Positions 1 to 64,000 of a stretch of DNA of 64,000 bases are shown here, piece by piece (the stretch's first letter is position 1; the number at the start of each line of letters is the position of its first letter). This stretch comes from Planctomycetota bacterium (GTDB taxonomy: Bacteria > Planctomycetota > UBA1135), in NCBI GenBank assembly GCA_045047305.1, contig JASFYO010000036.1, positions 1 to 64,000 of the forward strand. Direction: 5' to 3'. Position numbers and translations under genes: made by a program. The notes under the pieces are model-generated. The model ran no database searches, was not told the origin of the DNA, and saw nothing but the letters and a program-made list of their open reading frames with translations.

Positions 1-2
1 CG

Positions 3-779
3 GTGCACTGCAGCATCTAAACACAACGCGGTGTGCTGTAGGACATCGCCTTCGGGATGCCAACGCGGATCCTGAGGGACTCCGCGCAAGGCTGCTAACT
101 CAGGAAAGAAGCGCAAAGCGCCGCAAGCTTCCAGAGTGAGCAAAGCTTTGCCTGGAAAATCTCCCGCTAACAATTGCCGCCACTCAGCCTCGAAACGTTC
201 CCGTGGCAACTCATTTAGATCTAAGCTGCGGCAAAGTTTGGCGGTTTCAGGATGCACGTCCCAGCCATAGCGGGAGACAAATCGCCCAACCCGCATCACG
301 CGTAGTGGATCTTCGGCGAAGGCGTCGGAAACATGGCGCAGGAGGCCGCGGTCTAAATCAGCACGTCCGTTCCAAGGGTCCAACACCTCGCCGTTAAGTG
401 GGTCCTCCAGCATCGCATTGACGGTGAAATCGCGGCGCCGGCTGGCATCGCGCAGCGACAAGTTCGGATTGGCCGCGACTAAAAAGCCACGGTGCCCCGG
501 GCCGGTCTTCGATTCCGTGCGCGGCAAGGAGACTTCCGCATCCCCATTGCTAGTGCTGAGGTGCAAAACCGCAAAATGCTGCCCCACCAAATGCACCTTA
601 CCGAAGGTAGAAAGGAGCTCTTCCAGGGCGTCGGCCTCGATGCCATACACCTCGAGGTCCAAATCCTTGGCTTCGCGACCCAATAGGCGGTCACGCACCG
701 AGCCGCCAACGAGAAAACCTCGTCCGCCGGCATCGTGCACCGCTTGGCACAGTGAGGTCGCTAAAGGGTGGAGTTCCAT
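3..779 (-). CDS. cca: CCA tRNA nucleotidyltransferase / poly(A) polymerase family with start of HD domain (3'-partial, runs off window)
   Basis: Hand translation (absent from ORF track): MELHPLATSLC...FLVGGSVRDRLLGREAKDLDLEV...RRRDFTVNAM...FAEDPLRVMR...PQDPRWHPEGDVLQHT; class II nucleotidyltransferase motifs. Confidence 0.9.
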   Translation of the reverse strand, partial: MELHPLATSLCQAVHDAGGRGFLVGGSVRDRLLGREAKDLDLEVYGIEADALEELLSTFGKVHLVGQHFAVLHLSTSNGDAEVSLPRTESKTGPGHRGFLVAANPNLSLRDASRRRDFTVNAMLEDPLNGEVLDPWNGRADLDRGLLRHVSDAFAEDPLRVMRVGRFVSRYGWDVHPETAKLCRSLDLNELPRERFEAEWRQLLAGDFPGKALLTLEACGALRFFPELAALRGVPQDPRWHPEGDVLQHTALCLDAAVH

Positions 780-834
780 TCCTGACACTCAGAGTATCGG
801 AGTAAATTGCATGTTGATATATTTTAACCTAAGA

Positions 835-1713
835 ATGACCACCTCCCCCGCAATCCCTCCACCTGCTGACGCCTCTGCTGAGGACTTCGCGCAGCTACGG
901 ATGAATGCTGCACAAGCGGATCGGACGGTGCGCAGAGAGTTGCGCGGGCTGCATCCTTCCCTCTGGCGTATTTCAGCGCCAAGTGAGGCGGAACTCCACG
1001 CGCTGGAGAACAAGGCCGCATCCCGCCCGCCCGACAGTTTGAAGCTCGGTGACACCACCACCGTCTTCCGTGCCACCTTGGCCGACGGCACCCCTGTCAT
1101 CCTCAAACACTACCTCCCCACTAAGCGCTTTGAACTGCGTGATATTTTCGGCCGCAGCAAGGCCATGCGCAGTTTGCTTGCCGCCGAGGCCCTGCAGCAT
1201 CGTGGATTTGGAGTCGCCAAAGCTCTCGGCGCATGGTCGCGGTCCGGCAAGGGCTCGTATTTGCTGTTGGAGGACCTCGCCAGCCATCTTCCAGTGCAAA
1301 AAGCGATGCGCAAACTACGGGGCAAACAACGGGCCGCCATGCTCCACGCCGTAGCCGATGTCATCCGCCGCCTTCACCGCGCCGGTGTGGCCTACCGCGA
1401 CCTCAAGCCAAGCAATCTGTTGGTTGCTATGCCGGGAACACAATGCAGCGATTTTCGTTTTCTAGACCACGATCGCAACCGCTTCCGCACCGACGAAGTG
1501 CCCGAAGCTGTTGCCCTACGCGACCTTGCAGCCTTCCATGCAGGTTTGCCCGCGGCCGTCCGCGCAAGTGAACGTATGGCAGCCATGATGGTTTATGCGC
1601 CAGACATTCATCAGCGGGAGACCTGGAAACGCATGATCCCACCCATCCTGCACCAAGCTGCCACGCGCCAACATCATTGGATTGCACGAAACTTGCTTGG
1701 CGGTTCCAAGTGA
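835..1713 (+). CDS. Lipopolysaccharide kinase (Kdo/WaaP/InaA)-like phosphotransferase
   Basis: VILKHY, catalytic loop AYRDLKPSNLLV, FLDHD, RDLA; start moved to ATG 835 because the upstream part of the track ORF overlaps cca. Confidence 0.7.
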   Translation: MTTSPAIPPPADASAEDFAQLRMNAAQADRTVRRELRGLHPSLWRISAPSEAELHALENKAASRPPDSLKLGDTTTVFRATLADGTPVILKHYLPTKRFELRDIFGRSKAMRSLLAAEALQHRGFGVAKALGAWSRSGKGSYLLLEDLASHLPVQKAMRKLRGKQRAAMLHAVADVIRRLHRAGVAYRDLKPSNLLVAMPGTQCSDFRFLDHDRNRFRTDEVPEAVALRDLAAFHAGLPAAVRASERMAAMMVYAPDIHQRETWKRMIPPILHQAATRQHHWIARNLLGGSK

Positions 1714-1775
1714 GAGAGTCGGTAACTGCTTAGCCGCAGCTTGTGTTCCAGAATCCGCCCCACTAACGTCCTTCT

Positions 1776-2642
1776 ATGGAACATTTACCACGCCTGCTCA
1801 TCAAGCTGAGCATTGCCGGTCTAGGACTGGCTCTTATGCCCTCTTGCGCACTCTCAATCCCAGGCGATGCAGCGTGGAGCGATTTACACGCAAATGGGTT
1901 CGCCGCCGTATATCCAGTCAACCTAGATGCCAACATCCGCGACGTGGTAGTGAACGATGGCTCCGGCGTTGCCTTTCAAGGCAACATCGATGTGGCCTCC
2001 AACCGCGAAACGGTGTTCTTTTATGGTGCGCGCGGCGGCTTCGCTCCCTTCGAAGTCATTGTGAACAAATTTGGCTACGACGGCACCAGCTCCGGCTTGG
2101 CTAAAGGTGGCGCGACCTTCCTCGGCGTCACCCTTCCCGCCACAGAAACACTCGCCGCTGATGTGAATCTCGATATGAGCCTTACCAAGCTGATGATTGG
2201 TATCGATGTCATTAACACTCCGGTTGCCCGTGCAGGATTTCTAATTGGTGTCGACTTCTTTGAGTTCAATCGTTTCTCCGCTACCGCTGCGGAGACTAAA
2301 ACAATTCTTGGGGTCGATGTCATCAGCCAAGGTGATTCGCAACTCTTTCTCTCCAACGAGAGCGCCCCGGTTCCAATCTTTGGAGCACGCGGCGATTTTC
2401 AACTTCCATTCGGCGTTCGCCTAGGAGCAGAAGTGACCGGAATTTCCGCCAATGTCGACCAAGCAGACATCTCGCTGCTCGACATCGAAGTCAATGCCAA
2501 CTATGAGCCGTGGGATAATGTCGAAGTTGTCCTCGGTTATCGGTCCATTGACATGAAGGTTGCAGGCGCCATTTCCGGTACGCAACTCGATGCGGACATC
2601 AAACTCAGTGGCCCGTTCTTTGGCGTCTCGCTTTACTTTTAG
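1776..2642 (+). CDS. Putative outer-membrane beta-barrel (lipo)protein
   Basis: Signal peptide ending LMPSC, alternating amphipathic strands, C-terminal GPFFGVSLYF beta-signal. Confidence 0.65.
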   Translation: MEHLPRLLIKLSIAGLGLALMPSCALSIPGDAAWSDLHANGFAAVYPVNLDANIRDVVVNDGSGVAFQGNIDVASNRETVFFYGARGGFAPFEVIVNKFGYDGTSSGLAKGGATFLGVTLPATETLAADVNLDMSLTKLMIGIDVINTPVARAGFLIGVDFFEFNRFSATAAETKTILGVDVISQGDSQLFLSNESAPVPIFGARGDFQLPFGVRLGAEVTGISANVDQADISLLDIEVNANYEPWDNVEVVLGYRSIDMKVAGAISGTQLDADIKLSGPFFGVSLYF

Positions 2643-2665
2643 CCAACCAATATTTAGGACTCCTT

Positions 2666-5113
2666 GTGCCTCGTAAATATTCACTCGCGCTTATATTCAT
2701 CCTGCTTGGTGGCACAACCTCCCTCTTCGCCCTTCTTCAGACTCCGGACGAAGTTGCGGAGGAAGCTGCCGAGTCTTTTTTGCTGCATGTGTTAGATGAC
2801 CGAACCGGTAATCCGGTTCCATTTGCAACCGTTTACCTGTTTGACGCTCAGCAGCACGATACCTACCTTTGGCCACAGCCCAAAGATGCGGATTACGACC
2901 TGCAACATATGTTTGAGCGCCATGGGGTGGCCTATCCCACCAATGAGTTGGGCCAGGTACAGGCGCCTCGCCCAACCCACGGACTGGCCATGTTGGCTGC
3001 GAGTAAAGGCCAGATGTTCGGCCGTATTTGGACGGTCCGAGAAAACGGCGACACCGAAATCCGACTCCTAGCCAACCATGTATTCCGCGTGCACTTGGTC
3101 GATACCGAGGACCGCCCCATCGCAAATCGAAAGGTCAGCCTCTCGCATGGTTTCATGTCGATGGTGGACCTACCCTTTTTGACCGCGACTACCGATCAAG
3201 ATGGCCTTGCCATTCTGCGCTGGAACGAACAGCAAACAATCCTCCAAGGGAATCCATCCATGCGTTTACACCCTTGGATTTTGGGCGGCCCCGAAGTGAG
3301 CATAGAAGTCGATTCGAAAAAACCGCCCGCTGAGACTCTGCAACTGGTCCTTCCGCCATGCGCTGACCTCCGCGTAAATTTACTGGATAGCGCAGGGCAA
3401 CCCTTGCTCACTCCGGTTCTAGTTCAGCTGGACATTTTGCACAAAGGAACCGGGACCAAGCTTGACCAAGCCTCGGTGATGACAGAACAGGGTATCGCAA
3501 CTTTTGCCCAGGTGGTTCAGGGACGGAAATTGGTTTTGACCTGCTCGGACCGCGAGTCAGGTTCGGAAGCTAGGCATGAGATTCCAAATTTTGCTGCCAC
3601 AGGAACAGCTACCGATGCCTCGCTGCGCTTGGTTCAAACTTCGGCAGTTCTCACTGGCATCCTCCTCGGCCAAAACCAACAGCCCCTGCTCAACCAAAAA
3701 TTCGCCTTTAATCTTTTGCAGCAAGATGGACCTCGCCATAGCGTTCATCGAGGACGTCTACTTACCGACGCAGAAGGGCGCTTCCGCTTTTCCTTTAAGC
3801 CGATGGACCTAGGGGACGCAACAGAACGCAATCTCATCATTCAACAAAGGGATTCAGAGTCCAAGCCTGCAGATGAAATTCGGCTCCAACTGGGTGCCGT
3901 CAGCACTGCGGGAGAAATCGACTTAGGCTCCTTGACCCTGCAACCAGCCTCCATCGTTGCACAGGGGCGAGTTCTAGATGCAAACGGCAATGGAGTTGCG
4001 GAAGCGAAGATCTATGTAGAAAGAGCCTTTGCAGCGACGGGATCCACGACGAAAGTTTGGCACCGTGACCCGCTACTGAAGACAAAAAGCACCGAGGATG
4101 GCTCCTATCAAGTCATTGGGGTGCTGGATGCGGCCGATTCTCGCTTGGTGGTCGAAGCGGATGGATTCCCTCAAACCACCACCGTGCTTCGCAGCGCGCA
4201 GAGGCACTACGACCTCCACTTGGTGCCTTCCCAGTGGTTAAAGCTCCAGCTTCTGCTCGATCCCGAAATCGATCAGGATGCCGTCTCGGTTGTTTTTCAG
4301 ATATACCCAACCCATGGCCCAGGCCCCCGCAACCGGCAAATACGTCTGATGGCGAAATCCCTTGGTGACGGCCTATTTCAAGTTCCCGACCCACCTCTTG
4401 GGTATGGGAGTTTCGTGGTGGCATGCAGCAAAACCGGGAGCCAACTTGCACGCGTCGATGGCCTTGTCCTCGAACCCAATTCGCCTTTGGAGGATGCACA
4501 ACTCGACCTGCGTGGAAAGCTGCATCAGTTCACGATTCGGCCGGTGAAGCCAGACCAAACGCCTATCTCTGGCTTTCAGATTGCCTTCCCAGCTACCCAG
4601 CGAGCAAGAAGTTGGGCTTATGAGGATTCCATCCAAGTCACCACCACGGATCCTTCACCCAATTTCTTGGTTTCCTCCAAAGACACCAGGACCGTACTCA
4701 TCCGTAATTGCCAAGGACAACAAAACGTGGTTCTAGGGAGCCCTTTTCCCATTCAACTTTCCCTATCCAGTCCTCTGGACTTACCGCAAGACTTCTACCT
4801 AGCAGCCCATCTAACTAGCACGGATCCCGCATACCAGGACCCTTTCCTTCTGGGGCGAAAGCGGATTGAGTTTAAGCAGAATGCCAACGTCGAGATCACT
4901 CTTGATCGCTATGGATACTTCCAAGTGCGCTATTACTTATATGGCCCAGTCGGCAAAAAGGGCCAGATACAAAATGCTGGCATCATGACCAAAGTGGATG
5001 CGGCCAAATCGTTTATCCAGGTCGAAGATGCTTCGGGAAAGCAGAGCTTCCTGTTAACGGTGGACCCGGAAGGCTTGCAACTGGCTCTAGAAAGCCTGAA
5101 GCGCCGCAAGTAG
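2666..5113 (+). CDS. Membrane-anchored carboxypeptidase-regulatory-like (beta-sandwich repeat) protein
   Basis: N-terminal TM; repeats such as VLDDRTGNPVPFA, TTDQDGLA, GRVLDANGNGVAEA, TDAEGRF. Confidence 0.7.
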   Translation: MPRKYSLALIFILLGGTTSLFALLQTPDEVAEEAAESFLLHVLDDRTGNPVPFATVYLFDAQQHDTYLWPQPKDADYDLQHMFERHGVAYPTNELGQVQAPRPTHGLAMLAASKGQMFGRIWTVRENGDTEIRLLANHVFRVHLVDTEDRPIANRKVSLSHGFMSMVDLPFLTATTDQDGLAILRWNEQQTILQGNPSMRLHPWILGGPEVSIEVDSKKPPAETLQLVLPPCADLRVNLLDSAGQPLLTPVLVQLDILHKGTGTKLDQASVMTEQGIATFAQVVQGRKLVLTCSDRESGSEARHEIPNFAATGTATDASLRLVQTSAVLTGILLGQNQQPLLNQKFAFNLLQQDGPRHSVHRGRLLTDAEGRFRFSFKPMDLGDATERNLIIQQRDSESKPADEIRLQLGAVSTAGEIDLGSLTLQPASIVAQGRVLDANGNGVAEAKIYVERAFAATGSTTKVWHRDPLLKTKSTEDGSYQVIGVLDAADSRLVVEADGFPQTTTVLRSAQRHYDLHLVPSQWLKLQLLLDPEIDQDAVSVVFQIYPTHGPGPRNRQIRLMAKSLGDGLFQVPDPPLGYGSFVVACSKTGSQLARVDGLVLEPNSPLEDAQLDLRGKLHQFTIRPVKPDQTPISGFQIAFPATQRARSWAYEDSIQVTTTDPSPNFLVSSKDTRTVLIRNCQGQQNVVLGSPFPIQLSLSSPLDLPQDFYLAAHLTSTDPAYQDPFLLGRKRIEFKQNANVEITLDRYGYFQVRYYLYGPVGKKGQIQNAGIMTKVDAAKSFIQVEDASGKQSFLLTVDPEGLQLALESLKRRK

Positions 5114-5131
5114 TCGAACTACTTACGGCGC
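5101..5131. terminator. Hairpin between convergent genes (likely bidirectional terminator)
   Basis: GCGCCG-C-AAGTAGT-CGA-ACTACTT-A-CGGCGC inverted repeat; no strong U-tract. Confidence 0.55.
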
Positions 5132-5150
5132 TTGGAACAGAGAACCTGGC

Positions 5151-5720
5151 CTACAGGTTTGAAGCTACGAAGTCCCAGTTAATGAGACTCTCGAAGAAAG
5201 TTGCGAGGTACTTCGGACGCGCGTTGCGGAAATCGATGTAGTAAGCGTGCTCCCAGACGTCGCAGGTCATGAGAGGCTTCTTGCCGTCGGTCATCGGATT
5301 GCCAGCATTGCCGGTGGTGCAGATTTCCAGCTTGCCGCCGTTGTCGACCAACCATGCCCAACCGGAGCCGAATTGGCCCATAGCTGCGGCGATGAACTGG
5401 CTGACGAAATCCTCAACCGAACCGAAATCGCGGGCCAGGGCGTCGGCCAGAGCGCCACTTGGGGCTCCTCCGCCATTTGGCTTCATGCACTTCCAGTAGA
5501 AGCTGTGATTCCAAACTTGAGCGGCTTGGTTGAACACACCGCCATCTGCGGTCTTTACCAACTCATCTAGGCTCTTGGAGCTGTCGCCGCCGAGCAATTC
5601 GTTGAGTTTGCTCACGTAAGCGTTATGGTGCTTGCCGTGGTGAAATTCGAGAGTCTCGGCGCTGATATGCGGAGCGAGATCGGAGATGCCATAAGGCAGA
5701 TCTGGTAGTTCGTAAGTCAT
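5151..5720 (-). CDS. sodB: Superoxide dismutase, probably Fe-type
   Basis: MTYELPDLPY, HHGKHH, AAQVWNHSFYW, FGSGWAWL, DVWEHAYY. Confidence 0.93.
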   Translation of the reverse strand: MTYELPDLPYGISDLAPHISAETLEFHHGKHHNAYVSKLNELLGGDSSKSLDELVKTADGGVFNQAAQVWNHSFYWKCMKPNGGGAPSGALADALARDFGSVEDFVSQFIAAAMGQFGSGWAWLVDNGGKLEICTTGNAGNPMTDGKKPLMTCDVWEHAYYIDFRNARPKYLATFFESLINWDFVASNL

Positions 5721-5825
5721 GGTCTTATCAGGCCGGCGGAATGAAGCCGGGGCCATACGATATCAGGACTTTTCCATACGAATTCGTAGAGATTATCGAC
5801 CTCCCGGCCTGCTAAATTCTCCATC

Positions 5826-7598
5826 GTGCGACGCCCGGCCCTCACCCGGACTCTTCTTATAGTCCTCCTCCTCGACCTGATGCTGCAAGGCTTCGGGCTG
5901 TGGCGCTCCGTTGGTGTGAACCCCTCCCTGCTCAATCTTGCCGGCGATGCTGAGGAATACTGGAATCTAGCCGGAGAAATTGCCGCCGGCCACCTAGTTG
6001 CAGAAACACCTTTTCTCTCTGCCCCGCTCTACCCCTATTTCGTCGGCCTGGCACGTGCGCTTGGCGGCGGCCTAGTTAGCGTATTCGTCCTGCAACTGGT
6101 TATGCGTAGCCTGACAGCGTGGTTGCTGGCTAAAAGCGCCAACCGTTTGTTTGGCCACCTTGGTTTTGGACTCGCCACGGCCATCACTTTCCTGTGGCTG
6201 CAGGAACCTGCCTACTACGCGGTGCGCTTGTTGAACTCCTCTTTGCAACTGCTCACATTAAGCGCCTTGGTTTATGCATGTATTGCATGGCGCGACGCAT
6301 GGACCAACAAACGCCTCGGCGGACTTGGAGGCTTACTTGGAATCTCGATTTTGTCGAACCCAGGACTGCTGATTACCTTGCCTTTCTTCGCATGGTGGCT
6401 GGGCGTGCGGCCACAGCAATGGAAGCAGACTGGCTTGGCCATAGGCACTGCCTTGTTGTGCCTACTTCCGGCAACGATACATAATGCCCTGGCGACTTCA
6501 GGAAGCGAAGGAGGCACGGAGTTCATCCTTTTAAGCGCACAAGCAGGAGTCACCTTCTCCCACGGCAACTCCGCTGGTGCAGTTGGCACCTATAAGCCTT
6601 TGGATGGTGTCAGCATGAATCGCGCGGAGCAAAATGCCGATGCCTACCGCGTGGCTGCAGAGGCTACTGGCGACCCGGGCTGGGCCAAGACATCCAGCTA
6701 CTTTTTCCACCAAGGATTGGACTACCTCCTTGCCAATCCCGTCGACGCCATCGCATTAGAATTTGCCAAGCTTCGATGGTTTTTTTGCGGCCGCAACTAC
6801 GGCGACCTCTATCAAATAAACTTAGAGAACGCCGACCCTGAATGGCCGCGTCAAGTCCCTCTTCCCGGCGGACTGCTCGAACTCGGATGGATTCTGCCCG
6901 CTGCCTTCTTCGGCCTAGTCCTCCTCATCCGCCGCGACCGCAAACACGCAATCCCTATCGCAGCCCTCCTCTTAGGCACCTTGTTTGTCGTGGTGGTGTT
7001 CTGGTACTCCCCGCGATACCGTCTGCCAGCCGCCCCTTTGGCCGCCTTACTTGCCCCTTGGGCCATATTCGAAGCCGCGCGCTTACTTAAACACCAAGGT
7101 AACTGGATGCTGATGGCCACATTGGCCTTCCTGCCGGGAGCTATACTCGAAGGCTGGTCACGCAGTACCGATTTTGACCCCTTAGACGATGTCCGTGCGC
7201 AGTATGATTTACACATCGGACTGCAGCGCATGAATAGCAAAGACTTCCTGCACGCACGCCCACGTTTAGAATCCGCGTTAGCCGGCGGAGTGGTGCGCGC
7301 CGACGTCCACAGTGGCATTGCAGAGTGCATGGTGCAAGAAGGTAGCGCCTTAGATCAACTTGGTAAACGCGCAGAAGCCGATGCGCTCTATCTCCAAGCA
7401 ATCGAACATTACCGCAGTGCGGTACGCCTCAACCCAAGCCGACTCGATGCCGGGTTCAGCTTAGGCAGTGTGCTTTTCTTCATGCAGCAAAAGGAAGAAG
7501 CGCGCACCGTTTTGCAATCCACTTTGGTGGAAGCAGAACTTCAAAACAACTCCGAGATGGTGGCGCGTTTGCGTCAGATGCTCGCGCAAATCAAGTAG
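5826..7598 (+). CDS. GT-C fold (family 39/PMT-like) glycosyltransferase with C-terminal TPR region
   Basis: D..EY early loop, PLYPYF, many TM helices, RYRLP motif, TPR-like helical C-terminus. Confidence 0.7.
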   Translation: MRRPALTRTLLIVLLLDLMLQGFGLWRSVGVNPSLLNLAGDAEEYWNLAGEIAAGHLVAETPFLSAPLYPYFVGLARALGGGLVSVFVLQLVMRSLTAWLLAKSANRLFGHLGFGLATAITFLWLQEPAYYAVRLLNSSLQLLTLSALVYACIAWRDAWTNKRLGGLGGLLGISILSNPGLLITLPFFAWWLGVRPQQWKQTGLAIGTALLCLLPATIHNALATSGSEGGTEFILLSAQAGVTFSHGNSAGAVGTYKPLDGVSMNRAEQNADAYRVAAEATGDPGWAKTSSYFFHQGLDYLLANPVDAIALEFAKLRWFFCGRNYGDLYQINLENADPEWPRQVPLPGGLLELGWILPAAFFGLVLLIRRDRKHAIPIAALLLGTLFVVVVFWYSPRYRLPAAPLAALLAPWAIFEAARLLKHQGNWMLMATLAFLPGAILEGWSRSTDFDPLDDVRAQYDLHIGLQRMNSKDFLHARPRLESALAGGVVRADVHSGIAECMVQEGSALDQLGKRAEADALYLQAIEHYRSAVRLNPSRLDAGFSLGSVLFFMQQKEEARTVLQSTLVEAELQNNSEMVARLRQMLAQIK

Positions 7599-7612
7599 AA
7601 CGTTTTTCCTCG

Positions 7613-10051
7613 ATGGCAAACCCTAAATCCAATTCCAAGACCTCCTCCCGCCGCAGCGCACGTCGCATAAGCCCAAAGGAGCTACGCTGGACTTGCCCGA
7701 GTACCTGGATTCCAGCTGCGCCAAAACGCGTAGTCACCCGTTCCATCACCGATCGCCTAATCGGCCAAGAACGTGCGCTAGAAGCCATTCAAATGGGATT
7801 GGCAGTCGATGCCCCTGGCTATAACGTCTTTGTTTGCGGCCTCGGCGGCACCGACCGCGCAGAAGTCATCCAAGAGCTGTTGGAGCAAAAGAACCTTGAT
7901 TGCGGAGCACCCGTGGACCACGTCTTTGTGCACCACTTTGAAGACCCGATGTCGCCGCGCCATTTATGCTTTGAACAAGGCGGTGGTGCTGCTTTGGCAG
8001 AAGGCATGGGGCGCTGGGTGCACGCCCTCTCCACTGAAATTCCAAAACTACTAAAAGATGAACGTCATGTGGCGCGGCGTTCACGTTTGTTCGCGCGTTA
8101 CCAGAAAGCGGAGCAACAGTTACTGAAGCGCCTTCAAACCAAATTGCGCAAGGTGGATTTGGCTTTGGTTTCGGTGGAGCAAGAAAGCGGGACCTTACGC
8201 GACATTTACTTTCGGGTGGAGGAGGAAATCGTCTCTCCAGAGGAAATTAGCGCTATGCCGAAGGGCAAACGTCCGGCGGCAAAAAAGCTCGACGCGCTAC
8301 GCAAATCGCGCGAGACATTCATGCCCCAGATCGATGAGGTGCGCAAAAAGTCCCGCGCACTAGGATTACGTTTGCTGCGCGAATCCAGCTCGCTCGACGA
8401 ACAGGTGGTGCAAGAGGCTGTCGAGGGGCTTACTTTGGCCCTAGCAGAAGAACTCGATGCGGATTTGAAGCTTGCCGCATGGCTGGGCGACTGTGCGCAC
8501 TTCGCGCTGAACCACACCGACCTCTTTCTCGGCAGTGAGGAGGAGGAAGAGGAGAGCAAAAAGAACCAACGCGGCTTGGAGGTCTTCCAAGTCAATGTCG
8601 TGCGCACCATGCGCGAAGAAAAATGCCCGATCATTTTCGAACCGCACCCCAACTACTCGAATCTGTTTGGCACGGTCGAGCGTTCGCGGATGCAAAACGG
8701 CCCTGGGCATGTGCACTTAGCGGTACGGCCGGGTTCGATCCTTTCTGCCGATGGCGGATTTCTCATCCTCGATGCGCGCGACATCTTCAAGGAAGCCGAG
8801 GTTTGGCGCGCCCTAAAACGAACTCTGCAAGCAGGTGATTTGGCGGTACATGCTCTAGAGAGCCTATCTCCATTAGGCATTACTGGCGCGCGCCCGCAAT
8901 CCGTGAAGATTGATTTGAAGGTCATCTTAGTTGGCGACAGCGGGCTGTTCGAAGCGCTGCATGATGACGACTACGATTTCCCCAATATCTTCAAGGTCAA
9001 AGCCGAGTTCGACGACAGCCTCCCGCTGACCCGTCGCAATGTGGAATTGCTTTGCCGCTCCCTGCGCGACATTGCGCACAAGGAGAATTTATTGCCCTTG
9101 GCCAAATCGGGTTTACGCGCCATGGTCGAACGCGCTGTACGCGATGGTGGACGTCGCGGGCGCATTTCCTCGCGTTTACCTTTACTCTCGGACTACCTTC
9201 GTGAAGCCTCCTATCAGGCAAAGAAACAAGGCAAGCGCAGCATCTCCGGTGACGCCGTTGAGGAAGCACGTCAGCTGTACCGCGACCAGCATGCCGCCGA
9301 TGCCGAGTGGTATCAACGTCACCTTCTGGAAGGTATTTACCGTATCGACACCGATGGCTGGGAGGTGGGATCCATCAATGCTCTTACCGTTGTCACCCTC
9401 GGCCCTCTAGGATTCGGACGCCCCGCGCGCATTTCCGCGATGATTGCCCCGGGCGACGAGTCCTACACCAACCTTGACCGCGAAGTCGACCTCGCCGGTA
9501 GCATCCACAACAAGGGCATGCTGATGGTGGAGAACTTCATGCGCTACCGCTTTGGGCAGAAAAAGAGTGTTCCCGCACGCATGAGCCTGGTGTTTGACCA
9601 AAACTACGGCCCCATCGATGGCGATTCCGCATCTGGCGCCGAACTTTACGCCTTGCTCTCGGCACTCTCTAATATGCCGCTGCGCCAAGACCTCGCGGTT
9701 ACCGGTGCTCTCAGCATGCGTGGCGAGATGCTCGCGATTGGTGGTGTGAATGAAAAGATTGAAGGTTTCTACGACCTGTGCTTGGCCCGCGGACTCACTG
9801 GCAAGCAGGGCATCGTGTTGCCTTCGATTGTGGTCGGCGACCTCATGCTTCCACAGAACATTGTCGACGCCATTCGGGAGCGAAAGTTCCACATTTACGC
9901 CGCTGATAACGTCGAGCAAGCGGTGAGTTGCTTATTCGACCGTCCTCACCGCGAGGTCTTTGCGGCCGTGGAAAAGCGTCTCGAGGAGCTCGATCAGGAC
10001 TCGAAAGATGATTCCAAAGACGATTCCAAAGAGGCCCGGAAGTCCAACTGA
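7613..10051 (+). CDS. Lon-family (LonC-like) protease
   Basis: IGQERA, PNYSNLFG, GPIDGDSAS (Ser), AIGGVNEKIEGF (Lys); Walker A degenerate (GLGGTDR). Confidence 0.88.
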   Translation: MANPKSNSKTSSRRSARRISPKELRWTCPSTWIPAAPKRVVTRSITDRLIGQERALEAIQMGLAVDAPGYNVFVCGLGGTDRAEVIQELLEQKNLDCGAPVDHVFVHHFEDPMSPRHLCFEQGGGAALAEGMGRWVHALSTEIPKLLKDERHVARRSRLFARYQKAEQQLLKRLQTKLRKVDLALVSVEQESGTLRDIYFRVEEEIVSPEEISAMPKGKRPAAKKLDALRKSRETFMPQIDEVRKKSRALGLRLLRESSSLDEQVVQEAVEGLTLALAEELDADLKLAAWLGDCAHFALNHTDLFLGSEEEEEESKKNQRGLEVFQVNVVRTMREEKCPIIFEPHPNYSNLFGTVERSRMQNGPGHVHLAVRPGSILSADGGFLILDARDIFKEAEVWRALKRTLQAGDLAVHALESLSPLGITGARPQSVKIDLKVILVGDSGLFEALHDDDYDFPNIFKVKAEFDDSLPLTRRNVELLCRSLRDIAHKENLLPLAKSGLRAMVERAVRDGGRRGRISSRLPLLSDYLREASYQAKKQGKRSISGDAVEEARQLYRDQHAADAEWYQRHLLEGIYRIDTDGWEVGSINALTVVTLGPLGFGRPARISAMIAPGDESYTNLDREVDLAGSIHNKGMLMVENFMRYRFGQKKSVPARMSLVFDQNYGPIDGDSASGAELYALLSALSNMPLRQDLAVTGALSMRGEMLAIGGVNEKIEGFYDLCLARGLTGKQGIVLPSIVVGDLMLPQNIVDAIRERKFHIYAADNVEQAVSCLFDRPHREVFAAVEKRLEELDQDSKDDSKDDSKEARKSN

Positions 10052-10092
10052 TAAACTAAGGGCTTCCCCGGCAGCAGCCATTCCTGCTCATC

Positions 10093-10956
10093 ATGCGCTA
10101 CCTCGATCCGCACATTCACTGTTTTTCCCGCACCACCGACGACTACGAGAACATGTATCTCGCAGGCTGTCGAGCTGTTGTGGAGCCTTCCTTTTGGCTC
10201 GGGCAACCACGCACCACGGCAGGCACCTTCCGCGATTACTTTGACTCCATTCTGGATTTTGAACGCGCACGTGCAGCTGACTTTGGTATTTCGCATCGGG
10301 TGACCATTGGATTGAATCCAAAGGAGTCCAACAACGAACGCCTCGCCGACGAAGTCTTGGAAATGCTCCCAGAATTCATGGGGCGAGAGAGTGTGGTTGG
10401 CGTCGGCGAGCTTGGTTTCGACGACATCACCCCTGCCGAAGAACGCGCATTACGAGCACAAATCGCTATGGCCCAAGAGCATGCGTTGCCAATCTTGGTG
10501 CACACCCCACACCGCGACAAGCACCGCGGCGCCATCTTGTTGATGGATATTTTGGAAGACATGGGTGTGGATCCGAATAACGCCATCATCGACCACAGCA
10601 CCGAGGAAACCACCAAGTCGATTTTGGACCGTGGGTTTTGGGCTGGGCATACGGTGTATCCACAAACCAAGTTGACCCCACCTCGCTTCGCCAACATCTT
10701 TCACGAGTTTGGCATTGAGCGCATGTTGCTCAACACCAGTGCTGACTGGGGAAAATCCGACCCCTTGCTACTACCGAAGACCATCACCCATTTAGAACGC
10801 CGCGGCGCCGACCCGGCCGTATTGCAAAAACTAGTTTGGGATAATCCGATTCAGTTCTTTGGCGCTGAGCGCATGGCACTTCCCGCTGCAGGAGAACCGT
10901 TTGACCCGGTTGCCGCGAATGCAACGCACAGTTCCTTGCGCAAAGACTTCGTCTAG
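10093..10956 (+). CDS. TatD-family metallohydrolase, EboB-like
   Basis: DPHIHCFSRTTDDY, FWLGQPR, GLNPKE, GELGFD, HTPHRDK, SADWGKSDPL. Confidence 0.85.
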   Translation: MRYLDPHIHCFSRTTDDYENMYLAGCRAVVEPSFWLGQPRTTAGTFRDYFDSILDFERARAADFGISHRVTIGLNPKESNNERLADEVLEMLPEFMGRESVVGVGELGFDDITPAEERALRAQIAMAQEHALPILVHTPHRDKHRGAILLMDILEDMGVDPNNAIIDHSTEETTKSILDRGFWAGHTVYPQTKLTPPRFANIFHEFGIERMLLNTSADWGKSDPLLLPKTITHLERRGADPAVLQKLVWDNPIQFFGAERMALPAAGEPFDPVAANATHSSLRKDFV

Positions 10957-10981
10957 GGCACACCCTCTGACTCAAATCCAT

Positions 10982-11014
10982 AGAGCGTCGAAGCTAGGCT
11001 GGCTTCGACGCTCT
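10982..11014 (+). terminator. Putative intrinsic terminator
   Basis: Perfect 13-bp stem AGAGCGTCGAAGC/GCTTCGACGCTCT followed by a T-rich tract. Confidence 0.65.
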
Positions 11015-11049
11015 TCACATTTATTCTCCAATCCTGATATCCTGCATTC

Positions 11050-12717
11050 ATGCATTTTGTACTCATTGCAGCTCTATTTGCCACCGCCGCTCAAGGGGTG
11101 GAGAGCCAAGGTGTTGGCGGAGAGTCAGAAACCCTCCTACAACTTTATGGATTAGCAGCAGACGATTACTTTGGCATTGCGGTCAATGCTGCAGGAGATG
11201 TAAATGGAGATGGATTCCAAGACATGATTGTTGGAGCCTCCTTAGCCAATCCCGGCGGCATCAACGACGCAGGTTCTGCAACTGTATTCTCGGGAGTCGA
11301 TGGATCTGTAATCCATCACTGGGATGGGACAAGCCAAGCAGAATGGTTTGGCGGAGGAGTGGCGGGTGTCGGTGATCTCAATAGCGACGGCTTCGACGAC
11401 CTTCTTATTGCAGCAACCCGAGGTGGGAGCGCTAGCATTTATTCTGGGGCCGATGGCAGCATACTGTTCTCGCTTATCAATCCTGTTGGGCCAGGTGGGT
11501 TTGGGTCAGCTGTAGCATCCACTGGCGACCTCAATCTAGATGGCTATCCCGACATGGTTATCGGTGCGCCTTATGCAGCGCTAAGTGGCTCGGTCCCCCC
11601 CGGCATGGCTTTCGCCTATTCCGGTTTTGACGGCTCCCTTTTGTATCAGTGGGTTGGCCCTTCCCTAGCCAGCAACTTCGGCAATAGTGTCGATAGCGCG
11701 GGGGATGTTAATGGAGACGGGGTCGATGACATCGTGATTGGAGCCAGCCGTGCAGATATTCGCAACCGTGAAGAAACCGGATCGGCTTTTGTGTACTCCG
11801 GCTTAGACGGCACCCTGATTTACAGCTGGAACGGAATCAAACAAAATGATGAATTCGGAACTTCCGTTGCGGGGGTCGGCGATTTAAATCACGACGGTTT
11901 CGATGAAGTTATGGTAGGCGCGCCCAACGCGGAAGGTCCTTTTGCTTACGGAACAGCATATTTATTTTCTGGTGCGACTGGCTTTCTTGCTGGAAAATTT
12001 GAAACCACCAACTCTTACAACACCCATTTAGGCGCTTCCGTTTCTAGCGCTGGAGATCTCAACCAAGATGGAACTCCCGATATTTTGATTGGGGATTACC
12101 TTTATGGAGCCAGTGTCGGCAGGGTTTATGCCTACTCTGGAACCGATGGAACTCTCATCCAATTCTGGGATGGCGATAACTACCAAGGTTTCTTTGGCGC
12201 GCGGATTGCAGCAGTGGGCGATACCAACGGAGATGGTTTGGATGACATTGTTATCAGTGCTTACAAAGCAATGCTTCCTGGAAGCAGTACGCCAAATGGA
12301 TCCGTCCAAGTATTCAGTTTCCATCCATTCCTTAAATCCGACACGCGCATGATTTCTGCATCCCTCGGCGGTCAAGTGAACCTTGATCTTGATTTCCCTT
12401 CTGCAGCTGCAGGCGACACCTACAAAGTTCTGATTTCTGCAACGGGCACAGGCCCGACTACCTTCGGAGTTGAAATTCCATTGACATTAGACTCGTGGGT
12501 GCAATCCTCATTTATAGGGAATTACCCATTCCCGCTTTCTCAAAACCTCCACGGCACCCTCGATGCCCAAGGCGACGGAATAGCTAGCCTTACTCTTCCT
12601 GCCGGCCTGCCAACCGCCATGATTGGCACTCACGCCTATTTTGCAGCGGTCTCAAATGCACAAGGACAACTCCCTTCCAAAAGTTCGGTGGCGGTAAAGC
12701 TTTCCATTGGTCCCTAG
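11050..12717 (+). CDS. Secreted FG-GAP (integrin alpha-like beta-propeller) repeat protein
   Basis: Seven FG..V...GD.NGDG..D..IGA repeats, signal peptide, extra C-terminal domain. Confidence 0.9.
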   Translation: MHFVLIAALFATAAQGVESQGVGGESETLLQLYGLAADDYFGIAVNAAGDVNGDGFQDMIVGASLANPGGINDAGSATVFSGVDGSVIHHWDGTSQAEWFGGGVAGVGDLNSDGFDDLLIAATRGGSASIYSGADGSILFSLINPVGPGGFGSAVASTGDLNLDGYPDMVIGAPYAALSGSVPPGMAFAYSGFDGSLLYQWVGPSLASNFGNSVDSAGDVNGDGVDDIVIGASRADIRNREETGSAFVYSGLDGTLIYSWNGIKQNDEFGTSVAGVGDLNHDGFDEVMVGAPNAEGPFAYGTAYLFSGATGFLAGKFETTNSYNTHLGASVSSAGDLNQDGTPDILIGDYLYGASVGRVYAYSGTDGTLIQFWDGDNYQGFFGARIAAVGDTNGDGLDDIVISAYKAMLPGSSTPNGSVQVFSFHPFLKSDTRMISASLGGQVNLDLDFPSAAAGDTYKVLISATGTGPTTFGVEIPLTLDSWVQSSFIGNYPFPLSQNLHGTLDAQGDGIASLTLPAGLPTAMIGTHAYFAAVSNAQGQLPSKSSVAVKLSIGP

Positions 12718-12759
12718 CGGCTAAATTTTTTCCGAATTTCTGTTAACCGCCCCCCGTCG

Positions 12760-12860
12760 ACCTCTAACAAGAGGTGAGAGAACATTGATTTCGCCTTGGG
12801 CAACTGAGGGATGAATGGGAGAGCGCCGAGGCCTGGGGGGGCCGCGGCGCTCATTTTTTT
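12760..12860 (+). ncRNA. Candidate structured small RNA or 3' UTR element
   Basis: Three consecutive hairpins (one with a GCAA tetraloop) ending in a terminator; no family recognised. Confidence 0.3.
12821..12860 (+). terminator. Rho-independent terminator
   Basis: GAGCGCCG-A-GGCC-loop-GGCC-G-CGGCGCTC followed by A and T7. Confidence 0.8.
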
Positions 12861-12900
12861 GCGCCCGACGTTCTGCGCCAGCCCAGAGCCCAGGGCAGGA

Positions 12901-13929
12901 CTAGCCGCCGCGGGTATGCATTTCCAAACGCGGATCGGCGAGTAAATCATCGAGATTCACGGCTGGGCCACGCGCCGGATCCGCCAAGCGCTCCTCTGCT
13001 CCACGGTCTTTGCGTGCTTGCCACAGCGACCGCAACCTTTGCTGGAGTTCGCCATCGTCGATGCCGTGACGCAACAAATCGCGGAGTTGAAAGCCTTGGT
13101 TAGCATAAAGACAGGAATACCAAGTTCCGTCGGCGGCAATCCGACTGCGATCGCAATCTCCACAAAACGGCGTAGTGGTCGAGGCGATGATGCCGAACTC
13201 CAAACCCGTTGGCAAACGATAAATCCGAGCAGGTGCGGAAGCGTCAACCGGCTCCAGCTCCTCCACTTCGCCAAAGTGATCGCTGACCAGTTTCAAAATA
13301 GACGCGCGGTCAAACACCATCGAGGGTGACCATTGTGTCGCACCACCGACGTCCATGTACTCGATGAAACGTAACTTGAGATCCTTTTCTGCGGCGAAGG
13401 CTAGGAGGTCGATGATTTCATCGTCGTTTTGCCCACGCATCAACACGGTATCAATCTTGGTGCCGCGGAAGCCGGCTGCCGCAGCGGCCTCGATACCTTC
13501 TAGCACTTGGGCCAAGGCATTGCGTCGAGTGAGTTGCTCAAAGCGTTCTGGCTTGAGCGTATCAAGACTGATGTTCAGCCTTTGCAAACCGGCAGCACGT
13601 AACTCCTCGGCGTGTTGCGCCAATAGAAAAGCATTGGTGGTCATTGCCAAATCCTGAAGATTTGGAATGGCCGCAATCTGACGAATCAAAACCGGTAAAT
13701 CGCGGCGCAACAAAGGCTCTCCACCTGTGATGCGTACCCGACGCACACCTACCGTCACCATGGCTTGCGCAAGCCGAGTTAACTCATCGAAACTGAGGAT
13801 GTCCTCGCGCGGTAACCAGGTGTACTCCTCTTCCGGCATGCAGTAGCTGCAGCGGAAATTGCACCGTTCGGTCACCGAGAGTCTTAAGCTCCGCAGCGGC
13901 CGACCGTATTGGTCGGAAAGCGTTACCAC
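12901..13929 (-). CDS. moaA: GTP 3',8-cyclase MoaA
   Basis: CNFRCSYC radical-SAM motif, TGGEPLLR, FCGDCDR...C, C-terminal GG. Confidence 0.95.
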   Translation of the reverse strand: MVTLSDQYGRPLRSLRLSVTERCNFRCSYCMPEEEYTWLPREDILSFDELTRLAQAMVTVGVRRVRITGGEPLLRRDLPVLIRQIAAIPNLQDLAMTTNAFLLAQHAEELRAAGLQRLNISLDTLKPERFEQLTRRNALAQVLEGIEAAAAAGFRGTKIDTVLMRGQNDDEIIDLLAFAAEKDLKLRFIEYMDVGGATQWSPSMVFDRASILKLVSDHFGEVEELEPVDASAPARIYRLPTGLEFGIIASTTTPFCGDCDRSRIAADGTWYSCLYANQGFQLRDLLRHGIDDGELQQRLRSLWQARKDRGAEERLADPARGPAVNLDDLLADPRLEMHTRGG

Positions 13930-13991
13930 AGATTAGATTTTAATCGCTTTCCTTGCTCCACAACGAACTAGGAACAGAACATTCCGCGCAC

Positions 13992-16538
13992 CTATTTCAT
14001 CGGTCTGGCAAGCACCTTGGACACCATCTCTAAATCCACACTCACCATCACAGGCGTTTCCCGCGAAGACTCCCCTATTTCCAAATAAGGGTTGTTTATG
14101 GTCCTGATCTTCCCCAGGCTCATGCCCTCCTTGTAGAGCCAAAGCAAGCACCGAAAGGGGCCGGTGGACGGAAGTTTCACCATCGCCACACCCTTGGCAT
14201 CAAAGTCGGTCGCGCCTGCACGGCTACCCCATTGCCTTGACTCCATTCTGGCCTTCACCGTAACCCCTGGCGGCAGACTTGGCGGCGGATCTAATTGCAG
14301 CCAAACTTCTATGCCTTCTTCGAGCACGATCTCCTGCACTCCTCCCTGCAACCGAACTTCCTGCGAGGTCATGCCTGGCGCAAGCACCAACGCTGGGAAG
14401 TCGCCGCCTGGAAGGAACAAGTCTGCGTCACCAAGTGAATTACAAAACCCACGCATTTGATTTTTGCGTTCTTCGTGACCTTGAATACGCGCATAAGGGA
14501 TTGCCTCCCCCAACGTATTCTTCACTCGAACTTTGGCCAGAACGACCTTGCCACGCATGTCAATTTCCGCCAAACGCGCATCCGTGGCACCAGAGTTCCA
14601 TACAGGCAAAACGAAATCGAAGGATGCAAACACCGTCGCTTGTTTTTCGTGGATCAAATCCAAACGCCCTGCGCTTACGACCAGGCCCTCCGCGTGAAAG
14701 GTACCGTCGTCATCAAGGCCTAGAATGCGAGGGTCGCTGGTCGATCCATCTGCGAGAAACCTCATCGCGAAAACATTGGCTGGAATAGCAGGGTCGAAGA
14801 GAACGCGCCCGACGAGCTGCCCGCCCTTTTGCAGTACGATTTCGGTTTGGTAACTCCCTGCAAGAAGGGTCTCATGGTAGGGCAGGAAACCCTCTGCTGA
14901 AATTTCGAGTTCAAATTCAGGACCATGTGCATTGCCAAAGAGAACGAAGCTTCCGTCCTTCTTGGAAAAAGCGAAGTCGAAACTGTCGTACTGTTCATAA
15001 TGACTGGAGGCAAAGAGCATCAACCCCTGCTGAGGTTCTCCTGCCTCATTCACAACTCGCCCTGAAATTAGAAGTTGGCTCGAATCTAAGCGCAGGCGAC
15101 CAAGGTCCTTCACCCCTGGCAGAAGCGCACCAAGTGCAAGACTCCCCCTCATGGGCTTCCCATCAAAAGACGGCGCGGTTTGCAGGTCGAGGACGGTGGT
15201 GGCATCAAACCAAGAACTGTAACTAGCTGCATCGATTTCGATGCGGACGACACCGTCTGCATCTGTGGGATAAAGGGCATCACCGGAGTGATGACTATTT
15301 CCTGTTTGATAACCAGCCAGTAGATCTTGATTCCTGATGGGTTCTCTACTTTCATCCAAAACCTGCACTTGAACTACACGGTCAGGGTCAGCAGCTTCCA
15401 TCTGCAAGAGAACTTCTTCATCCGCCACCCTGGGGCCCCAGCCAAAGCCAAAGCGCTGTTCACGGCCTCGCTCTGTCCGTACCGAAACCACCAAACGCAT
15501 ATCTAAACCGACAAATGGGTAGACACTGCGGCCATCGCTCATGGTGTTTGCAAACACTCCTTTCTCTGCGTTATTCCATTTGCGGGCATCACGATGCCAA
15601 CCAGTTCCAGGGTTTGCATCCCAAGCCATTTGTACCGAAAGCCCTGGCTGCTTAGCTTCCACATCATCGACCACGACCACTTGCCCCATGGCTGGCAATG
15701 TCAAAGTCATGGTCTCGTTTCCGCTTGGAATTCCAGCGAGCACAGGATGCTGCAGCAAAACCAACGGATGAACACGCAGCCGTGAAGCCGGACGTGTGGA
15801 AGCCCAGTGAGATAGGTGTGGAATATGCGCGATACCTTCCTGGTTGGATAGAACACGAGAATCCAAAATGGGGAAAACTCTTTCTTCCAGAACCGAAGCC
15901 AAACACACTGGCATACCTACGATCGGTCGGTGGAAGGCATCCACGACTTTCACCTGAAGGCTCTGATCTTGCCACATCTTCAACACCCGCATTTGACTTG
16001 GAAACTGAAAAGAGTACCCAAAAAGTTCTCCCTTTCTAGCGACAAAGACCTGATTGTCCCCTATCTCTGGCACCTCGACGTGTCCGTGCACATCACTGAA
16101 ATACTCTTCCGAATATTCCGCCGCAAGGACTTCTGGATCGGTTTCATTTTTGGAAACATCCCACATGCTTCGCTCTCGCCTTTCGAGATTTCTTTGGTAT
16201 GTCCAGACCGAGGCATGGGCAATCGGTTCTCCAGTTTCACCAGAGATTAAGCGCACAAGAAGCTTCGGTTGGGATACTGCAACTTCCTCAGGAACTCCCG
16301 CAGCAGGAATCTCTGGACCACCAAGCTCCAAGCGCTCACGAGAAACTTCCTCCGTGTCAGCCTGATTGGGCAGTTCCAGCTCTGCTGCATGGAGTGGCAT
16401 GGTGGGCTCGTTTAAGTCAGCTGACTCCTCCTCGCTGAATGAGAGTGCACAAGTCCAATAAAAAAGCCCTCCGATGACGAAGATAAAAACAAGCAATAGG
16501 GAGTGTCGCATGGGCTTATGGGCAACCACCTCAGCCAT
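13992..16538 (-). CDS. Membrane-anchored carboxypeptidase-regulatory-like (beta-sandwich repeat) protein
   Basis: N-terminal TM, ETGEPIAHA, TDADG, GRVVNEAGEP, IDMRG; start may be the second Met. Confidence 0.7.
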   Translation of the reverse strand: MAEVVAHKPMRHSLLLVFIFVIGGLFYWTCALSFSEEESADLNEPTMPLHAAELELPNQADTEEVSRERLELGGPEIPAAGVPEEVAVSQPKLLVRLISGETGEPIAHASVWTYQRNLERRERSMWDVSKNETDPEVLAAEYSEEYFSDVHGHVEVPEIGDNQVFVARKGELFGYSFQFPSQMRVLKMWQDQSLQVKVVDAFHRPIVGMPVCLASVLEERVFPILDSRVLSNQEGIAHIPHLSHWASTRPASRLRVHPLVLLQHPVLAGIPSGNETMTLTLPAMGQVVVVDDVEAKQPGLSVQMAWDANPGTGWHRDARKWNNAEKGVFANTMSDGRSVYPFVGLDMRLVVSVRTERGREQRFGFGWGPRVADEEVLLQMEAADPDRVVQVQVLDESREPIRNQDLLAGYQTGNSHHSGDALYPTDADGVVRIEIDAASYSSWFDATTVLDLQTAPSFDGKPMRGSLALGALLPGVKDLGRLRLDSSQLLISGRVVNEAGEPQQGLMLFASSHYEQYDSFDFAFSKKDGSFVLFGNAHGPEFELEISAEGFLPYHETLLAGSYQTEIVLQKGGQLVGRVLFDPAIPANVFAMRFLADGSTSDPRILGLDDDGTFHAEGLVVSAGRLDLIHEKQATVFASFDFVLPVWNSGATDARLAEIDMRGKVVLAKVRVKNTLGEAIPYARIQGHEERKNQMRGFCNSLGDADLFLPGGDFPALVLAPGMTSQEVRLQGGVQEIVLEEGIEVWLQLDPPPSLPPGVTVKARMESRQWGSRAGATDFDAKGVAMVKLPSTGPFRCLLWLYKEGMSLGKIRTINNPYLEIGESSRETPVMVSVDLEMVSKVLARPMK

Positions 16539-16574
16539 CGGACTCAGGTGGTTTTTATAGTAACGGGCTATCGC

Positions 16575-17624
16575 TTAGACGTCGAGAACGCCAAGAGTCA
16601 CTCGAATCGTGCGGATGGAGCGCTTGCTCAAAATCTTCACTTTCACCGAGCTCCCTGGTGAAACCGCAGCGATCCGCGCTTTCACTTGATTGGCGGTTTG
16701 AATCTCACGACCATCGATTTCGAGGATGACGTCGCCCTGACGAATACCAGCCTTATGCGCAGGTCCGTTTTTAACCACAGACCAGACCTCGACACCATAA
16801 GTATGCTCCAAACCTCTAAGTTTGGCACCTTGCGCGTCAAGGCCCTTCACACTGACACCAATCCAACCACGACGAATCGTTCCAGTCTCGGCAAGGTCAT
16901 GGACGTAGCGTTTCGCAATCGCGGTTGGGATGGCATAACCAATGCCGCGCCACATAGGTTCCCCACCACCGCCCCCACCACCAATGGCGGTGTTGATTCC
17001 AATCACTTCGCCGTTCATGTTCACCAAGGGGCCGCCGGAGGAACCGCGATCAATAAAGGCATCGAACTGAAGGAAGTCCTCATAAGAGCCTTTCACCATC
17101 TTCAATTGTCGACCGAGAGCACTAATCACCCCCAAACTCGTGGTGCCCTCCATGCCGAGCGGACTACCAATGGCCATGACGAGGTGGCCTGGACGAATCA
17201 AATCGCTATCGCCCCATGCGAGTTGGTGCTTGGCCGAACCCGGCGGAATATCGAGCACAGCCAAATCGGTTTGTTTATCGACGCCCAAAAGAACACCACG
17301 AACAATGCGGCCATCGTGAAACTGCACCGTGGCGGAGGTGCTGCCATCCATCACGTGGGCATTGGTGACCACGATGCCTTTGATTGCGTCGACCACGAAG
17401 CCGGTGCCGAGGCCACGCCCCATCTCACCCCCAGAATTTCTGGCCACACTTAAATAGACCGTGCCGCTAGAAACCTTTGCAGCTAGATCTGCGCTCTGCT
17501 CCGAAAACTCCAACAAGGTCATAGCCTTGTCTGGCGTCTCGGATTGAGCGCTACGGCTCCAAAGCACGACAAAAGAGCTCACCAAAATGGCGGTCCACAA
17601 GATTTTCTTACTTTTTATGTTCAT
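16575..17624 (-). CDS. HtrA/DegS-like trypsin serine protease with one PDZ domain
   Basis: TNAHV, DLAVL, GSSGGPL triad motifs; RGWIGV and GPAHKAGIRQGDVI PDZ. Confidence 0.9.
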   Translation of the reverse strand: MNIKSKKILWTAILVSSFVVLWSRSAQSETPDKAMTLLEFSEQSADLAAKVSSGTVYLSVARNSGGEMGRGLGTGFVVDAIKGIVVTNAHVMDGSTSATVQFHDGRIVRGVLLGVDKQTDLAVLDIPPGSAKHQLAWGDSDLIRPGHLVMAIGSPLGMEGTTSLGVISALGRQLKMVKGSYEDFLQFDAFIDRGSSGGPLVNMNGEVIGINTAIGGGGGGGEPMWRGIGYAIPTAIAKRYVHDLAETGTIRRGWIGVSVKGLDAQGAKLRGLEHTYGVEVWSVVKNGPAHKAGIRQGDVILEIDGREIQTANQVKARIAAVSPGSSVKVKILSKRSIRTIRVTLGVLDV

Positions 17625-17663
17625 GGGTGTGCTTTCTCTTACGCTGGAACCGAGTATTCGCTA

Positions 17664-20582
17664 ATGAAATCCTGGCCCTTAATCCTCGTTGTTCTCCTGC
17701 TCGGCGTATGCGCTTGGATTGTCCTTGCGCCAACGGAGCAGACCTCTATCGACACATCTTCTGGGTTCACCGAAGAGGTGAGCCCTGCTTCTACCTTAAG
17801 CGATGCTGTGGCCAGTTCCAGTAGGGATTTCAATGCTGCCGATGCTCTCGCTCGCACCGAAGTCACCTCTGGTCCAGCAGAAGCTTCACTCAATCCTTCT
17901 GCGGAGAACACACTCCCCTTCACGCGAGCCGCGGGCTCCTTGAAGCTGAAGCTCGTAGATGGCGATGGCAAAGGCATCCAAGACGCCAAAGTTCGCATCC
18001 ACTTAGGTGGATCCGGCCCAGGCATCGACGTCAAGGAATGGCAGAACCACAATCTTTTGGCAACTGGACTCGATGGCATCCTGCAAGTGGATGTGCCTTC
18101 CCATGTGGATCTGATGCTGAACATTGAAGGCTCCCAGTGGCATGAAGTGAGTCGACAAATCCAAGCAATTGCTGTTGGAGAAGAAGTGGATCTCGGTGAA
18201 ATCGCCCTCGCTCCAGCCAACCATCTTTATGGCCAAGTGAAAGGCCCTGAAGGCCAAGCCATCGCCCATGCTTTCATCACCTTGCAAGAAGCAAATGGCT
18301 CCATGTGGGGCAACTTTGGGCAAAAGCAAACCAGGTCCGATGAGAGCGGTCATTACTCGCTCGATGGCGTGCGCCGTGGACGTTATGAATTCGAAGTGAA
18401 GGCACAAGGATTTGCGCCGATGAAGTTAGATGCTCAAGAGGTGGATCAAAGCAAAGGCGAGTTCGAATTGGATTTGGAACTCACCTATGGTGACAGCACG
18501 CGCGGCCAAGTCGTAGATGAAGAGGGCACCCCGATCCCCAATGCTCATGTTTATCTCGTCGCAGTTGATGCAAACAATTATTGGCGAGAGAATCACCCTG
18601 CCTTACCAAAAGAAGACTCACAAATCCTCTCTGATGCAGATGGCCGCTTTTCCATTCAAGGATTAAGCGACGACACCTCCTTGCACATAGGGGCACGCGC
18701 TGAAGGTTATGGCGTTGGCTTTGCCGATGAGGTGAAAGCAAATGGCGATGCCTTGGTACGCTTGACACAACATTTTGCACTCCGCGGCACCGTGGTTGAT
18801 AAGCAAGGGAATCCGGTGGAGCATGCCTCCATCAGCTTGGTGCCCTCGGACCCTGGAGAAGATGACAACCGCAACATTTCCACCCAATCCAAGGAAGACG
18901 GAAGCTTCGAATTGAAGCCGCAAGCGCCTGGTTCCTGGAATTTAAGCCTGACTTCCGCATTGGGCAATATCGAGCAGCAAACGGTGCAATTGGGGCCAGA
19001 CACCGAAGCTCTTGCTCTCATACTTCCGCTGCAAAATCCGCTCAACATCCGAGTGGTGGATAGCGCAGGTAAAGCTCTTGCTGGTGTCAAAGTTTGGCTG
19101 AAGAAACCGGAAAACCAAAAAAACTTAGAGTCAGCGTTAACATCCCTTGGATATAGCGGTAGCGTGAGTTTCAGCTTCAAACTGAGTGGGCAGTTCGACA
19201 ATCACTCGACCACTCAAACCGATGAAAACGGCGTTGCCCATTTCGCCGATCTCCCACCAGAAAAGTACAAGCTCCGATTAAATCTATTGGGCTATGCTCA
19301 ATTGGAAAAAGACTTCGACGTCACCGGTGTCGCCCAGGAAGATGAGTTCACCTTAGAGAGCAGTGCTTTCTTACGTGTACGTTTGGTGAACAGCAATGGG
19401 GAATCGGTTAGCAATGTTCAAGTTGGATTACGCACCACAGAAACGGGTGACGATTTAGAGCAGAAAAGAACCGACGATGCCGGCCGGGCAGTTTGGAATA
19501 ATCTGGAGGAAGGCGATTACCAAGTCTCCTATCGTGCCAACGATGCCGACGGCTGGTGGTGGGATCAAGATGAGGATGGAGACCGTAGTCCTGACCAAGC
19601 CGTGGTGTCGGTCAAAGCCGGCGAGACCAAAGACTTTGAGCTCATCATCAACGACCTCGCCTTGCTCACGGTACGCGTGACTCGTCATGGCATTCCGGCC
19701 TCCGATGTCAAAGTGCAACTGCAAGAGGTTAAGAAAAACAATCGTCGTCGGTTTGGCAACAATGACGATCATGGACGCCCGACCGATGGACGCGGCAGCA
19801 TCATTTTGCCGGCAGTCAAAGCAGGCAAATATGACATTGTGATTAAGGGGCGAAAATCCTCACCAGCCACTAAAGAGCGCGTGGAACTTTATGTTGGGCC
19901 ACAAACCATAGAAGTGGAGTTAGATGGCAGTGAGGTGCGTGGGTCCCTGATGGGAACGGCTGGACCTTTGGTGGGCGCCACAGTGGCCCTGGTGCCCTAC
20001 GTCGACCCCAATGCCAGCGGCAAAAACCGCCGTCGCAACAGTATCAGCATCATTTCCTACAGTATAACTGGGGAGAATCCGGTGATTAAGTTTGGCAAAA
20101 GTGGCGAGCAAGACACCAATACCCGGTCCAGCAGCCAAGGTAGCTACGTCTTCCTCGATGTTCCGGATGGGCAATGGACCATCATCGCCCGTGCTGATGG
20201 CTATGGCACCTGGACTTCGCAGCCGATTGCGGTGCAGGGTGGACAAAGCGTAGACCTCGGCTCCTACCGCCTTTTCCCAGGAGGGATCATCACCGGCCAC
20301 GACTACAATTGGACCCCTCCTTCCCAAGAAGAAGAGGAAGAGCGGTTCTGGGGCTGGGGAAGCTCGCTGCGTCTGGAGGATGGCAAAGGCGAGATGCTTT
20401 CCATGGCCAACCTAGATGAACGAGGCGATTTCTCCTTCCAGGACCTTCCGGAGGGGATTTATGTACTAATTGCCGACCAATTCACCTCCGAAAAAATCCA
20501 TATCTCCGCCGGCGAAAGAGTTTCACATGACATTCCGCTGGAGCAACCGAAAGAAGATGAAAAGCCAAAACAGGAACAATAG
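17664..20582 (+). CDS. Large membrane-anchored carboxypeptidase-regulatory-like repeat protein
   Basis: MKSWPLILVVLL anchor; many G.V.D..G.P / T(D)..G repeats; start moved to avoid overlap with htrA. Confidence 0.75.
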   Translation: MKSWPLILVVLLLGVCAWIVLAPTEQTSIDTSSGFTEEVSPASTLSDAVASSSRDFNAADALARTEVTSGPAEASLNPSAENTLPFTRAAGSLKLKLVDGDGKGIQDAKVRIHLGGSGPGIDVKEWQNHNLLATGLDGILQVDVPSHVDLMLNIEGSQWHEVSRQIQAIAVGEEVDLGEIALAPANHLYGQVKGPEGQAIAHAFITLQEANGSMWGNFGQKQTRSDESGHYSLDGVRRGRYEFEVKAQGFAPMKLDAQEVDQSKGEFELDLELTYGDSTRGQVVDEEGTPIPNAHVYLVAVDANNYWRENHPALPKEDSQILSDADGRFSIQGLSDDTSLHIGARAEGYGVGFADEVKANGDALVRLTQHFALRGTVVDKQGNPVEHASISLVPSDPGEDDNRNISTQSKEDGSFELKPQAPGSWNLSLTSALGNIEQQTVQLGPDTEALALILPLQNPLNIRVVDSAGKALAGVKVWLKKPENQKNLESALTSLGYSGSVSFSFKLSGQFDNHSTTQTDENGVAHFADLPPEKYKLRLNLLGYAQLEKDFDVTGVAQEDEFTLESSAFLRVRLVNSNGESVSNVQVGLRTTETGDDLEQKRTDDAGRAVWNNLEEGDYQVSYRANDADGWWWDQDEDGDRSPDQAVVSVKAGETKDFELIINDLALLTVRVTRHGIPASDVKVQLQEVKKNNRRRFGNNDDHGRPTDGRGSIILPAVKAGKYDIVIKGRKSSPATKERVELYVGPQTIEVELDGSEVRGSLMGTAGPLVGATVALVPYVDPNASGKNRRRNSISIISYSITGENPVIKFGKSGEQDTNTRSSSQGSYVFLDVPDGQWTIIARADGYGTWTSQPIAVQGGQSVDLGSYRLFPGGIITGHDYNWTPPSQEEEEERFWGWGSSLRLEDGKGEMLSMANLDERGDFSFQDLPEGIYVLIADQFTSEKIHISAGERVSHDIPLEQPKEDEKPKQEQ

Positions 20583-20729
20583 TTCCACCTAGGATTAGAA
20601 AGTAGAAAGACGTCGCCAACTTGGGTGGGAAGACGTAAAATCTGCGGCGTTTTCCGAGTCTTGATGTCCAATCGAGAGGGCAGGAAACATCCCTTTAGCT
20701 CCCGAACCCAAAGGCTGGAATTCGGTCTG

Positions 20730-22076
20730 ATGGCGGTCCACAAAATCAAACAGGGTCTGGATTTACCAATCCATGGTGCCCTCGAAAATCACTCACTGGT
20801 CGACGGACCCTCCGTCGACCGCGTCGCCTTGCTGCCCCAGGAATCCTGGGGGATCAAGGTTCAAATGTTGGCCCACGAGGGCGACAAGGTCCAAATCGGC
20901 AGTCCGCTCTTCCGCGATCGCCGCGACCCGGATGTGGTGTTTACCTCTCCAGGCGCAGGCACTGTGGAAGCAGTCAATCGTGGTGCGAAACGCGCTGTGC
21001 TGTCGGTGGTGGTCAAGCTAGATGGTTCCGCAGATGCGGTTTCCTTCGATAAGCTAGATCCTGGCACCTGCGATCGCGCTGCATTAGTCACCGCATTGAC
21101 GGCTTCCGGGCTATGGCCAAACTTACGTCAACGTCCGTTTGACAAGGTGGCTGTATCCGCAGAAACCCCACGCAGCATCTTCGTCACCGCGATGGACACC
21201 CAACCGCTGGCGCCTTCTCCGAAGGAAATGCTCGCAGGCCGGGAAGAAGCGTTCAAGCTCGGACTGACTGCGCTGTGCAAACTCTCTGGCGGTGCCACTT
21301 ACTTGTGCACCAAGGCCGGCGAGGACTGGGCGGAGCTTTCCGTCGACGGCGTCAGCCAAGAGCAATTCGCCGGACCGCACCCTGCAGGCAACGCGGGCGT
21401 GCACATCAACGCGTTGGATCCGGTGAATATGGAGCGCAAGGTTTGGCATATTGATTATCAAGGCGTCGCCGAAATTGGTGAGTTCTTGCTGAGCGGTGTA
21501 GTTCCAACCGAGCGTCGTGTGGCCGTGGTTGGACCTGCTGCTGAAAAATGCGCGGTTTACAAAACCCGTCGCGGAGCTACCACTTCGGCATTCACTTCGG
21601 CGTGCTCGCCAAAGGGAGTGCGCTTCGTCGCAGGCTCCTTGCTGAGTGGCGCCACGGCAGATCCAGGATCGGACAAAGGTTACCTCGGGCGTTACACCCA
21701 CCAGCTAAGCTTGGTCGACGATGCACCAGAACGCGAGTTTCTCGGTTGGGTCAAGCCTGTCGGCACTCGTTGGTCACTCACCAACACTTACTTCGCAAAG
21801 TTTGTGAAGAAGAAGTTCCGCATTGACACCGACATCAATGGTGGCGTACGGGCCATCGTTCCATTGGGTAACTACGAGAAGGTTATGCCGATGGACATTC
21901 TCCCGACTCACCTAATTAAATCACTCGCCGCCAATGATGTGGAAACGGCTGAAAAACTGGGCGCTCTGGAACTGGGCGAAGAAGATCTGGCACTTTGTCA
22001 GTACGTCTGCCCCTCCAAGATTGACATTACCGACATGTTACGTGCCATGCTGACCCGAATCGAGAAGGAGGGCTAA
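20730..22076 (+). CDS. nqrA: Na+-translocating NADH:quinone reductase subunit A
   Basis: KIKQGLDLPI, GPHPAGN, GEEDLALCQYVCPSK. Confidence 0.95.
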   Translation: MAVHKIKQGLDLPIHGALENHSLVDGPSVDRVALLPQESWGIKVQMLAHEGDKVQIGSPLFRDRRDPDVVFTSPGAGTVEAVNRGAKRAVLSVVVKLDGSADAVSFDKLDPGTCDRAALVTALTASGLWPNLRQRPFDKVAVSAETPRSIFVTAMDTQPLAPSPKEMLAGREEAFKLGLTALCKLSGGATYLCTKAGEDWAELSVDGVSQEQFAGPHPAGNAGVHINALDPVNMERKVWHIDYQGVAEIGEFLLSGVVPTERRVAVVGPAAEKCAVYKTRRGATTSAFTSACSPKGVRFVAGSLLSGATADPGSDKGYLGRYTHQLSLVDDAPEREFLGWVKPVGTRWSLTNTYFAKFVKKKFRIDTDINGGVRAIVPLGNYEKVMPMDILPTHLIKSLAANDVETAEKLGALELGEEDLALCQYVCPSKIDITDMLRAMLTRIEKEG

Positions 22077-22085
22077 GGGCAGACC

Positions 22086-22244
22086 ATGGAAAAAGTCATT
22101 CCGCGCTCCAACGGCGTTTTTGCTCACCCGCTGCGTCTACAGAACCAGCCCCTATCAAACAATAGGGGCAGAACCTGCTTCCTTGCTGGCAAGCAAAACC
22201 ACTCGCCGGCCCCCGAAAGCACTTCCTCCACGGCCTGCTCATGA
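22086..22244 (+). CDS. Possible 52-aa ORF in the nqrA-nqrB spacer
   Basis: ATG 22086 to TGA 22244, ATGA overlap with the nqrB start; no recognisable homology. Confidence 0.2.
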
Positions 22245-23437
22245 AGTTCCTACGCAAAAAACTCGACGCTGTGGCGCCACTCTTTGAAAAGGGTGGCAAG
22301 TTTGAGAAGTGGTACCCGCTTTACGAAGCCGGTGACAGCTTTCTCTGGACTCCAGGGCTTCGCACCAAGTCCGGACCGCACGTCCGCGACATCATCGACC
22401 TGAAACGCATGATGAGCATGGTGGTGATCGCCCTCATGCCATGTATTTTGTGGGCGCTGTTTAACAACGGTTACCAAGCCATGCTGGCCGATTCCAGCTA
22501 CGGTTTGGCCGCCGCCGACTCCATCTCCTTCGATGTGGTGATGAAAGCTTCGTGGATTGGCTTACTCGCCTTCCTCCCACTTTACATCGTGACACTGGCG
22601 GCAGGTGGTGCGGTGGAAACCTTGTTCGCAGTGGTGCGCAAACACGAAATCAACGAGGGCTTCCTCGTCACTTCGATGTTATTCCCGCTCATCGTGCCAG
22701 TCGACATCCCACTATGGCAAGTCGCAATCGGCATCATCTTCGGTACCTTGATTGGTAAAGAGGTGTTTGGTGGAACCGGCATGAACATCCTCAACCCGGC
22801 CCTCACCGGACGTTTGTTCTTGTTCATCGCTTACCCGGCGCAAATCTCGGGTGAGGTATGGACCAAGTTGCCAAGTGATCCAAGCCTCGCGGTCGATGGT
22901 CACACTGGAGCTACGGCACTTTCTCAGTTTTACAGCCATGGTGCTGCTGCAACCGCCGACATGAATTGGATGGACTCCTTCCTCGGACTCATGCCGGGAT
23001 CTTTTGCGGAGACATCCACCCTTGCCTGCTTGATTGGCGCTGCAATCCTGATTCTTAGTGGAGTTGGAAGTTGGCGCATCATGCTCGGCAGCTTGCTCGG
23101 CATGATTGGCATGAGTTATTTACTCAACGCCTTTGCCCCCGACGAAAGCCACTACATGGCTTTGGATTGGACCTGGCACCTAGTCGTCGGCGGTTTCGCC
23201 TTCGGCACCGTGTTTATGGCCACCGACCCAGTTTCGGCGGCTCAAACCGACCGCGGTAAATGGATTTACGGAGTGCTGATTGGACTGCTCACAGTCCTGG
23301 TTCGCGTGTTAAATCCCGCGTACCCAGAAGGCATGATGCTTGCCATCATCTTCATGAACGTGTTCGCACCTACCATCGACTACTACGTGGTCAAAGCAAA
23401 CATCAAGCGTCGGGAGAAGCGCCTTGGAGTTCAGTAA
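22241..23437 (+). CDS. nqrB: Na+-NQR subunit B
   Basis: [31 protein letters not shown] site, MATDPV, YPEG. Confidence 0.96.
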
Positions 23438-24188
23438 CAAATACATCATTGGCTTTGCCTTGGCATTGTGCTTGGTTTGCTCCTTGGCTGTGTCCACCAC
23501 CGCAGTGGTGCTCAAGGACAAGCAAGACGCCAACGCCCTACTCGACATGCAGAGTCAGATCTTGCGCGTCGCCGGCCTAATCGATGCCGACGCCAAACCG
23601 ACATCGGAAGAGGCCACGGCTATGTTCGCTAACATCAAAGCGCTAAAGGTCTCTCCCACTACCGGCGAGATTTTGGGCGAGATGGAGTTCAATCCAAAGA
23701 ACATCATCAAAGCCTCGAAAGACGCAAGTCTCAGTACCGCGACCACCAGTGAGGCCGCTAGAAAAGCAAGAGTCAGTCGTATTCCAAATCACCTGATGGT
23801 GCTCCAGGTCACAGACCCTGGAAATGAATGCTACGTATTCTTGCTCTGGGGCAATGGATTGTGGTCGACCCTATACGGCTACATTGCTTTGGAAGCAGAT
23901 CTCAAGACCGTGAAGGGCCTTACCTTTTACGAACAAGGAGAGACTGCTGGTTTGGGTGGCGAAATCGTCAACCCGAACTGGACTGCACAATGGCCAGGTA
24001 AAAAGGTCTTCGATGCAGATGGCAATTTGGCCTTAACTGTGACCAAGTTTGGCAAGGTCAAGAATCCAGAATCTCAGGTCGATGGCATTTCTGGAGCCAC
24101 CATTACAAGTCGCGCTGTGGGGAATACCATGCAAACTTGGCTTGGTGATGAAGCTTATGGCAAGTTCCTCAAAGCGGAGGGCAAGTGA
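23424..24188 (+). CDS. nqrC: Na+-NQR subunit C
   Basis: [30 protein letters not shown] site. Confidence 0.95.
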
Positions 24189-24811
24189 TGAATAAGGAAA
24201 CCAAAGACATCCTTCTGGGGCCTGTCCACCTGAAGAACCCGATTACCTTGCAAGTACTTGGTATTTGTTCGGCACTTGCGGTAACCACACAACTTCAGCC
24301 AGCATTCGTCATGAGCGCCGCCCTCATGTTCGTGTTGGTCGGCTCCAACGTGACCATCTCGTTGTTGCGCAATAAAATCCCTGGCAGCATTCGAGTCATC
24401 ACGCAACTGGCCATCATCGCTTCCTTGGTGATTCTGGCTGACCAGATCATGAAGGCCTACTTGTTCGATGTGAGTAAGCAGCTTTCGGTGTTCGTCGGTT
24501 TGATCATTACCAACTGCATTGTGATGGGCCGCGCCGAAGCCTTTGCCATGGCTAATCCACCGGCGAAAGCCGCTTTAGATGGCATCGGTAACGCGCTTGG
24601 TTATTCGGTGATCCTCATCATCGTCGGCTTCTTCCGCGAACTACTTGGCTCCGGAAAACTGCTTGGACACGTGGTCATGCCAACTGTCAATAACGGCGGC
24701 TGGTACAGCCCGAACGGCCTCATGGTGCTGTCACCGGGCGCTTTCTTCATCATTGGCCTACTCATCTGGGCGCAACGCACCTACGCCAAAGAGCTGGTGG
24801 AGGAGAACTAA
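24188..24811 (+). CDS. nqrD: Na+-NQR subunit D
   Basis: [27 protein letters not shown]. Confidence 0.96.
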
Positions 24812-25428
24812 TGGAACTCATCAACTTGTTCCTCAAAGCCACGTTCATCGAGAACATGGCACTCGCTTTTTTCCTCGGCATGTGTTCCTTCTTGGCCGTG
24901 TCGAAAAAGGTAGACACGGCTGTCGGCCTTGGCGTTGCTGTGATTTTCGTGCTTGCGATCACCACGCCCCTCAACAACCTCATTTACGAGTACCTGTTGA
25001 AAGAAGGAGCGCTTAGCTGGCTTCTTGGGGCTGAAAAAGCTTCGACGGTGAATTTAGAGTTCTTAACCTTCATCGTGTTCATTGCCACGATTGCTGCCAT
25101 TGTGCAGATTGTAGAAATGGCCATCGATAAGTTCTCGCCGGCTCTCTACGGATCGCTAGGCGTGTTCCTCCCCTTGATCGCTGTGAACTGTGCCATTCTT
25201 GGTGGTTCGCTATTCATGGTTCAACGTGAGTACAACCTAGTTGAAAGTACAGTTTTTGGCATTGGAGCCGGAACTGGGTTTGCTCTTGCGATTGTGGCGC
25301 TTGCCGCGATTCGTGAAAAAATGAAATACTCAAACGTCCCCCATGGCTTACGCGGCCTTGGCATCACCTTCATTACTGCTGGGCTCATGGCTATGGGTTT
25401 CATGATATTTGGAGGCATTCAGCTTTAG
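24811..25428 (+). CDS. nqrE: Na+-NQR subunit E
   Basis: [34 protein letters not shown]. Confidence 0.96.
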
Positions 25429-25444
25429 GCGCTGAGAAAGGATC

Positions 25445-26677
25445 ATGGATACCACAGTAATTTTCATGGGCGTCGGCGGCTTTACCGTCATTGTCATCGC
25501 CTTGGTTTTCATTCTGCTCGCTGCCAAATCAAAGCTGGTTTCTAGCGGAAACGTAAAGATGGTGGTCAACGGCAAAGAGGCCGACGCCTTCTCCGTCCCA
25601 GCTGGCGGTAACTTGCTCACCACCTTGGCTGAGCAAAAGATTTTCATCCCATCCGCATGTGGCGGTGGTGGCACTTGCGGCCAGTGCTTAGTGCAAATCG
25701 ATGAGGGTGGCGGCGCATTACTTCCAACCGAAGAAACACACATCAACCGCGGCATGGCGAAAGACCACTGGCGCTTGTCATGTCAGGTCAAGGTCAAGGA
25801 AGACATGAAACTGCACGTCGACGAGTCCATCTTCTCGGTCAAAAAATGGGAGTGCGATGTGGTTTCGAACCACAACGTGGCCACTTTCATCAAGGAATTT
25901 GTAGTGCAGCTCCCTGAAGGTGAGCAAATCGACTACCAATCGGGCGGTTACATCCAGATTGAAATTCCTCCGCACAAAATCCCATACACCGATTACGACA
26001 TCGAAGACGAGTACCGCGAGGACTGGGACAACTTCAAGATTTGGGAGAACACTTCCATTACCACCGACACCGTGGAGCGCGCTTATTCCATGGCTTCTTA
26101 TCCTGCGGAAGGCAACCGCATCATGCTGAATGTTCGTATTGCAACGCCTCCCCCGCGTTCCGAAGGCATTCCAACTGGCAAAGGATCAAGCTACATCTTT
26201 GACCAGAAGCCTGGCGACAAGGTGATCATATCCGGGCCATTTGGAGAGTTTTTCCTGAAGGACAATGATCGCGAAATGGTGTTCATCGGCGGTGGCGCAG
26301 GCATGGCGCCTATGCGTTCGCACCTGATGCACTTGTTCCGTACCTTGAAGACCGACAAGAAAGTGTCGTTCTGGTACGGCGCACGTTCTCTACGGGAAGC
26401 CTTCTACGTTCATGAGTTCGATGCCATCGCCGAGGATTTCCCGAACTTCGAGTGGCACCTGGCGTTGAGCGATCCATTGCCGGAAGACAACTGGAAGGGC
26501 AAAACTGGATTCATTCACCAGGTACTCATGGATAGTTACCTCAATGACCACGAAGCCCCTGAGGAATGTCAGTACTACATGTGCGGACCTCCAATGATGA
26601 ACAAAGCCTGCCAGAACATGCTGAGTGAGCTTGGCGTAGAGCCTGAAGACGTCTTCCTCGACGACTTCGGCGGTTAA
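25445..26677 (+). CDS. nqrF: Na+-NQR subunit F
   Basis: [38 protein letters not shown]. Confidence 0.97.
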
Positions 26678-26716
26678 GTTTTCCTGGCCCCCACCAACAT
26701 CCGGTAACATGTCCAA

Positions 26717-27772
26717 ATGGACGGTTGCCGGATGTTTCTTTTTGGGGTTGTACTTTTATTCCCAGCGCTCAGCTGTGGGCAAAAGCCGCATACTCTGACT
26801 CTTGTAGAAGCGCCTGCGGGCATAGTTTTCCAGCTCCAAGGCGACACTATGGGTGTGCGCTGGAATGTCACCACCATGGGTGCGGACGGGGAGCTAACGA
26901 GCATCACCGAGGACTTGCAAAATGCAGTTGGGCAGGTCGATGATCATATGTCCACCTATAAGCCGGATTCAGAAATCAGTCGTTTCGGTACAGCCTCTGC
27001 GCATCAAGATTTTGCAGTTTCCGCAGACACAGCTTTTGTGGTCCAAGAAGCATTACGCATTTCCGCTCTCACCGATGGAGCTTTCGATGCCACCGTCATG
27101 CCTCTCGTCGACCTGTGGGGATTTGGTCCAGCAAAGGCCAGCGACTCCGCCCCTAGTGCAGAGCAAATTGCAGATGCCCTCAGCCGGTGCGGATATCAAA
27201 AGGTCCAACTTCCAGCCGTCCATACGCTGCGAAAATCCGTCGAAGGACTGCGCCTAGACCTCTCTGCGATTGCCAAGGGTTACGGCGTTGATGCCATGTG
27301 CGCGGCGCTCGATGCCGCCGGACACCAAAATTACTTGGTCGAAGTTGGTGGAGAGCTTCGTGTCAAAGGAGTTTCTTCCGACGGCACCCCATGGCGCATA
27401 GGTATTGACACTCCGCGCGACATGACCCTTCCCGGCACCCAACTGCAAGGCGCGATGGAAGTTGGCGACATCGCGATTGCCACTAGCGGCGATTACCGCA
27501 ACTTCCGTGAAATCGACGGTAAGCGTGTGTCGCACACCATCGACCCACGCAGCGGATATCCGGTCGACCACGGTTTGGCTTCGGTCAGCATTCTCGCCCC
27601 TACCTGCCTCGAAGCCGACGCGCTGGCGACCGCATGCATGGTGCTCGGCCCCGAGGAAGCTTTAGCGTTGATTGAACGTCTGGATAACGTGGAGATTTTC
27701 TTGTTGGTACGCGATGGTGATGGATTTCTTGAACAAAGCAGTAAGGGATTCCCAGAAATTGAAACGCTCTAA
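26717..27772 (+). CDS. apbE: FAD:protein FMN transferase ApbE
   Basis: Lipobox ALSC, DLSAIAKGYGVD, ATSGDYRNF, HTIDPR, ADALATA. Confidence 0.93.
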   Translation: MDGCRMFLFGVVLLFPALSCGQKPHTLTLVEAPAGIVFQLQGDTMGVRWNVTTMGADGELTSITEDLQNAVGQVDDHMSTYKPDSEISRFGTASAHQDFAVSADTAFVVQEALRISALTDGAFDATVMPLVDLWGFGPAKASDSAPSAEQIADALSRCGYQKVQLPAVHTLRKSVEGLRLDLSAIAKGYGVDAMCAALDAAGHQNYLVEVGGELRVKGVSSDGTPWRIGIDTPRDMTLPGTQLQGAMEVGDIAIATSGDYRNFREIDGKRVSHTIDPRSGYPVDHGLASVSILAPTCLEADALATACMVLGPEEALALIERLDNVEIFLLVRDGDGFLEQSSKGFPEIETL

Positions 27773-27781
27773 AGCACCCCT

Positions 27782-30298
27782 GTGAAAAATTCCCTCCTAT
27801 GGATTGTTGTTAGCTTCTTAGCAATCGGTGCATGGTGGGTCTGGGACTCCACTACGAAGCCTCTCGATAAAAATGCCCTGAACGAGGCTGCAGAGATTGC
27901 CCCAAGCGCGATCGAGCCTATAGCTGCTACCGAAGTCGCCCCTCCACCCACTCCAGAAAGAAGTCAGCTATCCAGCCAGCCAGTTCTGGAGACCCTCGAG
28001 GCTTCAGCCGATCAAATCCTCTTGACCGTGGTCCAGGCAAGCACGGGAGAAGCTATTCCAGACATGGAAATTCTATGGCAAGAATTCCCTCCAACGGAAC
28101 ACCTTGCTTTGGACGAGTTGGATTCCATTCTCGCGCAGTCGGGCAATCATGGACGGACGAATCAAGCAGGCCAAATTTTATTACCCAACAACGGTCTAGG
28201 CTTAGAAGTGATCGCGCAAGGCCGGGGCCGGTATGGCCATGCACGTAGATGGTGGAAAGATAAATCCGAATCCATGCAGATCAAAGCAGCCATGGATCAA
28301 ACGGTGCGCGTTTTCGTAACTCTCGCCGATGGCCGCCCGGCACAAGACGTCGTGGTGAAATACGTGCAAATCTACGGCAAAGAAATGAGTCGATCGCGGC
28401 ATTCTTCACGCACCAACGCCCAAGGGCTTGCACAGCTAGAACATTTACAAGTTTCCATGGTCGATGCAGACTCAAATCTCATGCAGGCCATCCTAGTTGG
28501 TGTTCCCACTGGAGAAACGGTTCAAGAGCTATTCCACTTGCGGGACGGACCACCCAAGGAAATTCGTTTTCAGTTGCCCGCTACGGGCTTCGTCAAGGTA
28601 GTGATGAAGCAAGCTAACGGCATCATTTTCCCAGACGGAACCTTAGTGCGGCTACAAAAGAACGGCGAGATAAGCAGCAATAATGAGTCCCTTCTTGGTT
28701 TAGACACGCGTAAAACCATTAACGGTCAAGTTCTTTTTCCGGTTGGGCTAAACCTCAACCTAGTCGCTAGCACTTATCTGCAAGAGCATCGGAGTACGCT
28801 CACTGCGTCTGGGAAAGGCCCTACCTTGCCCGGCGAAACCGTCACCTTGAACTTTCAGCAGGAGGAAGAACCCTGCTTTATTAGCGGTCGTTTTGTGCAA
28901 AAAGATGGCACGCCTATATCCAATAAACAAATAAGCGGCAATCTGGCTTCGCGCAGTATAGGCCAAGGTTTTCGCACTCAAACCGAAGCAGACGGCCACT
29001 TCAAATTGCCCATTCGCGACCGCCATTTCTCCACCGAAGACCCTTATGACGATGGCATCCCCTTCCGCATTGCACAGTTTGCCTACAAGCCCCATGCCGG
29101 AGAGATGTGGTCTGGCCAGTTGCATCTCAATCGCACCTTAATGCCGGGAGAAAACCAAGTGGGTGACATCGTCCTTGGTGCTGAACTTTTGATCTCCGGG
29201 CAGGTAGTGGATCAATATGGCAACCCTGTACCAGAAGCTTATTTAGGTGTGCGTGGCACCAGCACGGAATGGAAGACCTTCAGGGGGGATCCACTCAAAG
29301 TTAACGTTGGTGGTAGCTATTTGAATTCAGGGTCGGACGGGCGTTTTGCAATACACGGAACCGATTCCGTTTCCTTATTGCTTATCAAAGTTTTGTGTCC
29401 TGGATATGTCATGCAGGACTTCGAACGGAACCCGGGTATGGCGGACCAAACCTTGGTGGTGCAGAAAGGAGAAGCTTGGGATATCCAATTATTGCTCGAC
29501 CCTGAGATTCCAACTTCCGCTTTCAACGCAAGCCTGCATATTGATTTCGGAAATGGAAGAAGCAGCGTGCGTTCGGTCTATTTCAAACCTCAAGATGGCG
29601 TGCTCACCGCAAGGGTCGATAGCCCAGAGCCCGGCATATACACCTTCAAACTCACCAGCGCAGTTCTGCACGAAGAAATCCTTGCGATTCCGGGAGTCCA
29701 ATTCATTCCTGGTAATCCCTTAGATCCAAGGCTGAGCCCCATCGACTTACGCGGGAAAATTTTCAAACGCAGCCTGCATGTGATTGGAGCAGACGGCGAA
29801 GCTCCACCCTCCTACACTTTTGCCCCTCCGAGTCGTAGCAGAGGCGCGTTGCTGCCGAATGATTCCGAGCTCTACACCGCAATGCGGAGTTGGGAAGTTC
29901 AAGTTTGGCAAGATTCCAAAGCGCAGAAGGTCGTCATTCAACAACCTCAAACCGAGGTCTACCTGGAAAGCCCTTACCTCGTGGAAGTAGTCTTGGATCC
30001 GTTCCCGACCTTAAGGCCAGGCAGTAAATTATGGATTAACCTAACCCAACAGGAGCACTCCATCCATTCGGAACACCTTCTGAATCCAGGTGAGCCGTTG
30101 CTTTTCAAACTCCGGGCCGATGGCAAATACACTATTCACTTTAACGAGAAGTTCGCTGAAGTAGATGCGACAGGAAGCGGCAACCAAAGTCTTTGCTTCG
30201 GTCCAGAAAATCAACTGACTCTTCACGCAGAGGCACTAGCGTCTGAGAAAATAAGCAAATGGCAGTTTGATGGCAGCCAGTTGCACCCGAAAGACTAG
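27782..30298 (+). CDS. Membrane-anchored carboxypeptidase-regulatory-like (beta-sandwich repeat) protein
   Basis: N-terminal TM, STGEAIP, GQVVDQYGNPV, LLLDPEI, DPRLSPIDLRG. Confidence 0.7.
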   Translation: MKNSLLWIVVSFLAIGAWWVWDSTTKPLDKNALNEAAEIAPSAIEPIAATEVAPPPTPERSQLSSQPVLETLEASADQILLTVVQASTGEAIPDMEILWQEFPPTEHLALDELDSILAQSGNHGRTNQAGQILLPNNGLGLEVIAQGRGRYGHARRWWKDKSESMQIKAAMDQTVRVFVTLADGRPAQDVVVKYVQIYGKEMSRSRHSSRTNAQGLAQLEHLQVSMVDADSNLMQAILVGVPTGETVQELFHLRDGPPKEIRFQLPATGFVKVVMKQANGIIFPDGTLVRLQKNGEISSNNESLLGLDTRKTINGQVLFPVGLNLNLVASTYLQEHRSTLTASGKGPTLPGETVTLNFQQEEEPCFISGRFVQKDGTPISNKQISGNLASRSIGQGFRTQTEADGHFKLPIRDRHFSTEDPYDDGIPFRIAQFAYKPHAGEMWSGQLHLNRTLMPGENQVGDIVLGAELLISGQVVDQYGNPVPEAYLGVRGTSTEWKTFRGDPLKVNVGGSYLNSGSDGRFAIHGTDSVSLLLIKVLCPGYVMQDFERNPGMADQTLVVQKGEAWDIQLLLDPEIPTSAFNASLHIDFGNGRSSVRSVYFKPQDGVLTARVDSPEPGIYTFKLTSAVLHEEILAIPGVQFIPGNPLDPRLSPIDLRGKIFKRSLHVIGADGEAPPSYTFAPPSRSRGALLPNDSELYTAMRSWEVQVWQDSKAQKVVIQQPQTEVYLESPYLVEVVLDPFPTLRPGSKLWINLTQQEHSIHSEHLLNPGEPLLFKLRADGKYTIHFNEKFAEVDATGSGNQSLCFGPENQLTLHAEALASEKISKWQFDGSQLHPKD

Positions 30299-30304
30299 TC
30301 GCGA

Positions 30305-30586
30305 CTAAACCTCAAAAGCAGGTCCGCCTTCGCGCACCTTCTTGAAGTAGTCCTTGCGCTTAGGGTTGCCAAGCTCTGCAAGCAGCACCATTTCATTGCC
30401 TTCATCGGAGGCACAGATGTCTGCGTCCTTGCGTGCACACACGCAGTCGCCGAGCAAATCGGCCTCTACGGCATCGGCAGAGCCACCACAGGACTTCGCG
30501 AGCTTTTTACCGTTTACAATCACCCCAACTGCCATCGCGACAATCGCGACCGCAAACACAGCGAAGCCAAGCAGGATGGTAGTCAT
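30305..30586 (-). CDS. nqrM: Na+-NQR maturation protein NqrM (DUF539)
   Basis: Single TM, MAVGV...L..SCGG followed by a Cys-rich tail. Confidence 0.75.
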   Translation of the reverse strand: MTTILLGFAVFAVAIVAMAVGVIVNGKKLAKSCGGSADAVEADLLGDCVCARKDADICASDEGNEMVLLAELGNPKRKDYFKKVREGGPAFEV

Positions 30587-30631
30587 GGTGCTCTATTTTA
30601 GCACCATTTCAGCGTTCCTCCAGAGCAGACT

Positions 30632-30889
30632 TTAGATCTGGAATTCGTCGTCAAGGTCGAGAGCGTAGTAAGTGCCCCCATCGACCATTGGCTCAGCACG
30701 CACAAGACGGCCGCGGTATTCCTTGCCATCGATTTTTACCACCACCGAAATCCGCCCAGTGGCGCGGATCAGTAAACCATGGGAGGAAGCATTCACGGTT
30801 TCGCCCTCAAGCGAACCCGCAGCAAGCATCATCGCGGTCGGTGCAGTGTGTTCCTTGCGCTCCGAGCGCCTTCTATCGTATTCGGTCAT
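30632..30889 (-). CDS. Stand-alone PilZ domain protein
   Basis: RRRSER (RxxxR) and NASSHG (D/NxSxxG) motifs. Confidence 0.75.
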   Translation of the reverse strand: MTEYDRRRSERKEHTAPTAMMLAAGSLEGETVNASSHGLLIRATGRISVVVKIDGKEYRGRLVRAEPMVDGGTYYALDLDDEFQI

Positions 30890-30908
30890 CGTTGGTCGTT
30901 CTTAGGGG

Positions 30909-31640
30909 CTAGTTGCGGTCAGGGAACATGTAAGGGAAGATTCCCTCGATGATCATTTCCTTGCCGTCTTCGTCGATGGGATCTTCGTTCATGAAGACGT
31001 CAAACAAAGCGTAACAAACATGTAGATTTTCAATCACTGGATATTTGTGATTATTCACGATGGTATGCAGCTTGCCGCCAGTTTCCCAAATGAAAATGAT
31101 TTCATCGCCTTCATCTAATTGACCAGATGCGAAATAACCACGCAGCTGCTTCATCGCAGCCAGGCCGATATCCAAAGCCTTCTTGTCTTTGGCAATCTTC
31201 TTGATACCAGGCTCAAGGATGTCATCGAAAGCTTCGGCAACATCTTCGCCATCGACATCTCGGGCCATGACCCAACGCAGCGACTTGTTGTACTTATCCG
31301 AAAGGAACGCCTTATGGAACTTTTTATCCTTAAGTGCACGCTTCAGGCTCATGTTGCCGGCAGCTTTGCGCAAAATCGGCAATGCAGCTTCACGGTCGGC
31401 GTACCAACCAAATCCATAAACGTCCACTTGAAAGATGGTCTTCTCTCGCACGCCGGTGCCAAAAAGATGGTGACGCTGGCCGCCTAGAGAATCCAGGTCC
31501 ATCCAAATCGGGAATGGTATACCGGTTTCAGTCTCAATGACAGTAGGCGCGACTTCCTTAGCCTTCTTAGGCTCTTGGGTCTGCGCGAAAGCTGCGAGTG
31601 GCAGCAGGGCAAGCAAGGTGATGGCGATGGGTCGAAGCAT
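30909..31640 (-). CDS. Secreted chalcone-isomerase-fold protein
   Basis: Signal peptide; GTGVREKTIFQVDVY motif. Confidence 0.75.
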   Translation of the reverse strand: MLRPIAITLLALLPLAAFAQTQEPKKAKEVAPTVIETETGIPFPIWMDLDSLGGQRHHLFGTGVREKTIFQVDVYGFGWYADREAALPILRKAAGNMSLKRALKDKKFHKAFLSDKYNKSLRWVMARDVDGEDVAEAFDDILEPGIKKIAKDKKALDIGLAAMKQLRGYFASGQLDEGDEIIFIWETGGKLHTIVNNHKYPVIENLHVCYALFDVFMNEDPIDEDGKEMIIEGIFPYMFPDRN

Positions 31641-31684
31641 GGTTTTTCCTCCGCCAGCAGTATAGGTGTTCAGGCTAGGTCGCT

Positions 31685-32185
31685 TCAAGACAGCCTACGG
31701 CGGCACTCTTGGACGAATTCCGCAGCCCCTGAGCCGTCCAGAGGCACGACCACAGCCGCCGTCGGCGATAATTGAAGGTATGCGCGCCCCTCATCCTCTA
31801 CGATTCCAACCAGCGACGCCCACGGAAGGCAACTTTCCGCCGTGGCAATACGAGCATCGATCCCCTCCTCCGTGATCTCTAAACAATAGTCGCCGAGAAT
31901 CGCGGCCGCTGCTCCGGCGCGCTCCAGTTTGCGTAAATGTTTATGTGTGCGAAACTCAGCCAATTTCGGATAAAGAATGATCCACGCAAAGGCCAGACTC
32001 ATCATGGAGCCACCCACCACCCAGTCGCCCAAACTCAAACCTGCAAAAATGCCAAAGGTGAAGTAAACCACCGGCAACCCGATGTGACTGATTTTGCGCG
32101 CGCGGGCTAAGCTCGGCACGGTGCGGTTCACGTACAACGTGAACGCTGCCCAATCTTCAAAGCGCAAGGTGTATTCAAGCTTCAT
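31685..32185 (-). CDS. YcxB-family membrane protein
   Basis: Two TM helices plus a C-terminal ITEEGI...LPW domain. Confidence 0.65.
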   Translation of the reverse strand: MKLEYTLRFEDWAAFTLYVNRTVPSLARARKISHIGLPVVYFTFGIFAGLSLGDWVVGGSMMSLAFAWIILYPKLAEFRTHKHLRKLERAGAAAAILGDYCLEITEEGIDARIATAESCLPWASLVGIVEDEGRAYLQLSPTAAVVVPLDGSGAAEFVQECRRRLS

Positions 32186-32196
32186 GGCGGATGCGG

Positions 32197-32358
32197 CTAA
32201 AGGTCTTCAGGCGGGATGGGGTCGTCGTCGAGCAGCATGCGATGGCTTGGCGTATCTAAGTCATCAAATTGACCACGACGGACGGCCCAAGTAAATCCCC
32301 ATACTGCAGCCGCGGCAATGAGCAGGGCTAAAGGAAGTACGATGAAGAGAACCGTCAT
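32197..32358 (-). CDS. ccoS: cbb3 oxidase maturation protein CcoS/FixS (53 aa, not in ORF track)
   Basis: Hand translation MTVLFIVLPLALLIAAAAVWGFTWAVRRGQFDDLDTPSHRMLLDDD...; ATGA overlap with ccoI. Confidence 0.92.
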   Translation of the reverse strand: MTVLFIVLPLALLIAAAAVWGFTWAVRRGQFDDLDTPSHRMLLDDDPIPPEDL

Positions 32359-34808
32359 GAGGATTGGAAGGATTTAGAGCGCCAAGCAATGCTAACCACA
32401 GTCAGCGAACTCACCGGCATCAGGACCGCGGCGACCAAGGGGTTTAGTAAACCGGCCATCGCGAGCGTCACACCAAGTGCATTGTAAGCGAGTGATACCA
32501 ACAGATTGCACCGGATGACGCCTACGCTACGAGCAGCTCCCTCGAGCAAACGCGCAATGCCGTTCGTGCCCGGAATGGAAAGGAAAACGTCGGCGGCGGC
32601 GAGGGAAGCTTCGGCACTTCCATGCACGGCAATCCCTACATCTGCGGCGGCGAGTGCAGCGGCATCGTTCCAACCATCTCCGACCATAAGCACCGGTCGG
32701 GGGTGGGACGACGCCTTTTCTTTTGCCATAAATGCTTCCACCATTTCCAGCTTAGCCTCAGGAGTCATTTCGCCCTTGCAACGTTCCGGATCGATTTCCA
32801 GTTTTCGTGCCACCGCTTGCACTACCGAGGGGTGGTCGCCCGACAACATGTGCAACTCCCAACCCTTCTGCTTGAGCTTTTGCACCACCTCCCGGGCATC
32901 GGCTTGCAGCGGATCGCCGATTCCAGCAACCACAACTTCATCACCCTGGCAAATGGCCACCGGCGAAAGTGCTTGGGCAATCACGGTATCCAGTTGCTCT
33001 TGTGGAACGACCAGCCCCATGGACTGCACCCACGCCGGAGAGCCAATGCAATATTGCACTCCACCGACCTTGCCCCGAACCCCTCCTCCAGGGATGACCG
33101 CAAGCTCCGCGACGGCCGGTAACTCCACATCCTCCGCGACTAAGTCGCGCAAGGCTAAGGCGAAAGGATGGGAAGCGTGTTGCTCCAATGCTGCGGTGGC
33201 GGCAGCTAGCTTTCTACTACCTACCCAATGCACCACCGACATTTTGCCTTGCGTCAGAGTGCCGGTCTTATCTAACAACAAAATACCTGGCTTCGACAAG
33301 CGCTCCAATGCATCGCCGCCCTTGATTAGAATTCCGGCTCGTGCTGCACGTCCGACCGCAGCAACCACGGCAAGTGGAGTGGCGAGTCCAAGTGCACACG
33401 GGCAAGCCACGATGAGGAGTGCGATGGCATGTTCCAGCGCATCGGTCGAACCTTGGTAGGTCCAAAAGGCATAAGTTATAAAAGCCAAGGCTAAAACCAC
33501 GATGGTAAAGGTGCCAGAAACCCGATCGGCCAAACGTACCATTTTGCCTGGGCGTTTCGCATACTCCTCCACTAACTGCATCAAACGCCCGACGCGACTG
33601 TCTTCTCCACTCGCCTTAACCTCGAGTTCCACACGCTCGCCGAGGTTAATGCTCCCGGCATAAACCACATCGCCAGGATGAAATTTCTTCGGCGCGGACT
33701 CTCCGCTAAGCACTTTCAAATCAAAGCTTGTACTGGCCGAAAGTAAGGTGCCATCGGCCGGAATGGTTTCGCTACCTAACACCTCGATGCGGTCGCCAGG
33801 CCGGAGCGACAAAATCGGGACTTGCTCGCTGCCGTGCTGCAAAATCCGCGTAGCAGATCCAGGCGTGAGCGCATGCATGAGTTCCAGGGCCTCGTACGCC
33901 CGACGTTGCTGTTTTTGCTGCACGAAACGTCCGACCAAAAGGAAGAACACTAAAATCGCTACCGACTCGAAGTAGACCTCCCCGATGTTGTGAAAGGTGT
34001 TCCAGGCACCGCCCAAAAATCCAGCACTCAGTCCAAGTGCAATCGGTAGGTCCATATGCGGAGTGCGTGTACGTAAGGCTGCCCATGCTCCACGAAAAAA
34101 AATGCGTCCGGGCCACAACAAAATGAGTGCGGTTAATCCCAACGAACTCCAACGGAAGAAATTGCGGTACACATCTTCCATGCCGGAAAGAAAACCGCCA
34201 TAGAGCGCGAAGGCAATCATCATCACGTTGCCCGCAATCGCTCCAGCCACTCCAATCCGCATCAAGGCTGCCCGCGATTCCGCACGCCGACGCTCTTGCT
34301 CTTCTCCCTCCACCACCGGATGCGGTGGATAACCCAAACGATCCAAGGCCACCGCGATTTGCGCCAAGGAGACGATGCCTTCTTGCCATTGCAACTGCAC
34401 TAAAGAGCGTCCCATATCTAAGCGCGACTCAATCAAACCCGGAAGGATGCTGGGCAATTTCTCAACTAGCCATACGCAAGCTGCGCAATGCACCCCTTCC
34501 AAAAAGAAAGTTGTATGCGCAATGCCATCCTGAACCTCGACATAACGATCTTGGAAATCGGCATGATCAAATTCAAAAAAAGCGCGTCCGGAACTCACCG
34601 CGGGCCGTGCATCGTCCTGGGTGTTGGCGACTAAATCGTAGTAGCGCTGCAATCCAAACGACTGCAATGTTTCAAAAACCACCTTGCACCCAGCACAACA
34701 GAACTGGTGTTGCGCTCCCGCCTCGACCAAACCCTCGGGCACCGGAAGACTGCAGTGAGTGCAGTCGACCTTAGTGGCCGTGGGCTTCGACTGGGGTACT
34801 GGGTTCAC
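32355..34808 (-). CDS. ccoI: Cu-translocating P1B-type ATPase CcoI/FixI
   Basis: CTHC/CCAGC, CAAC HMA, CPC, DKTGT, HP, GDGWND; cco context. Confidence 0.9.
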   Translation of the reverse strand: MNPVPQSKPTATKVDCTHCSLPVPEGLVEAGAQHQFCCAGCKVVFETLQSFGLQRYYDLVANTQDDARPAVSSGRAFFEFDHADFQDRYVEVQDGIAHTTFFLEGVHCAACVWLVEKLPSILPGLIESRLDMGRSLVQLQWQEGIVSLAQIAVALDRLGYPPHPVVEGEEQERRRAESRAALMRIGVAGAIAGNVMMIAFALYGGFLSGMEDVYRNFFRWSSLGLTALILLWPGRIFFRGAWAALRTRTPHMDLPIALGLSAGFLGGAWNTFHNIGEVYFESVAILVFFLLVGRFVQQKQQRRAYEALELMHALTPGSATRILQHGSEQVPILSLRPGDRIEVLGSETIPADGTLLSASTSFDLKVLSGESAPKKFHPGDVVYAGSINLGERVELEVKASGEDSRVGRLMQLVEEYAKRPGKMVRLADRVSGTFTIVVLALAFITYAFWTYQGSTDALEHAIALLIVACPCALGLATPLAVVAAVGRAARAGILIKGGDALERLSKPGILLLDKTGTLTQGKMSVVHWVGSRKLAAATAALEQHASHPFALALRDLVAEDVELPAVAELAVIPGGGVRGKVGGVQYCIGSPAWVQSMGLVVPQEQLDTVIAQALSPVAICQGDEVVVAGIGDPLQADAREVVQKLKQKGWELHMLSGDHPSVVQAVARKLEIDPERCKGEMTPEAKLEMVEAFMAKEKASSHPRPVLMVGDGWNDAAALAAADVGIAVHGSAEASLAAADVFLSIPGTNGIARLLEGAARSVGVIRCNLLVSLAYNALGVTLAMAGLLNPLVAAVLMPVSSLTVVSIAWRSKSFQSS

Positions 34809-35514
34809 AACAAGCAGGCGTGGTTTGCCCCGCTACTTGAGCCGCGGCAAAGGAAGGTACATCCAGGCGTCCGAGAACGGCCATTAAGCCGACCACAACC
34901 AAGAGCACCGCAGAAAAGGAAGGTACATGACGCTGCATCGGACCTGCAAGTTTTTGCACGCCGACACCTACTGCTGCGAGCGCTGGAACCGTTCCCGCCC
35001 AGAAAACCATCATGCTGACGGCACCCCACCACGGACTTCCAGTGGCTGCAGCCCCGGCTGCGAATAGATAAAGCCAACCGCAGGGTAATAAGGCTGTGAG
35101 CAGCCCCAAAGTGAGGCCACGTAAAAGTGGTCCACGTTGGGTCACTTTGGAGAATCCAGCTTGATAAAAGCGCTGCAAAAAAGCGGGAACCGGAAGCTTG
35201 ACCTGCTTTCCACGTACACGCAGTAAAAGAATGGCGCCGTAAGAAATCATCATCAGGCCGGCAAGCATGATGGCAATACGTCCGAGGCCGAGTGCATTAC
35301 CGCCAAGATCAATGGCAGCTCCGAAACTTCCGGCGAGAAAACCAATCAAGCTGTAGCTGAGAAAACGTCCGCCGTGATACGCAAGTTGTGCATGCTGGCG
35401 TGCGCCGGATTGGGGGGATGCGGAAAGAAAGGCCACCACGCCTCCGCACATGCCCGCGCAGTGCAAGCTCCCCAACAGGCTTGCCACAAACACGGTGCCG
35501 AGTAGGGTTATCAT
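34771..35514 (-). CDS. DsbD_2/TauE-like membrane protein (cbb3 assembly)
   Basis: SLHCAGMCGG and LPCGWLY motifs. Confidence 0.85.
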   Translation of the reverse strand: MITLLGTVFVASLLGSLHCAGMCGGVVAFLSASPQSGARQHAQLAYHGGRFLSYSLIGFLAGSFGAAIDLGGNALGLGRIAIMLAGLMMISYGAILLLRVRGKQVKLPVPAFLQRFYQAGFSKVTQRGPLLRGLTLGLLTALLPCGWLYLFAAGAAATGSPWWGAVSMMVFWAGTVPALAAVGVGVQKLAGPMQRHVPSFSAVLLVVVGLMAVLGRLDVPSFAAAQVAGQTTPACCEPSTPVEAHGH

Positions 35515-36008
35515 GATTTGGAAACTTGGATTTCGCGATCAACGATTTCCCTTAAATCTCCACTCCAAAGTTCTTCGCCACGAGTGAACTGCAATTGCCA
35601 GCGCCAGATCCCGGAGCGCCGCAACGGAATTTGGGTTGCGTAAGTGCCTGGTATTGCTTCGAGCAGCTGCGGCTCAAAAAACTGTTTTGGATAAGCGTTG
35701 TGAAAGGCTTTCAAGTGACTGGTCAATCCTGTCACCGGATGGCCATCACGATCGGTGATGACAAAAGCCACATCGGAATTGCCTTTGGACTGCGCATGCG
35801 TAGTCTGAAATACGACCTTCCAGCCGAGAGCCTCTGAGGCACGCACCTCTTCCATGTGCGCATCCCAATTTTCCGCGGCCTCATAATAATTCTCCACCGC
35901 AGCAAAGTGAGGGTCGCCAAGCGCCAATTGAATCCGCCATACGGCAAAAATAACCGTTGAGAAAAGGACCCAAAAGGGCATCCACTTCCAGGCATTTTCG
36001 GCTTTCAT
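35511..36008 (-). CDS. ccoH: FixH/CcoH family protein
   Basis: One TM, NYY..A..W motif, LGW, position after ccoG. Confidence 0.75.
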   Translation of the reverse strand: MKAENAWKWMPFWVLFSTVIFAVWRIQLALGDPHFAAVENYYEAAENWDAHMEEVRASEALGWKVVFQTTHAQSKGNSDVAFVITDRDGHPVTGLTSHLKAFHNAYPKQFFEPQLLEAIPGTYATQIPLRRSGIWRWQLQFTRGEELWSGDLREIVDREIQVSKS

Positions 36009-36012
36009 GATT

Positions 36013-37395
36013 TCACTTAGAGCTTACCAGATTGGGACCAAATAGGGTCTTCTCTAGCTTGGCGTGGAACTCTTCCCCGTCACTAATGGTGATGTGCAAC
36101 ATGGCTTTACCCTCGATAAAACTTTCCGCCGGAGTAAACACAGGAAGGTTCACTTTCTGCATGCCGTAAGCCTCCAAGGTGATTGGGAAAGGATTTCCTT
36201 TGACCACAGAAGGCCCTTGCACCTCCAGGGTGTAAGTACGTGATTCGGGTGAGCGGTTGCTAATCCGCAAGCTCACTGGCTGCACGATTTCGTTGCCAGA
36301 CTGCGCCGGCACCGAACCTTGGTTGCGTAAGATCATCGCTTCTGAGGATGCGCGGTGGCTCAAGCCAAATCCTAGTCCGCCAAAAATAGCCAGCAGCAAA
36401 AGCGGGTAGACCACTAGGCGTGGACGAAACTTCTTACGCATGACGCCCGCTAGTGAATTTTGTGAGGCAAAACGAATTAAGCCCTTGGGCCTTTCAATTT
36501 TCTCCATCACCGTATCGCAAGCATCGATGCATTGAGTGCAGGCAATGCATTCCAATTGCAGTCCGTCGCGGATATCAATCCCGGTTGGGCATGCTGCCAC
36601 GCACAAACCACAGTCAATACAGTCCCCTTGGCTGTCGACATTCTCGACATGACTCTTTTTGCCACGCGGCTCGCCACGTTTTTCATCGTATCCCACAATC
36701 AAGGAGTCGCGGTCAAGTAGCACTGATTGCAAACGCGCATACGGACACACCAAAGTGCACATTTGCTCGCGGAAGAATACGAAGTCGAACATCATCAGTG
36801 CAGTCACAGCAAGGACCACGCCAAATGCAGCTGGGTGATCGCCAGGCATATGCCAGCTCCAGGACCAAACTTCTGCGGGGCCAGCAAAGTAAGCGAGGAA
36901 GGTATTCGATAGATGAAGCGAGAACACCAAGAAGATGGCGTACTTCAGAACCTTGCGCCACAAGGCCACCTTCTTTTTGGAGTTACCGCTTTTGTTGCCC
37001 TCGGCCCAACGTTCGATCGGGCGGTAAAGGAATTCCAGGTACACCGTTTGTGGACAAGCCCAACCGCACCAACCGCGTCCGAGAATAGCGGTAATCAGGA
37101 AGATTCCGAAGAACACCCCAATCAAGAGCAAGGCCAGCAACAAGACCTCGGTGGGTTGGAAAGTGGTGCCGAAGAAAGTGAATTCACGGTGCACCACATC
37201 CAGCAGCATGACTGGGCGTCCCCCAATCGTCATCCACGGGATGGCGCTGAACATGATCATCAAAATCCACGCCACCACACGACGCCGGCTCCACCATTTC
37301 CCCATAGCGGCCTTAGGGCGTATCCAACGACGGGTGCCGTCTGGATTTAAGGTCGAAAGGACGCGTTCTAGGGGATCCACCAAGTTGTCTGACAT
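36013..37395 (-). CDS. ccoG: cbb3 oxidase accessory protein CcoG
   Basis: GRGWCGWACPQT, C...CPY, CIDCGLCVAACPTGIDIR, CIACTQCIDAC. Confidence 0.95.
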   Translation of the reverse strand: MSDNLVDPLERVLSTLNPDGTRRWIRPKAAMGKWWSRRRVVAWILMIMFSAIPWMTIGGRPVMLLDVVHREFTFFGTTFQPTEVLLLALLLIGVFFGIFLITAILGRGWCGWACPQTVYLEFLYRPIERWAEGNKSGNSKKKVALWRKVLKYAIFLVFSLHLSNTFLAYFAGPAEVWSWSWHMPGDHPAAFGVVLAVTALMMFDFVFFREQMCTLVCPYARLQSVLLDRDSLIVGYDEKRGEPRGKKSHVENVDSQGDCIDCGLCVAACPTGIDIRDGLQLECIACTQCIDACDTVMEKIERPKGLIRFASQNSLAGVMRKKFRPRLVVYPLLLLAIFGGLGFGLSHRASSEAMILRNQGSVPAQSGNEIVQPVSLRISNRSPESRTYTLEVQGPSVVKGNPFPITLEAYGMQKVNLPVFTPAESFIEGKAMLHITISDGEEFHAKLEKTLFGPNLVSSK

Positions 37396-37456
37396 CGTTC
37401 TGCTCCAGTCCACTCAGTGTGATTTTGCCAAGCAAGGTTCCAAGGCAAACATGGAA

Positions 37457-38059
37457 TTATTGACTACCCCAAGCAGGCATTTTCTCGCCTTCCGCTGCCT
37501 TCGGATTGGCAGGTGTGGTGCCACGCAAACTAGCAACGAAAACCGCGACATCTGCGATTTCGTTCTCGTTCATAGTGGCAGACTGCGACAACATTGCAGT
37601 ACCTGGAACACCATGGGTGATGACTCTCACGATGTCTTCCATCGACTGAATGTTCTTACCGAAATCGTCGCAGAAGTTGGGTCCTAGTCCGATGACGCCT
37701 CCACCATCCGGCGCATGGCATGCGGTGCACCCTACAGTCGCAAACTTAGCTTTCCCGCGAGCAAGGTGGGCTGGATCTTGCATCAAAGCAAACAATCCTT
37801 CTGCACTGGTATCTGCTTGTGGACGTGCCGCTTCCCGCGCAAGCTGAGCCGCGACATCGGCCTCGTAATGATCGTAGACCGTGTTGCCGTCGGCAAAGTG
37901 GTACCACCAGGTGTAAGGGATTGCGAACAGGATCGATCCCAGGAAAATGGCTTTCCACCATCCAGGCAACGGATTATCGAATTCCTGAATGCCATCGTAA
38001 TTGTGCTCGAGGAGGATGTCCTCTTGTGTTGAGTCCGGAAGTTTTTGCTGATCAGACAT
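37457..38059 (-). CDS. ccoP: cbb3 oxidase subunit III, mono-heme CcoP
   Basis: HNYDGIQEFDNPLPGWW; single CTACH. Confidence 0.92.
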   Translation of the reverse strand: MSDQQKLPDSTQEDILLEHNYDGIQEFDNPLPGWWKAIFLGSILFAIPYTWWYHFADGNTVYDHYEADVAAQLAREAARPQADTSAEGLFALMQDPAHLARGKAKFATVGCTACHAPDGGGVIGLGPNFCDDFGKNIQSMEDIVRVITHGVPGTAMLSQSATMNENEIADVAVFVASLRGTTPANPKAAEGEKMPAWGSQ

Positions 38060-38246
38060 TGCGCGTCTCCTTTGCGCGGGAGTCCGGAGTGGAAGCGAGT
38101 TGGCCTTCCTCTAAGGGCAACCTGGATTCAGTTGGGAACTGCTTCGCGCGGCGCGAGAAGAAGGCCCATAGAATCACGCCGACGAAAAAGAGGCAAAAAA
38201 ACAACATGGTCATCTGCTTGATGAAAGAGAGATTGAAGTATTCCAC
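38052..38246 (-). CDS. ccoQ: cbb3 oxidase subunit CcoQ
   Basis: One TM, F...SRLPL, between ccoO and ccoP. Confidence 0.8.
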   Translation of the reverse strand: MEYFNLSFIKQMTMLFFCLFFVGVILWAFFSRRAKQFPTESRLPLEEGQLASTPDSRAKETRNV

Positions 38247-40462
38247 TACTTGCCCCCCTCGCCAAGATTCCCATCGTTGGATGTGGTCTCAGGCATCTTG
38301 CCGATGTCGGTTCCGAGGCGTTGCAGATAAGCGATGAGCGCAACCACTTGTTTGGTTTCAAACCCGCTCAGGCTTGCACTCTCCTTTTCGATCTGCGCTG
38401 CAATCTGCGCTGCCTGCTGCCGCGCATTTTCAGCACCATTGGCGATTTCCTCATCCGTGTAAGGCACACCTAAAATTTGGTTCGCCTTCATGTGGCGCGG
38501 AATGACATCGAAATCAATCTCCTTCTTGAGCATGTGCGCATAAGGAGGCATGATCGATCCGACCGACGTCTCCTGTGGGTCATTCAAGTGCCGCAGGTGC
38601 CAGCTTGCCGTCAGCGGACGGGTGCCCACACGATGCAAATCTGGGCCAATGCGTCGAGAGCCCCACTGGAATGGGTGGTCGTACACAAACTCGCCTGCCT
38701 TGCTGTACTCACCGAATCTCTCGGTTTCAAAGTGCAACGGGCGCACCATTTGCGAGTGACAGTTGTAGCAACCTTCTGCGACGTACATATCACGACCAGC
38801 CAACTCCAATGGCGTGTACGGTTTCACTGAGGCAATGGTTGGCACATTGGAATCGATGACGAAGGTTGGAATGATCTCGAACAAGGATGCCGAGACAATG
38901 GCAACCACAACCCAAATGGTAAATTTGAGCGGCTTGCCTTCCCAAGCGCGGTGCCAGTTCATGGCCCGGAAGCCACCGGTGCTTGGAGCAGCCTTGTAGT
39001 TCGGATCCAAAGCAGGTGCTTCGTAAACCGGTTCCGCATAAGTAGCTGGGCGGTTCTTCCAGGTAAGTATGAGGTTCGTCAATCCGAGAATGGCGCCGGT
39101 CAAGTAGAGGCCACCACCGAATGCGCGAATCCAGTACATCGGGATGAGAGGTCTGACGGTCTCGAGGAAGTCTGGATATTCCAAGGTCCCTTCAGCAGTG
39201 AACGCGCGCCACATCAAGCCTTGAGTCAGGCCAGCCGCGTAAATCGCCACGATGTAAAGCACAATGCCGATGGTGCCCATCCAGAAGTGCATGTTGACCC
39301 ACTTTGGTTTGGCGACCTCTGTCTGGAACAAACGGGGCATCAGCCAGTAAACCATGCCGAAAATCATGAAGCCCACCCAACCGAGAGTGCCGGCATGCAC
39401 GTGCGCGATAGTCCAGTCGGTGTAGTGGCTCAACGAGTTCACCGACTTAATCGACAGTAATGGACCCTCGAAAGTGGACATGCCGTAAAAGGTGATGGCC
39501 ACAACGTAAAATTTAAGGATAGGGTCGGTTGATACGCGGTGCCAAGCGCCACGCAAAGTCAGTAAACCGTTCAACATACCGCCCCAAGACGGCATCCACA
39601 GCATCACCGAAAACAGCATGGCTAAGGTCGATGCCCATTCCGGCAACGCGGTGTAATGCAGATGGTGAGGTCCGGCCCAGATGTAGATAAACACCAGGGA
39701 CCAAAAGTGCAGAATGGACAGTTTGTAACTGAACACCGGGCGCTCAGCAGCCTTCGGCAAGAAGTAGTACATCAGGCCGAGGAAGGGCGTGGTCAAAAAG
39801 AAGGCCACTGCATTATGTCCATACCACCACTGCATGAAGGCGTCTTGGACACCAGCGTACAGCGAGTAAGACTTCATCGGGCCGGCGATCACCCACAGGT
39901 TGTTAAAGATATGCAGAACCGCAATCGCGATAATCGTTGCGATGTAGAACCACAGCGCCACATACAAGTGACGTTCGCGGCGAATCTTCAAGGTGCCGAA
40001 AAAGTTAACCGCAAACACCAACCAGATGATGGTGATAGCGATGTCGATTGGCCATTCCAGTTCCGCGTATTCCTTACCTTGGGTAAAACCAAACGGCAGC
40101 GTGAACACCGCGGACAAAATAATCGTCTGCCAACCCCAGAAGTGAATGTTCGACAACTTGTCGCTGAACATCCTCGTTTTCAATAAGCGCTGACTGGAGT
40201 AATACACTGCCGCAAAAATTCCGTTGCCGGCAAAAGCGAAAATCACTGCATTGGTATGCAGCGGGCGAAGACGTCCGAAGGTGGTCCACTCAAGTCCAAG
40301 GTTGAAACGGGAGTCTGCGAGTTGCAGCGCGATGATGACACCGACCAAGAGGCCTACAACCCCCCAGATAAAGCATGCGAATACGAATTTACGGACAATG
40401 CCGTCGTCGTATGTGAATCGTTCGAGTGCTCTCGCCGTAACGGAAGAAGTCAGATCGTTCAT
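38246..40462 (-). CDS. ccoN: Fused cbb3 oxidase subunits I/II (CcoN-CcoO)
   Basis: RLRPLHTN, WWYGHNAV, WAGPHHL, HVH, then EGCYNCHSQMVRP and WGSRRIGPDL in one ORF. Confidence 0.96.
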   Translation of the reverse strand: MNDLTSSVTARALERFTYDDGIVRKFVFACFIWGVVGLLVGVIIALQLADSRFNLGLEWTTFGRLRPLHTNAVIFAFAGNGIFAAVYYSSQRLLKTRMFSDKLSNIHFWGWQTIILSAVFTLPFGFTQGKEYAELEWPIDIAITIIWLVFAVNFFGTLKIRRERHLYVALWFYIATIIAIAVLHIFNNLWVIAGPMKSYSLYAGVQDAFMQWWYGHNAVAFFLTTPFLGLMYYFLPKAAERPVFSYKLSILHFWSLVFIYIWAGPHHLHYTALPEWASTLAMLFSVMLWMPSWGGMLNGLLTLRGAWHRVSTDPILKFYVVAITFYGMSTFEGPLLSIKSVNSLSHYTDWTIAHVHAGTLGWVGFMIFGMVYWLMPRLFQTEVAKPKWVNMHFWMGTIGIVLYIVAIYAAGLTQGLMWRAFTAEGTLEYPDFLETVRPLIPMYWIRAFGGGLYLTGAILGLTNLILTWKNRPATYAEPVYEAPALDPNYKAAPSTGGFRAMNWHRAWEGKPLKFTIWVVVAIVSASLFEIIPTFVIDSNVPTIASVKPYTPLELAGRDMYVAEGCYNCHSQMVRPLHFETERFGEYSKAGEFVYDHPFQWGSRRIGPDLHRVGTRPLTASWHLRHLNDPQETSVGSIMPPYAHMLKKEIDFDVIPRHMKANQILGVPYTDEEIANGAENARQQAAQIAAQIEKESASLSGFETKQVVALIAYLQRLGTDIGKMPETTSNDGNLGEGGK

Positions 40463-40517
40463 GATTTTTAGAAGTCCTGCGGAATGGCAGAACGGCATGA
40501 TACTGCCTCCCTAAAGC

Positions 40518-40541
40518 AATAAAATAGTATTTACTCTTATT
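40518..40541. promoter_or_regulatory. AT-rich imperfect palindrome upstream of ccoNO
   Basis: AATAAAATAGTATTTACTCTTATT (AATAAnA-N10-TnTTATT). Confidence 0.4.
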
Positions 40542-40625
40542 TCAAAAGGCTTACTCTAAGGTATCTTGAAACCTTTTCCCGGAATTTGGCCTGATCCAGG
40601 AATGGCAACATAATTCTCTATTGTC

Positions 40626-41654
40626 TCAAATCCGTAACAATACTTTGCCGAAGGCTTTACGCCCTGAAACCCTTTCATGGGCACTGGCGACATCCATCAA
40701 ATCAAACTTGGAGTCAATCACAGGGCTCAATTTCCCCTGAAACACCAGCTGCGAGAGCTGCTTCACCTCTCCGAGCCCGCCCATCGTGCTACCGAGCAAA
40801 CTTAAACTCTTAAAGAAGATTGGAGCGAAATTTATTTCCATTTCAGCTCCGCTAGTCACGCCACAGGTCACCAAGCGTCCACCTTTCGCCAACGCCCAAA
40901 TCCCTTTGGGAAGAGTATCCACACCTATGTGATCCACAATGACATCTAGCCCGGCCTTCTGCGTCCAAGCCTTGGCAGCTTGAACCCAGTCTTCGGTACG
41001 GTAGTTGACGCCAAAGTCCGCGCCATTCCCCAGGCCTTGAGCTACCTTTTCATCGCTGCCGGCAGTCACCATCACCGATGCCCCGTGCAGCTTTGCGATT
41101 TGAGTTGCCGCAACCGAAACTCCGCTTCCTGCAGCGTGCACCAACACTTTGTCCCAGGCCTTTAGTTGGCAGCGCGTCATCAGCATGTGCCAGGCAGTTA
41201 AAAATGTGAGCGGGAAAGCTGCTGCCTCATCTAATGGGAAGTCATCGGGTACGGGAATCAAGTTTTCTGCGCGCACTACCGCAAACTCAGCATTACCCCC
41301 ATCGCAAGTCTCTCCGTAGATCCCATAGTCCCGCGCCAAATTGTGGTGGCCTGCGGCAGCTTGCACGCTTGGTGCTACGGTAAAACCAGGAGCGATAGTC
41401 ACCCGTTGGCCGAGAACCGAGGCATCGACGCCAGCTCCCAACTTTTCGACCACCCCACTAAAATCACAGCCTGGCGTGATAGGAAATGGAAACTTGTGGC
41501 CGGGGACGCCTCGCCTCACCCAAGTGTCTAGATGGTTGAGTGCAGCCCATGCGACTTGAATGCGCACTTCCAGAGGACCGGGTTCCGGAACAGGGATCTG
41601 CTCTAGGCGGAGGACGTCGAAGGATCCGTGCTCATGGATGCGGACAGCTTGCAT
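40626..41654 (-). CDS. MDR-family NAD(P)H quinone oxidoreductase-like protein
   Basis: ALNHLD, PGCDFSG, HAAGSGV, GKVLL. Confidence 0.85.
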   Translation of the reverse strand: MQAVRIHEHGSFDVLRLEQIPVPEPGPLEVRIQVAWAALNHLDTWVRRGVPGHKFPFPITPGCDFSGVVEKLGAGVDASVLGQRVTIAPGFTVAPSVQAAAGHHNLARDYGIYGETCDGGNAEFAVVRAENLIPVPDDFPLDEAAAFPLTFLTAWHMLMTRCQLKAWDKVLVHAAGSGVSVAATQIAKLHGASVMVTAGSDEKVAQGLGNGADFGVNYRTEDWVQAAKAWTQKAGLDVIVDHIGVDTLPKGIWALAKGGRLVTCGVTSGAEMEINFAPIFFKSLSLLGSTMGGLGEVKQLSQLVFQGKLSPVIDSKFDLMDVASAHERVSGRKAFGKVLLRI

Positions 41655-41672
41655 CCAGGAATACTAGCGCCG

Positions 41673-42986
41673 CTATGGAATGATGCGGCAGGCTCCACGG
41701 TTCTCCATCGCTAAGCGATAGAGGAAGGCACGTTCCTTTGGGCTTGCTCCCAGGGAAATAGTGCTGATGCGATTGCCCCGCCAGCGATTCCACCGCGCCA
41801 CCCGTGCCAAAATACGTAGTGGGTCCACAATCTCACCGACGGATGGGGCGCCGTCACTTAGCAAAAGCACTTCCTCGACCCCTTCTTCTCCAAAAGCACG
41901 GTCCAAACCACCAAAAAGATTGGTTCCACCGGCAAAGGTATGCGCCTCCACGAATTCGGTGGCCTGGGCAAGAACCATTTGTGACACCGGCACCATTTTC
42001 TGCTGAAAATCATACAGATCCGATCCAAAAAAAATCACGTTAAAGCGCGCGGTCGACGGCAAGCGCGGAAGCATCTTCACAAATTCTGCAACCGACTTAC
42101 TTGCACGAGTTTCTTGACGCTGTCCTGGCAAAACCCCATTCATGGATCCGGAGCTGTCCAAAACAAAAACCACGCGATCACTGTAAATCGGGATGCCCAT
42201 GTAGGAGAGGGTCGCAGCCTCAGCATTTGGATCTGGCTCACGGCGAAACTCGGTGCCGTCGGCCTTGTGCTTTAGATAGAAATGCTTCCAGGTTTTGTAA
42301 TCATTGGCAATGCGGTAGCCAGTAATAACTTGGAGCATCTCCACCACTTCATTCGCAGCACGCCCCTCGGCGACAGCGAGCAAGTCGATAAGAGCAGAGA
42401 CATAATCTTGACTCGGTTCGCGACGCAGCACATCTAAGCACTCATAAAGCATGGCGCCTTCTTCCATTTGCAATCGGCGCAAGGCTTCCACCTCTGCAAA
42501 ATGTGATTCGCGGTCGGCAAGTGCGCGCAAGGCTGCCATCCGTACCATGGGCTTTTCTTTGCGGTCGCGAAGGAATTGACGCCCCATCAACTCCCCAGTT
42601 TCACTTTGGAGCACCAAGGCATAAGTTACTTCGGCGCGCACTTCGGGCCTGCGGTCACGCTTCATGCCGGCCAACTCCTTCAAACCTTTAGGCCCGGCAA
42701 GGCCCAAACACCGCGCATAATCGGCCATGGAATCACCGCGTGCCATCGATTTCACATGGCGCAAGGCCTCGTAAGGAACTGGCTCCGAGCGATAAGCCAA
42801 AAGTTCCAAAGCCAACATCCGCACTTCTCCGCTTTGCGCCCGGTCTTTCAGCGATGCCACTAACTGAGCCTGGTTCGGCTCGGCAATCCGACCGAACGGA
42901 CGATAGGAACTTCCATTCTTATAGATTTCGCCCGTAGAAATGGGGCTTTGGAATGCCAGGAGAAGAAGAAGACTTAGGAATGCCAT
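41673..42986 (-). CDS. Secreted HEAT-repeat plus VWA domain protein
   Basis: Helical repeats; complete MIDAS DSSGSM, GGTN, LLSDG. Confidence 0.8.
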   Translation of the reverse strand: MAFLSLLLLLAFQSPISTGEIYKNGSSYRPFGRIAEPNQAQLVASLKDRAQSGEVRMLALELLAYRSEPVPYEALRHVKSMARGDSMADYARCLGLAGPKGLKELAGMKRDRRPEVRAEVTYALVLQSETGELMGRQFLRDRKEKPMVRMAALRALADRESHFAEVEALRRLQMEEGAMLYECLDVLRREPSQDYVSALIDLLAVAEGRAANEVVEMLQVITGYRIANDYKTWKHFYLKHKADGTEFRREPDPNAEAATLSYMGIPIYSDRVVFVLDSSGSMNGVLPGQRQETRASKSVAEFVKMLPRLPSTARFNVIFFGSDLYDFQQKMVPVSQMVLAQATEFVEAHTFAGGTNLFGGLDRAFGEEGVEEVLLLSDGAPSVGEIVDPLRILARVARWNRWRGNRISTISLGASPKERAFLYRLAMENRGACRIIP

Positions 42987-43011
42987 GGCGGTGCTCCCTT
43001 ACAGTATGCAC

Positions 43012-43353
43012 ATGCTCCTCCGCATTAACCTTGAACTTCCAGGTTTCCAGGATGCTCTGGCCGAATTCTTGCCTAAGGGCATGACGGTCGATTCTTGTGA
43101 AATGGACGAAAACGCACTCCGTTTGGCGTGCCGCGCCCCCATCATCGGCAAGCTAGTGCTGAAAGCTAAGGTCAGCGTGAAAGCCGGTGGATTAAGCCTG
43201 CGTGGCTTCGAATTAGAAGGTGCTGGCCTGGCACGCTCGATGGTGCTTGGCAAATTACGCGACAAGCTTTCCGGATTGGATGTCCGCAGCGGCTCCATGC
43301 GGGTCTGGGGGGATAGCGATGGGTCGGTAGCGTATCTATCATGGCCCCTATGA
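43012..43353 (+). CDS. Hypothetical protein
   Basis: Fills the gap; TGA overlaps the next ATG (ATGA); -10-like TACAGT 6 nt before ATG 43012. Confidence 0.6.
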   Translation: MLLRINLELPGFQDALAEFLPKGMTVDSCEMDENALRLACRAPIIGKLVLKAKVSVKAGGLSLRGFELEGAGLARSMVLGKLRDKLSGLDVRSGSMRVWGDSDGSVAYLSWPL

Positions 43354-45545
43354 AGGTGCAGAACCTGCTTCAAGGCGTCCTTGTTGGCGCTTGCATGGCC
43401 GGATGGGCTAGTTTGATCGAGGCGTTCTCGGTCTACAGCGCATTCCCATATCACGCCGACCCACTCGTTTGGGCGGCCCTCCTACCTAAATACCTCCTCT
43501 GCGGCGGCGTTCTAGGCCTCCTGTGCAGTTTAGCTTTGCCTTTGGTGAGCAGCTCCAAGGCGCGCAAGGACGATTTCAACCTTCATCACGGCATCCTCAC
43601 TTTGGTTGCTGGCGTGAGCTTGGTGTTGCTGCTCGAAGCCCGCATGGTTTGGGTCCCGGTCGACGTCTCGACTCTCAGCACCAAGATGCTGGTGACCTTT
43701 GCCATGATCCTTGGTGGTGGTGTGGTGGCCTATGCGGTGCTTTACCGCCTGGCCTCCACCTCTTTTGGGTGGGCCTTCAGCTCCTTCTTTAGTCGCTTCG
43801 CCACCGTGGTCGGACTAGGCGTTTTAGTTGTGCTTGGCACGATTTCCATCGTACTCCCCGTGCGCCCGGCCTTACTCGCCGAACCTGACCGCGCCAGTGC
43901 CGCCATCGACGGCTCACCCAATGTATTGTTTTTGGTGCTCGACACCACCTCGGCACGTCACCTTGGCACCTACGGTTATCACCGCGCGACTAGCCCGCAG
44001 CTCGATGCCTTCGCAGAAGAAGGCGTGGTCTTTGAAAATGCTTTTTCTGCCGCGCCGTGGACCCTGCCTTCGCACTGCTCCATGTTTACGGGTCTCCTGC
44101 CTAACTCGCACGGCACTGGCTGGACCCGCCCCCGCCTGCCCGATGGCATGGCCGACGTTAAAGATTTAGTGCACTATGATGTCCACACGATTTCAGAAGA
44201 ACTTGCACTTCGTGGCTACGACACCGCGACGGTAGCGGAAAAATCTTGGCTAACCTTTAACTCCGGCTTGTCTCAAGGCTTCGAAAAGTTTTATGACTAC
44301 TCGTTGCCAAACCTTGAAGAGCGCTTCTTCCTCCATCGTTTCTGGACCCGCTACCGCAACAAGTTTGGTTCTCGGGTCACGCCTCCAGTCGACAAAGGAG
44401 GCGCGCGAATCGTGGAGACTGCGTTAGATTGGATCGGCGGAAATCGCAGCCGTGATCAAGACCGCCCGTTCTTCCTGTTCATGAACCTGAACGAGGCGCA
44501 TGATCCATATCAACCACCAGAAGAATTCTGGGGCCATTTCTTGCCCGAAGGCATTTCGATTGCCGACAGTCATGAACTCGATGCGCGCAACAATACCCAG
44601 GGTCAACATGAAATTATTCTTGGGGATTGGGACATCAATGATCGAGACATGGAAATCTTCAAGTCGCTTTACGATGACGAGATCCTCTACCAAGATGGCT
44701 TGCTCGGACGCCTACTCGATGGCATCGAAGAGCTCGGGCTTATGGAAGACACGCTCATCGTGATTACGGCAGATCATGGAGAGGAATTCGGCGAGCTCGA
44801 TCACCGCGTAGGGCACCAGTTAGCTTTGGCCGACACCTTGCTGCATGTACCACTCATCATGCGCTACCCAAGTCAGTTACCCGCTGGCCGCCGTGTCGAG
44901 TCCCTGGCATCCACCATCGACATTTACCCGACCATCTTAGATGTAATCGAAAACGCACATGGGCAAGGCCCTCCTGCGCCAACCGTGGAGCTCCTTTCCA
45001 TCGAAGGAGTCAGTCAACTGCCAGCGATGCAAGACGGCATTCCGGTGCGGGACATAGTGATGGCGCACTACTTCAACCCGACTTCGTACCTCACCGGATT
45101 CGATGAATGGAATACCGATTACCCAGACGGAGGCTTGAGGGAGGAAGTCTCCCGCACTATGCGCTCCATCGATGTTCTACGCAGCGCCGATCACAAACTC
45201 TATATCTTTGGTGATGGGCAACGCGCTTTCATCAATTTAGCCGACGACCCACAGGAACTCGGCAGTATTGCGCAGACCATCCCTGAAAATATGGAAGAGC
45301 GCGCAGCCTTCTTTGAAGAACGCTTCTGGCGCCAGCTTGCCTCGTACGAAAGCGCACGGGAGATTCTAGTTGGTCAGCTTTCTTGGCACCGTCGCAACGT
45401 GAAGTGGCACAATGCGAAAGTGAACATAGATGCGAGCAACGTCACGTCGCTGGAGCAAACGGGATACGTAGGATCGACCGATAGCGACGGCACCGAAGCC
45501 AAGGAGCCGCTTACTCTGCCGCCGGTTCTGGATCTACCGAAATAG
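43350..45545 (+). CDS. Membrane-anchored sulfatase-like (alkaline phosphatase superfamily) protein
   Basis: About 5 TM, PNVLFLVLDT, APWTLPSH, HDPY, TADHGEEF, LHVPLI. Confidence 0.85.
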   Translation: MKVQNLLQGVLVGACMAGWASLIEAFSVYSAFPYHADPLVWAALLPKYLLCGGVLGLLCSLALPLVSSSKARKDDFNLHHGILTLVAGVSLVLLLEARMVWVPVDVSTLSTKMLVTFAMILGGGVVAYAVLYRLASTSFGWAFSSFFSRFATVVGLGVLVVLGTISIVLPVRPALLAEPDRASAAIDGSPNVLFLVLDTTSARHLGTYGYHRATSPQLDAFAEEGVVFENAFSAAPWTLPSHCSMFTGLLPNSHGTGWTRPRLPDGMADVKDLVHYDVHTISEELALRGYDTATVAEKSWLTFNSGLSQGFEKFYDYSLPNLEERFFLHRFWTRYRNKFGSRVTPPVDKGGARIVETALDWIGGNRSRDQDRPFFLFMNLNEAHDPYQPPEEFWGHFLPEGISIADSHELDARNNTQGQHEIILGDWDINDRDMEIFKSLYDDEILYQDGLLGRLLDGIEELGLMEDTLIVITADHGEEFGELDHRVGHQLALADTLLHVPLIMRYPSQLPAGRRVESLASTIDIYPTILDVIENAHGQGPPAPTVELLSIEGVSQLPAMQDGIPVRDIVMAHYFNPTSYLTGFDEWNTDYPDGGLREEVSRTMRSIDVLRSADHKLYIFGDGQRAFINLADDPQELGSIAQTIPENMEERAAFFEERFWRQLASYESAREILVGQLSWHRRNVKWHNAKVNIDASNVTSLEQTGYVGSTDSDGTEAKEPLTLPPVLDLPK

Positions 45546-47403
45546 CTTCCAGCACCCCGTACTGCTCCGCCCACGGACGCAAATCCCAAACCTCGGTACC
45601 TAAGTTGCCGAGGTTTTTGCTTGGCTCACCAAACATCTTTTCGATGATGGCACGACCTTGAGTCGACTGTTCCACCAAGTTATCCATGAACTGTTTGACG
45701 CCAAACAAGCGCATTTTTTCACCATTCTTGACCGCAGGGTTAAAGCGGAATGGCATCAATGCCACCATCAGCTTCTGTTGCGCTGTTTCAGCTGGCTGCG
45801 GCGCACGGGAAGGAGCACGGAAGTCTGGCCTGCGGTGAAACACCACGAAGCGCACATCCTTATCCACCACCAGCTCGCGACGCCAAGCCTCTAACTCGCC
45901 GTCGCTAAGAATTTCTAAATCAACCGGCAGGAACTGCGGCAGCCCGAGGATGTCGGTATCGACTTCCGCTGGATGCAAAGCGCGCATCAAATCAGTCTGC
46001 AGTCCATCCAAAGCACTCGGCAAAATGTGAGAGGTATAGCCCGCCAGCAAACGCTTCTGGTGAGAAGTTTGCAGCCACATGGTGTAGGCATCGCGGTAAT
46101 CAATCGGCATTTCGAGAACGGCGTAATCCATTGGATCTTCTGCCATCACCTCGTAGACCTTCGCCTGGCGCATGGCGATCGGTTTAGGTTTGGGCAGCTG
46201 CAACTCAAAGGCCATCAACACGATGAGCAAAAAGGTGGCTACGGCTCCGCGTTGAATCTGGATTTCTCGCAGGCCATAGGCAATCACACCAGTGATGCCC
46301 AGAATAAGCAAAATCAAGAAACGATGCGGCACGCGAATCATGTTCAGCACTGGAAGGTGAGGAAATAGCGCCATCGGCATCGGAATGTTTTCCATCGCCC
46401 GATTCATCACCACCAAATGTGGGCCTTGCACCAGCAAAAATCCAAGCAAGAGTAGGCACCAAAAACTGCCAACACCCTTAGTCCGCACCCGCCATGCAGT
46501 AAATAACAGGATGAGCATAGTGGACCACCCTAAAATGACCGGCCAAAACAGATGCCCGCCCAATCCATTTGGCGACATCCCGGTTAACTGCATTTCGCCG
46601 ACATAGCGGATTGGATCCTCCAACTCGCCTCCTCCACCGGCTTCACCCATTTGATCCATCAACGGGCGCACGCCCGGAAGCATCAGCGCGGCGGCAATCC
46701 CACCCATCACTAGCAGCTGCAACCAGAACTTGGTGTCGGCGAAACGTTTATCACGCAGCATCTTCACCAGCAACAACGCGCCGCCGGCCATGGCGCAGAA
46801 AATTGGTTGATACCAATCGGTATAGCCGGAAAGGGCCAACATCGTTGCGGTAAAAATCACCGCCTTCCACGAACGGTGATCGTACATCCACAACAGCCCA
46901 AGCAACACCAATGCCATCCATTGGAACTGCACGTTGTTTAACTGCGTAATCATCGCAGTGTGATATGGATTGAAGGTAAAAAACACCCCCGCGCCAAAGG
47001 CTGCAAGCGGAGCACCCGTGAGGTAACGCGCTAAAGCCCATCCACCAAGCCCGCTGAACAGGAAGGCGGAGAGGAATAAGACGGTATGCGCTGTTCCAAC
47101 CGTCAAGCCCAAGCTTTGCTGCAAAACAGCCGCGGGTATCGAGTTGGTGAAGGAGATGGTGTGGAACGCCAGCGAGGTGCCCGTAGGAGAGAACAAGCGG
47201 TCCGTTTGGTAATAGGCTTGTCCTGCTTCTTGTGCGTGGTCCACCCACCACAGATTCCAACTGTTCTGGAAGAAGTCGCGACCGACCGACCATACCTGAT
47301 CAGGATCCACCACCATGGGCCAAAAATAAATAGCCGTCAGCCCTGCGAAACCAACCAACACCAGGAAGATTTCGCTAGCGGTGAGTTTCTGTCCTTCGTT
47401 CAT
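45511..47403 (-). CDS. GT-C-like (YfhO/RgtA-type) polytopic membrane protein
   Basis: D..QNSWNLWW, LFSPTG.SLAFH, FTFNPYH, IRVPHRF, QTSHQK.LLAGY. Confidence 0.6.
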   Translation of the reverse strand: MNEGQKLTASEIFLVLVGFAGLTAIYFWPMVVDPDQVWSVGRDFFQNSWNLWWVDHAQEAGQAYYQTDRLFSPTGTSLAFHTISFTNSIPAAVLQQSLGLTVGTAHTVLFLSAFLFSGLGGWALARYLTGAPLAAFGAGVFFTFNPYHTAMITQLNNVQFQWMALVLLGLLWMYDHRSWKAVIFTATMLALSGYTDWYQPIFCAMAGGALLLVKMLRDKRFADTKFWLQLLVMGGIAAALMLPGVRPLMDQMGEAGGGGELEDPIRYVGEMQLTGMSPNGLGGHLFWPVILGWSTMLILLFTAWRVRTKGVGSFWCLLLLGFLLVQGPHLVVMNRAMENIPMPMALFPHLPVLNMIRVPHRFLILLILGITGVIAYGLREIQIQRGAVATFLLIVLMAFELQLPKPKPIAMRQAKVYEVMAEDPMDYAVLEMPIDYRDAYTMWLQTSHQKRLLAGYTSHILPSALDGLQTDLMRALHPAEVDTDILGLPQFLPVDLEILSDGELEAWRRELVVDKDVRFVVFHRRPDFRAPSRAPQPAETAQQKLMVALMPFRFNPAVKNGEKMRLFGVKQFMDNLVEQSTQGRAIIEKMFGEPSKNLGNLGTEVWDLRPWAEQYGVLEAISVDPEPAAE

Positions 47404-47798
47404 GCCAGCAGTGCAGCGCCTAAGAGGTAAACCGCATGCGCAGCGCCAAGCACCGTGAGGTCATAAGGTTTCCACTGCCAACTTCGGCGCTTTCTGCGCA
47501 TCACCCAAGCAATGCTTGCTGCTTCTATGTTCCAAAACCATAACCAAGCCGCCACAAGCGCCACAACCCAGCCTAAGGTGTTGCCATCTAACTGAGAATC
47601 ACTGAGACCCAAAGCACCGGATGCATAAAGCACATAGCCTCCGCCTAGGCTGACCACCCGCGCCAGCAATAAAAGTTTCACCGTAGGGCGGAAGCTACGC
47701 CCTATCGTGAACCAGATGACCCACCAATGCAGGAAAAGGACAATCGGGACCAGGATGGGATGAAGGCAGGCGTGGAACAGTTCCGCTAACGGGCTCAC
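47400..47798 (-). CDS. Hypothetical 4-TM membrane protein
   Basis: Hydrophobic; GTGA and ATGA overlaps with its neighbours. Confidence 0.65.
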   Translation of the reverse strand: MSPLAELFHACLHPILVPIVLFLHWWVIWFTIGRSFRPTVKLLLLARVVSLGGGYVLYASGALGLSDSQLDGNTLGWVVALVAAWLWFWNIEAASIAWVMRRKRRSWQWKPYDLTVLGAAHAVYLLGAALLA

Positions 47799-48103
47799 GC
47801 CAAGGCCTCCTGGCAACGCGAGCGTAATTCCTCGATAGTGAAGAGTCCGGTATCGTGGCCGTCATCGAACAGCACGCGATAAGCGTAGCGGCCGACGGGT
47901 TGCATATCCTTTAATCCAATGTCTTCCGGAACCTTTTCCGGATCCACTTGGCGCGCTCCGGTGATTTCATTCACGCAAAAAGCACAAGGGCAACTAATGC
48001 GTAACTCGCGAATGCCTAAGGCACTCACGAGTCCGTCCGACCAGGTAAACCTTAATTGGTCACCTTCCCGCTTTAGGCCGGTAAGCCGGGAGTCCATCGC
48101 CAA
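47795..48103 (-). CDS. DUF971 / GBBH-like N-terminal domain protein
   Basis: WSDG, LR..CPCAFC, VGRYA, FDDGHDTG.F. Confidence 0.85.
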   Translation of the reverse strand: MAMDSRLTGLKREGDQLRFTWSDGLVSALGIRELRISCPCAFCVNEITGARQVDPEKVPEDIGLKDMQPVGRYAYRVLFDDGHDTGLFTIEELRSRCQEALA

Positions 48104-48118
48104 GCTCGACCTTCGAGG

Positions 48119-48862
48119 TCAGGCTTCCATCTCCCGATCTTCTTGCGGCGATTTATCGTAACGCGCACGCACATTTTGCCGACCCATGTCGCGCAAGCGC
48201 AGGGAAGACTTACGCAGCCCAAGATCATGCGCTTTGGAGACTACGCTTTTCACCGTTCGGTTTAAGTGATCGGCAATCGAAAGATTATCTTGTTCCGGGT
48301 AAAGTCGCCGAAGCTCCTCCACCTCCTCCGGACGCCAACGTGGCATCTTGACTGGAGGTCCAGAGCCAGCGCGGCGCTGGTAGCCCTTGTCTTTCGCTAG
48401 ACAAAGTTCCTTCGCCTTTTCTTCGATTCGATCCGCAGGGCGGCCAAGGATTAACGAAACGTCTTCAGTGGCGCGGGTGCCATAAAAACGCTTCAGGAGT
48501 TGCAGGTCAGCCGATGTCCAAGCGCGCTGTTGCACTTCGCCGCGAAGCTGGTGCACCTTGCGTTCAATCTCTCCGACAGGTCGGCGCAGAATGCGGGCGA
48601 TGACATCGAAATCCGTAGCGCCAAGATAGCCTTTCAGCTTGCGCACTTCCTTCGCTGTCCACGGGCCCATTTGGGCCTCGCCTTCAAAAACTTTGCCAAT
48701 CATGCGGCGGACACTCTGCACTGTGCGGTTCAATTCCTGCGCAATCTGAACTTCTGTTTTGAAGCCATACATGCGTCGCAACCTTTCAATTTCCGGATAG
48801 GACCATCGTCCTTTCCGGCGACCTTGAGGGTTTGGGGAGTTCATTCCGTCAGATGCGGTCAT
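48119..48862 (-). CDS. Four-repeat Myb/SANT (GcrA-DBD-like) HTH protein
   Basis: Gapless repeats anchored at W20, W68, W115, W176; very basic. Confidence 0.7.
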   Translation of the reverse strand: MTASDGMNSPNPQGRRKGRWSYPEIERLRRMYGFKTEVQIAQELNRTVQSVRRMIGKVFEGEAQMGPWTAKEVRKLKGYLGATDFDVIARILRRPVGEIERKVHQLRGEVQQRAWTSADLQLLKRFYGTRATEDVSLILGRPADRIEEKAKELCLAKDKGYQRRAGSGPPVKMPRWRPEEVEELRRLYPEQDNLSIADHLNRTVKSVVSKAHDLGLRKSSLRLRDMGRQNVRARYDKSPQEDREMEA

Positions 48863-48904
48863 CGCAGTTGATTCTCGCTCGGGTTCCAGGGAGCGGGGTG
48901 GGGT

Positions 48905-48960
48905 GTGGAGTCAAACTCCACGTGTGTTCCAGTATCAGACAATTCATGGCCTCCGTGCAA
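48905..48960 (-). promoter_or_regulatory. Candidate sigma70 promoter with downstream palindrome
   Basis: TTGCAC-N18-GATACT on the minus strand; GTGGAGT-CAA-ACTCCAC at 48905-48921. Confidence 0.45.
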
Positions 48961-48972
48961 TGAAAAATCGTG

Positions 48973-50727
48973 CTAAGTCTTGTGGGAACCTACGCTTTCG
49001 ACAACTTTCTGCCATGCCTGCGAGGTCAAATCATCCAAAATGCCTAAAGCATCCTTAGATGTACTCGCACGCGCAGCCTGTCGCGCAGTTTCCCGTAAAG
49101 ACTCAATATCGACCTCTCGCAGCAAGGCTTTAATTTCTGGGACAAAAAGTGGGGACATGGAGAGGCCTCCAAAGCCCACTCCTGCGAGGAAAAACGCTCC
49201 TGCGGGCTGTCCGGCCATCTCGCCACAAACCGAGGCTGGGACGCCAGCTTCTTGGCAAACCCTTGCGATGTAACGCAAGACGCGCAAATTCGCCGGATGA
49301 TAGGGTTGATACAAATCGGAGACCCAAGGATTATCGCGGTCAACCGCAAACAAGTATTGAGTGAGGTCATTGGTGCCTACGGAAATGAAATCCACCTCCT
49401 TCACCAGGTCCGGCAAGGCCATGGCGGCGGCAGGAACTTCAATCATCACCCCAAAACGCACGCCCAGGTCTTCCGTACCGGCGATCGCGTAGAGCAAATC
49501 CTTCGCTTGGCGCACCTCCTCCACCGTGGTCACCATGGGCAACATAATGTTGACGCCACCATGCCCCCGGCATTCGCGCAATGCCTGCAGTTGCATCAGA
49601 AATAAATCTTGCCATTTCAAGCTCAAACGCAATCCGCGCCAACCCAATGCAGGGTTCGCTTCTTCCGGAGTGCTGAAGTAGCGAAGCGGCTTGTCTCCAC
49701 CGATGTCCAGAGTGCGAAAGGTGACGGTTTTGCCAGGAAAGCAGTTTAGCACCGAACTGTAGATTTCTTTCTGCTCCTCCACCGATGGGAAGGATGGGCG
49801 TTCCATATAAGCAAACTCAGTACGAAACAATCCAACTCCGCTAACCGTTTCCAAATCGAACATGTCCAAATCACGTGGCGACTCAATGTTCACCAAGATT
49901 TTGACTTCGGTGCCATCCGCGGTGTGTCCGGCTTCTTTTGCGGCATCGGCCAAGACATCGCGTACGTGCGAGAGTTCCGAGGAGCGGGTGAGTGCAGCTT
50001 CTTGCTCTTCGGTGGTTGCGCCGAGAATGACCGTAGCGCTATCACCGTAAACCACACAAGGTTGGCCAGAACGTGCCCGTTCATCGACTCCTTCCATACC
50101 GGTCACGGTTGGAATGCCATAACTACGCGCGATCACTGCGCCGTGGCTGTAACGTCCTCCACGCGAACAAATGATGGCGGCGATTTTTTCGCGCGGATAG
50201 CTCACCACCAAAGTTGGGGTCAGCTCTTCCGCAACCAATACCAAACTTCCAGAGCCAACACTACGCGCCGCCTCAACATCGCTTTCGCTGAGTTGCTCGA
50301 GCACGGAATTCCATGGATCGCGCAAGTCGGCGGCCCAGGATTTCATGTCGCCACCTTCTAAGCTATCAAACAACTTGCCGAACTTATCCAGCAGGGCTTG
50401 AATGGCTGATTCTGGTGCCATCAGCTCGTCCATCACCCAGCGACGCAAATCCTTAACCGCTTCCGGGTCCATCAACACTGCAGCTTGGGCGGCGTAAATG
50501 GCAGCATCTTGCAGACCAAGTTCTTTCGCCGTGGCTGCTTGGATTTCCTCAAGCTTCTTAAGCGCAGCCGTTCGCGCATCCGTAAGGATTTTCCACGACG
50601 GCTCGGCATCGTGCGCATCGATGCGACGCAAGGGAATGCGCCTTTTGGTGTGAGTTAGGGCTACGAACACGGAGCCAACCCCCACACCAGGTGCGATGTA
50701 CGTTCCGTTTAGCTCGATGCGTTCCAA
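48973..50727 (-). CDS. ptsI: PEP-protein phosphotransferase (PTS enzyme I), no GAF domain
   Basis: GGRYSHGAVIAR phospho-His, GLFRTEF, RTLDIGGDK, GTNDLTQY, CGEMAG. Confidence 0.93.
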   Translation of the reverse strand: MERIELNGTYIAPGVGVGSVFVALTHTKRRIPLRRIDAHDAEPSWKILTDARTAALKKLEEIQAATAKELGLQDAAIYAAQAAVLMDPEAVKDLRRWVMDELMAPESAIQALLDKFGKLFDSLEGGDMKSWAADLRDPWNSVLEQLSESDVEAARSVGSGSLVLVAEELTPTLVVSYPREKIAAIICSRGGRYSHGAVIARSYGIPTVTGMEGVDERARSGQPCVVYGDSATVILGATTEEQEAALTRSSELSHVRDVLADAAKEAGHTADGTEVKILVNIESPRDLDMFDLETVSGVGLFRTEFAYMERPSFPSVEEQKEIYSSVLNCFPGKTVTFRTLDIGGDKPLRYFSTPEEANPALGWRGLRLSLKWQDLFLMQLQALRECRGHGGVNIMLPMVTTVEEVRQAKDLLYAIAGTEDLGVRFGVMIEVPAAAMALPDLVKEVDFISVGTNDLTQYLFAVDRDNPWVSDLYQPYHPANLRVLRYIARVCQEAGVPASVCGEMAGQPAGAFFLAGVGFGGLSMSPLFVPEIKALLREVDIESLRETARQAARASTSKDALGILDDLTSQAWQKVVESVGSHKT

Positions 50728-50735
50728 AGCTTACC

Positions 50736-52202
50736 TCAACTGCTCACGACCGCAGCTTGCGGACGCGTCCAAGAATCCATCTTGTTTTGCATGACCGAGA
50801 TGAGTTGATCGACTGCCACGCGTTCCTGCGCCATCGAATCCCGCTCACGCAGAGTGACGGTTCCATCAGTCAATGATTCACCATCGATGGTGATACAAAA
50901 AGGCGTACCAATCTCATCCTGACGGCGATAACGGCGTCCAATCGATTGATTCTCCTCGATGGCAGTGCGGAACTGCTTGCGCAACATGGCTTCGACTTCG
51001 GCTGCCTTCTCCGGCATGCCATCCTTTTTCACCAAAGGAAAAACCGCAACCGTGACTGGTGCGATTTTCGGGTGAAAGCGTAATACCACACGCTGCTCTT
51101 TGCCTTCTCCTTCTTCATCGTATGCATCGACGAGGAAAGTCATGGCCGTACGATCGCAACCGGCAGCAGGCTCAATCACGTAAGGCGAAATGTGCTCGTT
51201 CTCTTGATTGTCAAACCAAGTTAAGGAAGTACCGCTCGCTTCCGAGTGCTTCTTCAAATCATAGTCAGTGCGATTCGCAATGCCCTCCAACTCGGACCAG
51301 CCGAATGGAAAGAGGTATTCCACATCGCCACAGCCGGCGGCATAGTGCGCCAACTCATCTTGCTCATGCTCACGCATGCGTAACTTTTCTGGATTCACGC
51401 CAAGATCCAAGTACCACTGAAAACGTTCCTTCTGCCAATATTCATACCACTTTGGCGCTTCTTCCGGACGGCAGAAAAATTCCATCTCCATTTGCTCAAA
51501 CTCACGCGTGCGAAACACAAAATTGCCCGGGGTGATTTCGTTGCGGAAACTTTTACCAATCTGCGCGATGCCGAAGGGCAGTTTCTTGCGCGTGGAAGTG
51601 ACCACGTTATTGAAGTTAATGAAAATGCCTTGGGCCGTTTCCGGGCGCAGATACGCCACCGAAGCACTGTCCTGCAACGCACCAACGTGGGTTTCAAACA
51701 TCAAGTTGAACTGGCGGACATCGGTCCAATCGTCGGTGCCGGAAACCGGACACTTGATTTTCTCATCCATGATGAGCTGACGCAGGCCTTCATTGTCGGA
51801 GATGACGGCATTCAACTTGGCGGTCAAGGCCTCCACGCGATCCATCTTGCCCTTCTTGCGATACTTCTCGATCTTTTTTTCGACCAAATGATCCGCACGA
51901 TAACGGGCCTTAGAGGTTTTGTTATCAATCAGAGGGTCCGAAAAACCGCCGACGTGGCCGGAAGCGCGCCAAACATCGGGCGATTGAATGATGGCAGAGT
52001 CCAAGCCAACAACATCCTGGCGTGAGTAGACCATGGCTTCCCACCAAGCATCTTTCACGCGGCGTTTCAGCTCCACGCCCAGCGGGCCCCAATCGTACGT
52101 AGCCCCTTGTCCACCATAGATTTCCGACGCTGGGAATACGAATCCCCTGCGCTTGCACAGGGAGACAATCTTGTCCATCACATTGGGAGCGGGCTTAGCC
52201 AT
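50736..52202 (-). CDS. glyQS: Glycine--tRNA ligase, alpha2 type
   Basis: LCKRRGF, YLRPETAQGIF, FRNEITP, FRTREFEQME, ELEGIANR. Confidence 0.96.
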   Translation of the reverse strand: MAKPAPNVMDKIVSLCKRRGFVFPASEIYGGQGATYDWGPLGVELKRRVKDAWWEAMVYSRQDVVGLDSAIIQSPDVWRASGHVGGFSDPLIDNKTSKARYRADHLVEKKIEKYRKKGKMDRVEALTAKLNAVISDNEGLRQLIMDEKIKCPVSGTDDWTDVRQFNLMFETHVGALQDSASVAYLRPETAQGIFINFNNVVTSTRKKLPFGIAQIGKSFRNEITPGNFVFRTREFEQMEMEFFCRPEEAPKWYEYWQKERFQWYLDLGVNPEKLRMREHEQDELAHYAAGCGDVEYLFPFGWSELEGIANRTDYDLKKHSEASGTSLTWFDNQENEHISPYVIEPAAGCDRTAMTFLVDAYDEEGEGKEQRVVLRFHPKIAPVTVAVFPLVKKDGMPEKAAEVEAMLRKQFRTAIEENQSIGRRYRRQDEIGTPFCITIDGESLTDGTVTLRERDSMAQERVAVDQLISVMQNKMDSWTRPQAAVVSS

Positions 52203-52614
52203 GACCGCGTGATTCTAACTGCTCCCGCAAGTCAGCAATCACACCGTCGCGGTCGTTCTCAATCCGCTGTTTTAGCTCCACGGGCACTCCAGTCTCTGGA
52301 TCGTGCTTAGCCCCCCATTGTGCGAGATCAATGAGAATTGGCACTAGGTCGAGGCCCTTCCTGGTGAGCGAATAAATTTTGCGGCGGCCATCCTCAGGGT
52401 CGGCAGCACAGGCGACGATGCCTTGCTCCGTCAAACATTGCAAGCGATCGCTCAGCACATTGGTAGCAATGCCCTCACCGGAGTTTTCGAACTCTGAAAA
52501 GCGTTGCGAGCCAAACATGACCATGTCGCGGACCACTAGCATCGTCCAGCGGTCGCCGAGCAAATCGAGGCAAAACGAAATGGGACATGCGGAGCGACGA
52601 TCCTGCAGCGGCAT
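52195..52614 (-). CDS. HxlR-family winged-helix regulator
   Basis: CPI...LDLLGDRWT, RFSEF, LSDRL..L, YSLTRKG.DL. Confidence 0.9.
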   Translation of the reverse strand: MPLQDRRSACPISFCLDLLGDRWTMLVVRDMVMFGSQRFSEFENSGEGIATNVLSDRLQCLTEQGIVACAADPEDGRRKIYSLTRKGLDLVPILIDLAQWGAKHDPETGVPVELKQRIENDRDGVIADLREQLESRGHG

Positions 52615-52636
52615 TTCATGATTCTACCAGATTTTA

Positions 52637-52680
52637 GCTTGCACATCGCAAGCGTTTATTATAGCTTTCATATCGCAAGT
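52637..52680. promoter_or_regulatory. Tandem operator sites between divergent hxlR and gst
   Basis: GCTTGC-ACATC-GCAAGC (52637-52653) and GCTTTC-ATATC-GCAAGT (52664-52680). Confidence 0.7.
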
Positions 52681-52708
52681 GATAATCCCTGCCCTCTGGG
52701 CCACCAAA

Positions 52709-53344
52709 ATGACACAGCTCAAGCTTTACACTCTTCCCCTTTCACCCTTCAATACCAAGGTCCGGTTGGCGCTGAAACTCAAAGGCCTGACCTACGAAGA
52801 GGTCAAATTCTCCGGCTTTGATGACCGTGACCCAGTCGTGGAGGTCTCCGGTCAGCCACTGACTCCCGTACTCGTCGACGGCGACAAAGCCATCTACGAT
52901 TCTTTCGGAATCCTGCGCTACCTCGATGCCAACTTCCCTGGCCCGCGACTCTTTTCCTCCAACCGGGAGACCATGCAAAGGATTCAAGAGTGGGAACGCT
53001 TTGGTGCAGAGCTTGGCGGCATTATTAGCATGGTTTTAACTCAGGCTTTCAACGACAAAATCGACGACCAAGCCACCGCACAGGCACAAGCCTTGCTTGA
53101 TACTGTCCCGCAAGCTCTCGAAGATGCGCTTGCCGATTCAGATTACCTGATGGGCGACGTCATCACCGCTGCCGACTTAACCGTGGTGCCCTTTCTTCGC
53201 TTTCCAATTTGGGATGCGGATGACGTGGATTTTCCGCTGGCTAAGTTTGTTGCCGAACGCTTGACCCTCAGCGCAAAGTTCTCCAGAGTTCATGCCTGGG
53301 TTGCACGGGTAATGGAATTGGATCGCGAAGTGGTTGCGAACTAG
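52709..53344 (+). CDS. Glutathione S-transferase family protein
   Basis: SPFNTKVR, TPVLVDG, YDSFGILRYL, YLMGD.ITAAD. Confidence 0.88.
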   Translation: MTQLKLYTLPLSPFNTKVRLALKLKGLTYEEVKFSGFDDRDPVVEVSGQPLTPVLVDGDKAIYDSFGILRYLDANFPGPRLFSSNRETMQRIQEWERFGAELGGIISMVLTQAFNDKIDDQATAQAQALLDTVPQALEDALADSDYLMGDVITAADLTVVPFLRFPIWDADDVDFPLAKFVAERLTLSAKFSRVHAWVARVMELDREVVAN

Positions 53345-53360
53345 AAGGCTTCACATATAC

Positions 53361-53399
53361 AACAGCCCGGCCTACCGGAATGGTGGACCGGGCTGTTTT
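53361..53399 (+). terminator. Rho-independent terminator
   Basis: AACAGCCCGG...CCGGGCTGTT followed by TT. Confidence 0.75.
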
Positions 53400-53491
53400 C
53401 AAGCATTTGCTTTTACTGATACACATAAATGGCTCATGAATCGACGCGTATTTTCGCTGCCCACCATCCCCCCTCATTACGCGATTAGCGA

Positions 53492-54949
53492 TTAATCTTC
53501 CAAGTGAATTTGCATATTGGAGGAGAGTGATAACTCAGTAAACACCTCTCCCCCTCCCTTTTCCAAGAAAACAGCTACTACCATTTTGTCATTAGGATTT
53601 CCCCATGGCAATGTTCCCCGGCCGAACTCATCGCACGTTATTTCTGGATAAACACGGAACCAAGGATAATCCTGAAAGGGTTGCACCAAAACCTTGGCAT
53701 TTCGCGCTACCAATCCCTCTGAATCATAAATCTGGAACGAAATCCCAGGGTTCTCAGAACCTAACTTTCCCTCCATTATCCATTCCAACGGGACGGCTTC
53801 AGAAAAAACAATTTCATTCAGCGTCAATTCTTCTGAATAATATTCGCCAGAGGGGTGAACAATCTCAAGCAAATATCGGCTCCCGCTAGGCATTTCTGCG
53901 GCAAAGGAACCCGATTTGTCTAATTTAAAAGAAGATCGCGCCACTCTTGTTTCCACGCCGTTTGCGTCACGCTTCCCAGTTAAGGAAAATCCTTTACGAT
54001 GATCATCACCAGAAAAATCACTCCCATCATTACTCAAAAGTACGGATACGTTAACAGAATATTCAGAGGATGGGAGGGTTGAAACCACCTTGCCATGAAG
54101 CACTGGTTTCGGGGCCAACTCCAAAACGACATCTGGTAGTGGGCCAGGACTTACATCCATTTTGAAAGAAGTTGATGAAAACCCGGCAGCGTTTACTTTC
54201 GCAATCATTATTCCAGAAACTGGGGAATCAACTTCGCAATTGCCATTCGGGCCCGAAACTGCATGAACATTTATTATGGGAAATCCGTCCTCTTCGCACA
54301 AAGATTTATATTGGGCTAGGATAGGATCTGGATGGTTGCTCGGATATGGGGATATCCTTTTTTTATTCAGAGTTGCTACCTCATTAGTATATTTCCTCCA
54401 ACCCTCCTCCGAAACAAATGACATCGATACGGAAATCTCATCTACCTTTAACTTTGTAACTGAGTTCCTCGCCGAGATTTGAAAATGAGACAAAAATGGC
54501 AATGCCAAATTTAGACTATTCCCTGTTGCAGACCAAATCAAATTTTCAACAGGGCTGGAATAAGTAGAAAACCCGTTAACAGTAGGAACCTCATAAGAAA
54601 CCGACTTATCTCCGGATTTCAACAAAAAGCTTTCAACCACATTGCCTGCCTCTGGATCGTCCACAAGGACGTCCAATCTAGTTTTTACAGATTGGAGTCC
54701 TAAACTGCGAAGGGCAATCACCTTTGCCCCAGTAGCCATGTCTGTAATATTCAGTTTTAGCCTAGGAGAAAGGCTTTGCCTAATGAACTTTGCGGACAAT
54801 GCTGCATCCCCATTTTCCTCAATTGACCTTGCCCCCCCCACCAATAGATAGTCCCTCCCTTCTGAGGAAGAGTTTTCCTTCATCAACAACCAAGAAAGCA
54901 GGAACACTAAGAAAAGTATTCCTGCAATGAGTGCAGTGCGAGATGACAA
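53492..54949 (-). CDS. Hypothetical membrane-anchored beta-sandwich protein (low GC)
   Basis: TTG 1 nt after the upstream stop, N-terminal TM, SGPNG, YDSEG, CDEFG motifs. Confidence 0.6.
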   Translation of the reverse strand: MSSRTALIAGILFLVFLLSWLLMKENSSSEGRDYLLVGGARSIEENGDAALSAKFIRQSLSPRLKLNITDMATGAKVIALRSLGLQSVKTRLDVLVDDPEAGNVVESFLLKSGDKSVSYEVPTVNGFSTYSSPVENLIWSATGNSLNLALPFLSHFQISARNSVTKLKVDEISVSMSFVSEEGWRKYTNEVATLNKKRISPYPSNHPDPILAQYKSLCEEDGFPIINVHAVSGPNGNCEVDSPVSGIMIAKVNAAGFSSTSFKMDVSPGPLPDVVLELAPKPVLHGKVVSTLPSSEYSVNVSVLLSNDGSDFSGDDHRKGFSLTGKRDANGVETRVARSSFKLDKSGSFAAEMPSGSRYLLEIVHPSGEYYSEELTLNEIVFSEAVPLEWIMEGKLGSENPGISFQIYDSEGLVARNAKVLVQPFQDYPWFRVYPEITCDEFGRGTLPWGNPNDKMVVAVFLEKGGGEVFTELSLSSNMQIHLED

Positions 54950-54950
54950 G

Positions 54951-55640
54951 TTACGGAGCCCCACCGACTCCCGGATCTCCGACTGTGCCCTGGCTCCCAT
55001 TTCCTGCGCCACCTGTACCGGGGGTTCCAATATTTCCGGGTGCCGCCCCGTTTCCACCAACTGCTAATCCATCTCCAGCGCCAGTGAGCAAAGCGTCGCC
55101 ACCATTGCCGGCACTCCCTGCGCTGCCTCCACGGCCGCCATAGTTGTTCTGCCCCTCCGAAGATGATCCCGGATCCCCATCTCCTCCATCACCCCCGGTG
55201 CCTCCGGTGCCTCCATTTCCTGCATGGGCACATCCTTTCCCGCCGGCAGCTACGCTTGCTGCCGCATTTCCCCCATGAGCACCATGTTGGCCGGGCGCGC
55301 CATTCCCGCCGTTAAATCCAGCAGCTCCGTTTCCCCCGTCTCCCCCATTGCCGCCAAATCCTCCGATTGCATAGCCGGATTCGCCATTCTTCACAACAAC
55401 GAGAGCTGGAGGCCCTCCAGTGGGTACCCCACCTGGTCCTCCAGCCGCACCACTTGAAGAGGGGCTATTCCCAGCCCCTCCAGAATTGCCGTTACCAGGA
55501 ATGTCGGAGAGAGCGTCTTGGTCGTTGTGAATAGCAGCACATTCGGCTTTGGTTAATGTATTACCAAACGGTGTTGATTGCAATCCTACCCTAAGCAAGC
55601 TGGAACCTAGAATCACGAGGGAAAGCGTAGATTTCTTCAT
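54951..55640 (-). CDS. Secreted glycine-rich PGRS-like protein
   Basis: MKK plus hydrophobic leader; GGNGGDGGNG / GNGGTGGTGGDGG G-x-x repeats. Confidence 0.7.
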   Translation of the reverse strand: MKKSTLSLVILGSSLLRVGLQSTPFGNTLTKAECAAIHNDQDALSDIPGNGNSGGAGNSPSSSGAAGGPGGVPTGGPPALVVVKNGESGYAIGGFGGNGGDGGNGAAGFNGGNGAPGQHGAHGGNAAASVAAGGKGCAHAGNGGTGGTGGDGGDGDPGSSSEGQNNYGGRGGSAGSAGNGGDALLTGAGDGLAVGGNGAAPGNIGTPGTGGAGNGSQGTVGDPGVGGAP

Positions 55641-55656
55641 TTCTTCATTTCTTCAT
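55631..55656 (-). repeat. (ATGAAGAA)x3 tandem repeat at the start codon
   Basis: + strand atttcttc x3 plus at. Confidence 0.9.
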
Positions 55657-55829
55657 AATAGCGCCACTGACTTAAATCACAGTAAGGAATATGTAAAAAA
55701 GCCTCCACCCCATGATTATTACGCTGTCTGCTTGCGAATGAATCGAACAAAATGGGAGTTGCAGTGAAAATATGGGCAAGAATAAAAATACGTGTAGCGT
55801 GGTAACACCAACAAAGTAGCGGGGAGAGT

Positions 55830-57024
55830 GAGGGTCTTACTCGATCGACTGCAACGAAACTCAGGCAACGGCCCTTCGGATGGTCTCCAGGAGAATTCCC
55901 ATTCGGCATAGACCTTACTGCGGAAGTTGATTTTCACTTTAGCATCGCGCCATGCACGACCAGCAACAATGTCGATGCCATCCGCACCACCGGCGCCCCC
56001 CCCACGGCTAAACAGGTTGCAGTCATGGACAAACTCTGACCTTAATCATGAGGCACAATTCCTGGTGGAAATACCAAATGCTCCAGCACCTCTGGATAAG
56101 TCAAAAACACCGCGACATAAGTTCCGCTGCCCTGCGGGTGCACCTCCACCCCATCGGCTGCTCTTCCCCTTGACAAATCTTGAAGCGAAAATCGTGGTAG
56201 GACATGCGGTTGTCTTGACGTAAGGAGCCGATAAAAAAACCATCCGGATAGAACTCCAACTCCTTCCATGATTGATGCAGACTCATCCCATATCCGCCCC
56301 CCAGGGCACTAGCCTCGGTGCAAAGATTACCTCTAGGCATGCGCTCCTCCACCCATGGCGGTAAGCGATCAAGGAAATCCTTCGAACGACTGCCCCTGGC
56401 CTTGATCGTAATCAGCGCCTCGGTGGTGGAGCGGAGCAAGCTGCCGTCAGGGTGAAATAAAAGTAAGTGGATATCCTCCTCCCCCGGCATTTTCACGAAA
56501 CGCTCGACGAAGGTAAACGCGCCTTGGACCTCAAACGCTTCCTCCGTGGCCGAACCTGCAACAGCATTCAGCACATAGATGCGGTACCACCCCTCCGGAA
56601 GCTGATCAATCAACAGGCGCCCGTCCACCGACTCGCCTTGATACTGTTTTTGATCTCCAGCAGTCCAGGTTTCGAATGCACCGACAGCCAAACGCCACAG
56701 CTCAATCGTCCCGGAAACGGGTAGCTGCGTCGCAGCATCGAAAAAATGCAATTCAAGCGCGCTAGAGCCCAACTCTACCGGCTCGGGCTCGGCTTCCTCC
56801 CACTCCAGGAACTCCTCCTCAGGCAGTGCCTCAATCTCCTCCTTCACCGTTTCTTGCTGACGTTCGAGTTGCGGACGACGGGCATCGGCCACCGTAGGTG
56901 CTGACTCCAGTTCCGTTGGAGCCGGGCGCTCGGCAAAAGGGGGCATCGCGGTCGCCGGTTCGTCCTTCCACATCACCACGATGAGGGCAAGCAGGACGAT
57001 GATGATGACCAGAAGACGGCGCAT
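55830..57024 (-). pseudogene. Membrane-anchored beta-sandwich protein with an apparently disrupted 3' end
   Basis: Intact ORF 57024-56101; protein-like sequence continues in other frames across two G-runs and a TAA; 3' boundary approximate. Confidence 0.45.
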
Positions 57025-57133
57025 AGGAGGGCAACGGTGGAGTTGGGATTTGGTTCAAGCCAAGGATGGAGAATGCTCTGGATTTACCCAGAAAATCGGC
57101 TGAACCGCCGCCCCACTGTACCGTTAGCCACTC

Positions 57134-59200
57134 ATGGTTCCCATCCTCCTCCTCATCCTCGCAGCGCAAACTGCACAAGAACCGGCCCAAAGCCCCGAGG
57201 TCTTGGTCACTGCCTCGGCGTTTCCCGAGGATCCGCTGCAGCAACCATTTTCTTCGGAAACGCTGGATGCAACCTGGTTGCGTACGCGAGCCAGGACCAT
57301 CCCTGAAGCTCTCCAAATGCTGCCTGGTGTGATGGTGCAGAAAACGGCATCAGGACAGTCGTCGCCCTACCTACGGGGCTTCACAGGCTTCCGCACCCAG
57401 ATGCTTGTCGACGGAATCCCTTTGAACCATGCGGCTATGCGCTCCGGCCCGAACCAGTACTGGAGCACCTTGGATGCCCTAACCGTGGAGCGCCTGGAAT
57501 TGGTGCGCGGAACCTCGAGTGTCCTGTATGGATCCGATGCCATTGGCGGCACCGTGAATGCCATCAGCCGGCGCGCAAAAGTTGGCGGCGAAGGTGTGCG
57601 CTTGGGCGGCGGAAGCTTCACTCGCTATTCCAGCGCAGACAATGCTTGGACCCAACGCGCAGAAGTGTCCCTAAGTTCTGGATCGGAGTGGGGATTCCTC
57701 GGTGGGTCTACGGTTTCCAACTATGGAGATCTGAGATCGGGTGGCGGCGAACTTCCTGAGACCGGCTACTCCCAATTCAACGGAGATTTTCGCTTTGACC
57801 GCTACCTTAGTAACGGCGTGGTGTGGACCACGGCAGGCCAAACAGTGCGCCAAGTGAATGTTCCACGTACCCACAAAACCATTTTCGCAGTTCCATTCCA
57901 GGGCACCAGTGTCGGTAGTGAGTTGCAGCGCGACCAGGATCAGCGCAGGGACCTTTTCTACAGCCGACTATCGTGGGATCGTGGCAGCAATTGGATGAAA
58001 CGCGGTGAAGTCACCTTGAGTTACCAACGCCACAAAGAAATCCGCGATCGAATCCGCAGCGGAGACCGCCGGGATCTGCAAGGATTCGATCTCAACGATC
58101 TGGGCTTAACCGCACGTTTTGAAAGCGATTCAAGCTCTTCTGGCGTTTGGTCATGGGGTACCGAGCTACACCGCCAAACCGCAGATAGCTTCCGCGATAA
58201 CTTCGTTGCGGGAAGCTTCACTGGCTCCGCCATTCAAGGCGCAATTGGCGACAACAGCTCTTACGACAGCGCTGCGTTTTACCTTCAGAGAGAAATGTTC
58301 GTACGCGAAGACATCAGCTTGATTCCAGGCTTACGCGCAAGTTGGTTCTCGTTGCAATCCGATCGCGTGGATAACCCAGACCCGGGCGGTCCAGCGATTT
58401 TGCAATTGGATGAAAGTTGGACTGCTTTAACTGGCAGTTTGCGTGGTGTATGGGATCTCGGCCAAGAAAAAACAGTTTATGCCGGTTTATCGCAAGGCTT
58501 TCGCGCACCGAACTTGTCGGACCTAACCTCGCTCGATGCCACGAGTGCGGTGGAAACTCCATCGCCCGATTTGAATCCAGAAAACTACTTGCAGCTCGAG
58601 ATTGGAAGCAAGGGACGCGATGGTCGTTGGAGTTGGCAGACCTCGGTCTACCAAACTTGGATTGATAACATGATTGTCCAATCCCCTACCGGAGCCTTCA
58701 TCGGTGGCACCCCCGAGGTGCAAAAAAGCAATGCCGGAGATGGCTGGGTACACGGCGTAGAAGTCGATGTGCAAATGGAAATCGATGCGCAGTGGACAGC
58801 ATTCGCAACCGGTAGTTGGATGAACGGCGAAGTCGATCAAGTCCAGTTGCCCGGTGGAGCTACCAGCCGCGAACCACTTAGCCGTTTGGCACCGCTACAG
58901 GGCACGACCGGTGTACGCTGGCAGCAAAACCAAGGTTCTTGGTGGGGAGAGGCCTGGATGTGGGCTGTCGATAACCAAGATAAGCTTGCGCTCCGTGACA
59001 CCACCGACACCTCACGCATTCCAGCCGGCGGCACTCCAGGATTCACCATATTTGGGCTATCCGGAGGCGTGAAAATCAACGAAAATGCACGCTGGTCGTT
59101 ATCTCTCGAGAACCTCGGCGATAAGAACTATCGCGTCCACGGTTCTGGTTTGAACGGCCCTGGCTTTAACTTAGTGACCACCTTCGAATTGAACTTCTGA
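57134..59200 (+). CDS. TonB-dependent receptor
   Basis: EVLVTA TonB box, plug LPGV...YLRGF...LVDG, ELVRG.SSVLYGSDAIGG, NLGDKNY, terminal F. Confidence 0.93.
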   Translation: MVPILLLILAAQTAQEPAQSPEVLVTASAFPEDPLQQPFSSETLDATWLRTRARTIPEALQMLPGVMVQKTASGQSSPYLRGFTGFRTQMLVDGIPLNHAAMRSGPNQYWSTLDALTVERLELVRGTSSVLYGSDAIGGTVNAISRRAKVGGEGVRLGGGSFTRYSSADNAWTQRAEVSLSSGSEWGFLGGSTVSNYGDLRSGGGELPETGYSQFNGDFRFDRYLSNGVVWTTAGQTVRQVNVPRTHKTIFAVPFQGTSVGSELQRDQDQRRDLFYSRLSWDRGSNWMKRGEVTLSYQRHKEIRDRIRSGDRRDLQGFDLNDLGLTARFESDSSSSGVWSWGTELHRQTADSFRDNFVAGSFTGSAIQGAIGDNSSYDSAAFYLQREMFVREDISLIPGLRASWFSLQSDRVDNPDPGGPAILQLDESWTALTGSLRGVWDLGQEKTVYAGLSQGFRAPNLSDLTSLDATSAVETPSPDLNPENYLQLEIGSKGRDGRWSWQTSVYQTWIDNMIVQSPTGAFIGGTPEVQKSNAGDGWVHGVEVDVQMEIDAQWTAFATGSWMNGEVDQVQLPGGATSREPLSRLAPLQGTTGVRWQQNQGSWWGEAWMWAVDNQDKLALRDTTDTSRIPAGGTPGFTIFGLSGGVKINENARWSLSLENLGDKNYRVHGSGLNGPGFNLVTTFELNF

Positions 59201-59238
59201 AATCAACCACTACCCCGCCGCGGCACCTGCTGAAAGCC

Positions 59239-59940
59239 GTGCTTGGATCGGTGACCTTCCACGTCGCGGTTGGGGTAGGGTTGTTAAGTACCGCATGGTG
59301 GTGGGCTTCGGATGTGGATGAACATCAACCTCCGAAGCTTGCGGTCGCTCTAAAGGAAGAAGTTCCAGAGGTCAGCGAAGACGAGCCGGATTTCGAAGTC
59401 CAACCGCCAATCGAACTGGAACCAGTGGTACTACCGGTAGTGGAAGTGGAGGCTTCCCCTTTGGCTGAGTTGGAGGAACTACCGCCGGCAAAGGAATACC
59501 TGGCGGTGCGCCCATGGATGCCGCAACAGTTGCGCTATCGGCCGACCACGCTTCCTCCCCATTTGCGTGAACAGACCAAGCCGGTGGAAGAGCAAAGGCT
59601 GACTGATTCCGCCGTTTCCAATACCGCAGTCCCTCGAGCGCCGGCACCACGGGCCTCGGTTTTACTGGCACCGCAGATCGATGCAGAGCAATGCCCTCCT
59701 CCGGAGTACCCACGGCGTGCCCGGCGTATGCGCTGGGAAGGTGTAACCCAATTAATTGTGACGGTCGATGTGAATGGAAATCCCATCGCAATCAAAGTAT
59801 CTGTTTCCAGCGGCCACCAAATCCTCGATGATGCCGCAATCCAGGCGGTTCAGACCTGGCATTTTCACCCTGCAAACCGAGACCAGGTAGCCGAGGTTGG
59901 CGACTTACTGGTACCGATTCGGTTTGATATTAAGGAATAA
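59239..59940 (+). CDS. tonB: Energy transducer TonB
   Basis: SVTFH TM motif, Pro/Glu linker, YPRRARR..WEG, SSG..ILD.AA, W.F.PA. Confidence 0.88.
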   Translation: MLGSVTFHVAVGVGLLSTAWWWASDVDEHQPPKLAVALKEEVPEVSEDEPDFEVQPPIELEPVVLPVVEVEASPLAELEELPPAKEYLAVRPWMPQQLRYRPTTLPPHLREQTKPVEEQRLTDSAVSNTAVPRAPAPRASVLLAPQIDAEQCPPPEYPRRARRMRWEGVTQLIVTVDVNGNPIAIKVSVSSGHQILDDAAIQAVQTWHFHPANRDQVAEVGDLLVPIRFDIKE

Positions 59941-60001
59941 GCTTCCTGTGCTTCCGTTTGCTTCCGCCGAGTCGTAAGTGAAATACGCCGAGCCCCATCT
60001 A

Positions 60002-61687
60002 CTAGTAAACGATAGAAGACGGAAGGCTCAGCCCGTGAAGTTTTGAGTTGGTGCTTCGCTTCATGGTGGATTCCAAGGTTAGAAACTCAACCGGAATGGA
60101 ATAAGTTTGCACCTCAGCTGAATTCCGAATCTGAACCTGGAAAAGCTGGCCTTGGGCGTCCGTCGCATCCGCACCCACGGCCACAGAAGGCCCTCTTGGC
60201 GACGATCTCTGTAGATAGAACCGCACCAAAGTAGATCCACTCCAAGGAAGACTGATGGTGATGGTCCCATCGGTTTCAAAATAGGACGTTTCAACTTTTC
60301 TACCGCTTGGATTTCCATCGGCGTCCACCTTCCAAAGTCGTGCATAGAAATCCCATTCGTCGGACAAGCCAGCAAAGGCATTCACCCTTAGCTGGATAGG
60401 GAAGCCTTCCTGAAGCACCACGGTTTCGTCTTGCATGAGGTTCAACACCTGAACCGTCATCTTGCCCACACATGAAATTTCCAGATCGAATAGAGGAGTG
60501 CGCCCAATCATGTGGATGATTCCCTTTTTACCGTCCTGAGCTACACCGCCGTTCAAATCGCGAACAGATGCATACTTCAAAAAAGAGCCGTATTCATCTT
60601 TCACCTTTATCTTGATTTGGTGCAAGATTCCGCGGGCATCTAAATCGGGGAGGATGACTTCTTTGGATCCCGAGGGAATAAACACCTCTTTCCAGCGATA
60701 GAGTTCTATTTTGGTACGAGCATGGCGAAGCACCAAATCCACATTCCCAGGCGGAACTTTCCGGAACGAATACCCTCCTTTCGAGCGGGACAGCCAGCGA
60801 TCAACCAGGACCGCTTTGGAGATTTCACCTGCATCACCGACCATCTGCAATTCAAAATGGCTGGCCTTGAATTCCGGATCTAATAGAACTTTCCCCTCCA
60901 CCCTCAGGGATTGCAATAGCGCGAAGCGGACTCCCCTATCGCCAACACTTACACTCCGACGGAAGCTCAGGAAACCCTTGCAACTCGCTTCCAGCAAGAG
61001 CTCTCCCTCGGCATCACTTCCCTTAATTTCAAAGTTGCCGCGCGAGTCAGTGTAGGTCATCGATTCTGGCAGAGGCTCCCAACGCCTTTGTTGGGAGCCT
61101 TTTCGTGAAACCGATATTTTTGCCGCAGCCACACGATCTCCGTAAGCATCTAGCACCACCCCTGCGACCATGACGGGGAATACGTCGACCACAAAGTCCC
61201 CCAACGCGAACACCTTGTCCTTGGGATCCCAACTAAAGTCAGCTTGAGCCCCGCGCGCAGGCCGGGTTTGAGTCTTGCGTATGGCAACCGCAAAGGTGCG
61301 AGTCGCCGGCAGCATCATGTATCGCTCAAGGGGGAAGTGAAAGTTGCCGCTGGCATCCGTCCGTAATTTGCGACGGTAGCGCACATCGCTTTTATCCGAT
61401 TCAACCCTTATGCTTACTTTGAATTCGAGGTTTGAAGCTACCATCCCCTCAGCATTCAAAATCCGGCCCGACAAGACGTAACCTTCGGCAGACACATCGA
61501 CTTCGCTTGGTTGTACCGTCGACTCACGGGTCATGCTTATTGCCGGCAAGTCCGTTGCGTTGGGCCGCAGTGGCTCAAGCTTAATTTCAGGAGTATCCCC
61601 TTGGCTAGTTGGCGGTTCAGGCTGGACAAACATGACCAATCCAATCACCCCAATCACTAACCCGAGCAGAAGAAAAGCCCTTTGCAT
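60002..61687 (-). CDS. Membrane-anchored carboxypeptidase-regulatory-like protein
   Basis: N-terminal TM, GRILNAEG, TDASGNF, LLDPEF, DLDARG. Confidence 0.7.
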   Translation of the reverse strand: MQRAFLLLGLVIGVIGLVMFVQPEPPTSQGDTPEIKLEPLRPNATDLPAISMTRESTVQPSEVDVSAEGYVLSGRILNAEGMVASNLEFKVSIRVESDKSDVRYRRKLRTDASGNFHFPLERYMMLPATRTFAVAIRKTQTRPARGAQADFSWDPKDKVFALGDFVVDVFPVMVAGVVLDAYGDRVAAAKISVSRKGSQQRRWEPLPESMTYTDSRGNFEIKGSDAEGELLLEASCKGFLSFRRSVSVGDRGVRFALLQSLRVEGKVLLDPEFKASHFELQMVGDAGEISKAVLVDRWLSRSKGGYSFRKVPPGNVDLVLRHARTKIELYRWKEVFIPSGSKEVILPDLDARGILHQIKIKVKDEYGSFLKYASVRDLNGGVAQDGKKGIIHMIGRTPLFDLEISCVGKMTVQVLNLMQDETVVLQEGFPIQLRVNAFAGLSDEWDFYARLWKVDADGNPSGRKVETSYFETDGTITISLPWSGSTLVRFYLQRSSPRGPSVAVGADATDAQGQLFQVQIRNSAEVQTYSIPVEFLTLESTMKRSTNSKLHGLSLPSSIVY

Positions 61688-61712
61688 AGATGGAGTTTAG
61701 CAGGCTGTAGGT

Positions 61713-62405
61713 CTATTCAATTCCCAGAGAGGGTTGCTGTACGACAGCAAGGTCTTCTAGGCGTATCGCCGTGAGCATTCCCCCGTAAACGCAACCGGTA
61801 TCTAGGCCGTAGGCAAGCGGCTCACCGTCTTCGCTTTGGTGCATGCCAGCGGCAGATTGAGCGTGACCAAAGAGGACAAATTCGGGACCCTCCCAGGCTT
61901 CATGCCACAACGGAGCACCGGGACGGTCGTGGCAACGGCTGAGACGGATGATTTCGGCTGCTTGCATATCTTCGACCTTGCGCCCTGGGAGTACGGAAGC
62001 GTGAACCAAAATCCAATTACGTTGCGTGTTTGGCGCCGCCCATGCAGAGCCGTTACAAACACCGCGCAAAAAGTATTTTCGGCCTTGTAAAAAATCGAAA
62101 AACTCTTCGGCTACGGGAAGCGCAGAAGGGTCCATCTTGGCTTGGTTGTCGCCACGCAAATCGCCGCCATAGCCCGTTGCGGCACCTTGCTTCAACAAAG
62201 CCCGCTCATGATTGCCGAGAACCATGTCGAAAGTATCGCCTAGGCCTTGCAGGATGCGTAATACCCCAACCGGGTCGGGGCCGCGGTGAAAAAGATCGCC
62301 GGCGGAGAGGAATCGATCACCAGGTTGCAGGTCGATAGTTGCTAACAGCAATGCCAACTCTTTTGCGCAACCGTGAACGTCGCCCACCACCCAGGTGGAT
62401 GTCAT
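61713..62405 (-). CDS. Metallophosphoesterase (ApaH/PrpE-like)
   Basis: GDVHG, GDLFHRGP, GNHE, FGH, LDTGCVYGG.LTA; ATGA overlap with the upstream gene. Confidence 0.88.
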   Translation of the reverse strand: MTSTWVVGDVHGCAKELALLLATIDLQPGDRFLSAGDLFHRGPDPVGVLRILQGLGDTFDMVLGNHERALLKQGAATGYGGDLRGDNQAKMDPSALPVAEEFFDFLQGRKYFLRGVCNGSAWAAPNTQRNWILVHASVLPGRKVEDMQAAEIIRLSRCHDRPGAPLWHEAWEGPEFVLFGHAQSAAGMHQSEDGEPLAYGLDTGCVYGGMLTAIRLEDLAVVQQPSLGIE

Positions 62406-64000
62406 ACCGATTTCGCGATTTCTTCCGTCCACGCCGCTTCTACTTCCGCCATGAGATCACCTAAGTGGTCGCCTCGTGGGTCGAACTTCAAGCCGGCGGC
62501 CTCGAACAGTTCCGGAAGCTTACGCGAGCCACCGAGAGCCAAACCTTCGACGTAACGGTCGACGGCTTCGCTCGGATTGTTGCGGTAGCGCACCCACAGC
62601 TGACAGGCGCCCATTTGCGCGAGCGCATATTCGATGTAGTAAAACGGCACTACAAAAATATGCAATTGACGATGCCACAGCGTTGCGCGTTGCTCCGTTA
62701 ACCCACTCCAATCAACGCCAGCGGAAAAGCGTTCCTGAATCGCCATCCATGCATCCCTCCGCTGCTCGCGCGTGTGATTTTCATGGGTGTAAATCCACTG
62801 CTGGAAGCCATCGACGGCAGCGACCCATGGAAAGGTAGTGGCCATGCCTTCTAAAGCGTGAATGCGGGTGCTGCGTGCATCAGCGGCAGGGTAGACCTCG
62901 GCGTAATGCTCGGTGGCCATGGCCTCCATCCCCATGGAGGCGACCTCGGCGAACTCTAGTGGTGGCATGCGATAAGCAACTGGCTCCAGGTCACGACACA
63001 GCAATCCGTTCAAGGCATGCCCGCCTTCATGCACTAAAGTTTCGACATCGCCGTGGGTGGTACCGGAATTAGCGAAGATGATCGGTACGCGGCGGCGTTC
63101 CAGGGTTTCCATAAAGCCACCCGGTGCTTTATGCGGGCGCGTTTCTAAATCGAGCAATCCTTGCTCGAACATCCAGCGCAGTTCACTGCCGAAGGAATCA
63201 CGCACACCCGACATCATCTTGGAGGCAACATCGACTTGGCCTTGTGCACTGGCAAAAGGTTCGAAAGCTTTATCCGATTCGGGATCGACGGCCAAATCCC
63301 ACGGGCGCAGCGGATCCAACTGCAACAGTTCTTTACGTCGCGCGGACATGCGCCTCGCCACAGGCATCACGTACTTGGCGACATTCTCCTGAAACGCCAA
63401 ACAATCTTCCGGGGTGTAATCAAACCGCGCTTTGGCTTCGTGCATATAGTCGCGGTAATTATCAAAGCCAGCAATCTTTGCCTGACGCTGGCGCAACTCC
63501 ATCAGATCCTCAAAAAGTGTCTCCAGTTTCTCCGCATCTGCCATGCGCCGTCCCGAGGTCGTGCGCCAACTCGATTCACGTACTTCACGGTCTGGACTCT
63601 CCGAGTACTTGGCCATGGCAGACAAGGTGTGCTCTTCCCCGTTGTACTCCACCATCATCGCGCCCACGATGCGATCGTATTGATTGCTAAGTTTCTCTTC
63701 CTCGGCCTCCAATGCGACATTCTCCTCTCGAAACAAACGCACACCCAACTCAACCTCGCGGTCATACACCTCCCACTTCGAGGAATCCAGCTCCTTGCGA
63801 AATGGGCAATCCAAATACTTGCGATCTAAGCGGTCATCAATCGGCTTGATCAACGGCAAGGTAATGGTTTGGAAATCCATGTAAGACTTTTCCAAGGCTT
63901 CGTCATCTGTTTTGCACACGCTGGCATACATCCGCGCGACGGCTTCTTCGCCAATGCAACTATCCAACTCGGAGCGATCGAGAATCCACTTCTCTAAATC
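62402..64000 (-). CDS. M3-family oligoendopeptidase (5'-partial)
   Basis: HEGGH zinc motif, KAPGG, EFAEVAS, PFYYIEY; frame open to the window edge. Confidence 0.9.
   Translation of the reverse strand, partial: DLEKWILDRSELDSCIGEEAVARMYASVCKTDDEALEKSYMDFQTITLPLIKPIDDRLDRKYLDCPFRKELDSSKWEVYDREVELGVRLFREENVALEAEEEKLSNQYDRIVGAMMVEYNGEEHTLSAMAKYSESPDREVRESSWRTTSGRRMADAEKLETLFEDLMELRQRQAKIAGFDNYRDYMHEAKARFDYTPEDCLAFQENVAKYVMPVARRMSARRKELLQLDPLRPWDLAVDPESDKAFEPFASAQGQVDVASKMMSGVRDSFGSELRWMFEQGLLDLETRPHKAPGGFMETLERRRVPIIFANSGTTHGDVETLVHEGGHALNGLLCRDLEPVAYRMPPLEFAEVASMGMEAMATEHYAEVYPAADARSTRIHALEGMATTFPWVAAVDGFQQWIYTHENHTREQRRDAWMAIQERFSAGVDWSGLTEQRATLWHRQLHIFVVPFYYIEYALAQMGACQLWVRYRNNPSEAVDRYVEGLALGGSRKLPELFEAAGLKFDPRGDHLGDLMAEVEAAWTEEIAKSV

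Follow-up and report, generated by a model that had tools for sequence, protein, structure and literature searches.

A ptsI-linked core gene of a Planctomycetota class encodes four tandem repeats with a predicted Myb/GcrA-type helix-turn-helix fold

Herein we describe a gene for a basic protein of 247 amino acids (pI 10.1) that consists of four repeats of predicted Myb/GcrA-type helix-turn-helix (HTH) fold, located at 48119..48862 on the minus strand of a 64,000-nucleotide stretch of Planctomycetota DNA (the window). The gene belongs to the core of the Planctomycetota class of its host and has ptsI, which encodes enzyme I of the phosphotransferase system (PTS), as a near-constant neighbour. 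Its product can be classed neither as GcrA nor as a genuine Myb protein, because the m6A pocket and zinc finger of the former are absent and only one of the three tryptophans of the latter is kept. The family is an undescribed, class-defining variant of the known tandem three-helix HTH regulators. Our favoured reading, held with moderate confidence, is that of a DNA-binding transcription regulator co-expressed with enzyme I, in which repeat 4 would serve as the reading head and a predicted fold points to DNA binding.

A protein search retrieved 242 homologues, and all of those with a named organism were from Planctomycetota. The best 80 genome loci come from records that bear the title Planctomycetota or "bacterium", and one, with an identity of 61%, is from UBA1135; from these titles we infer that the genomes with the gene belong to the host's class. 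The family profile matched 246 of 251 class genomes (98%) and 99 of the 100 high-quality ones, with a single match in 229 genomes and several in 17; among the latter, the three that were examined owe their extra matches to a long linker that divides a single ORF, and four carried two full-length copies on separate contigs. Five class genomes gave no match: in two, ptsI runs off the end of the contig, two more also lack this ptsI, and the fifth (G216, family f10) is a real exception, in which ptsI is followed directly by genes for a STAS protein and a kinase with no four-repeat gene between them. In a sample of the phylum, all 18 own-class genomes matched against 5 of 283 others, where the matches were weak and partial (four of the five cover the repeat-4 region only), and the profile search gave no full-length match in any of the 283. 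For 63 host and 5 viral rows, a quick tree, unrooted and built without a clade test, required 10 changes of host-family label (minimum 9; shuffled mean 38.9), so that the gene follows host families as expected for vertical inheritance. The phylogenetic profile and synteny check proposed in the first-pass annotation of this DNA therefore places the gene on the chromosome, lineage-wide and not confined to prophages. A prophage origin of the window copy was rejected on the grounds of this core distribution, its housekeeping neighbours and its GC content of 0.546, which is like that of the surroundings. Two further observations concern DNA other than the gene itself. Positions 53492-55640 of the window have a lower GC (0.495-0.515), with one ORF of 522 aa whose codons are atypical (2nd percentile) and another of 229 aa that is rich in Gly, and were possibly acquired. 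Planctomycetota of family f89 encode short, very basic single-repeat proteins that resemble repeat 4 plus a basic tail (L047:1489-1728; L049:1438-1761; four genomes matched, two read), match no Pfam family and are candidate small nucleoid proteins.

Relatives are also encoded on five putative viral IMG/VR contigs (L196-L200, of 155 pattern matches), none of which has ptsI within the 3 kb examined around the copy. Being a chromosomal core gene with only these five viral-contig copies, the family is not phage-borne. Two of the copies are full four-repeat proteins at 37-38% identity, and three are proteins of ~125 aa reduced to repeat 3, the LAKDK motif, repeat 4 and the tail, which suggests that this R3-R4-tail unit is a minimal module. 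A helicase gene, presumably with an intein, lies just downstream of the four-repeat copy on L200, which falls among the f2 sequences on a long branch with support 94; although this tree is unrooted and without a clade test, it suggests that viral copies were captured from hosts.

Directly upstream of the four-repeat gene in the window is ptsI (48973..50727, minus strand; 584 aa, catalytic residues intact), whose stop lies 110 bp before the four-repeat start. Beyond it is a gene for a protein with Pfam tRNA-synt_2b and HGTP_anticodon domains (50736..52202, minus strand), which we take to be the glycyl-tRNA synthetase glyQS, and on the other side a small GBBH-like_N protein is encoded at 47795..48103 (minus strand). 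Neighbours were counted with tblastn, which replaced a clustering of ORFs that was confounded by shadow ORFs. The ptsI gene was directly upstream and on the same strand at 79 of the 80 best genome loci, at 35 of 36 loci of families f3-f9 (the remaining locus being without room for it) and at 37 of 37 best class matches; these sets overlap and kin share gene order, so the counts are not independent. In one deep genome (L184) the ptsI stop even overlaps the four-repeat start codon as ATGA. The rest of the flanks turn over: glyQS is near 33 of the 80 loci and in some deep genomes, the GBBH-like gene follows in 30 of 80, in closer relatives only, and several loci of f2 are preceded by a Tex-like gene. 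In the deep families the next gene in 30 of 36 loci is one for a STAS protein; 25 of 36 have that of a receiver/PAS/histidine kinase, after which a single receiver protein is encoded. Neither the STAS nor the kinase gene occurs in f1/f2 (0 of 80), f4 or f8. The whole cluster can be seen at L178:5539-11802 and in L195, and STAS proteins of f3 and f5 share 70-84% identity. Divergently upstream of ptsI, deep genomes also encode a membrane-anchored, coiled-coil-like protein of ~400 aa (L178:4148-5398 and L184:4072-5271, both minus strand), for which Pfam gave no confident family. The pairing of the four-repeat gene with ptsI is separable, as follows from the viral copies and one further copy (L130) with no ptsI nearby, and from the exceptional genome that keeps the ptsI cluster without the repeat gene. 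A promoter/terminator scan yielded about what chance would (2 vs 2.7 and 8 vs 6.3).

The enzyme I of the window passes TIGR01417 (411 vs 341.7), and all 66 sequences compared share its residues H195, R302, E430, N453, D454, R464 and C501. In the host's own genome (87.7% complete) we found HPr and three EIIA matches, and neither an EIIC (PF02378) nor an HPrK match. The HPr gene and one EIIA gene lie far from ptsI, at L169:4895-7551 (G000:C5), beside genes that we take to be hpf-like and RNase E/G-like. The same genome encodes a second enzyme I-like protein of 577 aa (L168:6642-8375; G000:C74), 26% identical to that of the window, which keeps the phospho-His motif, while GTND reads GLDT and CGE reads YGE. 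On our assumption that these two motifs serve autophosphorylation from PEP, the second protein is probably unable to carry it out, judging from its sequence. At least two enzyme I-like matches occur in 50 of 61 class genomes, and a class-wide pseudo-enzyme I is possible. The complement of enzyme I, HPr and EIIA without EIIC fits the transporter-less regulatory PTS that has been described for Planctomycetes as the EI^R group in the accessible part of PMC2405797.

The four segments quoted in the first-pass annotation as gap-free repeats are all present exactly in the translation of 48119-48862. When aligned without gaps over 39 aa and scored with BLOSUM62, all six repeat pairs reached 39-71, as compared with the best pair in each of 300 shuffles of the protein (mean 19.5, 95th percentile 30, maximum 42); three of the observed pairs were reached by no shuffle and the other three by one shuffle each. 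The tryptophan spacing of 48, 47 and 61 likewise holds, and the residues concerned (20, 68, 115 and 176) are all four Trp of the protein, which has a single Cys (C154). Among 126 distinct family members the spacing of 48 is kept in 117 and that of 47 in 121, and the third spacing varies from 58 to 83.

Each repeat had been read as a three-helix Myb-like unit, in agreement with an AlphaFold2 model computed from an alignment of 108 of 121 family sequences (pLDDT 89.3, pTM 0.67), which predicts four such bundles (helices at 22-58, 70-108, 117-152 and 178-214), an additional short helix (159-165) and, near the C-terminus, a helix that spans 220-236. The repeats occupy aa 16-60 (48683..48817), 64-109 (48536..48673), 111-156 (48395..48532) and 172-218 (48209..48349), all on the minus strand. 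Repeats 3 and 4 are joined by KDK, the short helix and a length-variable linker (aa 157-171; 48350..48394, minus strand), and the C-terminal helix corresponds to aa 219-236 (48155..48208, minus strand). The statement that the protein has no other domain stands as far as Pfam is concerned, but two elements outside the repeats are near-invariant, namely LAKDK (155-159) at the end of repeat 3 and the tail helix G-R-x-N-V-x-x-R (227-234).

Conservation, assessed in the 126 distinct members, is distributed very unevenly. Repeat 4, with its GcrA-DBD-like predicted fold, is the most conserved, with 15 near-invariant columns as compared with 4-5 in each other repeat. Over six outward positions of helix 3, its mean entropy is 1.26 bits, and the values for repeats 1, 3 and 2 rise to 2.16, 2.86 and 3.02, respectively. 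The net charge amounts to +6.0 in repeat 1, +4.6 in repeat 4, +1.7 in repeat 2 and +0.7 in repeat 3. The recognition face is thus conserved in repeat 4 and partly in repeat 1 (R52 in 85%), not in repeats 2 and 3, although repeat 3 has a conserved YGTR.D.DL loop. A protein of four equal DNA readers is accordingly unlikely, since the faces of repeats 2 and 3 are variable and neutral to acidic. Outside the repeat cores KDK, MPRW and the tail residues G227, N230 and R234 are near-invariant across the class, as is K210. The repeat-4 face reads V-K-V-S-H in families f1/f2 (0.48 bits) and V-x-A-N-N, more variable, in deeper families (1.72 bits), a difference that argues against a single fixed target site. 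Given the fold and the conserved faces, repeat 4 is likely the sequence-reading head, repeat 1 likely an auxiliary DNA contact, and the role of repeat 2 likely structural.

We propose that repeat 4, together with the flanking MPRW and the C-terminal helix, would form a major-groove reading head in the style of GcrA, that repeat 1 would make a second, looser DNA contact, and that the body made up of repeats 2-3 would serve as a spacer or bind other proteins, tied to repeat 4 through the linker of variable length. The gene would be co-transcribed with that of enzyme I, within a PTS seemingly without EIIC permeases, and in deep families also with those of the STAS protein, PAS histidine kinase and receiver protein, a module that may be ancestral. 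Co-transcription with these partners suggests that the protein is the output of a signalling system, which might report carbon/nitrogen status or stress; control would be indirect, not by His-phosphorylation of the four-repeat protein. A functional coupling to the PTS, with the protein as transcriptional output of that system, is advanced tentatively from the gene order. It is doubtful, though conceivable, that we are dealing with a lineage-defining master regulator, through which PEP/PTS and STAS-kinase signals would set a global growth or developmental programme, and one of such importance that phages have captured it whole or as R3-R4-tail, in the manner of GcrA in Caulobacter phages.

Phage T5 D5 is an abundant duplex-DNA binder, and the four-repeat protein could in principle be a sequence-tolerant nucleoid-associated or DNA-coating protein of that kind, with a link to ptsI that is positional only. 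The strongest family match is indeed PHROG 323, "transcriptional regulator, D5-like" (96.5 bits, E 4.4e-27, three stretches), a Vibrio-phage D5 protein ranks second in the viral Foldseek search (E 2.2e-5), and T5 D5 is of similar length (255 aa) to our protein, whose high pI and class-wide core status would also suit a coating role. The direct match to T5 D5 is however weak (hhalign probability 23.5, E 8.6e-4; BLASTP E 0.29; one weak stretch with the repeat HMM), the TM to the Vibrio D5 model is 0.17, the repeat-4 face is near-invariant in f1/f2 and repeats 2-3 are not basic. Codon bias, a crude and partly circular proxy, also speaks mildly against coating, with the gene at the 60th percentile as compared with 0.92-1.0 for 8 of 10 highly expressed markers. 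Taken together, we find this alternative unlikely. By eye, T5 D5 (L172:12311-13078) appears to have three or four tandem HTH repeats, and its HTH motif is predicted to bind retron msDNA according to the accessible part of PMC13405049. The family is part of a tandem-HTH repeat type (PHROG 323) that is widespread in prokaryotes and phages: its profile matches 8,024 representatives at E<=0.001, unnamed prokaryotic relatives have 4-12 detected repeats, and similar unnamed clusters occur in Pseudomonadota, Bacillota and others in the ESM Atlas. GenBank phages gave 6 weak partial matches at 26-32% identity. Among the best 150 profile matches, 33 have none of the three motifs LAKDK, MPRW and G-R-x-N-V-x-x-R, most of these being longer arrays. 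Several metagenomic proteins (P0155, P0160, P0173, P0187, P0198 and P0201) consist almost wholly of 7-12 repeats of the same type.

The best PDB sequence match was c-Myb R1R2R3 (phmmer E 2.9e-5, residues 17-146), while repeat 4 alone found nothing significant in the PDB with phmmer. Pfam scores straddled their thresholds (Myb_DNA-bind_6 at 23.0 against a gathering score of 22.9, Myb_DNA-binding at 23.1 against 24.4), PF00249 matched 101 of 108 homologues at E<=0.01, and NCBIfam had no family for the protein. Eukaryotic Myb/SANT repeats are defined by three regularly spaced Trp. Each repeat here has only the first, with the second and third Trp of c-Myb aligned to non-aromatic residues, and the three-Trp signature of Myb/SANT is therefore absent. 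A Foldseek search of the PDB, which had been recommended as a check, placed multi-repeat Myb proteins in its top rows (c-Myb, SNAPc and Reb1, E 0.005-0.04) but returned nothing at E<=0.001, with c-Myb at TM 0.18 and rmsd 14 Å against the whole model. Superposition on the tandem Myb repeats of 6KKS and 1H89 gave an rmsd of 10.9 Å over 94-99 residues, for a DNA-free model with a pTM of 0.67, and the top profile match in the PDB, the archaeal CRISPR-repeat binding protein 2LVS, was non-significant (E 0.063). The analogy to eukaryotic multi-repeat Myb thus applies to fold and not to descent, the repeat type being common in prokaryotic and phage proteins.

Structure comparison by VIA against 48,161 chains put the GcrA DNA-binding domain (DBD) first for repeat 4 (Z 8.4, rmsd 1.1 Å over 47 aa, 32% identity), which upholds, for a predicted model, the resemblance claimed at the outset; Tc3, Cdc5, R2R3-MYB and Reb1 followed at Z 6.7-7.1, and matches to Myb repeats overall ranged over Z 5.3-7.0. 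All of these, that of the GcrA DBD included, are middling scores in a range (below ~13 for small helical domains) that may mean only a common arrangement. Spliceosomal Cdc5 (Z 6.7-7.0) and mitoribosomal chains (3j6b_a, Z 5.3; 6ywe_a, Z 5.6) match the same fold, the latter over 168-247, i.e., repeat 4 and tail, and could indicate an RNA-binding or ribosome- or RNA-polymerase-associated factor, for which near-universal retention, as in housekeeping factors, and the neighbouring glyQS and Tex-like genes would also speak. Their Z scores are nonetheless below that of the GcrA DBD, the DNA-backbone contacts of GcrA are kept and the deep-family operon is one of signalling, so we judge such a role quite improbable.

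A methylation-reading analogue of GcrA in control of the cell cycle would fit the rank of the GcrA DBD among all chains and the Pfam GcrA matches in 26 of 108 homologues (E<=0.01), and the viral-contig copies parallel the GcrA homologues that phage phiCbK carries, as described in the accessible part of PMC3556154. According to the part of PMC5887438 available to us, the m6A pocket of GcrA consists of R33/N34/I37/G38, bulky changes at G38 impaired the protein, and W3/T32/K39/H41 contact the DNA backbone. The backbone contacts map to W176/T203/K210/H212 in repeat 4, but the pocket is replaced by V204/K205/V208/S209 (V48, Q49, R52 and R53 in repeat 1), and S or N stands at the G38 position across the family. 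Neither the CCCH sigma70-binding domain, with a single Cys in the protein, nor a match to NF050816 is present, and the host's own genome has no PF07750 match. The proposal of an m6A reader is not supported, given these replacements, and we consider a GcrA analogue very unlikely. A direct PTS substrate, which enzyme I or HPr would phosphorylate on His as in PRD-containing regulators, is highly improbable despite the tight ptsI linkage and translational coupling, since Pfam finds no PRD domain in the protein or its homologues, no His is class-wide, and H212, equivalent to the DNA-contacting H41 in the accessible description of GcrA, is kept in 97% of f1/f2 members as compared with 27% in deep families, by which it was ruled out as a phospho-site.

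Under the favoured reading of a DNA-binding regulator with repeat 4 as its reading head, retention in 98% of the sampled class genomes and the lack of any full-length match among the other genomes sampled from the phylum make the gene a strong candidate for lineage-specific control, and also a near-diagnostic marker for the class. To our knowledge, the targets of transporter-less PTS are largely unknown outside Proteobacteria and Firmicutes, and the protein is a possible new output for such systems. The large uncharacterised superfamily of prokaryotic tandem Myb-like repeats moreover gains in it a member that is tractable and inherited vertically. Since the fold was already known, the surprise is moderate. 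Literature searches and the main text of the Saltatorellota preprint (bioRxiv 10.1101/817700), in which "Myb" is absent, did not describe the family, although supplements may list core genes. Wiegand et al. placed the class that includes UBA1135 together with the shape-shifting Saltatorellus clade, and the portion of the preprint available to us reports unusual shape change and division in cultured relatives.

Bacterial Myb-like proteins with several repeats are thus nothing unique; what sets this family apart is its fixed, class-wide and ptsI-linked form. With the EI^R group of PMC2405797, the own genome shares an intact enzyme I, HPr and EIIA and the lack of an EIIC match, whereas the accessible part of that paper describes no HTH-repeat partner gene such as the one that adjoins ptsI here. 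Bacterial and phage Myb-type factors are known, e.g., the RsfA-like ones (PMC7824862, as far as accessible); these and 2LVS have the prokaryotic Myb-type HTH in common with our protein and differ in repeat number and context, with no significant sequence match (RsfA being set apart by its description only). Eukaryotic Myb proteins (c-Myb 1H88, SNAPc 7XUR, Reb1 5EYB and Cdc5) share the tandem ~50-aa three-helix repeats that start with W(S/T)xxE, whereas here only the first Trp is kept, the repeats are 47-48 aa and Myb_DNA-binding is below its cut-off. The N-terminal DBD of Caulobacter GcrA (PDB 5YIU; PF07750) shares the repeat-4 fold and, as accessibly described, the backbone contacts, yet GcrA has one such repeat, in contrast to four here with a changed pocket and no CCCH domain, in ptsI-linked form in Planctomycetota. 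PHROG 323, T5 D5 and the unnamed arrays have the same repeat type, from which our family differs in its fixed four-repeat layout, its LAKDK, MPRW and tail motifs, and its status as a chromosomal core gene.
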